The position numbers and the translations under genes were made by a program. From the NCBI GenBank assembly GCA_009602725.1, contig WELB01000017.1, positions 214,184 through 264,436 on the forward strand: a stretch of 50,253 nt of DNA, given 5' to 3'. The notes under the pieces were generated by a model, which saw only the letters and a list, made by a program, of their open reading frames with translations, was not told where the DNA came from and made no database searches. Shown one piece after another: positions 1 to 50,253 of this stretch (the stretch's first letter is position 1; each line of letters opens with the position of its first letter). The DNA comes from Spirogloea muscicola (taxonomy: Eukaryota).

Positions 1-3000
1 GCAGCGGCGTGGCTCCAGGCCCTCCCACTCAACGACGCCCTCGCCCTCCCGGACGAGGTCTTCCGGAGCGCCGTCCACAGGCTCCTCGGCCTGCTGCCGC
101 CATGCCTCCAGGGCGTCCGTCAATGTGAGTGCGGTGAGCGCGGGACCGAGCAGGGGGAGCTGGCTGCGCACGTTCTGCGCTGCTCGCACGGCGGCGAGCG
201 GACAGCGGCCCATGACCGCCTCCGGGACGCCATGCATGGCATCCTGGTGGAGGCGGGCTTCTCCGTGGCTGCGGAGCACTCCGGCGTCATGCCGCTCCAG
301 GCCAGGGCCGACGGTCTCCACGCCCGTCGTGTCGACCTGGTGGCCACCCCTCAAGCTGGTGGGCCACGTCTCCTCCTGGACGTGGTGACTACCGACGCAT
401 TCGACCGCTCCCACCCAGCCCAGTGTGCCACCAAGCTGGGTACGCGGTCGCCTGCGCCGCTCGGGCAAAAGAACTGAAGTACGCTGACCATCCGCCGGCC
501 GACGAGTTCTTCCCGCTGGCTATCGACACACACGGGGCGTCGGGTGCTCGGTGGCTCGAACTGCTCCACCAGCTTGCCCGTCACGCCGTCGCTCGCCGCT
601 TCCATGGGGAGCCGGTGGACTTTCCTGCAGCCGGGTCGCTCGCCCAGGTGTATCGCATGCGCCTGGCCGTCTCGCTGCAGAGGTCAATGGCCCGTGCGCT
701 GCACCTGCGTGCCGGCCGCGCCCTCGCTGCTGCCTCTGGCTCTGGCCAGGGGACGTCCTTCCAGGAACATAGCCTCTCTGACCTGCGATTGCTTAGCAGG
801 GGTTACTGAGTAGTTAGTAGCTGCTTTGTTTCTTCTTGTGTGCTTCTTTCTTAGTGCTTCGCCTTAGTGCTTCGCCTGGCCCCCTTCTTCTTGGGCTTCT
901 TGTACTCTGCTCATTCTTTTTTGGGCTGGCTGTTCCAGCCCCTATCCTCAATGGGCAAGCTCTTTCTTCTTCAAATGTTGCAGATGGATGCTCAGTAACC
1001 ACGAGTGAGCAACAGCAAATGCCTTTTCGTCGTTTCTTCTTCTCTAGCTGCCTAGCTGTGTGTTTTTAGTTTTTTGTTTTTTTGGCTTTTGACATTGTCC
1101 ATTCTTTCTGGGCTGGCTTTGCTGGCCCCCTTTCCCTATGGGCGCGCTCTTTCTTTCTTTCGAAGCAGGAAAAGCGGCACTCTGCCGAGACCCTTTTTCG
1201 AGCGATGCCCGGCTTCAACGCCGTCGGTTCGCTCGCATAAGTCTTCCGAATGCGCTTGGCGGCATCGGTTCAACGCTCACTTGCCGACGCCGTCCACACG
1301 CGAGCAGGCCGTGCTATGGCCGCCGCCTCTGAGTCTCGGCGGAGTTCCTCTTTCTTCTTGTCTTCTTTCCCAGCAGCGAGCTATTCCATTAGCGCTTCCT
1401 CTAACCCCCCTTCTCGTACTTTGTTCATTCTTTTTTGGGCTGGCTTTTCCAGCCCCTATCCTCAATGGGCGAGCCCTCCTTCCCTACTCCAACCTGTTGC
1501 TGACTAGAGGTTACTGAGAGCCTCCTTGTCGTCTTAGCACTTAGTCCCCTGCTTTCTGCGCCATTCGGCTCCTCTTGACCTTGTCCATTCCTTTTGGGCT
1601 GGCTTCTCCCAGCCACCAGTCAATTCGGCCGCGCTTTTCTCCATTCCAACCTGATGTTGCTCACTCGCGGATACTGAGCTTCCCGCTGCATCGTCTCGTG
1701 ATTTAGTCGTGTTTTGTAGGGTAGTCCTATTTCGGCACCTCTTTCTTTGGCTTTGGACATGGTCCATTCTTTTTGGGCTGGCTTTGCCAGCTCCTCTTCT
1801 CTATGGGCGAGCACTTTCTTCTTTATTCGTAGCTGCTTGACTCCATGTGTGCTCGCTTTAGCAATTTCCCTTGGCCCCTTCGACCTTTGTTCATTGTCTT
1901 GTCTGGGCTGGCCTCTCCCAGCCACCGCCCTCTCATGGAAGCGTCTATCTCATCCTTGCTTCCGTGAGTCTACTGCCTCGCTCTTTTTCGGGCTAGCTTT
2001 TCACAGGCCTCACCCCTTTTGGATGAGCACACTTGACATTGTGGGCGTGCAACCTGTGGAGGACCACGGACCTTGGTCGATGTTGTTGTTACGGAGGCCA
2101 ATAAAGGTCCAGTCCAGCATCGACGCACATCGATGGCCACGCAGTGGGCGGTGCAGAACAAACGAACCTGCAGCATCACTCCGATTACCCCCAATGCGAT
2201 CAGCTCCTGCCAGCGGCAGTCGACATCTTTGGCTATTTGAATCCTCGTTTCCATACTCTCCTTCAGAATTTTGCCAATCTAGGCTACACACGACATGCAG
2301 ATGTGTTCCCGATTGAGATGGGCTTGCCAGCTGCATATCTGTCGTTCTTGCGATGACGAGTTTTGGCCTGTTTGCAGCGTGCTCAGGCTAATGCTTTGCA
2401 CCAGAAAGCTGGGCGAGCTCTAGTTGGTGGCATGAGGGCTTCGTATCTGCCATCTAGTATTCAGGCAGAGTAGCGACCTTATATTTCGACCCGTGGTTAC
2501 TGAGCGGGTCAATCTGCTGTAGGTTATGTAGGTCCTTAGATGTGTTTCGCCTTTGTATTTGGCCATTTGGCCTTCGTTTGTTTCAAATACACGAAATTTT
2601 TTTCCTTTGGATGAGCTTAAAAAAGAAGTGTCTTACAGAGATCTCGTATATTTTGCGCCTTTCGGCCTCTCAGACCTTGTCCGTCCGTTTTGGGCTGACA
2701 TTTCACAGCCCATTCCTGAGACAGCGCTTCTGATCCCTTCGAACCCTGTCAATTCTTTCCGGGCTGGCTTATCTACGCTGTGCCCGACGCGTGTCGTCAG
2801 GACGGCGGTCCACTGGCTCCTGGGCCTCCTTCCTCCCTGCCTCGTCGCTGTGGTGAAGAGCGAATGCGGAGCTCGCCATGCCGACGCTGCGGAGCTGGCT
2901 GCACACATGCTCCGCTGTCCGCATGGAGGAGAGAGGACCGGCTCCCACGACGTCCTGCGGGACGCCATGCATAGCGTGTTCCTGGAGGCGGGCTACTCGG

Positions 3001-3860
3001 TCGCGGTGGAAAACACTTCCATCATGCCCATCCAGCTGGGCGCGGACGTCCAGCTCCACACCCGGCGTGCTGACCTGGTCGCCATACAGCCCGGAGGGTG
3101 TCCCTGCATCACTACGGATGTGGTGACTGCTGACTGCGTCGACTCCGCCAGCCCCATCAAATTGGCGTCGACCGCAGGGCACGCGGTCGGCACGGCGGCT
3201 CGTGGCAAGGAGCGCAAGTACGCGGATCACCCAGTTGGGGACGAATTCGCGGCACCTGCGATCGACGTGTGCGGGGCCTACTGCGGTCGCTGGCCGGATC
3301 TCCTGCAGCGGCTTGCCCGGCAGGCCATCGTTCGCCGGCCGGGTCAGCCAGGGGAGCTGCCGGGCTTCAACGCTGCTGGCTCGCTTGCGCAGGTTTTCGC
3401 ATGCAGCTCTCCGTCTCTCTCCAGCGCTCCCTGGCTCACGCAGTCCACTTGCGAGCAGGCCGCGCAATGGCTGCTGCCTCTGGGTCTCGACGGAATGCCT
3501 CTTTCCCAGCTGCGACTTACTCACTTTTTGCTGCTCACTTGTGGGTACTGAGCTTCACTCTGCAGTCGTGTAGTATCTCCCACAGCCATTGCCTTCACAA
3601 CAGTAGCTGTGTCTTCCTTTCCTCGGAGGAGCTTGCTTCTTTCTTTCCTCGCCTCGCCTCGCCTGTTATGGGCTATCTACAGCCCCCGCCTTAAAATGAA
3701 CGAGCGGTTGTGTCGCCCCCTTGTCCATTCTTTTAGGCTGGCCTCTCACAGCCACCAGTTAACTTGGTAGCGCTGTTTCCTTGATTGCTTTGATTCTTTT
3801 TGGGTTGGCTTTGCCAGCCCCTCTTCTCAACGGGCGAGCACCTTCTTTGAGCAGCTTGTT
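1..3860 (+). mobile_element. Tandem cluster of 5'-truncated non-LTR retrotransposon 3' ends (CRE-clade-like, restriction-like endonuclease), degenerate
   Basis: Frame 1 from base 1 reads AWLQALP..FRSAVHRLLG..CECG..AHVLRC..RTAAHDRLRD..E..RRVDL..LLDVV. After a frameshift near 438 it continues KELKYADHP..FFPLAIDTHG..LAVSLQRSMARALH..RGY* (stop at 809). This is a CCHC knuckle plus a PD-(D/E)xK restriction-like endonuclease, typical of the C-terminus of CRE-type elements. Further copies lie at about 1190-1380, 2030-2503 (more diverged) and 2775-3551. About 11 copies of the 3' motif CATTCTTTTTGGGCTGGC..CAGCC are interspersed. Confidence 0.8.
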
Positions 3861-4417
3861 CTTTCTCGCGACAAGGGGGGGGTTATCGTTATTTTATCGA
3901 GTGCAATGCCCCCGCCGCGCACGGGCAGCGCCCAGCCTCGGCGGTCCCGGAAGGCCCTGCCGGCACTTCGGAAGCAGCCAGACACTGGTTAGGCACACAT
4001 AGCCCGCAGAGGACCCGTCCTCACGTGCTGACGCCGCCGGCATGAGTTACTGTGCACCGTCCGATCGGCGATGGTTGGGCCTTGAATACACCACGGATCC
4101 GATCTGACGACATTGGTGTGTCTCGCAGACGCGAGGGGGCAGCAGTCGGGAACTTAGAGCCACCGGCGCCGTCCGATCGGCTCGATCTCGGGGAGCATTC
4201 GCTCACGGAAACGATCTCGCTACCGCGCCGGCAACGGTCCCGCCGTTGGTGAGGGCGCGCCCCGCCGACCGGGGGACGGCCTGCCGTTACCACCCCCCCT
4301 CCTCTCTCCCTCTCCCCGGCCTCCCCTCACAGCCACCGTGTGACCCGTCCCTTCTCGGCCCGGCCTCCGCCGAATCCGCCTGGCCCGGCCCCCCCCCGCC
4401 GCCGCGCGCTGGCCGCC

Positions 4418-7400
4418 ATGGCGGGCGAGCGCCTCCGCGGNNNNNNNNNNNNNNNNNNNNNNNNNNNNNNNNNNNNNNNNNNNCCGGCGCCGCCGTCGGC
4501 GGCGACGGCGATGCTGCGGCGGGCCAGCTGGATGCGCGCGCCTTCGACGACCCGCCGGCGCTGCCCCGGCGCAGACTCGTCGACGACCGCCACGACGGGG
4601 CCGCCGCGGCGGACGAGAACCCGGAGCACTACGACGAGGACATGGAGGGCAAGGACGCGGCGGCCAAGGGCGGCGAGGACATGCAGGCCACGTTCAACAA
4701 GATGCTGGACAGCCTGGAGGACGTCGAGGAGCAGGTGAGCGCTCCACCGCCGCCGTGCTACCGGCTTCAGTGGCGTCGTGGCTTTGCGAATCGGACGGCC
4801 CCGACGGCCTCCGCCGCGGCCCGGGGAACGTCGAGGCGCGCGTCGTCACACGAGGCCGTCGTCCATCTGTGCCGCGAGTTGCCGATGGACGCGCCGGCGA
4901 ACTGCTGACAAGAAGCGGCGGGGCTTATGGCTTTCGGTCGAGTGCGAGATTGTCAGCTGCCTGCGGCGGCGACACCGTCTCCCGCTCTCGTCTGCGGAGG
5001 CAGCTTCGGTCGTCCTCGCTGCACTCGATCCAGGGCATGGCCTGCGGTAGCTCGTCCGTCTGACGGTCCCGGCTGCGCCGCATCTAACGGCAGCGTTGCC
5101 CATTGGGAGCGGCCAGGGAGCTGGCCGCTTCAACGAGACCCTGGAGAAGCAGGAGGCGGTGCTGGAGACCGTGGCGCGCGTCGGGAAGCACCACCACAGG
5201 TCAGCTTGTCGTCATCAGGGATTGATGCTGGCGGGTGCTCTGACGCCTTACTGGACCGACCACGGTTGCATGTCATTCTCGGTGCTCGTTCAGTGTTCGT
5301 TGTAGTGCTGCAGTGTCCGGCAGAAAGCTCGAGAGCTCTGACAACCCACTTCGTCACACGAGTGTTGTCAGATGAGTGGCCAGGCAAACCTGGCGTTGGC
5401 TGAGTCTCTTGCTGTGTTCACAGGGTTCCGGCCATGCCCCCGCCGACAAACGAGGCCGGGAGCGAGGACGACGGCCAGGCTAGGGCAGCTGATGGCGGTA
5501 GCACAGGAGCTCAGGGGGCTCTCGTAGAGAAGGAGGAGGAGAAGGAACGAGACGGTGGTGGTCAAGCTGGGTCCGGGGACCGCAAGCCGTGGCTGGAGAC
5601 GTTCTTCGGGGGGGCCTCCAAGGAGCAGCTGCGGCCCAAGGTCAGCATCCGCTACTAATCTAATGCGTGCAGATATGTTGATGTAATTGACTTTGACTTT
5701 ATTGATTTTGATTGATGTTATCGACATTTTAGGGCTCTTATCCTAAATTGGTTATCGTGAAATATGTGACCTTAACGAATCGGCTCTCACTGTCGTGTGT
5801 GCCGCCAGAATGACACTGCTGTCAATGCTTCTGAGGTTGCGGTGGCAATGGGCGGCAAGTCGGCCGAGGAGCTGGGCAAGGACCAGGCCAAGGCGAAGGA
5901 TCTGGACGAGGCGGCCAAGCAGAAGCAGAGCGAGAAGGAGGAGAACGAGGCCGTGGACGACCTCCCCCGCCTCATCGACTCCAAGGTGCACTGAAACAGG
6001 ATGTTTGTCAGCAGAACACAGTAGAGTTTTCGATAGCTGCTAAAAAAGTACGTTACATAACCCTTTCTCTAGTAGCTCAGCGGTCAGAGCAAATGGCTGT
6101 TAGCACTGATTGAATCAGTGCAGCTAACAATTGATGTAGCAGCAGCAGCTCCCTCCTCCTTCCAGAAGAGCAGAAGACTTGCTGAGCACCCCATGCCTGT
6201 GCATGCTCGTGGAGGCGCAATCCTGCTTGCAAGCTTACGCGCCAAGCGTACTTTACTGTTGCAGGACAATGAGTACGTCATCAGCAACCCAGGCAAGGGC
6301 TCCCAGATGCAGCTGCAGGAGGATCTGACTCTCATCTCAGACATAGTGAAGGTAAAAGTTGAACTCATGCTTGTCCGGCATGTCAGAGGGCTGAGATTCA
6401 TCCAAGAGTGCAAGATGCCATTACATATTGCACTGATGGGAAATTGGCAGGCATGCATGGTGAAGGAGCTCAGTGATGCAGATAGAGCTCTTTTGCCGGC
6501 ACCTGCTGCTTGCCCAGGGTCTGAGTCTCCTCAGCTCCTCTGGAGGTGCAGATCATTGTGGCAGCAGCTGTCGGCGGCTTGATCTGCGGCATGCTCGGGC
6601 AGCCACTGATTCTGGGCTACCTCGCCGCCGGCATGGTCGTCGGACCTGGTGGGCTCAAGCTGATCCATGAGCTCGTTCAGGTGCGAATGCACTCATGCGC
6701 TGAGTGCAAGATGCCAGCAGCTTGTAGCTTCTTCACCCAATGGCTTACCTGGAGTGCTGTCATGCGTTGTCGCCCTCTGATGATGATCAAGTTCCTGTCA
6801 AGGCATAGTTTTCCCATGAGAGATCCTCACTCCTCAACACATGCCGTCGACAGAGCTAGCTTCACATGGCTTGTTTGCACATTGACTCTTGGCCTTACAT
6901 TCCCATCTGAGTCAAATTGTCATGCAGGTGGAGACGCTGGCGCAGTTTGGAGTCGTGTTCCTCCTCTTTGCGCTGGGCGTGGAGTTCAACATCTCCAAGA
7001 TGCAGGGCGTGCACAGCGTCGCGCTGGGCGGAGGAGCGCTGCAGATTGGCTTTGCTATACTCCTGGGCGGCCTGCTGGGGTCCTCGGCTCCTCAGGGCAT
7101 CTTTGTAGGTACGGCTCAGGCTGTTGTAATGGTAGCATCAGGCCCCATGCTTTTGTCATTTACTCCTCAGTTATACATAACTGGTACACTACATCAAGTC
7201 AAGGACTTGATATATTGTACTTGCAGAAATTCATGCCTTGATGATTGCCTGACATAAGCGTTGAGTTTGGAGATCACAAGTCACAGCTCTGAAGCACAGT
7301 CCTCGTTACAAGCAGGTGCCTTCTTGTCAATGTCATCAACTGCTGTTGTGCTCAAGTGCCTAATGGATTCCAATATGAGCAACACAGAGCATGGCCAGGT

Positions 7401-9933
7401 GAGGACTCAACCATTCCTTAATCTCAAGCGCCCTACAATGTGCATGTCAGTCTTCCTATCTATCATCATATTCTGAACTATGTTAGGTATACCTGCAATT
7501 GTGGCAGCTGAACTGACACGTTGTGCTCTGTTGTCATACCTTTTTATCCCCCCAGAAACAGCTTGATTCCTTGCATTGTGGCAGTGTAACAGGACTTACT
7601 AGGCCACTCCACCACTAACCCCTGCTTGGCGTTCATCTGCAGATTATGCTGGGGACCCTCATCCTGCAGGATTGCGCGCTTGGCATCCTCCTGGCGGTCA
7701 TGCCGGCGCTGGCATCCAAGACAGGCGGCGTTGTTGCCATCCTGTACGCCCTGGGCCGGGAGCTTGTGCTTCTCGTTGCCTTTTGCCTCCTGGCCTGGGC
7801 GGCCGCGAAGCTCCTCATCCCCCGCTTCCTGCGCACTCTCATGCGGCTCGTCAAGTGCAACTCGGAGCTCTACCAGATGGCCGTTGTCGCTGTATGCCTC
7901 TCAGTTGCGCTCCTCAGCGAGTGGACCGGCCTCAGCCTGGAAGTTGGGGCATTTGTTGGTGGCCTCATGCTGTCAGGTACGCACTTGCGTTGCTGCTCTG
8001 TGTACAGCATAGCCCTGTTACGTTCTTAGTGCCTGGCATTGTGCACCTTCTCTTATTGCAGCTGAGGTCATTGCACACAGATTGATGCAACTGAAGTTGG
8101 GGCTTATGGCACTATTTGATAGAAGTGCAGATCATGTAGAGCTTGGCATCTAGGGCTGATCATCTTACAGTTCTAAACCCTGGATGCTAAGCCTGAAGAC
8201 CATCTTCTTAGTCTTGACCTTCAAAGCCTAAAGCCAGACTATCTTATGGCTGGGGTGCAAGCAGGGAATGCTTACAGCGAGCGGACTCTGCACCAGGTCG
8301 AGCCAATTCGCAACATGTTCGCAGCGCTCTTCCTGGCGAGCATTGGCATGGTCATGCACCCCGTGTTCCTGTGGCAGCACAAGGACATACTTCTCACCGC
8401 CCTCGCCGTCGTCTTCTTTGGCAAGGCGCTCCTCATTGCTGTTGTGGTAAGAACGTTGTCTTGACTCATCATACACCTATATGCAATTGCACAATTTCAT
8501 GGCTCTCCTTATATGAAGAGAGAATGTACAGCAATTGCATTAGTCTTTGTAGGATTTGACTACGTGAGCAATGGGTGGATCAGTATCGATATCATCTCAT
8601 CGACCTCTGGGATAGCAGCTCTTGATTGCTGCTTGCATATCATTCTTAAGAATGGCTTTGCACTGACGCCGATGTCCTCGCCCATGTCCATGGTCTGGCT
8701 GCTGCCTCATGCCTCATGCTCTTATGCCTTTTCGAGGCCGCAGGTGAAGGTCTTTGGGTACACGGCGAGCACGGCAGTAAGCGTGGGCATCGCGCTCGCG
8801 CAGATTGGGGAGTTCTCTTTCGTGCTCCTTAGCCGTGCCCAGGCTCTCAACCTTGTGTCTCGCCAGGTGTACCTCCTCCTCATGGGCACCACGGCGTTGT
8901 CGCTGGTGCTCACGCCCTTCGCTTTCAAGCTTGTGCCATACATCCTTGCGACCCAGGTATGGAAGATTGCCACTACTCATTCAGCTGCCTGTAATGCCAT
9001 TACGCCCCACGGGCATGATCTAGCTCGCCTGCCAGTTGCCACCCGCATGTTCTCATTGCTCAACACTGATGAAGTAGCGTAGCCCAAGATCGAGTTTCAT
9101 AGGCCATTTTGGCAATCCTTATGGGAGCTGTTGGGAGCAGCTACCGTTGTTACTCTTGATTGTTTCTATTCCGAGTTGGGCTTAGCTGGTGCAGCAGAGG
9201 TGCGCAGAGCATGTCAGAGCTGGGATTGAGGTCCTCCGCTTGCCTTGTTCTGCATTGGGAGCAGAGCCTTGGAGGCGGCAAGAAAGTGCGCTACAGCGGC
9301 AGCGACAAAGACCACCAGATGCTTCCACTAGTCATCACGAACCACCGGGAGGAGGCAGACTCGATGACCAAGCGGCCACGTGGCAGCGCCAAGGCCGCTG
9401 CGGCACTGGATGGCCTGGACGTTGCGGCATCCCCACAGACCCCTCTCATGCAGTCCCAGGGGGCCACCGACTACTCTCCCAGGTGAGCCTCAGCTTCACT
9501 GTGACTCCACTTTGCTGCAAGGTTGGCAGCGTGCTTCACAAATTGCAAATGGGTAGTATTATCAAAGTCGGATGTGACTTAGATTCTTGGGGTTTGGCTT
9601 GGTTAGTTGGTCTAGAGCAATTAGTGGATGCACTGCCGCACGCACGTATTTACGGATGTTGACGCGCGTTGTTGCAGCGACTACGCTTCGTCACTCACGA
9701 GGAGAGACTCGGGGAGGGCCGATGAGGGCCGGGAGGAGGAAGCGGAGGAGGTGGGCGAGGAGGCGGGAAGTGGCGGCGGGGGAGTTGGGAAGGCAGCACT
9801 CTTGTCGCCGACCACACCCAGCCGGGCGATGATGCGGCGGCCCCTGTCAGCGATGCTGGGCATGGGTGGTAGCGGTGGCAGCGGCAGCAAGAGCTGGCGG
9901 GGCGGCTCCGAGAGCGAGCACCATCACAGGTGA
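4418..9933 (+). CDS. KEA: K+/H+ antiporter, KEA4/5/6 (CPA2, TMCO3-like) type; multi-exon, N-terminus interrupted by an N gap
   Basis: Exon peptides include QEAVLETVARV (~5150), RLIDSK|DNEYVISNP (5985|6265), GQPLILGYLAAGMVVGPGGL (6552-6680), VETLAQFGVVFLLFALGVEF (6928-7108), GAFLSMSSTAVVLKCL, GTLILQDCALG (7643-7977), QVEPIRNMFAALFLASIG (8265-8446) and LAQIGEFSFVLLSRA (8744-8956). The last exon is 9678-9933. The start codon and the first two junctions are uncertain. Confidence 0.9.
6066..6103 (+). pseudogene. 5' half of a tRNA-Asn(GUU)-like sequence inside a KEA intron; possible organellar DNA fragment
   Basis: TCTCTAG-TA-GCTC-AGCGGTCA-GAGC-A-AATGG-CT-GTT-AG gives the acceptor 5' strand, an intact D-arm and an anticodon loop with GTT. 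The 3' half is missing and replaced by a fold-back (TGTTAGCACTGAT-tga-ATCAGTGCAGCTAACA). Confidence 0.5.
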
Positions 9934-10715
9934 CGTAGGGGGGACAGAGCCGACGCTCGGACCATGCTGGACTCGGCGCCGGAAGCTTCGCAGTCCCCCA
10001 GGTACATACATACGGCAAAGTGGGCCATGTGAGCCGCTGTGCTGAGTACAACCAGTCGAGCTTACTGCTTGTCATCTGATTTTGGCAACAACTACTGTGT
10101 GCACCAGAGCCGTTTGCACTGAGCCTACCCCAAATTCTCAGTCTGCCAGCTTCGTGTAAGCATGCCCACATAGTCATCTGCAGGCTCGCTTGCCTCGTAC
10201 AGGTCCCTAGCGAGCCCCCCTTGTCAGCGTTCAGACACTTTCTTGCCTTTGCTCTGTCCTGCGACACCTTCCCCTCCTTCCTAGCAGGATAGAAGGCACA
10301 TTCATTCATTGATCTATTTAATGCTTCCCTCGCCCAATTTGGAGCTTTTCGCTCTGCGAATCCTTCATGCCAGGCACATCTGTGATGCGCACACAATTTC
10401 CTGATGTTGTCACTGAGAAGCAGATATCATATTGGACGAGCTCCGTCACTAGTGCCAGGAATGACGCACATCTTGCTGCTCTCACAAGCCATGAGTGTCC
10501 AGAGGTCGCTCCCACTTGGTCAAGACGAAGAGTTGGCTTTCCAGCTGTATTTAAGATGCTCTTGCTGAAAGATCTCGGAATAATGGACAGGGTCAAGTGC
10601 ATAAAGACGGGAGTCGACCAGCACAATTTAATTGCACTGCACGAATCAACTTAGATGATGGCCAGATCGCCTCCCCTAAGAGGAAGTGACACAGCTCTGA
10701 GAATCTACAAAGCAT

Positions 10716-13700
10716 CTAGACTGCCAAAAATTCTGAAATTGTCTGGCCTGGGGTGCCCGGAGCAGCCTCAGCTGCAAGTGACTGGCTTTTGCAGTTGCTG
10801 TGGATGGGTGGCTTCTGCGGCTTATGGGAACGTTTGGCTGATGCGAGCTGCTTGTCCAAGAGCAAGGGCCTGACGTCAACCTGAAAACCTGCATCTCTAA
10901 GCTTTCCTGCCGTGGCGTCTGCATCATCCTGGAGACAGAAAACAAGGCTGCATTTATTTTCAGCACAGATGACAATGCAGACTGCAGACAACATTGCAAA
11001 TACGGAGCATGAGAATACAGAGCCATGGAACTGTCATAGAACCAGGTTGCCACAATTGCTATTGCAGTAATGGCCTTTGCTTACTGTGTTGGAAGTGGGG
11101 CCGAAGTAGACGTACTCCAAACAGCCGGCCTCGCCCAACCTGGTTAGGTCGAGTGCCCTCTCGCCCTCATCCCCGAGCTGCTGTGTGGTGGTAGCACCAT
11201 CACCCTCCCGAGTTCCCAAGCGGAAGGAGGCCGTTTCATCCAGCCCCAAGGCATTGTCGCCCTCGGCCCCAGGGATGATTGTGATGACAACAGGGACGGT
11301 GTGAATTACCTGGTTCTTCCGCCGCCTGCCTCGCTGCTGCAAGCCCCTCCCAGCTAGGACCCGCTCCAGGATGTTCTGCTTGCTCTTATCAGTGGCCTCG
11401 GCGGGCGTCAGCTGCACGCACACGATGCGCGCCTTGTCAATCTCCACTGCGCCGCGCACCATGATCTGCATGTCGGCTGGGCTCGCAGCTGCCAAAGCCA
11501 AGCCAAGCCCCAGCTCGTCGCTAGCAGCCTCCTCTTTCATCCCGGCACTCTTGCGGTCCCCCCGCCGCTCCAGCTCGCCATACACCAGCAGCAGCGCGTC
11601 CTCCCTCAAGAGATCCTTGACGCTGGTGTACGCGGGGTCAAATATGACGCCCTCCAGCTGCCCCGTGCAGTCATCCAACTGCACTGTGGCAAAGTGGCGC
11701 CCAGCCTTGGTCACCTTCTTGGTGACCTCCCCGACAAGCACCGCCATCGTCACGAGCTTCCCTTCGTTCTCAGTCTCGCCTACATCGCAAAGCTTCAAAG
11801 GCACCGACCACTCCGGCAGGCGCTCCAGCAGAGGGCCTATTGGGTGGTCTGGCCAGTACCCCAGCAGGTCCTTCTGCTCCTTGCACCGCTCCTCGCGGCT
11901 CTGCTGCACCCGCGCGGCCTGCCTCCTCTCCTCCTCCTCCTCCTCTGGGCTTGCCACTGCTTCCGCAATGCTTGCCGCCGCATCAGCAATGGCACTTGCT
12001 TTCCGAGGCCTCCCTTTTCTCTTTGCGCCCTTCTTCAAAGCTGAGCCCTCACCATCTTCCCCTGTTTTGGCCTCCACTACTGACAGGTTCGTGGTGGCCT
12101 CGGCCGTTTGTGAAGCTTCTCCAGCAAGCAGCAATGCACCATCTACCTCTTCATCGCCCCCGTCGTGTGGCCTGGCGCATGCACTGGACAAGCTATTGCT
12201 GCTACTTGCTGCTGTTCCATTCGGCAGGCTGTCCATATCCTGCTTTTGCTTCTTCTCTTCCTTCGCCGCTCGCCGTCGTTCCTTCAATGCCTCCTTCGAG
12301 CGTCGGTCAAGTTCTTCCTCAAGTACTTTCCACATCCAGGCCCGATTCACCCCCCTCCTTCCATCTCCATCCTCGTCATCGTCAAGATAATCAGCGCCCA
12401 AGCAGTCCAGTGCGCCGCTGCCAGAGAGGGCTTTGAGAGCCCGCTTCGGCACCACCTTCACATCCACTCGCTCGCACAAGGCCATCACTGACTTGAACGG
12501 GCCACCTTCATCTCGGATTTTGAGAAGTGCTACCACGGGTCCCTCGCCAATGTGCCTCACTGCCGTAAGGCCATGCCGTATAGCCCCAGTTGGATATTTG
12601 CTCAACATTTCAGCTGACAATGAATCGGCCTCCTTCCCTCCTCCGTGCCCTACGTCTGTGATCTCAACGGCAGCAGACAATGCATCATTTGCAGAGCTCC
12701 CTTGGTCATCGTGAAGCCCCTCCAGGTGTCCAGCTGCTGGTCCAACTCGTGCGATGGTGAAGTCCTCTCTTGATTCATTCAGGCAAGGAAGGAGGAGCTC
12801 AATCCTCATGGCTTGACACGCTGCAATGTAGCGCCTTATCTTGTCTGTGTCACTGGTGGCACAGCTCATAAGAGCAGCCATGTAGGCAACTGGGTAATTT
12901 GCTTTCAAGTATGCTGTCATGTAAGTAATGTACCCATATGCAGCACTGTGGCTCTTGTTGAAGCAGTACTCTGAAAATTTTACCTGTAAACCAGAAATTA
13001 CCAAGAATCATTCAGCAGAATCAAGTACATGGCCCCTCTGAAAGGAAGACACAAGCAAGTCGTCTGTGCTCCTGCTGATCAATATGTATGCAAAGCAGCC
13101 ATCTCCGTGTCTTTGTGTCAGTTTGTAGAGTTCACCATTAGTGTGTCAAGGGCTGAGTAGGCAACATCTAGCATACATGCGATGCTCTAGCTCAGGTGCT
13201 CACCATGGTTTCAAAAAGCTCCTCAGCAACCTTGGCCTCAACACCCCTGTCAATGGCCCCCCCCACAAACCTCTTGCGCTCCCTCTCCATATCTTCTCGC
13301 TTCTTCTTCCCCATAGCTCGCCGCAGTAGATCTGCCTGGCCAAGGCTGTAGCCTGCCAAGTCCCTGGCCATGCGCATAATCTGCTCTTGATAGAGGAGCA
13401 CGCCGTATGTCTCCTTCAGAATGGGCTCAAGCTCTGGAGTGGCATATTCAACCTATCAGGACAAGATCAGCACCACAGTTAGCGGCACTTGACAAAGACA
13501 ACCCAAAAGCAATACTATGCTGGGCATGGAGCAGAACATATAGCGGTCACATGATGGCAGGTAGCTGCTTTGGTTGATTTGGGCAAAGTTGGTTGATACA
13601 CAGACCAAGGTCAGGGTCATTGCATGCCTGCTTTACACCGTGCTTGCGATTGATGTACTCCTGCACCAGACCAGCATCCAATGGTCTGTTTGCAGGGCAT

Positions 13701-16700
13701 CAGACATGGCCACTATCAAGCTACAGCCTTGCATGAGGGAGAATTTTGTCAAGCTACAGCTGCCGAAGTCAGTAAACGAAGATGCCATACCCAGGACGGT
13801 AAAGGGCCAGAATGGCAAAGATGTCCTGGATGCGGGAAGGCTTCAGGTCTCTCACAACGTGCCGCATGCCACCAGATGTCTCCAGCTGCAATATCAGCGG
13901 CCATTGCGAAATTGGTGTGGAGCAATATCGACAGGTTTTTGTTTACAGGTCAGACGCAAAAAAACACAAAAAACCCAGGAGGGCATGAGCTATGGCCATA
14001 CCCTGCGCCTTAAATCTGAGAGCCACCCGGCGAGGCGGTGGCACTCAGAAACTCATGCATCCAGGAAAGCAGAGCAATGCAACAGACCTGAAAGATGCCG
14101 TCAAGATTGCCCGAAGCAAGGAGCTCGAAGGTCTTCTTATCATCAGTGGGCAGCTTTTCCATTGGGGGCAGATCGTCCCTAGAGGACTCTTTAACAAGCT
14201 CATAAGCCTTCCTGATCACTGTGAGGTTCTTTAAGCCCAATAGGTCCATCTTCAGAAGGCCCAGGGACTCAATGTCATCCATAGCATATTGGGTCACAAC
14301 TGCCCCCTGGTTGCCTAGAGCTCGCTGCAGCGGAACTGCCTGCATTGATAAAAGAAGAAATCAGTTGCATATTAAGCATTAGCCAAAATCATTCCTGTCT
14401 CTTGTGACCTCGGAGTGTTACAATCGTTAATATGGACAATGTGACCTACCTGTGCAGACCCTAAAGCTTGTCACTGCGGCCTGCAGGTTTGTGTTAGTGT
14501 GTAGTGTGTTTTCTGCGGCAAAGACATCACCCTGATTGTTTGCTAACAAAAGCAAGTGTGTGCATGGACTGAGTACCTCATTGAGCGGACGCGCAGCATT
14601 TGAAATCACAACACCGGCAGCATGGACCCCGAAAGATTTGTGGGTTCCTTCCAAGCATATGGCCATGTCGACCCATTTCTTGGTCTATGTTGCATAACAA
14701 AGGGGTATGTCAGTTGGAATTGCATCTGCTAGTTGTCGCAGGTGAGCACTTTCAAGTTTGTCAGCTTGTGTCCTTCTCACAAGCAACTGTTGGATGTTCT
14801 TTCTCCAATGCAATTATGATAACGTTCTGATCAGATGTAAAGCATTTGCGTACCTCTGGGTCTTGGTATATGTGAAGGAAGTCCTTGGAGGGTGAATTGT
14901 CAGACACCATAGCCTCTAGTCTCGTTGCCTTGCCCCTCACAGTTGGAACCTAATACCAGGGAGCAACGCCGTGTGCCTCTTGGAAATTGTGAGAGGACCA
15001 TTGCTGATCCGAGGTCTTAGGTATCACATACCCTGACATATGTGACATAGTCTACTAGACTAGATTCACCTGTGTAATACACTATGAGAATAGATACTCA
15101 CCATTTTGGCAATTGAATTAGTCTCAGCATAAGACAGGCCCATCACTCTGCCAACATCCTTCAGTACTGCTTTTGAAGTGAGCCGATTGAAAGTTGCAAT
15201 TTGCGCAACTCTCTCTCTCCCATACTTTGTGGTCACATACTCAATAACCTGCACCATGATCCTCGGTCATTACCATGACAATCTGGCAGTACCTTAGTAT
15301 TAAGGCCACTGGGCTCCCCAAAGCATGCCTTTATAGCATTAGGGCCCAGAGCTATTAACACAACGCCCTTTCCACTTCGATGCAAGCCTTCTTGACCAAT
15401 TCAAGACTGTCATAAGTGGTTCTACTAAAAACGAACAGTCTGCCAAGATATTCACGCCCAGCCCATTGATTATTATGTCATACTGGCACTCGCTCGAGTT
15501 CATTGATACCTTGTCTCGTTGTTCTGGACAAAAGTCGGTATCAATATCTGGCAATGAACGCCTCTCCTCATTCAGAAAACGCTCAAAAAGGAGCCCTGGC
15601 ATTGAAAATGTCCAGTGTATAATAAGACAGGCATTAGAAGCCCACACCTACAGGAGGGCCAGCAGGACATCTGCGCAAAGATTGACAGCATAAGTTCCTT
15701 GTAGTATGTCAATGAGTGTCCAAGATCTGACATACCATGCTTCACAGGGTCGATGTTGATGATGGATAGGGCATAGGCGACCAAAGATCCAGCAGCTGAA
15801 CCCCTGAAGAGAAGTGCCCCGTCAAGTTGAGAGATGTGACATGATCTGGCAAGCTCAACACTCACCGCCCCAAATCCAACATGACATGGGAGGCAATTTA
15901 CTGCACCTGCCAGGTCCAACCGGGATGTTGCAGTCACGAGCAAACTTGATAATGTCCCACACCACCTGGGGAGAGCAAGGGGCTTGCTTCTCAGCTGCAC
16001 CTCCTCCAGTCTCTTGTCAATGCACGGTGCAAGAGACTGAAGGACTGCAAGCTGAGCTCACAGTAGCAGACTTGTCAGGTAATATAAGACAATGCAGCTT
16101 TGACACCAAAGACGAACAGACAAGCCCCTGATAAGCAAGTAGCTTGCTTCGTGACAGCCATCAATACAAGGGCCAAGTTGACAAAATAGGCAGCTATACA
16201 AGGAAATATGCTGAGAAGCCCTGAGAAGCAATGACTGCCAACTCCGTTCTCAAGCGGTCCAAGTACACGGCAGGTACATCTATCATGGATTCCACCTCCA
16301 ATTTCTTGCACAGCCCCTCCTGAGCAACAAGCTGGCCGAGTAACAGAACACCGCAAAGGTCACAGATGCTTAATGCTACCGCTCTTGTCATTCATGCAGA
16401 TTGTTGTCTGTCAAATGTTGGAGTGCTCCAATTTCTACTTCACCCCAGTGTTGTGCTGCTGGATGCTGTGATCCCATCCCACTCAACTTACTTCGAGATA
16501 AGAGCTTTCGTCATGGCCAGGTGGTACATCAAAGTTAGGAAGTTGAGGTGCTTTGAAGAGTTGGTAATCTGACACCTGAGAACATTGCAGAGGCATATTC
16601 AATATTGCTCTGTCTAATATGTCAGTGTCACAAAGTACACTTCTTAAAACACCACTTCGTAGATTCAAGATGTTATAGCATCCCTGTCAATACAACCATG

Positions 16701-19700
16701 CAATGATCTACAGATACAAGATCTCTGAAGCAACACAAGGTGCATGTCAAACACCTTGGAGGCAATAACAGCAGTGTTGGCAATTGCAGATTGAACAACT
16801 TCTTGAGGCAATGTCTTAAATGAAGCTATCATCTCGTCCCTTGATTTCAGGTACTCTTGCCCACTGCCACAAACATGATCCCCATATTTCAAAATTGCAT
16901 GAGCAAAATTTTTCACAGGTGAACTGATGCATGGAAGCTGACCTGCACCTGCTTACCTGTATACTAATTTTGGCTTCTCAGTCAACTTTGAGCCCGTCTG
17001 CCAGTGAGGAGAAATAACACCACAATCTGTCAAGGTCAGCTTGTTGAAGGGTCATAAGAAGATAGGTCATATGTCAGGTCTTGAAAGGGAGCATTCCCTC
17101 AGCATGCTGTTCACACTGATCAGAGTTGGTGGGCTTCACATGAGAAGCTGCTCAATATGCGGTTAGCAACACATGATTACGCCCAACGAGCACTGAAGAT
17201 GCACCTTAATGCAGATCAGGGCCTTGTGCGAATCAAAATCACTGCAATGTGTAAAGTGAGAGTCATTGGTAGCAACTACATCTATATCCTGAGAACCACA
17301 AACACAAGGGTAGTCAGTTATTGGCATTTGTCTGGATAGATAACGTGCATAGAGGATGTGCAGATTGCTGGAACAACTTGTTCAAGTTGCTATTTGACCT
17401 ATCTTGCAGTCACAATAATTCAGTGTGCTCTTCAATTTGAAACGCAACGTACCAATTGTTGAGACAACTTGAGGATGCCTTTATTGATAATTTCATTGTC
17501 ATGCCTGCTGTGGTCCATAACTTCTAAGTAGTAGTCTTCACCAAACACTTTCTTGTGCCTAATGTCACAAAATGCAGCAATCTGCATTCAGTAATGCTTC
17601 CCCTCCTTGCACAAATGAGAGACTTTTCAGGTGGGAAGAGATACTGGCAAGGACATGTGCTAAGAACGCACCAGCTTGCAATCTCCTCAGCCCTAACCAT
17701 GTCCTGCTTCAGTAGCGCTTGGGCCAACTGATATCACCAGCATGTCACATGTACATGGCAGGTGCAACTTTCAGTAGGTGCAACTTTCAGTTAGTGCTTT
17801 CAATGCTCCAACAATGGAGCTCCAAAAGACTACGACAACATCTCCTTCCAGGTTGAGACCAACTGACTGGGCTGTGCAATGTTCAATTACTGCTCTCTCA
17901 TATGAGACATGCTGCAGGGAAGGAGTGACTAGCAGTCACCTCTCCAGACTGACAACCAGAACAAATAATAAGGCCCTCACTGTGAATCTGAAGTAGCTCT
18001 CTGCACATCACCCAGTTATTCTGAATCACGGCACGTTATGATCAGCGAATCAGCTCACAGATGACAACATGAAGCTATATAAGATAACAGTATCTGCATT
18101 TATAGTTCATGGCATCAGGGTGGACAGTATGTGACAGAGTATCTACACTTATCTGCAAAAGCACAGGTCACCACTTTTCTTGTCACTACTTTGAGAACAA
18201 GAGCAATTTGCAAGCCTGACTAGGAGGACAAAGTATCTGCCAAATGTACGCATAGTGACCACATATAGCAGTACATGTGGAGCGGAAATTGCCTGCTGAT
18301 GCAAGGCCTGCAAGGCCTGCCCTGCAGAAGAACATTGAAGAGGTTTGTATTCTGTGAGTCGCTGTTGAGGCACAGTGACCTAGCCCAGGCTTGACCAAGT
18401 AATATGAGGACAACAGATTCAGTTGGTGCAATCTGACCTTACCCCAAAAATTTTACTCTTTGTGTGAGACTTGACCTTGAGAATGCAAGCATCTCAAGAC
18501 AAACGGACAAGGTTTTCATGAGGTGCCTTGATTTGTGCATGTCCTACATCTCACAAGCAATCAATTACTCTACCAAAGAGGTGACAAGCTGACACCTACC
18601 TCCATTCCATGCAAGTGGGATTCACTGGTTAGCTTCACAAGGTTCTTGTACCCGTTGACGTCCTTTGCAAGAACTGTCAAATGGTACCTACAAGCAGATG
18701 CAAGGAGTTTGTTAGCTCTGCCAATCCAGAAAACGTTTTTAAGATCTGATTGCAACACGATGTTGGCCTTCTTATGACGGCCTTAGGGAATGCACAGCAG
18801 CCCTACACTTGCTCTGACCTTTTGCGTTCCTCCTGCTGTCCCTCGTTTCCATGTGCTATGTACATCTCATTTCCAATTATAGGCTTAATGCCAGCTGCTT
18901 TGCAAAGCTTCACAAGCTCTATTGCTCCGTACATAACTGCAAACATGGGCAAACAGTGGTGATGTGTTCATCATGGAATCTGCAGTATAACAATGATATA
19001 CGGTTGAAGCACCAGGAACACGTTTAGAAGAGCAAAGCGACAAGAGCCTGTCCAACAATACAACAATGTGGCCTGCTGCAACAGTATCTTGGTGCTCAGC
19101 TAAATGCATCACCAGAGGAACTTGCACCACCAAGTAGGGGTAAGAATCCCTCCAGACTCACCTCCATGGTCTGTAAGGGCCAGAGCTTTCATCCCCAGCT
19201 CCTTAGCCCTCTCCACTAGAGCAGGCAACTGCCCAAATGTTAATGCAACCAACACAATTAGCAGGTCAATCAAGAGCCAGGAACTCTCCATCACCTTCAT
19301 GTAGAGCAGACTGATGATGCTGACAGATTGAGAAAAGGAGTTCAAAGATCAACAATTATCTTGTCATTCAGTGTCAGCAATTATCTTTGTATCTGCATCC
19401 TGGAAGCGTCTTACTTCACACTCTTATCCTGATAGTGACCGAGCAATACATTCAGGCAGCACACCTGGCTCGCACCGTCAAGCAGGCTGAAATCGCTGTG
19501 CACATGGAGAGGGACAAAATCCAGCGTTGCCACCTCTGATGAGGTGCCCTCTGCCGGAACCTCTGTAGCTGCTGCGTTGGTCAAAGTCGTGTATGGCCCT
19601 GAGCTGCTTGACTGTATGGCAGCTAACGAAATAGGCCTCCTGAGCAGAGCCGGAGAACCAGGTAGCGCTGCAGATACGAAGGAGTATCCTCGAGGCCGGC

Positions 19701-19881
19701 AAGGCCTTGGGAAAGCGCCTGCACCGGCGAGGCAGCGGCTGGCCGGTGGGACGCTCTTGCGGACAATCACGTGGAGCACAACCGCGACTCTCGCTCCGAG
19801 GGCGTGTAGGCCTCCGCGCCACATGGCGCGGCACCCCGCGCCGGCTGCGACGGTGGCGCCGGGCGGGCCGCCGAGGGACAT
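10716..19881 (-). CDS. dnaE: DNA polymerase III alpha subunit (DnaE), cyanobacterial type, about 22 exons, with an N-terminal organelle-targeting-like extension
   Basis: PHP domain: [18 protein letters not shown] (exon 19881-19465), ALTDHG (19228-19162), [25 protein letters not shown] (~17260). Polymerase core: [35 protein letters not shown] (15596-15510), [57 protein letters not shown] large exon at 12983-11085 carries [16 protein letters not shown] and the OB fold. The last exon is 10928-10716. An alternative start at 19824 is possible. Confidence 0.93.
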
Positions 19882-20523
19882 GATGCCGCCGCGAACGCAT
19901 GGGCTAGCTCAGCCGTCGGCCCGCGCCGCCGGCTGGCCCCCCGGCGGCACTCGTCGCCGTGAGACGGACGGGACGGCGCGGCTGCCCGTGCAGCAGCTGA
20001 GCGCGGGCGAGCATCCTGGCGCGTCTCCGCGGGCGCTGCCCCGCCGCGCGTCGCGACGCGCCGGCTGGAGCTGCGGCAGCGGCGCCTTGGGGTAAACGCA
20101 GTGTATTGATGAGCAATGGAGGGCCAGAGTGGCCAAGTACACGGCAGGGGGAGCGAGGCTGCCGGCAGGCCCTTAACGGCGGCCGCTGGCATGCAGGCGG
20201 GAGGGGGGCCAGGCAATAAAACAGATCAAACAATGCGGCTGCTGCTGTACAGGACTGCGGCTGGAAAAGCCCAGGAAGGTGAATGTAAAGAGGCTGTTTA
20301 TATAAGCGGCGCGATAACGGAGGCCCGTCAGGCACATAAGGCCGCCGACGTGGCAGCCACGGTGGCGCGCGGCCCTGGTCGCCGCGCGGCCAGCCGCCGC
20401 CACATCTGGCGGCGGGCCCCCGGTTGGCGAGCGCCGCGCCCGCCGCTCGCGGCGCCGCGGCGCGGCCAGGCCATCGCCTGTGTCGACAAGGCGCTCTCCC
20501 TCTCCGGCGCAGCAGCGACGAAG

Positions 20524-23298
20524 ATGGCTCTCGCCGGAGGCTCCGCGGCGGCTGCTCCGCTTGCCGCCGCCGCCGCCGCCGGGCCCATGGCGATCCTCTG
20601 GGACATCGAGAATTGCGGCGTGCCTGGTAAGCACGAACGCTGGGAACTGTCTCGCCATCGTCTCGCCTCGCCGTTGGAGGTCCCTTTGATTGTGAGGAAA
20701 GCCATGCTCGCGGCTGATGGGCGCGGCTGGCTGGTCTGTCGGTGGAGCCCGGCAGGGCAGGTGCCGCCGGAGGACGTGGCCGGCAACATCCGCGGCGCGC
20801 TGCGCGGCCACCCCGCGGTGCGCGGCGCCGCCGTTACGGCCTTCGCCGCCTACGGCGACTTCAACATGTTCCCCAAGAAGCTCCGCGAGGGCTGCCAGCA
20901 CACCGGCGTCAGCCTCATCGACGTCCCCAATGGCAAGAAGGACGCCGCAGGTCAGCTGGAAACTGCCAGTGTCCGATAGATATCACCTCTGATAATTAAC
21001 GACCTCCCTCGTGGCAGCCAGCAGCAGGTAGCCACTGAGTGCTGTCGTGACACCGTCCTCCATTGGCGGCGAGTGCAGACAAGGCCATCCTCGTGGACAT
21101 GTTCCTCTTTGCGCTCGACAACCCGCCGCCGTCCACCATCCTCCTCATCTCCGGCGACGGCGACTTCTCCCCCGCGCTGCACAAACTCGCGCAGCGGGGC
21201 TACGCGGTGCTGCTGGCGGTGCCTGCAGGCGTCGGCGTCTCGCCGGCGCTCGTCAGGCATGATTCCACCTCCAGATCACGGCACAGCCTTATGCAAGAAA
21301 CCCATATGCTCAATCGACGTACAAATTATCCCAGGGCCTTGTTATCAGATGCAATGGCAAGAAGTGCGCCCAATCTGCCGGAGGCACGTGCAGCTTAACA
21401 TCACTAAGCAGGCAGCTGACTACGCTTATTAAGCTCACACATGCTGCGTTATGGCTATCCTTCCTGGCCGCAGAGCTGGCAGCTACGTGTGGGACTGGCC
21501 ATGCCTGGCAAGGGGGGACGGCTTAGTACCGGCCAAGTGCGCAATTCCGTACCGTCTCAGAACGACCTCAACATGTGGGCCACTCCACGGCACGCCGCCA
21601 CCACACCAGCCGCCGCCGCACCTGTCACAGCGCAGCGAAGGGGGCCATCCAGTCTGCGTCAATGGCCAAGTTGGCCAAGAGAGGTTGTGTGTCTATGCCT
21701 CAGCACACAGCAATTTGGTCGCGGCAGACTACAGCTTGGAGTCAGACCAGAACGAACGGGGCCAGCCACCAAATGATGGCCATTCTTCAGTTCATGGAAC
21801 TGGTCACAGGTGGTCTCCTGCTGCCGTAGAGGGTGGAGCGTTTCAAGATGTCAGCCCGAAGAGCCTGGCAGCCTATCTAGCAGGAGCCCCCTTGACAGGC
21901 CTTGCTGGCCCGCACGACATCGCACACAGTGCGAGCACCGGTGCATCAGTGGCCACGTCAGCGCCCGGTGCAGTCTGCGATGATGGAAGAGGCGGCGGCC
22001 ATGAGGCCGTCCCGGCATCTTGCGTAAGGTACAGCCAGCAGTCCGTGCAGCGGTCGTTCCAGGCCTGGGAGATGCACCCCAAGTACCATCCCCTGACCAG
22101 CACTGGCGCTGGAGGTGCCACTGCAGCAACGCCTCCTGCTGCTGGCGGCATCGGGCTCGAGGGAGACCCTACTGACAGACAGGGCAGCGTCGGCAGCGCC
22201 TTCGTCCAGCCTGGGGACCTGCAGGGCCTGAAGCGCCAGCTGGTCGAGCTGCTGCGGCTCCATGGCGGCCGGCTGGCACTTGTGCGGGTGCCGACCGAGT
22301 ACCGGCGGCACTATCAGCGGCCGCTGTACCTTACTGAGTATGGCGTCCCTAAGCTCAAGTACCTGCTAGAGCGGATGAGGGACGTGCTGGACGTGCAGGG
22401 CATTGGCGTCCGGAAACTGTTGGTTCTCAGAAACCCAGCCGCGAGGCAGCAGTTGCTGAAGCTGCAAAAGCACGGGGTGGCGAACGACGGCGACCAGAGG
22501 GTGGTCAAGGAGAGAGCCGATGCGGAGGCACAGACGAGCGGGACTGAGGAGGAGAGAGAAGTGGCAGCACCCGAGAATGCAGACGAAGTTGACGTGAAGT
22601 TGGGCAGGATCAGTGATTCGTCCCAGGTTGTCATCGTCAACACGACGCTGCAGGATACGACCTCGGACCCAGAGGAGACAGAGGAGAGCGAGGTAGAGGA
22701 CCCGGACGCGTTTGCAGCAACCGAGGCGTCCTTGACAGCAACATCTGAGCAGAAGCTGCTACAAGCTGGAGGTGGACTGGAGGAGGCAGCCAGCTTGAGC
22801 TACGGGGCCGAGGAGGCAAAGGGCTCAGCTTCATTGAAGCTTGGGGAGCTACAGAGCGGCAGGGAAGGCGAGAGTGAGATGCCTCCCACCTGTGCACCAG
22901 TGCAGCACTCACACTCCCCCAGCATTCCTTTGGAATTGCCAGCGGCAAAGCTGGTCGATGAAGGCGATACCGCTGAAGATGACGGCAGCGTGATCAAGCG
23001 GGAGCAGCTGGAACAGGCACAAGAAGGGGGCATGGCAGCGGATAGCAGAGGCGTGATGCCTAGCGGACGTGAATTGGATGCATTTGCGTGGGACCTTATC
23101 GAGCTGCTCGTGAGTTTTGGAGGTCTCCTACCCATGCATGCATTGGAGGACCTCTACCTGCAGAGGTACTCCCGGCCCGTAAGCCTGGTGTCGCTTGGTG
23201 CTCGTGACTTAGTCAGCTTGTTTCATATGTACAGCCATGTGGTTCGGTTGGAAACAGTGGACGGCTTCCAGTGTGTAGTCTTGAGAGGATATGATTAA
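20524..23298 (+). CDS. NYN-domain ribonuclease with OST-HTH/LOTUS domains (MARF1/limkain-b1-like)
   Basis: Exons 20524-20626, 20756-20950, 21079-21256 and 21474-23298. NYN motifs: ILWDIENCGVP, AYGD, GKKDAADKAILVDMFLFALDNPPPSTILLISGDGDFSPALHKL. LOTUS-like segments: LKRQLVELL..VPTEYRRHYQRPLYLTEYG and LIELLVSFGG..YLQRYSRP. Confidence 0.88.
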
Positions 23299-23513
23299 AA
23301 ATTGTACATAGATGTCATTATCTTGCAGCCCATTTTGCCAGCACATTGCTGGCACAGTGTGTCTATGCAGGCATTCATGCCGGCTCAGTGTTCACATCAT
23401 TTGTCATACAGAGCCGTTATGCCAATGAGCTCGGCCCAACTTGTATCTGTAATTGTGACGGTCATTGCTGAGTCGTCACTGGCATTTCAATAAGCGTCTG
23501 AAGTACTTGGACA

Positions 23514-26391
23514 TCAGATGATGCGAAGCTCTTTGCCTGTGTATGTGAACGCTTCCACAGCCTTCTCCAGCTGCGGTTCTGTGTGTTCCGCAGAGAGCTG
23601 CACGCGTATTCGTGCAGCCCCCTTGGGCACAACCTGTAAAATACTTCACCATGCTGGATAAGTCTCAGAGTAATCACTTGCATGGCCATCAGAACAATCT
23701 TCTTCACTCAGCCACATTTGTCTTCAGTGGTCAAAAGTGCAGCAAAAGTAACTGCAGGCCTCTGAGTTTCTCAACGACAGCAAAGACTCCTAGTGCAGAC
23801 CAACAACCTTGCATACCATGTTGTTTTAGCAAAGCTGGAGAAGGGGGTGGGGTAGGGGTACCCATTACCGGATAAGAGAAGCCAACCACATATACACCCC
23901 TCTGGAGCATCTTGTCAGCAACCTCGTGGGCCAGCCTAGCATCCCCAAGCATGATTGGCACAATTGGGTGATCACCCTCCTTGATCTGGAATCCTGCCCT
24001 CGTCATCTCTCGCCTAAAGTAGGCCGTGTTGGCTGCCAGCCTGTCACGCAGCTCCGTGCTGCATAGGAGAGATAATGAAGTTATGCATTAATATTCTGAC
24101 CCCACTTCAGGTGCACACCTCCAGATAGATGATCCTACTAAGCGATAGCCGTCTACTGACCTCTCCATGAGGAGCCCAAGGGCGGCAATGCTTGCGGCTG
24201 CAACTGGCGGCGCAAGCGTGTTGGAGAAGAGATATGGCCGGGCTTTCTGCCGGAGCAATTCCACCACCTCCGCTTTCCCCGTCGTGTACCCGCCTGTCGC
24301 GCCTCCCAGCGCCTGCACTCAACTGGCTCGACCAGCCCACCGGTGAGCCGTGGCAGGCAGAGACAAGCAGTAGTTGGCGTAGTCCTGATAGCAACGCTAA
24401 AGCATCCTAGCCCAAGTCCTGGAATCTACCAGACATGTCTGCTTGAAAGAACACGCAATGGAGCTCACGCCCATTGCTGGAAAATGATGCAACGATGGTG
24501 ATAATTCCTTCTCATACCCAACCCGGTGACCTGATGAATGCAGGCTTGCCAGTCACCATATTGGAGCTTACGGACGGGTTCAGAGTAAGGCTCTCAGATC
24601 TCTTTCAGTGATTTGTGGAGCACCAAGAGAGGTAGGGATGTGAAATGCAACCTTGCCCAAGGTCGAGTTGATGATGTCCATCTGGCCAAAGACGCCGCAG
24701 TGCTCGTCCGTACCCCTGCCGGTCCTGCCTAGGAAGCCTGTCGCGTGGCAATCGTCTACAAAGACCGCAGCATTGTATGCATCCGCCAGCTCCCGGATCC
24801 TGGCCAGCGGGGCTACGTGGCCATCCATGGAGAAGACGCCGTCTGTGGCTATCTGCAAGAGCAACATGACCAGGAAGCAGCTCCAGCTTTGTAGTACGTT
24901 TTCAGGGCATTGCGCCTGCTGCTGTCAAGGCATGCAGCTTAATGCTGCAGCTAAAGAAGTGTGGTCAAGATGTTGCATGGTTGCAAAGTACGCATTGGAG
25001 AGCACAGCCTGTACACAGGTCTGCCATCTAGAGGATAATAGAAATGTCACTATCTACAGCTTCTCAATCAGGCAGAGTGCATATAGGCAGATAAGTTCGT
25101 CAATTTTAACAGCTTGTCGAGCCATTGCAAGTGCAGGTTGATGCTTCTGCCAACAGGGAGTGCAGGTTCACCAGCCGCAGTCGCTCTCCTTGGGTCTCGG
25201 CTAGGCAGCGCTCAAGATCGGCCATGTCGAGGTGCTTATACCGCAGCCGCTTTGCCTTGCAGAGGCGGATGCCGTCAATGATCGATGCGTGATTGAGCTC
25301 GTCGCTGATCACTGCATCCTCGGCAGTAAGGAGCGCCTCAAAGAGGCCGCCATTTGCGTCGAAGCAGCTGCATGGATGATGTCCAGGCAACCAATCCGTG
25401 AACCATTAGCTTTTAGCCCCACAAGAGCTTCAGCAGAGCAGCTTGAGTTTGTGGACGAACACCAAGTGCTGTTGTTGGGGCTCAGCATTCGCAGACCAAG
25501 TCTTGGGCTTGCCTGGGGAAGAGAATGGTGTCCTCAGTGCCGTGGAAGTCAGACAGCTTCCTCTCCAGCTGCTTATGCAAGTCCTGCTCGTACAGGGAGG
25601 GAGATGGACGTGCCTCAGCTGCAGAGCCGCTGCAGCTTTCTCCAACATGGGCACGTAGCGAAGACAGTCCTCTTCTGACTGCAGTGGCGGGACCCTCAGC
25701 TGGTCAGCTGAGGGTCAGGGTCCGGCACGCCCACCTGCGTGCCGCAGATGAAGCGCACGGAGGAGAGGCCGAAGCCGCGGGCATCGAGCGCTTCGCGGGC
25801 GGCGGCCACCAGCCGCGGGTGGTTGCTCAGCCCGAGATAGTTGTTGGCGCACAGATTGAGCACCTCGCCATCACTGCATCGAGAGGCGAGCATGGCGCAG
25901 GCAAGCGGCCACATGAGGCTGGCCTCCGGGGGCCGGCGCCGCTGCCTCCGCACAGCTCGCTGGCCATGAGCTAATTGAATTGGCTGAGCTTGCATGAGGC
26001 GTATAGCAATTATAACATCAAATGTATGTTATAATTGTAGCTCAGCTCAGCTCAGCTCGGCTCAGCTCAGCTCAGCACGGCTCAGCTCAGCTCGGCTCAG
26101 CTCGGCTCAGCTCGGCTCAGCAGAGAGCGCTGGCGGGGACGCACATGCCTCTGCGCGACGGCGACGGACGAGCCCTGCGGCGACGTGATGACGCGCTCCG
26201 CCTTCCACGTCCCCGCGCCGCGCACCTCCTCCAGCTGCCGCCGCACTACCTGCGCAGCGGGGCGGTGGCGGCCGCCCGGTCAGCGCAGCTGCCTCCGGCA
26301 GCTCCGCGCCCGCCGCCGCCGTCGCCGCCGTGAGAGGCGGCGCCTCCTGCGGGCGTCCGAGGGAAGGCGCACTTCGACGAGCGCCTGGCCG
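23514..26391 (-). CDS. kbl: 2-amino-3-ketobutyrate CoA ligase (glycine C-acetyltransferase); start lies in the N gap
   Basis: Motifs: [11 protein letters not shown] (26249-26149), [89 protein letters not shown] (PLP lysine), [17 protein letters not shown]. Stop TGA at 23514-23516. Confidence 0.92.
26040..26121. repeat. (GCTCA/GCTCG)n pentanucleotide microsatellite in a kbl intron
   Basis: About 16 tandem GCTC(A/G) units are directly visible. Confidence 0.9.
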
Positions 26392-26816
26392 NNNNNNNNN
26401 NNNNNNNNNNNNNNNNNNNNNNNNNNNNNNNNNNNNNNNNNNNNNNNNNNNNNNNNNNNNNNNNNNNNNNNNNNNNNNNNNNNNNNNNNNNNNNNNNNNN
26501 NNNNNNNNNNNNNNNNNNNNNNNNNNNNNNNNNNNNNNNNNNNNNNNNNNNNNNNNNNNNNNNNNNNNNNNNNNNNNNNNNNNNNNNNNNNNNNNNNNNN
26601 NNNNNNNNNNNNNNNNNNNNNNNNNNNNNNNNNNNNNNNNNNNNNNNNNNNNNNNNNNNNNNNNNNNNNNNNNNCCCCCCCCCCCCCCCCCCCGCCCGCT
26701 CCTCTCGCCGCCGTCGGCGCCGCAGTCCCCGCCGGCTGCGCCGCGCCCGCCGCGCGGCAGGCCTACCCGCGGAGAAGAATGGTCGTGGTGGCGGCGGCGG
26801 CGACGGCGGCGGCGGC

Positions 26817-27502
26817 ATGCCTTCGTCCTGCAAGGGCCTGGCGCTGGAGCTCGTCAAGTGCCTCGCCGACAGCGACTGCGTCAAGGCGAGGCTCCTCAGC
26901 TCCTCGCCCGCGACGGCGCGGCGCGGCTGCTCCGCGGCCGCGGCGAGGCCTACGCCGCAGACGGCCACGTCCATGGCATCCAGGCTCCGCGGCCGCTCTG
27001 CCGTGAGCTGATCTGGTGGCAATGCCTGCCATGTGCTGCGGCCATCGCCAGGTAGAGAAGCGGAGCTACAAGGAGTGCGCCGGGGAGGCCCCGCCGGCCG
27101 TGCCCGCGCGCTGCGTCGGCCTCCGCGAGACCTACTTCAATTGCAAGCGTGGCCAGGTGCCCCCCGCTAGGCCGCCCGAGCCTTGCCCTGCCGCCAACCA
27201 CTGCCTGCAGCCCGGTGGTGGCTGCAAACGATTGCCATGGATCGGGGGCCCGCCTGAGAAGAACCTGGCAAGCGGCAGCTGTGTTGTCCTGCCGCTGCAT
27301 GGACGTCAGATCAGCATGCAATGCTGCAAAGAGCCAAGCCTTTTGGCTCAAAATCCAAGCAGCAGCCTAACCTTACCGAGGGGCTGGTCCTTATATATCA
27401 CATTAAGGTGCTGCTCTTGGGTTCCATCAGTTAATATTCCCTCTATACTGGTGGTTGCAGGTGGACATGCGCACGCGGATCAAGGGGAACAAGGGCTACT
27501 GA
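26817..27502 (+). CDS. COA5: Cytochrome c oxidase assembly factor 5 (Pet191/COA5), 71 aa
   Basis: Exons 26817-26885, 27052-27156 and 27461-27502 give MPSSCKGLALELVKCLADSDCVK|VEKRSYKEC..CVGLRETYFNCKRGQ|VDMRTRIKGNKGY*. The twin-Cx9C pattern and the DMRTRIxGN end are characteristic. Confidence 0.9.
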
Positions 27503-27613
27503 GCTCCCAGTAGGCGGCTCGCAGCTGAGTCACAGTGGTCGGCGCCCCTTGGTACAAGCGAAGCACAGGCTGACGACCACGTCCGAGGGGTGGGGCCGCC
27601 TCTGAGAGCCAAG

Positions 27614-30373
27614 ATGGCGATCACACAGGCGGGCCACATTCTGCTGCAGGAGCCCATCAAGCTGGGCTCCATCCTGCAGCCGTCCCCCCCCACGCACTTC
27701 ACGTCGCTCACCAAGGTCATGTGCACGCTCGGCCAGCAGTCCCGGTCCGTCGAGGTCATTGAAGACATGCTCGAGGCTGGCATGTCAGTCGCCCGCTTCG
27801 ACTTCTCCCAGGGCGATGCAGCGTATCATCAAGAGACCATTGACAACCTGCGCCAAGCTGTCCGGAACACCGGCAAGATTTGCGGGGTACTTACCCAATA
27901 ATAATCTGGCTCTTGTAGCTTGGCTCCATGCAGTGGCTTCAAACGCAAGTGTGTTGTCATAGTCTGGGAGTTACTGCAAGCTGTGCTTTATTACTTAATT
28001 GCATTGTGCATGGCATACCTGCAAGTACTTAATTGGTTACTTGCATCACTACGTCATCAATTTGTCGCAGGTGATGTTGGACACCATTGGTCCAGAGTTG
28101 CTTGTGATGAACAAGGCGGCAGACAAGCCTATCGACTTGGCAGCAGGAGCGGTGGTCCGCTTCACTCCCGACCTCTCGCAGGCTGCCTCTGCGGAGGTGC
28201 TGCCGGTCAATGCCACGGGACTGGCACAGTCGGCCAAAATTGGCACCACCATCTTCGTCGGCCAGTATCTCTTCACCGGCAGCGAGAAGAGCTCAGTCTG
28301 GTTTGAGGTACATTGACATTGACAGTGTGCTGGTACTCCTTGTTTGGAATGTCTTTCAGTTGCCTTTGCCTCCATGCACTCGTGCAGCCTGTTGTCCTTT
28401 GTCTACGAATGATGTGGAGGTCAAGTCACTGCAGTAAGTAGCAAGAGGCCGTTCTTCATTGTTTTAATTAGTTTGTTCTACCAGACTGATTGTGGACCGT
28501 TGGATTCTATAGGTGCTGGAGATACAAGGCGATGACGTTATATGTCGGGCAAAGAACAGCACAACACTGGCCGGTGCTCTCATCACTGTCTTTGCCGCTG
28601 GAGTGCACATGGATCTCCCGACCCTGAGTGAGCAGGACAAGGATGTCATATTCTCCTGGGGCGCACAGAACTGCATCGACTTCCTGTCACTCTCCTTCAC
28701 ACGGAATGCGGAGGACGTGAAGATAGCACGGAACGCCCTGAAGGATAATCCTCTGCTAGCGAGCACCCTCATCTTCGCCAAGATTGAGAGTGCGGAGGGC
28801 CTTGCAAAATTCGACGAGATCCTTGAGGAGGCCGATGGCATCATCCTTGGACGTGGCAATCTTGGCATTGATGTTCCACCAGAGAAGGTGCACCTTTGCC
28901 ATCTCATGTTGGAATCTGTGTGTGACTAGTGTGCATCTACTGCTTCGCTTCTTACACCGACCATGTACAGATGTTACGGACAGGCTTAATACTAGCAGGG
29001 AGATTCATTCTTACCTGTGCATAACTCATAAATGGTTATCCTTCAATGCCACTCTTCTTCCACTGTTTCCGCAGGTGGATCCCTGAAGAAGATGGCTCTC
29101 ACGAAGTGCTGTATGGTGGGCAAGCCAGGGATCATTACCCGAGTTGTTGACACAATGACTGACACTCCCCGTCCTACACGGGCAGAGGCAACTGACGTTG
29201 CAAATGCTGTTCTAGATGGTAATTACTCAGGAGTCCCTCTTCTCTGCTGCTTTAGTCACTCTGATTTGTTGTCGCTTGCCAGGGAATTGACAAGATGAGA
29301 AAGGCAGATGATCTCTACTTCTCACAATGGCTTGACTGCTCTCTGACTTATACAGCTTCACTCTGACTTGTACCCAACTTCTGTACACCTCATTGTGCCT
29401 AATTGCAGGAGCCGACGGCATAATGCTTGGGGCAGAGACCTTGCGGGGTTTGTATCCAGTCGAAGCAGTTGCCACAGTTGTGCGCATCTGTTCTGAAGCA
29501 GAGAAGGTGTACAACCATGGGCAGCACTTCAAGAAGGTCCTCAAATTTGTGGGCGAGCCCATGACCCACCTGGAGTCTATTGCATCGTCAGCGGTAAGTT
29601 AACCATACAATTTTGTAGCTTGCCCCGTCCATCAGAGTCTGTGTTTTCATGCCTTCATCGACTTGCTGTGCATTTTTGCTTGTTGCCAGTCTGCAGGCTC
29701 TGTCATTGCTGCTCCTTCTGCCAATATGATAGGCTGCACCAAGTAAGCTTAAGCCCCTGGACCTGCCACGACCAGGTGAGGGCGGCTGCCAAGGTGCTGG
29801 CATCAGTGATCATCGTCTTTTCGTACTCCACTCGAACTGCGCGCCTCATCGCCAAGTACCGGCCCTCCATGCCAGTCATAGTCGTTGTGATTCCTCGGCT
29901 GGTCACCAACCAGCTTTCATGGACTTTACTTGGACAGACTCAGGTGACATTCTTTTCTGTATTACTTAGCTTGAACAAGCCACAGACTGCTCAACACAGT
30001 AGCAACTGCAGTCAGATTGCTTCTAGACAGATATAGCTGCAGCTATTCACAGCACACCTCCTAATGAGATTACCACACAAAGAATTGCCGAATGTAGGAA
30101 GAGGAGACCACGGCTTCTCTAACTAGCACTTATTGTTCCTTGAGATGTATGTGACTGCAGGCCAGGCAGGTCAATGCGAGTAGGGGCCTATTCCCGCTAC
30201 TTGCAGACCCGAAGGTGCAGGCGCCGGGGTCCACGCACTCCAACGAGTCCATTCTGAAGGGAGCAATCATGCACTGCCGCTCCGTGGGCATCGTGCAGCC
30301 AAATGACCGAGTGGTTGTCTGCCAACGGCTTGGAGGCCACCAGGTCATTAAGATCGTCGAGTTGAGTGGCTAG
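27614..30373 (+). CDS. Pyruvate kinase, plant cytosolic type
   Basis: Exons ~27614-27887, 28071-28307, 28513-28887, 29075-29218, 29409-29593, 29776-29943 and 30161-30373. Motifs: [79 protein letters not shown]. One junction has a phase problem (see findings). Confidence 0.9.
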
Positions 30374-32199
30374 ATCTGACTTGCACATGGCCCAGAGGCT
30401 CACACGACATCTTAGGACCTCAGAGGCCTTCCGATAAGCGCAGTCGATGCATTGGCCTGCAGCAGGCCAATGTAAAAGTCCTCGTCTGTGCTTGTCCATG
30501 GCAGCCCACTGCCTGCACATATGTGCAGCGCCTGTGGCCAAGGATGTGTATAGTTGGCATCAGTACATATTCTTACTTCCATCTCCGTCTTCTTGGCCAG
30601 GGCCGATTGGGCCTTTCTTCAGTGTCAGCTCTTATTCCTGTCTTATGAACCACTGCATCCAATTGACATGCTGCAGCACACCATGCCAGCAGGAAGTATG
30701 ACTTTGATGTGGGCTGCTGCGAACCCGCTACATGGTATCGATTTAGACTGCAAGGGCTGTTCAGCCCTGTCATACTGTAAGACCAAGGCAAAACTGCGTG
30801 GATTACCCTATGAATTTCTGGGCCTGCACAATGGGTAGGCATGTGCAGGTTTCTAGCTGTGCTACGCCTTCCTTTGGTCCCGAGGAAAGGCATGCCCTGG
30901 AGTAGGCCACATGCCGTCCTCCACTTGACTGCCTTCAGATTTACATGTGGTGTTGCCTACTAAGTAGTCACTCGCGCCACTTTGTAGACTAGCCTCTTCT
31001 GGACCAACATGTTAGTGCAGGTGAAGCCAGGTCGATCACTTGCCATCCCTGAGCTGCACAATTGCAAAAGTGGACAACTGAAAGCCCTAGCCATGAACTG
31101 GGGTAAGTCGAGAGGGAGGCAGGCACCAGAGGGGTCCACCAGGTACAGATTGAGCAGGATATGCGCTTTCAGTGGATGGATCAGAATGTCAGTAAATAGG
31201 CTGCAAACGGTAAAACGATGGCAGGTCAACGATGCTGAAAGGACGACGTGACTCGGAATGCCCCAGGATGCTGTTGTAATTATGCCTCCCTTGTTATACA
31301 GTATTGGTTACTCGTACCTTGGCTAGAAATGAGGCACAAGGCGTGAAGCAGCTTGATGCGCAGCTGAGCCCCTTGAGGAGCTTATTGTGCTTCGCCTGTG
31401 CATGTGGGAGGTCACTGTCAAACGGGTACATTCAACAACCAGATCAGAATCAAGCATGAGTTGACACCGCACTGCTGTACTTGGTGACATGCAAGCCCTG
31501 ACAGGAGGACGCATCTTCAGATGATCATCATCTCACGTTATACTCACTTGACGAGGCTGTGCAGGTGCTTAGGTCAGAATTACTTGGAACATGGAAAGTG
31601 GTGCATGCCTGAAAAAACCTGCTCCTGCGTTATAATATATGGCTGCATGTCATGGGACACTGAAGGGACCGAGAACGTCGAGGGTGCCCCGTCGCAAGCC
31701 TAGTGTTGCTTACTGTATATACATGACGCAAGATACTGTTACTACTGCGAAGCCAGCAGCAGGAGAACATTGTTCAAGACGATATTCAGGAGAAGCATAG
31801 CTGAATCTGCCACTTGGTTTGTAGAAAGGGGATGACGATCCTCTTGGATCTTCTTGAGGCCTGAGGCCTGAGGTTGGGATGACGCGTAGTTGGGCCAGCT
31901 TCACAGCAGTATGGATGAAGGTCGCTACTGTCAGAGTATGCATCTCACTAAGGAGGATACAGCAGAGTGCTGAATGTTTGGATCAGGCTTGCAAAGCGTT
32001 TCACAGGAGTGGAATATAAGTTGGAAGGGTGGTTGCCACTTATCAACCAAGGAGCTGCTACCAAAGTTCCTAAAGGGAGCTCGGCTGGTTCCACTCGCGT
32101 CTGGTCTCCAGCCATGGTCAGTCTCGCCGCCGCCACAGCTGGAAGCTGCCAGCTCCAGCCAGCTCCAGCAAGTACAAGGAGACCGTGGCTGTGCCCGAC

Positions 32200-34230
32200 G
32201 AGAGAGACGCTTCCAGTAGAGGGCGATGGCTGTGAATGGCCAGCCCAGAAGAAAGAATGAGCAAAGTCTGACTCTGCCACAACGGCCAGTCAAGCTGCCG
32301 GCGACGATAGCTGTGTGGTTTTGGCATTCCATCCGGCCCCTTCAGACCTTTTTTACTCCTTTGGCTGGCCTCTCACAGCCACCAGTCAACTTAAGAGCGC
32401 TGTTTTTCTATGACGCCTTTCCTTGTCCATTCTTTTCTGGGCTGGCCATTCACAGCCCCCGCCCCCTTCCGAAGAGATCACTTCTAATCTTGCGGCCCTT
32501 CGAGAGAAGGCGCGCGGTGCCCTTCGGCCCTTGTTCATGACGAGGCCCACCACGGCCCCATCACGGCCCCAGCGGCGGCGGCTCCAATGTGGGAGCGGCC
32601 GCTGCGCCGTCTCGGGCCCGCCGCTTCGCCTCTCCCTCGTGGGACCGGAGCGAGCCACTTGTCGCGCTCCACGTCGACGAGCCTGAGCCCAGCTCGAGCG
32701 GCCAGCCGGCCGGCCGAACAGCTTTCCCCCGACGTTCTCTGGCACATCTGGCCATCGATCGTCGGCACGATCAGCAAGGTGAGCTGCCCGGCTTCAACCA
32801 GCTCTCACGTCACGCCATCGTCCGCCGCTTCCATTGGGAGCCGGTTTCATGCAGCCGGGTCGCTAGCGCAGGTGTACCGCATGCGCTTGGCCGTCTCGCT
32901 GCAGAAGAAGTGGCACTCCCAATGGGGGCAAGGGCTGCGAAAAGCCAGCCCAAAGCTGCAGAGGTCTATGGCCCGCGCACTGCACCTGCGTGCCGGCAGA
33001 GCCCTCGCTGCTGCCTCTGGTTCTGGCCAGGGCACCCGCTTCCAGGAGCCAAGTTTCTCTGACCTGAGGCTGCTTAGCAGGGGTTACTGATTGCTTCGTA
33101 GCTGCTTAGTTTCTTTTTGTGCTTGTTATTCTTTGTGCTTCCCCTGGCCCCTTCTCGTACTTTCTTTTTTCTTTTTTGGGCTGGCTTTTCCCAGCCCCTA
33201 CCCGCAATGGGCGAGCCTCTTCTCTTTCAACGCTGCTGGATCGCTAGCCCAAGTACTCCGCATGCGGCTCTCTGTCTGCTTCCAACGCTCCCTGGCTCAC
33301 GCCGTGCACTTGCGGGCAGGCCGCACTACGGCTGCTGCCTCTGGGTCTCGTCGGGGTGCCTCCTTTTCAGCTGCAAGTTACTCTGACTTGCTGCTGCTAA
33401 CTCGGGGATAATAAGCTCCCCTCCGCTGTACTCTGGTGTAAAGCTTTGTGGTTTAGGCGCCTCTCGGCCTCTTTGGACCTTGTCCGTTATTTATGGGCTG
33501 GCCTGTCCCAGCCATTGCCTTGAATTGGAGAAGCTTTTTCTTCTCTAACCTCGTCCATACATTTCGAGCTGGCCTTCCTCTTTCGGCCCCTACAGATCTT
33601 ATCCAGTCTTTTTGGGCTGGCTTTCACAGCCTTCGCCCCTTTTGGATGAGCTTACTTTCACAGCGAGTAAATTTCGACGCCCAGGTCCGGATTTATATTA
33701 TACGGCTTGCTCTACCCTGTACAATGCGCTTTCGCTTAGATTGCAGTGCTCCAAAGATCTGACTATGAACCAGCGTGCTCGACGCCCTCTAGTTTAAGCC
33801 ACTCACCTCTGTGGCCATGCCCCGGCTCCCCAACTTAGCCTATCGATTTCGTATGTGCTCACTCGTACTATAATCACACTGTTACACTAGCCACCTTAGC
33901 ATAGGGCTTCGTGTTTTTTATAGCCCCACTGTTTGCCTTAGCTTTTGCTGGAACAGTGTACTGGCTTAAATTGGCCACCCTTTCATTTCATGCACACCGC
34001 GTGCCTTCATTCTTTGCCTGCAGCGTTCTCTGGCAAACGCCTTGCACTGCGTGCTGGTTGTGACCTGGCGGCCGCCTCAGGCTCTGGGCGGGGCGACTCC
34101 TCTCCGGCTTTCATTTCAATTTTCCCGCCTTCATGAGCTGGCCAACGCACAGCCGCCGTCCCCTTCTGGAAGAACTTTCTTTCAGACTGCTGCTTTGCCA
34201 GGTTTGCAGCTGCTGACTAGGCTTCTCTTT
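32200..34230 (+). mobile_element. Second cluster of CRE-like retrotransposon 3' fragments, the same family as 1-3860, with some inverted pieces
   Basis: AAGSLAQVYRMRLAVSLQ..RSMARALHLRAGRALAAASGSGQG..RGY* (32850-33090) is nearly identical to 625-809. Further copies lie at 33225-33411 and ~34030-34100. GGGCTGGC..CAGCC 3' motifs occur at ~32360, 32440, 33178, 33495 and 33613, with an inverted copy at ~32205-32270. Confidence 0.8.
32906..32954 (-). mobile_element. 49-bp retroposed 3' terminus inserted antisense, flanked by an 8-bp target-site duplication
   Basis: GCTGCAGA occurs at 32898-32905 and 32955-32962. The homologous empty site at 673-680 has a single GCTGCAGA. The reverse complement of the insert is TTTGGGCTGGCTTTTCGCAGCCCTTGCCCCCATTGGGAGTGCCACTTCT. 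Confidence 0.85.
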
Positions 34231-34624
34231 CCGACGGGTAGAACAGCCTGCTTACCCGTGCTCCTTGCCCTCTTGACTGCGGACTTTCGCTTTGTGTGGT
34301 CCCATTCTTGCAAGCACTTTCGCGTTTTGCATGTCCAGTCTATTTGCTTTGTCTTACTTCCATGTCACAACACCGCGCGGATTCTCTTTCCGACGATTCG
34401 TGTAGACTTCCAGCTTCCTCGCCGTCTTGGGCGCCCACGCAGCGGGGTGGCTTTCGGCCCGATCTCCCGTCGCGATAACTATCGGCAAAAGGCGAGCTGC
34501 AGGCCGCGCCCCCCCCCCCCTCTCGGGCGCCACGACCAGCCATGGCCGCCGCCAGAGGCCCGCCCCCCCTTCGACGGCGCCATCGATGGCGGCCGCGCCG
34601 CGGGCCTTGTTGCCGCCGCTCGTN

Positions 34625-37600
34625 GGCCCGCCAGCGCGTCCTCGGACCCCGGCCTAGCGCCGCCGTCGGCCGCCGGTGGTGGCGGCGGCTCGGATCGCGG
34701 CGGCCGTGCGCTGCAGGAGCTCGATGAGCAGGAGTGCCTGTACATGGACGGCGCCGCCGCAGCCGCCGCCGCGCTGCGCCGCAGCAATGGCAGCGGCGGC
34801 GGCGGCATGTACGTCGTCACCAGCAGCCTGCTCAGCATCCTGAGCTGCGCGGAGCAGCACCGCCACTTCCGCGTGAACCTCGACGCGCAGATGCAGCACG
34901 ACGGCCAGCCGGCGCCGCCGCCGCCGCCGCAGGAGCTGCTGCTGCAGGCGGCCAGCACCTCGCATGGCGGGGCCAGCGACGAGCTCTCGTACCACGACGA
35001 CCAGCTGCACGGCCTCGCCTTGGGCGGCGCTGCCATGGACCCGGACCAGGACGACATGGCGTCCATCCTCGAGGCCTTCTACGTGGCCGACCCCGGCCAG
35101 TCTGAGGGCAACAGCCGCGTCAGCACCACCTCGGCTTCGGCAGCCACAGACCCCGCAGGTCGGCCAGTTGCATGTGGAGAGATAACGGAAGCTGAAGCTG
35201 CCTGAAAATGTCTAGGCCGACAAGCACCATGGCTCCTGCCTGTGTATACACTGATGTACATGTTCATCAGGCTTTCTGACTGGTTTGGATGTCCAGTCTC
35301 CAAGCTGCGTCTGGTCACAATAAGATTGGCATATCTCACACGGAGGTGGTGCCGCAGACTCAGGCCTTGATCGGCCGAGGCTGGCCCGCCGCCGGGTGTC
35401 CGAGAGGAAGCGGCCGGCAAACAGCACGAGCTGCTTCAGGGGCGTCACGCACCACTGCCGCACTGGGAGGTGGGAAAGCCATATCTGGTGAGCTTTTCTG
35501 CCACTCCAAATCTCCTCTTATGCGCACCAGCTGTCTGGCCGGAGTCTGATTGCAAAGTCGTCACAGCCTGTCTCGAGGAACTCGACTAGTTTGTGACGAG
35601 GTCGTTACGGATGCTATAAGGGGCACGCACAGCAATTACAGCGGTCAGCATGCGCTCAATTAGTACCTCCATGTGTAGGGAAAATGGAAGGCAGCTCTAC
35701 CTCGGTGGCTTTGACTCTGGTAAGCTTGAGTGTCAGACCTCTCAGGAGCTACTCTAGACCAGCATGTCCAGCAGCAGCACTTGCTCAATGTCGATGATGA
35801 GAGTGAGCTTAGCAGAGCAGCATCGAGGCCCTATATTTTGGGTTTGACAGTTCGCTATCATATTAAGGGACATGTTGTCGAGGCAAGAGACTGCCAGGTC
35901 GGCAGGTCCTGTCCATCTCTGCTGTGGGGCTCCCTTGTGTTGTCCATGTGCAGAGGAGCAGGCTGCTCTCGCCTATGACATAGCTGCCATCAAGTGCAGG
36001 TAGGCAAGCTGCACATTCTGGAGTCCCCTGGCAGCCTTACATCAGCAAGTTGCTCGTGAATGACACAACTTTGTGCAGTCGAAGCGGTTTATGAGTATTC
36101 AATCATTCAGTGCTGAGACTTGCATCTCGCTAAGGTCAACCTCAGCTTTCTTTACTGTCAATTACATGTTTAAGGACCTGCACAGTCAACAACTAACAAG
36201 GAAGGTATGGCCACCTTGGGGTCATCGACCTACTGTGTGCAGAGGAACTGGTGCTGTCACGAACCTGTCCATTGACAACTACCGCCCCCACTTTGCTGAG
36301 ATCTGTGAGCATCCTGGAGCACCAACATGCAACCTGCTCTAGCCGTGTGAGCTAAGAGCATCAAGCTGTGCGTGCCCCACCGCGGAATCGGATCTCTGGG
36401 GTATCCGTGTCAAGTCCTTCACGCAGAATAGGTGACAGGACAAGCATCAAACCTGTTGGTAGCTGCGGTGTCAAAGGAGGAGCTGGTCATATCCCTTCGC
36501 CGACATAGCAAAGGCTTCTCGCGGGGTTCCTCTCGCTATCGAGGAGTCACACGTCATCAGAAGGTCGATGCAGAGCTTTTGCTAAAATAGTTTTAGTCCT
36601 TGACTTGCCAGCTGCTTCAGCACTAAATCATGCAAGTCCTGCTTGCACGGATTCTGCTCAGTGCAACTGGACAACTGACATATACTTCGACGCAAGCACA
36701 TTACTGTTGCTACTGCATGCCTAGCTGATAAGTGATTGGAGTCATCCTTCGCCTATCAGGCGACAACCAGAGATACCTTCTGATCGCCCACTACCGTCTG
36801 TACAGGGCAAATGGGAGGCAAGGATTGGTCAGCTTCAAGGGAAAAAGTATATGTACTTAGGCCTGCACGACACCGAAGAAGAGGCTGCAGCCGCCTACGA
36901 TTGCGAAGCCATCAGGTATCATCGGCTTGCCAGCGCGGCTGCAGCATGCCTGGCCCGTGCCTGCAGCTCTGATTACCAACAGTACAGTCAGACTCATCCC
37001 AGTGTGACTCACGGATGATGACCACACTGAGCAGGCAGAAAGGGCAACAAGCGGTCACCAATTTCGATATTGCCCTGGTCAGCTGCTGATCTCCAGCTCT
37101 GCGTAGCTTGTGTTGCTTCAAAGGGCTTCTGGCTGCGCAAGCTACTGCTGAGTTCTGCGACAGAAAGAATAATATAGCCACATCGCCCTCATCCAACATT
37201 CTTCTCAATATCGTTGTTGGATCACGATAGTCACCTTTCAATTCCAGATGATTTTGGGGGCAAATCGTTGATGAGAAACACTGGTGTATGCATGGTTGCT
37301 ATGACTGCCGATGGACAGTACTCGGCGGCGCCCAGTAGCCAGCACCAGCGATCCCAGGAGGAGATGGCTCTGCATCATCACCTCCAGCACCAGGAGCTCC
37401 TTGGTGAAGCCCAGGGCGAGATACTGGCAGACCACCCCTCCTTCGGGCAGCCCTCGGACCCGGGGGGCGGGAGGCAAAGTGAGAGCGACAGCCCACCATT
37501 CCTCTCAGCCTGCTTCGAGAGCCGACCCTTGGGCCTGGCAGCCAAGAGGCGGATGCTGAGGAAGCAGAAGCAGCACCTGCGATGGCCATCTGTTGAGCAG

Positions 37601-37642
37601 CGTGCGAGGGCACGGCATGACACCTCCTCTGCTGGCAACTGA
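34625..37642 (+). CDS. AP2-subfamily transcription factor with two AP2 domains; start and last exon uncertain
   Basis: First repeat: [22 protein letters not shown] (~35425-35487) | [13 protein letters not shown] (~35680-35719) | [16 protein letters not shown] | AVTN. Linker: [21 protein letters not shown]. Second repeat: [42 protein letters not shown]..|AVTNFD. Confidence 0.85.
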
Positions 37643-38396
37643 AGAGCGCTGACTCACCCAGCTTAAAGCGGTTTACTCTTCGAGCTAGTTAGCACCTATT
37701 CTGTGCAAGGTCAACCGTAATTACAGAAGAACGCTTGCACTTGCAATCATTTGCACTCTTTGAGCTGATCTCAATAATGCATGCTGCATCAAGCTCAACC
37801 ATGGTCCGTGACTATGGGAGGCTTCCTGCAGCATGTACTCTTCCCTTCTGGAATTTAGTAAATGGAGAGGCTCCAAAGGTTCATCAACACATCACAATAT
37901 AGGAAGATCTGCAATATCCTGCTTCCCTGAAGCCTCCCTGGGGGTCGACTTGAGCTTCTTAGCTGTTGGTGCAGAACGTTGTCTAGTTTTGGCAAGAACT
38001 AAGTAAAGACCTTGTCCTGATGTCGTCAACCACAGAGCAGAAGTCATGGAGGCAATGCGAAGCTTCCTGAAGATATCTCAAGAAAAGTTAAAGACCTCAT
38101 TGGATGCTGAGATGTACACATAAACAAGTACGCCGCAACATGAGAATAATGTCAAATAGTAGGCAATGACTTGTGCCTGTGCTGGTTCATACAGAGAAAT
38201 TGATGAGGCAATTGACTTGTGCAATTCCCAATAGCGGAACTACGAGCAGGCCTCACTCAGTGCACAGTAAACTCCATCAAAGGTTGTGCAAGCTCGTCCA
38301 GATCTCAGGTGCTTTAGGAGCACAGCCAACGATACAACCACAACATTGCCGTCCCATAGGTCCTAGCTGCACCTGCTCACATGCACACAACAACTC

Positions 38397-38483
38397 GGCA
38401 CACTCCCTACGCAGGAATTATCCTGATCAGGTGACAGGGTATAATCTCAGCCCGAGCACTGATGCTCGAGCACCCCTGGTGCC
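38397..38483 (-). promoter_or_regulatory. TPP riboswitch aptamer C (distal) in the THI1 3' region
   Basis: Minus strand: GGCAC CAGGGGTG CTCGAGCA-tcag-TGCTCGGG CTGAGA TTATACCCTGTC ACCTGATCAGGATAATTCCTGCGTAGGGAGT GTGCC. P1-P5, UGAGA and the CUGA..GG.UAAU.CC.GCG.AGGGA core are all present. Confidence 0.95.
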
Positions 38484-38575
38484 AAAAGTGAGTCAGTACA
38501 GGTGTCGTCAAAGACATCAAAGAATGACAGAGGCAGCCTGTTTCCTGGGAACACAAATAAAGAACACAACCCATT

Positions 38576-38665
38576 GGCACACTTCCTTCGCAGGCATTAT
38601 CCTGATCAGGTCTTGGGGTATGATCTCAGCCCAAGCAACAGATCTGCTTGAGCACCCCCGGTGCC
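38576..38665 (-). promoter_or_regulatory. TPP riboswitch aptamer B (middle) in the THI1 3' region
   Basis: Minus strand: GGCAC CGGGGGTG CTCAAGCA-gatctgt-TGCTTGGG CTGAGA TCATACCCCAAG ACCTGATCAGGATAATGCCTGCGAAGGAAGT GTGCC. Confidence 0.95.
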
Positions 38666-38741
38666 AGATGGTCGTACGTCAGTATCAGAACAGACACCAC
38701 AAGCAGCATAGACCACCAGACAATGAGATCAAGACAGACAA

Positions 38742-38849
38742 GGCACTTCCCTCCGCAGGCATTATCCTGATCAGGTTGTAAGGGTATAATCTCAGCCCGC
38801 ATCATGCAAAGGCCAAAAGCCTTGCAGTATGCCGGGCACCCCCAGTGCC
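38742..38849 (-). promoter_or_regulatory. TPP riboswitch aptamer A (proximal) in the THI1 3' region
   Basis: Minus strand: GGCAC TGGGGGTG CCCGGCATACTGCAAGGC-tttt-GGCCTTTGCATGATGCGGG CTGAGA TTATACCCTTACA ACCTGATCAGGATAATGCCTGCGGAGGGAA GTGCC. It begins about 195 nt after the THI1 stop. Confidence 0.95.
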
Positions 38850-39043
38850 AACCAACCAAAGCAAGCACACTGACAACAAAGACAATACTGTCCGCCTGTC
38901 TGTCAGGCTCACGCCTAGCACTCCTCACATCCATCACTGTGCACACTATTGCTCATTGTTTTTACTACTGATGCAAGCAATGCAAATGATCAGTCTGGCA
39001 GGAAATAGTGCAGCACAGGAGGAGGGTAAGGCATAGTTGGCGG

Positions 39044-40713
<1,670 letters not shown>

Positions 40714-41504
40714 AGATGAGTGCAAGCGAGAGGGAGGGCTGAGAGCGGCAGGAGCGGCGGCGGCGGCGGCGGCGGCGGTCGTCGCGGCGGCGGCGGTGTG
40801 GAGCTGAAGGAGAGTAATGGCTAATAGAGGCTTGGCACTGCACCGCAGCCGCAGAATTAAGGGGAAAGCAGGTGCCTGCTGCCGGGGCCCATCGCGGCCC
40901 GTGTCCATCAGCTGCCTGTCACTATCACTGTGCTTTCCCGTGCGTGAAGTGAGCACTTTCAAGTGTGGGCCAAGGGCTGTGAAACGAGAAGGGGCTGTGA
41001 AAGGCAGGCCAGCCCAATAACAAACTTGAATGGCAGTCTCCAGCTAGCGGTGCAGACACGGGACGTCCCTCCAGCAATGCGCGCTTGGCCCCCTTCTGCC
41101 AAGACCGGCCCCGGGTGCATGCGCGACGAGTGACGTGTCGCGGTGATGGCGGATGCCGTCGTCGTCCCGTCGGTCGTCGTCGCGACCGCTCGAGATAGAA
41201 TCCGAGCCCTGGGCTGATCCCTCTCGACGGGGGGCCCTTGGCATCCCGCCGTCGTCGTGGCTAATGCCGCCTCACGCCGTCACTGCTCGGGCTCGTGCTC
41301 GCCGCGGCGATCCCGACCGCCTCGTCTCACTGGTGGGAGCGGGTCTTCTGAGAACAAACGGGCTCCGACGCTAGCTCCCTTCTAATTTAGGGCCTGTTTA
41401 CACTTGTGAGAAAGAGCCCCCCCCCCCTTCCACTAGGGGTCCCGTCTGAGGACGACGAACATCGAGAAAGCATCAGTGTGTCCCCGCCTCCCTCCCTCCG
41501 CGCC

Positions 41505-45492
<3,988 letters not shown>

Positions 45493-45897
45493 TTGGACTA
45501 CTAAATACGTGAGTGGCCTATAACCACCATATACATGAGTGCGTGCAAATCCGGTATGTCTCCTTCTGCATTCCAGATATGTGCAGTGTGCATGCTTCAA
45601 GCATCTGTTGTGCTGTAATCAAGAACTCTGCAACTTGCCATAATCTCCTTCGTCCCCTACGTTCTCAGTCGTCTCTACTATGGGCTTTTGCAGGTACCAG
45701 AGCATCACGCATATGCAGCTCAGGGCTGATTTGAGTTGGATGCTCGTTTTCAGAGGCTGCTGTAGTCTGCATGCTGAGTCGTACTGGTCATAGACTGCTC
45801 TTGGATGCGCCACAGGAGGCTTGTCTGCCCTAGACCTTGGAACAGCAGGTTGCATTGGATTGTTTTCCATTTGAGAAGAGTTGTGGCTAACTATTTC

Positions 45898-46015
45898 GGC
45901 ACCGGGGGTGCTTGCTTGAGGTTCACCATCCCCAATACAGGGGGTGGTGACTGAGAGCAGGCTGAGAGAGTCCCTTACAACCTGACCAGGTTAAGACCTG
46001 CGGAGGGAGTGTGCC
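45898..46015 (+). promoter_or_regulatory. TPP riboswitch aptamer in the THIC 3' UTR, with a long P3
   Basis: GGCAC CGGGGGTG CTTGCT..TCACCATCCCC-aataca-GGGGGTGGTGA..AGCAGG CTGAGA GAGTCCCTTACA ACCTGACCAGGTTAAGACCTGCGGAGGGAGT GTGCC, about 405 nt after the THIC stop. This is the known position in plant THIC genes. Confidence 0.95.
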
Positions 46016-46482
46016 GAATATTCGTTGTGGTTTGTGCTGTGCAGGACTTTGCAGACGTTCATGTGCAGGTCGTAATCAAGTGGAGGACTGCAATTACTGT
46101 TTCACATGTCAGGCATCTTGCATTGATAGCTTGCTATGTTCACTTTCTTTTGTTGCATCGTTACGCTCTTGCATGCAAGAGCGTCCTTGACTAGTAAGGT
46201 GGTTGCATCGTGTTAGATCAAGCATCTGGCCAACTGTAAAGCGTGTGGTCAGTGGGCGTGGTTTTAGTCTAGTAGCAAGGATAGCTGGATGGGCTGACTA
46301 GCACCTCCGTTTTGTCAAGTGGACGGGATGCGACGTCCCTCTTGCTGCTTGTATTGAAAATAAAACGAGACAACCGCTTTGCTATTCTGAGACATAGCTT
46401 GGCATAGGCTGGGTTGTTGTCTGCGCTGCAGCGCAGGAAGTACTTAGCTTCATGTAAGAAGCAGCGTGGTATTTGTCTCCTT

Positions 46483-46616
46483 TACTGCCTCTGTACAAGT
46501 CTCTCCATTGACCAGCCTTTCAAAGAGGAACACGTACTAGTGTTATGATACTACCTCTGTACAAGTCTCTCCACTGACCAGCCTTGCAAAGAGGAACAAT
46601 TACTAGTGTTGTGATA
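46483..46616. repeat. Imperfect tandem duplication, 2 x 66 bp
   Basis: TACT(G/A)CCTCTGTACAAGTCTCTCCA(T/C)TGACCAGCCTT(T/G)CAAAGAGGAACA..TACTAGTGTT(A/G)TGA starts at 46483 and again at 46549. Confidence 0.9.
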
Positions 46617-46795
46617 GGACCGCCGAATCCTTGCACCTGAAGAACAGGCTGTTGTGGCCTTGGTTAGACTGGCCTCTCCCAGCCACCGCTCCTGGAAACG
46701 TCTTCTCCCCCCCCCTTTCACAGCCCCCGTCCCCTTTGGAAGAGCTCAGTTAATCTGATAACCATTTCTCACAGCCGACGCCTGACTGTACAAGA

Positions 46796-46937
46796 AGAAG
46801 CGGCACTCCCAATGGGGGCAAGGGCTGTGAAGAGCCAGCCCGAAAAGAATTGGCAAAGGTTCGAAGGGGCCAAACGACGGAGGGGCCTAAAGCGCTTGGC
46901 AGCTACGAAGGGGCCTGGAGATGCTGTGTCAGAACGG
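46796..46937 (-). mobile_element. 142-bp 5'-truncated copy of the CRE-like element 3' UTR with an 8-bp target-site duplication
   Basis: GTACAAGA occurs at 46788-46795 and 46938-46945. The reverse complement of the insert ends ..CAATTCTTTTCGGGCTGGCTCTTCACAGCCCTTGCCCCCATTGGGAGTGCCGCTTCT, nearly identical to the 32906-32954 insert. Two degenerate plus-strand motif copies lie at ~46660-46750. Confidence 0.8.
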
Positions 46938-47168
46938 GTACAAGAGCTGTTTCTTTGGCGAGGACGACCGCAGTGGAATGGAGTGTGTTATGAGTGATGG
47001 AGGGTCTGGGTGAGGCAAAATCCAGTGGGCTCCAGTGGTGGGAGCCGACCGTGAGGCACTGTCGGGGACGTTGGCGGCCAGGACCCAGTTCCGGAACTGA
47101 GGGCGAGTGCTGTGCCCGCCCGCGCGCCCCGCGCGCCGCGAAGTGCGGCGCGCCGCGCGGCGCGCCCN

Positions 47169-47418
47169 CGAGGCGCGGAGGCTGGAGGGCGACCTGGACG
47201 TCAAGCTCTCGTCCTACGCCAAGCTCGGCGGCATGCTGGCCCACGGCGGTGCGGCGGCGCGCGCCGCGCTCTCCGCCCTTCTGCTTCTGCTCGCGCCGCC
47301 GCAGCCATTGTCGTGCCTTTGCCGCCTGCGCCGGCGCTGACGGCGAGTGGCTGGCGGTGGCGGCGCCGGGGGCTTAGGCAGTGTACGTGGAGTCCGGGCC
47401 CGGCGGCGGCGGGCCAGG

Positions 47419-47458
<40 letters not shown>

Positions 47459-48814
47459 GTGGGGTCGTGGAAGAGCATGGAGATGGAGATCGAGGCGCTG
47501 CTGGAGAAGCTGCTGGACGTGAACGACGCCATGGGCCGCTGCATCGCCGCCACCACGTCCACCACGTCCGTCACGCAGAAGCTCGCCCGCCACCGCGACA
47601 TCCTCCACGAGTTCACGCAGGTCTGTCCCAGCACGCCCCATGCCACTGTGCTTGCCTATGCTGCGGCCATGGAGACGGCGGCGACGACGACTGCCCACGT
47701 CTCACGGCGGTGCTCATGAAGGAGGCCGGTGATGGAGGCCTCCATGGTGACATTGTGTTGGCGGTCGGTGCTGGAGCCGACTGCAGGAGTTTCGACGGAC
47801 CAAGGGCAACATCCGCTCGCAGAGGGAGCACGCGGAGCTGCTCGTCTCGGTCCGCAACGACATCAGCGAGTACAAGGTGGCTCCTTCCGCCTGGCTCGCA
47901 TGCCAACCTTCAGCTTGGCCTGCATACAAAGACTGCCGAATGCCAAAGTGGCGGCAAGTCCATTGCAGCGTCCCTGGCTGTTGATGGTGGCTTCCCGAGC
48001 ATTTCTGAAGTTCTGTATTGAGCATGGCCAGCTTTTGATCCTGACGTCCTCCCTGTCCGCCAGCTTAGAACAAGCACATAGCTTGTCAAAGACAGGTCAT
48101 TGTTCACATATTCCGTAGCAAGGTCTTGAGCCAACTGTCTGCTTCAGCACCAGCTCCGTGCAGATTCCGCAATTTACAGCAACTTTGCATGGTTCATCTC
48201 TATATTGTCAGCAGGCCTCTGCAGGGGGCGCATCTCCCATGCCTGGCCTGCTCCGTGAGCGGGGCGCCATCCATGGTAACATTGCGCAGGTACTGTCCAG
48301 GTCGTGCATGCAGCACTATGCGCCAAGATACACAACCTTGCACCACTAGAGTAGGATTCTGTCACTGATTTTGAGTCACTTGGTCTGCAGATTGACGAGG
48401 TCATCAGTCAGGCGGAGGCCACCAAGGGGGCGCTGGCGGCACAGAAGACCCTGTTCCTGGATGTTCAGTCCCGGCTTAAGGTCCTCGGAGACCGCTTCCC
48501 AGTTGTACGAAATATACTAGGCAAGGCCCTCGACTTGCCTACCATGATGGCCCATCATGCATCTTTTGATGTGCTGCCATTTTGGTCCTCAGTCCAGAAT
48601 CAGCATCACATTGTCTCATCCAGCCCTCACCTCATGCTCGCCAGTCAGGCAATCCACAGCATCAGCTCAGAACCTGGTCAAAACTCCTCAGCCTGCATCT
48701 GCAACGCGTGGTGCAGGTTCGATTCGGAGACGACGGAACAGGGACACAATTATCCTTTCGGCTGTCATCACGGCCTGCACGCTCTTCCTGATCATCTATT
48801 GGTTATCAAAATGA
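47169..48814 (+). CDS. GOS1: Golgi SNAP receptor complex member 1 (GOS1/GOSR1); start obscured by the N at 47168
   Basis: Motifs: EARRLEGDLDVKLSSYAKLG, SWKSMEMEIEALLEKLLDVNDAM..QKLARHRDILHEFTQ, EHAELLVSVRNDISEYK, LLRERGAIHG, DRFPVVRNIL|GSIRRRRNRDTIILSAVITACTLFLIIYWLSK* (C-terminal membrane anchor). Confidence 0.92.
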
Positions 48815-49408
48815 CACTCTTGCATCTATTGCGACCTGTGCCATCTGCCTGGCTGTAGCGGCAACCAAAGCCAATTGTGGAGTACCGCGGTCAAGCACCA
48901 CATCTTAAAAGTGTGTAAAATCTGTGAATTCAGTGTCACATATGTACAGACACTGTGAACCCCGTTTAAGACAGTGTTTGAGCAGAGCATGTGTCAAGCG
49001 AGCAGCTTTTAGAAGCTGAAGTCCTTAAAGGCTTCTGCAAGCGGCAGGGCAATCCCAACACCTGACCACACTCAGATGCAGGCTTGGTAAAGGTTCTCAG
49101 CTTGGGCATCATTGCAGACTGCTGGATTGGCACGGCGGTGCGATGATTGTATCATGGATGGCATTATTGAGTCGATTGGTGCCGATGGCAGGCGGATATT
49201 GCAGGCAAGAAATGACTTGCATAGCCAAACATGTAAACCCGTAACCTCACAACTTGAAATCGTTGTCTTGGCAATTTGTGTGCAACATCGGGGGCGGAAC
49301 AATGACTGCAGAGCTTGGAAAGCAGAAAGAAGCAGACAATTGGGACTTGCACATCCTTTCCCCCTGCTTGGTATGTGCAGCATGCCTCTGCAAGGTATTG
49401 CTGTAAGC

Positions 49409-50221
49409 TTATGCCTTAGCAGGGGCCCCATCCCCACGCCGTCCATCCTCGCCCTGGCTCCGAGTGGAGCAGGAGCCGTTGTGGTGGTCGCGGCAGTGGC
49501 TGCTGCCCTCCTCGCCTTCGTCTGCAGAGCTGGACTCGTCGCTGCTACTCTCGCCCACTGGCTTCTCCTTGTGAAAGATGCAGCACTCTGCAGCAAACGC
49601 AGGCGAGCAGCAGCTTGCGCGTTCAGCTGTATCTCAGCCTCCGCAGATTTGTCAACCAAGGCCTGCCCAACACTATTGTCGCCCGGCTTGTCACTGCCAG
49701 CATAAGGACGAGTCCAGGTCTAGTTGGACATGTAAGAGTATTGGAGGAGCAAGAGCTACCACAAGAAGGACTGTCTACCCTCGGTGGTATTAAACGGCAG
49801 CACCGTGCACGGTCTCCGGTTCTCACTTTTCGAGCTTTTGCGTCCGAGGCCCTCGTTGTCGATGGTGTCCGGCTGCCACGTCACGCGCTTCTTGCGGCGC
49901 GGCCGCAGTCGCAGCACGACACGCTCCTCTGCACGCCGCCAGGCGAAGGCGTCGGGGATCAGCATGGCCCTACCCTAACGGAGCCGGCAGCGGCGTTTCC
50001 GCGCGACGTCCCAGAGATGGTCGGACCGGAGCCGCAGGCGAGACGCTGCACCGGCGGTGGCATCGGAAGCTCCATACCTTCGAAGCTCCGGAGCCGGCGC
50101 ACTCACCTGGCGGCTTGTCCTCCACCACGCAGGTGAGCGTGGCGCTGGCGCTGCCGGCGGCGGCGGCGGCGGCGGCGGTGGCAATGGGGACGACGCTGCC
50201 GCGGCCTCCCGCCTGCGCCAT
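49409..50221 (-). CDS. Protein phosphatase 1 inhibitor-3 (Ypi1/PPP1R11 family)
   Basis: Three exons: MAQAGGRGS..EDKPP | ERVVLRLRPRRKKRVTWQPDTIDNEGLGRKSS | KCCIFHKEKPVGESSSDESS..PAKA*. The RVxW PP1-binding motif and KSSKCCIF are diagnostic. Confidence 0.9.
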
Positions 50222-50253
50222 GCACCAAGGCGGCTCCCGGCGGCGGCCCGGCC

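What the first reader, a model, noticed from the sequence alone, without database searches (positions are those of the whole stretch)
10716..19881. Nuclear, intron-rich, cyanobacterial-type DnaE: a candidate organellar family-C replicase in a green alga
Seen: an apparently intact DnaE spread over about 22 exons, with PHP metal ligands, the catalytic DIDTD motif, an OB fold and a ~120-aa Ala/Arg/Ser/Pro-rich extension before FVPLHVHS. It sits among ordinary eukaryotic genes, so it is not contamination. Segments that recall cyanobacterial DnaE include HG-x-x-[24 protein letters not shown](T)[19 protein letters not shown] and the short C-terminus LTPAEA..VPVV..YFG..DAGF. Known: plant organelle DNA is replicated by family-A POP enzymes, and the endosymbiont's Pol III is generally considered lost. 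Inference: this is an endosymbiotic or horizontal transfer retained and re-targeted to an organelle, implying a second, little-studied replication or repair system.
Basis: partly seen in the sequence, partly recalled or inferred. Interest (0 to 1): 0.8.

Follow-up and report, generated by a model that had tools for sequence, protein, structure and literature searches.

The report
Bacterial replicase in land-plant sister algae
The algae closest to land plants carry an intact, spliced nuclear gene for the cyanobacterial chromosome-copying enzyme DNA polymerase III alpha, likely sent into the chloroplast, although this enzyme is described in print as absent from plant organelles.

Summary
Confirmed. 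The minus strand (19881-10716) holds a 25-exon gene giving 1573 aa without an internal stop. Contigs of one probable RNA run join across 13 of its 24 introns (12 at exactly my length). It is a DnaE1-type Pol III alpha with all nine PHP metal ligands and three catalytic aspartates. The matching public record and two 88-89% paralogs are from Spirogloea muscicola; orthologs occur in Chara, Mesotaenium and Closterium. The algal proteins form one clade (100) with private insertions, inside or at the base of oxygenic cyanobacteria, so the gene entered once, before the Chara/Zygnematophyceae split. Endosymbiont origin versus later transfer is unresolved (AU p 0.19-0.48 for all four constraints). The 121-aa leader resembles plastid leaders in the same window, but targeting is untested. 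The beta-clamp motif survives in Chara and is lost in Spirogloea and Mesotaenium; no algal clamp was seen in one weak search. Best reading: a self-proofreading, clamp-free plastid polymerase working beside POP, not a full holoenzyme. Harada et al. 2024 state Pol III is absent from plastids and mitochondria; my literature searches found no report of this gene. The scan's notes held nothing similar.

The parts
10716..19881 (-). Whole dnaE gene, 25 exons, 1573 aa
   Evidence: same span as public model P0001
19519..19881 (-). 121-aa N-terminal leader, no Asp/Glu before residue 107; candidate organelle transit peptide; second Met at residue 20
   Evidence: targeting inferred
19465..19881 (-). exon 1 (aa 1-139): leader, PHP H126, H128, D135
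19162..19228 (-). exon 2: PHP H160
18819..18936 (-). exon 3: PHP E185
18600..18687 (-). exon 4: PHP H203
18293..18321 (-). exon 5 (29 nt, GC donor): RPCI loop, 2 aa shorter than in cyanobacteria and Chara; splicing of this copy not shown
17940..18000 (-). exon 6: PHP C256
17672..17727 (-). exon 7 (PHP)
17453..17558 (-). exon 8 (PHP)
17205..17288 (-). exon 9: PHP D323, H325
16957..16997 (-). exon 10
16755..16863 (-). exon 11
16492..16575 (-). exon 12
16200..16331 (-). exon 13
15907..15965 (-). exon 14 (start of GPGRGS motif)
15736..15803 (-). exon 15
15510..15595 (-). exon 16: catalytic D523 and D525 (PDIDTD)
15102..15248 (-). exon 17 (Pfam DNA_pol3_alpha)
14854..14949 (-). exon 18
14577..14684 (-). 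exon 19: first alga-specific 2-aa insertion after HAAG
14088..14339 (-). exon 20: third catalytic Asp D684 (KMDLLG)
13791..13885 (-). exon 21
13628..13685 (-). exon 22 (GC donor, confirmed by a 175-nt joint)
13204..13452 (-). exon 23 (fingers)
11085..12983 (-). exon 24 (aa 871-1503): intein-free EY|CFNKSH site, HhH, inserts, OB fold, C-terminal domain
11889..12248 (-). degenerate clamp-motif site (QKQDM where Chara has QGSLF) followed by a charged insert, most of it predicted disordered
11553..11741 (-). OB fold (PF01336)
10716..10928 (-). exon 25 with stop codon

Best explanation
This is an intact, spliced nuclear gene for a cyanobacterial-type DNA polymerase III alpha subunit (DnaE1), shared by Chara and several Zygnematophyceae, whose product is likely imported into the chloroplast and is predicted to work there as a self-proofreading polymerase without a sliding clamp. 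Shown: gene structure, splicing, motifs, single algal clade, cyanobacterial affinity. Inferred: the leader directs import; the palm aspartates extend primers; the intact PHP site removes mismatches without an epsilon subunit; loss of the QxxLF motif makes the zygnematophycean enzyme poorly processive or tethered by other means, so it most likely does gap filling, recombination-linked or lagging-strand synthesis beside POP. The gene entered once, in or before the common ancestor of Chara and Zygnematophyceae, which on the accepted species tree means the land-plant line had it too. I put a later horizontal transfer from a cyanobacterium at about 60% and descent from the plastid endosymbiont at about 40%.
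For: Open frame over 25 exons. Joints across introns 11 and 13-24 in run X1. Nine PHP ligands and three catalytic Asp in the window protein and in the algal homologs, one ligand not matched by pattern in P0121; D23, E73, H107 and D226 of the M. tuberculosis enzyme are metal ligands and D23N/D226N lose exonuclease activity (PMC5636811 passages). Best NCBIfam model PRK07374, far above the error-prone DnaE2 and PolC models. Algal clade support 100 in every tree, topology Chara,(Spirogloea,(Mesotaenium,Closterium)). Private insertions: HAAG-to-QY spacing 27 in four algal rows measured (Chara by alignment) versus 23 in all 32 oxygenic cyanobacterial rows. 13 of 19 listed core differences among paralog contigs are synonymous against 22% expected. 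Leader free of acidic residues to position 107, similar to the THIC and THI1 leaders of the same window (first acidic 68 and 62) and unlike the NYN gene (27); leaders of 108-178 aa in Chara, Mesotaenium and three Closterium records. QxxLF absent in Spirogloea and Mesotaenium, present in Chara and in 93 of 108 bacterial hits.
Against: No targeting predictor or localisation experiment was run; the leader is Gly/Ala/Arg-rich, poor in Ser/Thr, and has a second Met that could start a mitochondrial presequence. Three Closterium records begin with a short acidic N-terminus (probably truncated models, not checked). Chara keeps a perfect clamp motif, which is odd if no clamp exists; Closterium has a QKKLL in the insert. 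The clamp search is weak. POP in this alga is assumed from the literature, not shown. This copy has a 2-aa shortened loop in exon 5, whose splicing is not shown.
Confidence: 0.5

Rival explanations
1. It is the main plastid replicase of these algae, part of a retained or rebuilt Pol III system with a beta clamp or a substitute processivity factor.
For: DnaE1 type with intact PHP, OB and C-terminal domain; Chara keeps QGSLF; kept in three copies in Spirogloea and in every genus where found.
Against: Clamp motif, present in 99% of DnaE1 (PMC3919608 passage), is lost here; none of 10 N-terminally extended DnaN hits checked was named as eukaryotic; POP is reported in all eight plant and algal species surveyed, including Klebsormidium (PMC4166229 passages).
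Confidence: 0.17
2. It works in mitochondria, or in both organelles through two start codons, as POP does.
For: Arg-rich, acid-free leader with a second Met at residue 20 in all three paralogs; a cyanobacteria-derived PolI of Chlorophyceae was tentatively called mitochondrial (PMC10877234 passages).
Against: Cyanobacterial origin and resemblance to the THIC leader; the Mesotaenium and Closterium leaders are Ser/Thr-rich, as plastid leaders usually are (general knowledge).
Confidence: 0.23
3. It has been re-purposed for the nucleus or cytosol (repair), or is a slowly decaying relic.
For: Long branches, low-complexity inserts with basic runs that could act as nuclear signals, shortened exon 5 loop in this copy.
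Against: All catalytic and metal residues kept across Chara, Spirogloea, Mesotaenium and Closterium; spliced contigs; excess of synonymous differences; long leaders in all four genera.
Confidence: 0.1

Closest known systems
Cyanobacterial DnaE1 (Pol III alpha; NCBIfam PRK07374; Gloeomargaritales, Chroococcidiopsis, Cyanothece PCC 7425)
   Same: 57-60% identity over the first ~750 aa, domain order, PHP ligands, 38-aa PHP loop (Chara, Closterium), C-terminal domain layout
   Different: Nuclear, 24 introns, 121-aa leader, long inserts, no clamp motif in Spirogloea/Mesotaenium, no intein although many cyanobacteria, including one Gloeomargarita, split the gene at that site
Thermus aquaticus and M. 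tuberculosis DnaE1 with intrinsic PHP exonuclease (PDB 2hpi, 4iqj, 5lew, 7pu7)
   Same: Best solved relatives by sequence and fold; PHP ligand set and catalytic triad align
   Different: Those act in a bacterial holoenzyme with clamp and clamp loader
POP and other family-A organellar polymerases, especially chloroPolA (cyanobacterial PolI acquired by Chlorophyceae)
   Same: Nuclear-encoded polymerase of bacterial origin, restricted to one algal group, long-branched beside cyanobacteria (PMC10877234 passages)
   Different: Family C, unrelated fold; different algal group
Pol III of the Paulinella chromatophore
   Same: The one case of Pol III in a photosynthetic organelle named in PMC10877234
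   Different: An independent, younger endosymbiosis; there the gene sits in the organelle genome (recalled), here it is nuclear and intron-rich

Membership tests
Family C / DnaE | PHP - Pol3 core - HhH - OB - CTD order | tested here: met
   TIGR00594 and PRK05673 above cut-off
Family C / DnaE | Three catalytic aspartates | tested here: met
   D523, D525, D684, aligned to Taq, E. coli and Mtb enzymes through P0001/P0002
DnaE1 | Intact nine-residue PHP metal site | tested here: met
   H126 H128 D135 H160 E185 H203 C256 D323 H325; the H203 equivalent rests on motif and the Taq alignment; five of the nine Mtb residue numbers are recalled
DnaE1 | Phylogenetic placement with DnaE1, not DnaE2, DnaE3 or PolC | tested here: met
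   Groups with cyanobacterial DnaE; error-prone and PolC models score far lower and below cut-off. No DnaE2/3 rows were in the trees
DnaE1 (holoenzyme replicase) | Beta-clamp motif QL[S/D]LF after HhH | tested here: not met
   Absent in the window protein, its paralogs and Mesotaenium; present in Chara
Pol III holoenzyme | Partner subunits (DnaN, DnaX, HolA) in the same organism | tested here: inconclusive
   No genome held; one DnaN search, 10 of the top 150 hits checked, none named eukaryotic; DnaX and HolA not searched
Cyanobacterial PRK07374 equivalog | Score above curated cut-off 1653 | tested here: not met
   1324 for P0001, 1575 for Chara; still the best model
Split-intein DnaE of cyanobacteria | Intein at EY|C | tested here: not met
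   Contiguous in all algal rows
Organellar DNA polymerase | Import into plastid or mitochondrion | not testable with these tools
   Leader composition only
Endosymbiont-derived (EGT) gene | Sister to Gloeomargaritales and broad presence in Archaeplastida | tested here: inconclusive
   AU p 0.23 and 0.48 for that grouping, but two other groupings also not rejected; only four algal genera seen in capped searches
Active polymerase / exonuclease | Biochemical activity | not testable with these tools
   needs purified protein

The most novel reading that the evidence does not exclude
This is the plastid endosymbiont's own Pol III, moved to the nucleus and kept working in the chloroplast along the streptophyte line up to the sisters of land plants, so that the hand-over from Pol III to POP was not complete at the origin of plastids but ended by repeated late losses, the last on the way to land plants; Chara (clamp motif kept) and Zygnematophyceae (motif lost) would be two stages of that hand-over.
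Probability: 0.3. Interest if true: 0.92.

Novelty: new variant of a known kind. Interest (0 to 1): 0.78.

Why it matters
[quoted passage not shown] A conserved, expressed family-C polymerase with an import-type leader in Chara and Zygnematophyceae is a direct exception whichever its origin, in genera that are grown in the laboratory, so the question becomes testable. It also offers a natural DnaE1 that has lost its clamp motif but kept its proofreading site.

Tried and rejected
Contamination: rejected (introns, eukaryotic neighbours, three paralogs, four genera). Pseudogene: rejected for the family; slight doubt for exon 5 of this copy. Plasmid or phage donor: best tblastn identity 41% in both collections against 53-55% for cyanobacteria. 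The public model P0001 differs from mine at exons 5-6 and at the exon 22-23 junction; mine fits the 175-nt joint and the conserved spacing of 39. No run on record as RNA was listed; X1 is 'RNA?' by guess. Introns 1, 2, 4-8 and 12 have no joint in the part of the table shown (12 rows hidden); that is no evidence against splicing. Metagenome scan: 9 loci, 29-52% identity, none looked algal, not examined further. ESM Atlas: only generic DnaE clusters, no taxa. The careful 50-row tree did not finish in two runs; all trees cited are FastTree or quick IQ-TREE. Four rows were dropped before for misalignment or short fill (P0231, P0286, L092, P0038). With distant outgroups the algae fall to the base of oxygenic cyanobacteria; without them they move inside, so the basal place is probably long-branch pull. 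Intein status was considered as a donor marker and rejected: it is patchy even within Gloeomargaritales. One search, meant to reveal more eukaryotes, listed only Chara and Spirogloea and lost Mesotaenium and Closterium below rank 120, so absence from other algae and land plants is not shown. Three look-ups in earlier scan notes gave nothing relevant.

Full report
Observation. Three-frame reading of the minus strand and a splice-site scan give 25 exons from 19881 to 10716. Joined, they give 4722 nt and 1573 aa with one terminal stop; 22 introns are GT-AG and 2 are GC-AG. Exon 24 is 100% identical to public record P0001 (SM000017S02790), whose locus has the same 9166-nt span; P0002 and P0003 are 89 and 88% identical paralogs, and the source names both as Spirogloea muscicola. 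That this species has a triplicated genome is recalled. Eight of 30 flanking frames tested hit Pfam, among them PET191, V-SNARE, OST-HTH, Thi4 and ThiC.

Expression. One run holds the stretch (X1, RNA by guess, contigs only). 67 records were laid, 28 of them 99% or more alike. The 15 joints shown (12 hidden) map to 13 of my 24 introns, numbers 11 and 13-24; twelve have a joint of exactly my length, and intron 15 shows 141 with one letter between against my 140. Two further joins with letters between span introns 9-10 and intron 3 (table 5c). All 40 differences shown (99 hidden) lie in exons; 13 of 19 in residues up to 945 and 11 of 21 beyond are synonymous, against 22-24% for random changes (no correction for transitions, not a dN/dS). 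The contigs mix the paralogs. A loose end after exon 4, read by hand, gives a paralog a full-length GxxIxxRPCI loop, whereas this copy is two residues shorter (spacing 36 against 38); splicing of its exon 5 is not shown.

Protein. All nine PHP ligands and three palm aspartates are present in the window protein, both paralogs, Chara, Mesotaenium and two Closterium proteins; one ligand pattern was not matched in P0121 and P0072 is a fragment. Alignments to Taq, E. coli and M. tuberculosis structures agree. PMC5636811 (passages) shows that this site is a zinc exonuclease that loses activity in D23N and D226N. NCBIfam ranks PRK07374 first (1324 bits, below its cut-off), then PRK05673 and TIGR00594 above theirs; error-prone and PolC models are far lower. 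An AlphaFold model of exon 24 (mean pLDDT 70, pTM 0.66) keeps HhH, OB and a C-terminal alpha/beta part, with four low-confidence inserts; its best fold matches are Pol III alpha structures. The beta-clamp motif, found in 99% of DnaE1 (PMC3919608 passage), is QGSLF in Chara and matched in 93 of the 108 bacterial hits, but is absent in Spirogloea and Mesotaenium; Closterium has only QKKLL. The segment around it grows from 70-74 aa in four cyanobacteria to 120 in Chara and 176-321 in Zygnematophyceae. The leader has no acidic residue before 107, like THIC (68) and THI1 (62) in the same window and unlike the NYN gene (27); that THIC and THI1 are plastid proteins is general knowledge. This is a three-gene comparison, not a prediction.

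Relatives. Three capped searches (best 120 of about 8000 candidates each) found named eukaryotic homologs only in Chara braunii, Spirogloea, Mesotaenium (Mesen1) and several Closterium strains; all named non-algal hits are cyanobacterial. One search missed Mesotaenium and Closterium, so absence elsewhere is not shown. Identity over the N-terminal 750 aa is 67% to Chara, 57-60% to oxygenic cyanobacteria, 49% to their non-photosynthetic relatives and 41-47% to other bacteria.

Phylogeny. The algae are one clade at 100 in all trees, with Chara first and Mesotaenium with Closterium. With oxygenic cyanobacteria they form a group at 99. With distant outgroups they attach at its base; without, they sit above the KaiC-less clades (98), unresolved beside Pseudanabaena and Gloeomargaritales on 754 columns and inside the remaining crown at 86 on 1150 columns. 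AU tests reject nothing: with Gloeomargaritales p 0.233 and 0.475, with Chroococcidiopsis plus Stigonema 0.272, with a Leptolyngbya/Synechococcus-type group 0.186. Alga-only insertions support one acquisition. The narrow range seen favours later transfer, as argued for chloroPolA (PMC10877234 passages); the tree leaves the endosymbiont open.

Partners. No genome is held. A cyanobacterial DnaN found 39,241 representatives; of the best 150, the 10 with the clearest N-terminal extensions were looked up: three clusters are named cyanobacterial, one carries only a gene name, six are unnamed, none is named eukaryotic. This is weak.

Mechanism. Shown: structure, splicing, motifs, clade. Inferred: import, activity, clamp independence, division of labour with POP. 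I commit to a plastid, self-proofreading, clamp-free accessory polymerase (0.5); rivals are mitochondrial or dual location (0.23), main replicase (0.17), re-purposed or decaying (0.1).

Literature. Eight of ten searches sought a report of DnaE in these algae; no listed title or abstract start describes one. I read passages, not whole texts, of PMC3914683, PMC8227023, PMC6523293, PMC4166229, PMC10877234, PMC3919608 and PMC5636811; PMC11135702 had no occurrence of the terms. Supplements were not opened, and gene-transfer tables of genome papers outside the library may list this gene. UniRef already labels the Chara protein as Pol III alpha, so it is annotated but, as far as these searches reach, not discussed.

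Verdict. Real and surprising; a new variant of a known kind; interest 0.78.

Noticed in passing
window 38386-38853 (minus strand): Three TPP riboswitch aptamers in tandem (Rfam RF00059, 63-72 bits, all above the gathering score) just downstream of the THI1/THI4 gene. A triple array in a eukaryotic 3' region looks unusual; one literature search (listing only) did not settle it.
   Followed up: partly
window 38950-46026: THI1 (minus, start near 40713) and THIC (plus, start 41505) lie head to head about 800 bp apart, and THIC has its own TPP aptamer at 45894-46026: a two-gene thiamine cluster under riboswitch control.
   Followed up: partly
window 20524-23298: An intron-containing gene with an OST-HTH/LOTUS domain and an NYN-like start (label recalled) begins about 640 bp from the dnaE start on the opposite strand; a shared promoter is possible.
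   Followed up: no
window 18293-18321 and 13452-13628: The public model P0001 misses both GC donors and so differs from the spliced form at two places; the models of the paralogs also differ around exon 5.
   Followed up: yes
P0072 (Closterium sp. Yama58-4): The record joins a DnaE C-terminal part to an unrelated FG-GAP-type protein (PF13517), probably a gene-model fusion.
   Followed up: no
L003 versus L001, L004: DnaE is intein-split in Gloeomargarita sp. SKYG116 but contiguous in two other Gloeomargaritales records.
   Followed up: partly
P0377, P0404, P0437, P0440, P0493: Several cyanobacterial-type beta clamps carry charged N-terminal extensions of about 45-125 aa.
   Followed up: no

Follow-up and report, generated by a model that had tools for sequence, protein, structure and literature searches.

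The THI1-THIC locus

The window, by which we mean the whole stretch of 50,253 nucleotides of Spirogloea muscicola DNA that was analysed (contig WELB01000017.1, positions 214,184 to 264,436), contains two divergently transcribed genes for thiamine biosynthesis, THI1 and THIC. Both are followed by thiamine pyrophosphate (TPP) aptamers, three in the case of THI1 and one in the case of THIC. The genes and the stretch between them are as follows.

39044..40713, minus strand: THI1 (thiamine thiazole synthase, Cys-type), 5 exons, 364 amino acids
40713-40465, 40316-39945, 39776-39681, 39577-39365 and 39208-39044, minus strand: exons of THI1
40714..41505, no strand assigned: intergenic stretch of 792 nt separating the start codons of the divergent genes THI1 and THIC, a candidate shared promoter
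41506..45492, plus strand: THIC (phosphomethylpyrimidine synthase), SM000017S02779, with seven coding introns that are skipped by contigs of the RNA-like sequencing run X5

The THI1 translation is identical to that of Spirogloea muscicola SM000017S02789 and carries the Pfam Thi4 domain (PF01946, E 7e-114 in a profile search). Its Cys230 lies within the motif HHTQSCMDP and aligns to the sulfur-donor cysteine of chain 1rp0_A. Judged by its predicted protein the gene is a THI1/THI4 thiazole synthase gene of the Cys type, as the initial annotation of this DNA had proposed. Enzymes of this type are single-turnover (PMC11521341, in part). Two further full-length THI1 copies, on s33 and s285, differ from this one by 2 and 6 residues, and a THI1 fragment is present on s2815. 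Spirogloea muscicola has presumably undergone a recent genome triplication.

Beyond the 3' end of THI1 the nearest other gene is an AP2-domain-like gene (36725-37800, plus strand), which converges on THI1 and has a Pfam score under the cut-off; X5 cover near this gene stops at about 37806. No AATAAA-type signal occurs in 39043-37900.

Three TPP aptamers downstream of THI1

An Rfam scan of the whole window returned four matches, every one of them to RF00059, for which the gathering cut-off is 54.3 bits. Three of these lie on the minus strand behind THI1, at 38853-38731 (72.0 bits), 38669-38565 (63.1 bits) and 38487-38386 (63.8 bits), all above the cut-off and all spanning the full model (1-105), and they are the three minus-strand matches that the initial annotation had expected from such a scan. 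The fourth match (45894-46026, plus strand, 55.9 bits) lies behind THIC and was absent from that annotation. An E-value scan of 37500-47000 found no additional half-copy of an aptamer. Named A1, A2 and A3 in transcript order, the THI1 aptamers are:

38742..38849, minus strand: TPP aptamer A1, with a long P3 and no AG in P2
38576..38665, minus strand: TPP aptamer A2, in which P2 opens with G-C and not A-U, so that there is no AG in P2
38397..38483, minus strand: TPP aptamer A3, with a plant-type P2 acceptor, CACCAG/G, at 38476

The array begins 194 nt downstream of the THI1 stop codon, on the same strand, and all three aptamers sit inside 453 nt. The limits first assigned to them by eye (38849-38742, 38665-38576 and 38483-38397) and the spacers of 76 and 92 nt are exact in the sequence, where we could also confirm the elements said to be common to all three copies, namely P1 (GGCAC pairing with GTGCC), CTGAGA and the P4-P5 core. 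Stems P1 to P5 can pair in each copy, the ligand motifs CUGAGA and GCG are intact, and the positions of CUGAGA, P4-P5 and GCG are retained throughout. Folded in isolation, the copies match the aptamer outline with z-scores of -3.07 (A1), -2.18 (A2) and -3.10 (A3); these folds were equalled by 0, 7 and 1 of 200 shuffles, respectively, and the folds of the two spacers were unremarkable (17/200 and 184/200). On this evidence A1, A2 and A3 are TPP riboswitch aptamers, and all three are predicted to bind TPP. A2 also has a CAG in the 5' arm of P3.

The copies vary in the length of J2/4, in P3 and in the base preceding P5', and they could conceivably prefer different ligands (TPP, thiamine, or thiazole and pyrimidine precursors), making the array a multi-input gate for the thiazole branch. 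Precedents are the Chlamydomonas THIC and THI4 switches, which are reported to answer also to HMP and HET, respectively (PMC12371167), and some RNAs classed as TPP riboswitches that prefer thiamin or TMP (PMC9481103, in part). We consider such a division of ligands decidedly improbable here: A1 to A3 do not differ in CUGAGA, which binds the pyrimidine, or in GCG on the pyrophosphate side, and no specificity-altering position was found among them.

Transcript cover and assembly of the array

Four sequencing runs were compared over the locus, including a DNA run (X1) and the RNA-like run X5 (one study). X5 is not recorded as RNA and was taken as such because its contigs skip introns, namely three of the four introns of THI1 (the fourth is skipped by run X7 alone) and seven coding introns of THIC. 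Runs X6 and X7 contribute a small share and derive mostly from other organisms. Contig depth was not read as expression level or copy number.

X5 includes an exact 371-nt contig over 38507-38877, comprising A1, spacer 1 and A2, and X1 includes a DNA contig with the same limits. Both runs cover all bins between 38002 and 39003, the bin of A3 included, with X5 cover reaching to about 38000. Judged from the contigs of this spliced RNA-like run, the THI1 aptamers lie in transcribed 3' UTR, and unspliced contigs appear to run through them. Among the 15 of 46 splice joints listed, which come from one RNA-like run with thiamine status not given, none falls inside the array.

No contig among those listed passes from the last exon through all three copies, A3 is in none of the listed pieces, and the DNA run X1 is possibly the source of the assembly itself; the array might accordingly be suspected of being an assembly artefact, or of lying outside the THI1 transcript. 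Both suspicions seem to us highly improbable. That the copies are non-identical and their spacers unique makes an artefact unlikely, contigs of the DNA run and of the RNA-like run both cross A1, spacer 1 and A2, and the bins from 38002 to 39003 are covered. As for a transcript other than that of THI1, the AP2-like neighbour is on the opposite strand.

Age and conservation of the array

Spacers 1 and 2 are mutually unrelated (371 of 500 shuffles align as well), and in 15 comparisons of flanking sequence the single one that stood out, at 17/500 shuffles, was treated as chance. The cores without P3 are 86-87% alike among A1, A2 and A3 and 83-89% alike when compared with the aptamers of Sphagnum-like THI1 genes and of locus L032. 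A recent tandem duplication was considered and rejected, as the spacers are unrelated and the cores are no nearer to each other than to moss aptamers.

Differences between the stems preserve pairing. The first pair of P2 is A-U in A3, G-C in A2 and G-U in A1, and one pair of P3 is G-C in A1 and A3 and A-U in A2, which bears out the earlier remark that the P3 stems differ yet still pair. Over eight aptamers 96.4% of the alignment cells pair, a figure reached by 0/500 shuffles but inflated by related rows, in an alignment where P2 is displaced by one column in some rows. The X1 contig represents a second genomic version of the locus, with 5 of 371 nt differing across A1-A2: two in P3 of A2, one in J2/4 of A1 and two in the spacer. 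Both changes in P3 of A2 retain pairing, one turning G-U into A-U and the other A-U into G-U. The unrelated spacers, the similar cores and the stem changes that keep their pairs together make the array look old and kept by selection, and on this point the sequence comparisons agree with what the initial annotation had argued.

Through the two P3 changes in A2, at 38644 and 38648, a CAG disappears and a new one arises at a distance of 4 nt, an isolated case that could be due to chance.

A search with a plant-type aptamer pattern, which would miss aptamers with different starts, matched 6 loci in genome contigs and 32 in metagenome contigs, and had 0 matches in viral contigs. The Rfam scan was confined to the 32 metagenome loci, where it gave one match in 28, none in 4 (under the cut-off) and two in none. 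In 8 of the 32 a THI1 gene lies upstream, best matching Sphagnum proteins among 12 queries, and each of these eight loci has a single aptamer of the same RF00059 3' UTR kind as that of Spirogloea THI1. The moss state therefore appears to be one aptamer, with the reservation that the eight loci are a few near-identical sequences and that the comparison set is moss-like and holds no zygnematophytes other than Spirogloea. Some of the remaining loci (L009, L013, L015, L037 and similar) are GC-rich, with a variant aptamer core and no THI1 or THIC match, and several of these have TGACG or ACG directly before P1.

Candidate splice signals of the aptamers

The following candidate signals lie in the THI1 3' UTR, all on the minus strand and given here in transcript order.

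38899..38916, minus strand: element complementary to the P4-P5 arm of A1/A2, covering the donor candidate GTGAG with its GT at 38912
38678..38684, minus strand: branch-point-like TACTGAC, putative branch A 14 nt before A2
38545..38575, minus strand: G/U-rich tract and CAG/G, a putative acceptor 31 nt behind A2
38492..38498, minus strand: branch-point-like TACTGAC, putative branch A 10 nt before A3
38373..38396, minus strand: G/U-rich tract and CAG/G, a putative acceptor 24 nt behind A3

By these signals A1, A2 and A3 are unequal modules. An AG in P2, which serves as acceptor in plants and green algae (PMC9544697, in part), is found in A3 alone among the four aptamers of the window, being absent from A1, A2 and the THIC aptamer; it is present in 9/9 outside loci checked. 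A CTRAY motif, its A placed 8-14 nt upstream of P1, precedes A2, A3, the THIC aptamer and all nine outside loci, against a background of 2-6% of positions, and a G/U-rich tract ending in CAG/G lies 19-31 nt downstream of this same set. A2 and A3 are thus both equipped with their own branch-like motif and acceptor candidate. A1 has neither: no branch-like motif occurs in the 40 nt upstream of it, and spacer 1, downstream of it, contains no AG anywhere. Another AG stands immediately behind P1 of A3.

In outside loci L007 (2428-2575), L010 (2428-2578) and L032 (2428-2587), all on the minus strand, the P2 AG is accompanied by a second CAG/G 19-22 nt behind P1 and by CTAAT 8 nt before P1, that is, by two competing acceptors with one branch-like motif. 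A loose end in run X7 has a similar tract behind an aptamer.

With a splice-site matrix built from 14 local introns, the best of the 43 AGs in 39060-38300 were 38545, 38373 and 38476, in that order. Donor candidates upstream of A1 scored weakly, with 2.2 for 38928 and -1.0 for 38912, against a leave-one-out range of 0.5 to 9.3. Within the 194 nt upstream, the element at 38916-38899 made the best duplex with the P4-P5 arm of A1 and A2 (-20.8 kcal/mol). This duplex was matched by 9/150 shuffles for A1 and 1/150 for A2 in a test that was selected after inspection of the data. Against shuffles the same test was negative for A3 (29/150) and the THIC aptamer (48/150); among five moss loci it was negative for L007 (136/150) and L008 (123/150) and found a GT-bearing element in L010, L023 and L028 (2, 2 and 1 of 150), these three being near-identical.

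In local folds both forms lie above the ensemble, the masked one by 1.2-3.7 kcal/mol and the aptamer one by 0.3-2.5 kcal/mol. In a fold of the whole 714-nt UTR, 38916-38899 forms no pairs with any aptamer (0.0 bp). The donor at 38912 stays closed when the aptamers are forced, being unpaired at 0.18 when the UTR folds freely and at 0.10 with all three aptamers folded. When each subset of aptamers was forced in this fold, no donor, branch or acceptor switched except 38476 (0.03 to 0.20). Masking of the 38912 donor by P4-P5 is suggestive only, because the whole-UTR fold does not pair the element with an aptamer and the donor stays closed when the aptamers are forced. Folding within the whole UTR costs about 6 kcal/mol for A1, 0.2 for A2 and 1.7 for A3.

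This inequality raises the question of whether A3, with its plant P2 acceptor, controls expression alone, leaving A1 and A2 as redundant back-ups or as leftovers of an old duplication. A1 and A2 lack the P2 AG, A1 is further without a branch-like motif or downstream AG and is the costly one to fold, and a single aptamer suffices in the eight Sphagnum-like THI1 loci. We nevertheless find sole control by A3 improbable, since similarity has vanished from the spacers while the cores remain 86-87% alike with their pairing retained, in the second genomic version too, and decay would not leave the binding residues intact. Loss of the P2 AG is no mark of a dead switch, as this AG is missing from the THIC aptamer too.

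A model for control of THI1

The reading that we favour, tentatively and at somewhat less than even confidence, is a plant-type 3' UTR splicing OFF switch with multiple aptamers, in which the TPP-bound state permits removal of a UTR intron. Its anatomy (the P2 acceptor, the branch-like motifs and the donor candidate complementary to P4-P5) makes control through splicing likely, and at least two of the copies probably have a part in thiamine control, whichever route is used. When TPP is scarce, the P4-P5 arm of A1 or A2 would pair with 38916-38899 and hide the donor at 38912, leaving the UTR unspliced and the message productive. Binding of TPP would close P4-P5 and expose the donor, and A2 and A3 would each supply a branch point and an acceptor (38545 for A2; 38476 or 38373 for A3), giving several routes for removal. 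The resulting splice junction would lie 131 nt downstream of the stop codon and its product would probably be destabilised, like spliced THIC in land plants; by the usual rule this distance is enough for nonsense-mediated decay.

The favoured reading is preferred because the complementarity of the A1/A2 arm, together with the retained branch motifs and acceptors, fits the published plant mechanism, in which a 5' splice site is masked by P4-P5 as long as TPP is not bound, and splicing yields a long form of lower stability (PMC3597705 and PMC10226581, each in part). Against it stands the observation that the productive form of Arabidopsis THIC ends before the aptamer, whereas Spirogloea THI1 contigs run unspliced through the array. 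The predicted 3' UTR TPP aptamers of diatoms, which do not regulate their genes (PMC9544697, in part), are a warning here.

Most or all of the copies may instead sense TPP and lower THI1 output by a route other than the 38912 donor. Branch, aptamer and acceptor modules might operate with a donor at 38928 (or at 38716 for A2), or the effect might be on 3' end formation, stability or translation. That none of the 15 listed joints (of 46) falls in the array, that every donor candidate is weak and that the whole-UTR fold fails to favour masking all point in this direction, and there are precedents in the 3' UTR TPP riboswitches of intronless Micromonas genes (PMC4260697, in part) and in the Chlamydomonas mechanism, which works on the 3' splice site via P1 (PMC3597705, in part). 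We judge this alternative unlikely, given that the complementarity to the GTGAG element and the retention of branch motifs and acceptors match the plant mechanism.

Under the splicing OFF switch that we favour, three copies would shut off more deeply, and modestly more steeply, an enzyme that each reaction consumes, and would not act as a digital switch. In a model with independent 1:1 sites the effective Hill coefficient is 1.19 for two sites and 1.26 for three, the response range for three sites being 32-fold as against 81-fold. In the model, repression by any one bound copy puts the half-point at 0.26 Kd, and a requirement for all three to be bound puts it at 3.85 Kd. A Hill coefficient of 1.26 implies that the benefit would be one of depth or of a shifted threshold, and the initial suggestion that the switch is possibly ultrasensitive was too strong. 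Nothing suggests true cooperativity among the three aptamers.

Comparison with known TPP riboswitches

To our knowledge, no eukaryotic riboswitches other than TPP aptamers have been validated. On THI1 of non-seed plants, single aptamers in the 3' UTR are known (PMC11521341, in part). The main text of this survey mentions neither Spirogloea, a zygnematophyte alga, nor tandem copies, and its supplement (table S5 on THI-boxes and 17 THI1 homologs; S1-S2 on 10 streptophyte algae) may bear on the novelty of the array. As in the THIC switches of land plants (Wachter 2007 and Bocobza 2007, via PMC10226581, PMC3597705 and PMC9544697, each in part), the RF00059 aptamers at the Spirogloea locus lie in the 3' UTR, A3 has an acceptor AG in P2, and a donor candidate is complementary to P4-P5 (of A1/A2). 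Land-plant THIC and THI1 switches have one aptamer, in contrast to the three here, two of which lack the P2 AG. A single plant copy is reported to reduce RNA by as much as about fivefold (PMC12371167).

Green-algal switches such as those of Chlamydomonas THIC and THI4 (Croft 2007, via PMC3597705 and PMC12371167, each in part) likewise have splice signals within or next to the aptamer. Genes of both branches are switched in Chlamydomonas, just as both THI1 and THIC carry aptamers here, but the Chlamydomonas aptamers are single and lie in a coding intron or the 5' UTR, unlike the three of the THI1 3' UTR.

Serial aptamers of one class on a single mRNA, for which pseudo-cooperativity is expected, also make up the tandem TPP riboswitches of bacteria (Welz and Breaker 2007; PMC9481103, in part). 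The bacterial tandems lie in 5' leaders and have an expression platform for each aptamer, whereas the Spirogloea array lies in the 3' UTR of a nuclear gene and its copies have differing splice signals. The initial annotation held that tandem TPP switches are described mainly in bacteria. A bacterial survey does list 213 tandem TPP representatives, with one triple among them (PMC9481103, in part; eukaryotes are not treated in that part), an older survey puts multi-aptamer TPP UTRs at < 1% (PMC2258182, in part), and the available part of PMC12452182 deals with prokaryotes only. Eukaryotic doubles have already been reported as well. Saprolegnia NMT1 has two highly similar TPP aptamers in 5' UTR introns (PMC5882874, in part), and some genes of Micromonas CCMP1545 have one TPP aptamer in each UTR (PMC4260697, in part). 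These resemble the Spirogloea array in having more than one aptamer on a eukaryotic gene, with two against three here. The Saprolegnia pair is alike and lies in the 5' UTR, whereas the THI1 copies have diverged, adjoin one another and occupy the 3' UTR.

The initial annotation knew of no described eukaryotic triple, and none was found in the literature that we searched, some searches being loose and the literature covering few subscription papers. The aptamers themselves are ordinary, as far as their sequences tell. What we did not find described for a eukaryote is their arrangement, in which all three copies bear signs of selection. Triples are rare even among bacteria, at one in the 213 tandem TPP representatives of PMC9481103 (in part), and a natural triple suggests how a nucleus-encoded gene might multiply its response without a protein factor. 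The host belongs to the algal sister group of land plants, and seed plants subsequently lost the THI1 switch. The locus is also its own experiment, with three aptamers on THI1 and one on THIC, a short shared intergenic region and three homeologous copies. It allows the dependence of the splicing dose-response on aptamer number and splice-signal placement to be tested, which would be useful for synthetic switches in plants and algae.

The THIC aptamer and the gene pair

The fourth aptamer of the window is the following.

45898..46015, plus strand: lone TPP aptamer of the THIC 3' UTR, downstream of a UTR intron (45509-45693) that is spliced out

It has a branch-like CTAAC 8 nt upstream and a CAG/G 29 nt downstream, and an X5 contig passes it unspliced. 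A donor candidate at 45849 accompanies the region 45898-46044 (plus strand). The lack of an AG in P2, the CTAAC in front, the strong CAG/G behind and the donor candidate together suggest an intron that would enclose the entire aptamer. Elsewhere in THIC, the intron at 44361-44568 (plus strand), which is skipped by an X5 contig, has a GC donor.

THI1 and THIC are head to head in all three annotated Spirogloea pairs (s17, s33 and s285), with gaps of about 0.8-1.0 kb. Locus tags also place the two genes together in ferns, an adjacency that rests on the tags and not on orientation: the tags are consecutive in Adiantum capillus-veneris (0000611/0000612), and the pairs are 03G079100/079200 and 30G007800/007700 in Ceratopteris richardii and 036109/036110, 008154/008155, 033138/033136 and 042792/042788 in A. 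nelumboides. Among the copies listed for Selaginella, Riccia and Calypogeia the two genes are not neighbours. THI1 and THIC are possibly an ancient thiamine gene pair, of which we found no description in the literature searched (a loose search) or in the main text of PMC11521341.

A more far-reaching proposal, which we regard as somewhat unlikely, is that the array is the first eukaryotic triple riboswitch with divided labour and that aptamer number sets the ratio of THI1 to THIC enzyme. If so, A1 and A2 would mask the donor while A2 and A3 provide branch point and acceptor, forming a multi-input splicing gate in a 3' UTR, and three aptamers on THI1 against one on THIC, behind a short shared promoter, would balance the single-turnover thiazole enzyme against the pyrimidine enzyme.

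A very high-copy repeat lies behind THIC at about 46690-46940, where X1 depth is thousands-fold over that of the flanks and many loose ends occur, and a similar repeat piece is present at about 40960-41010, between THI1 and THIC.
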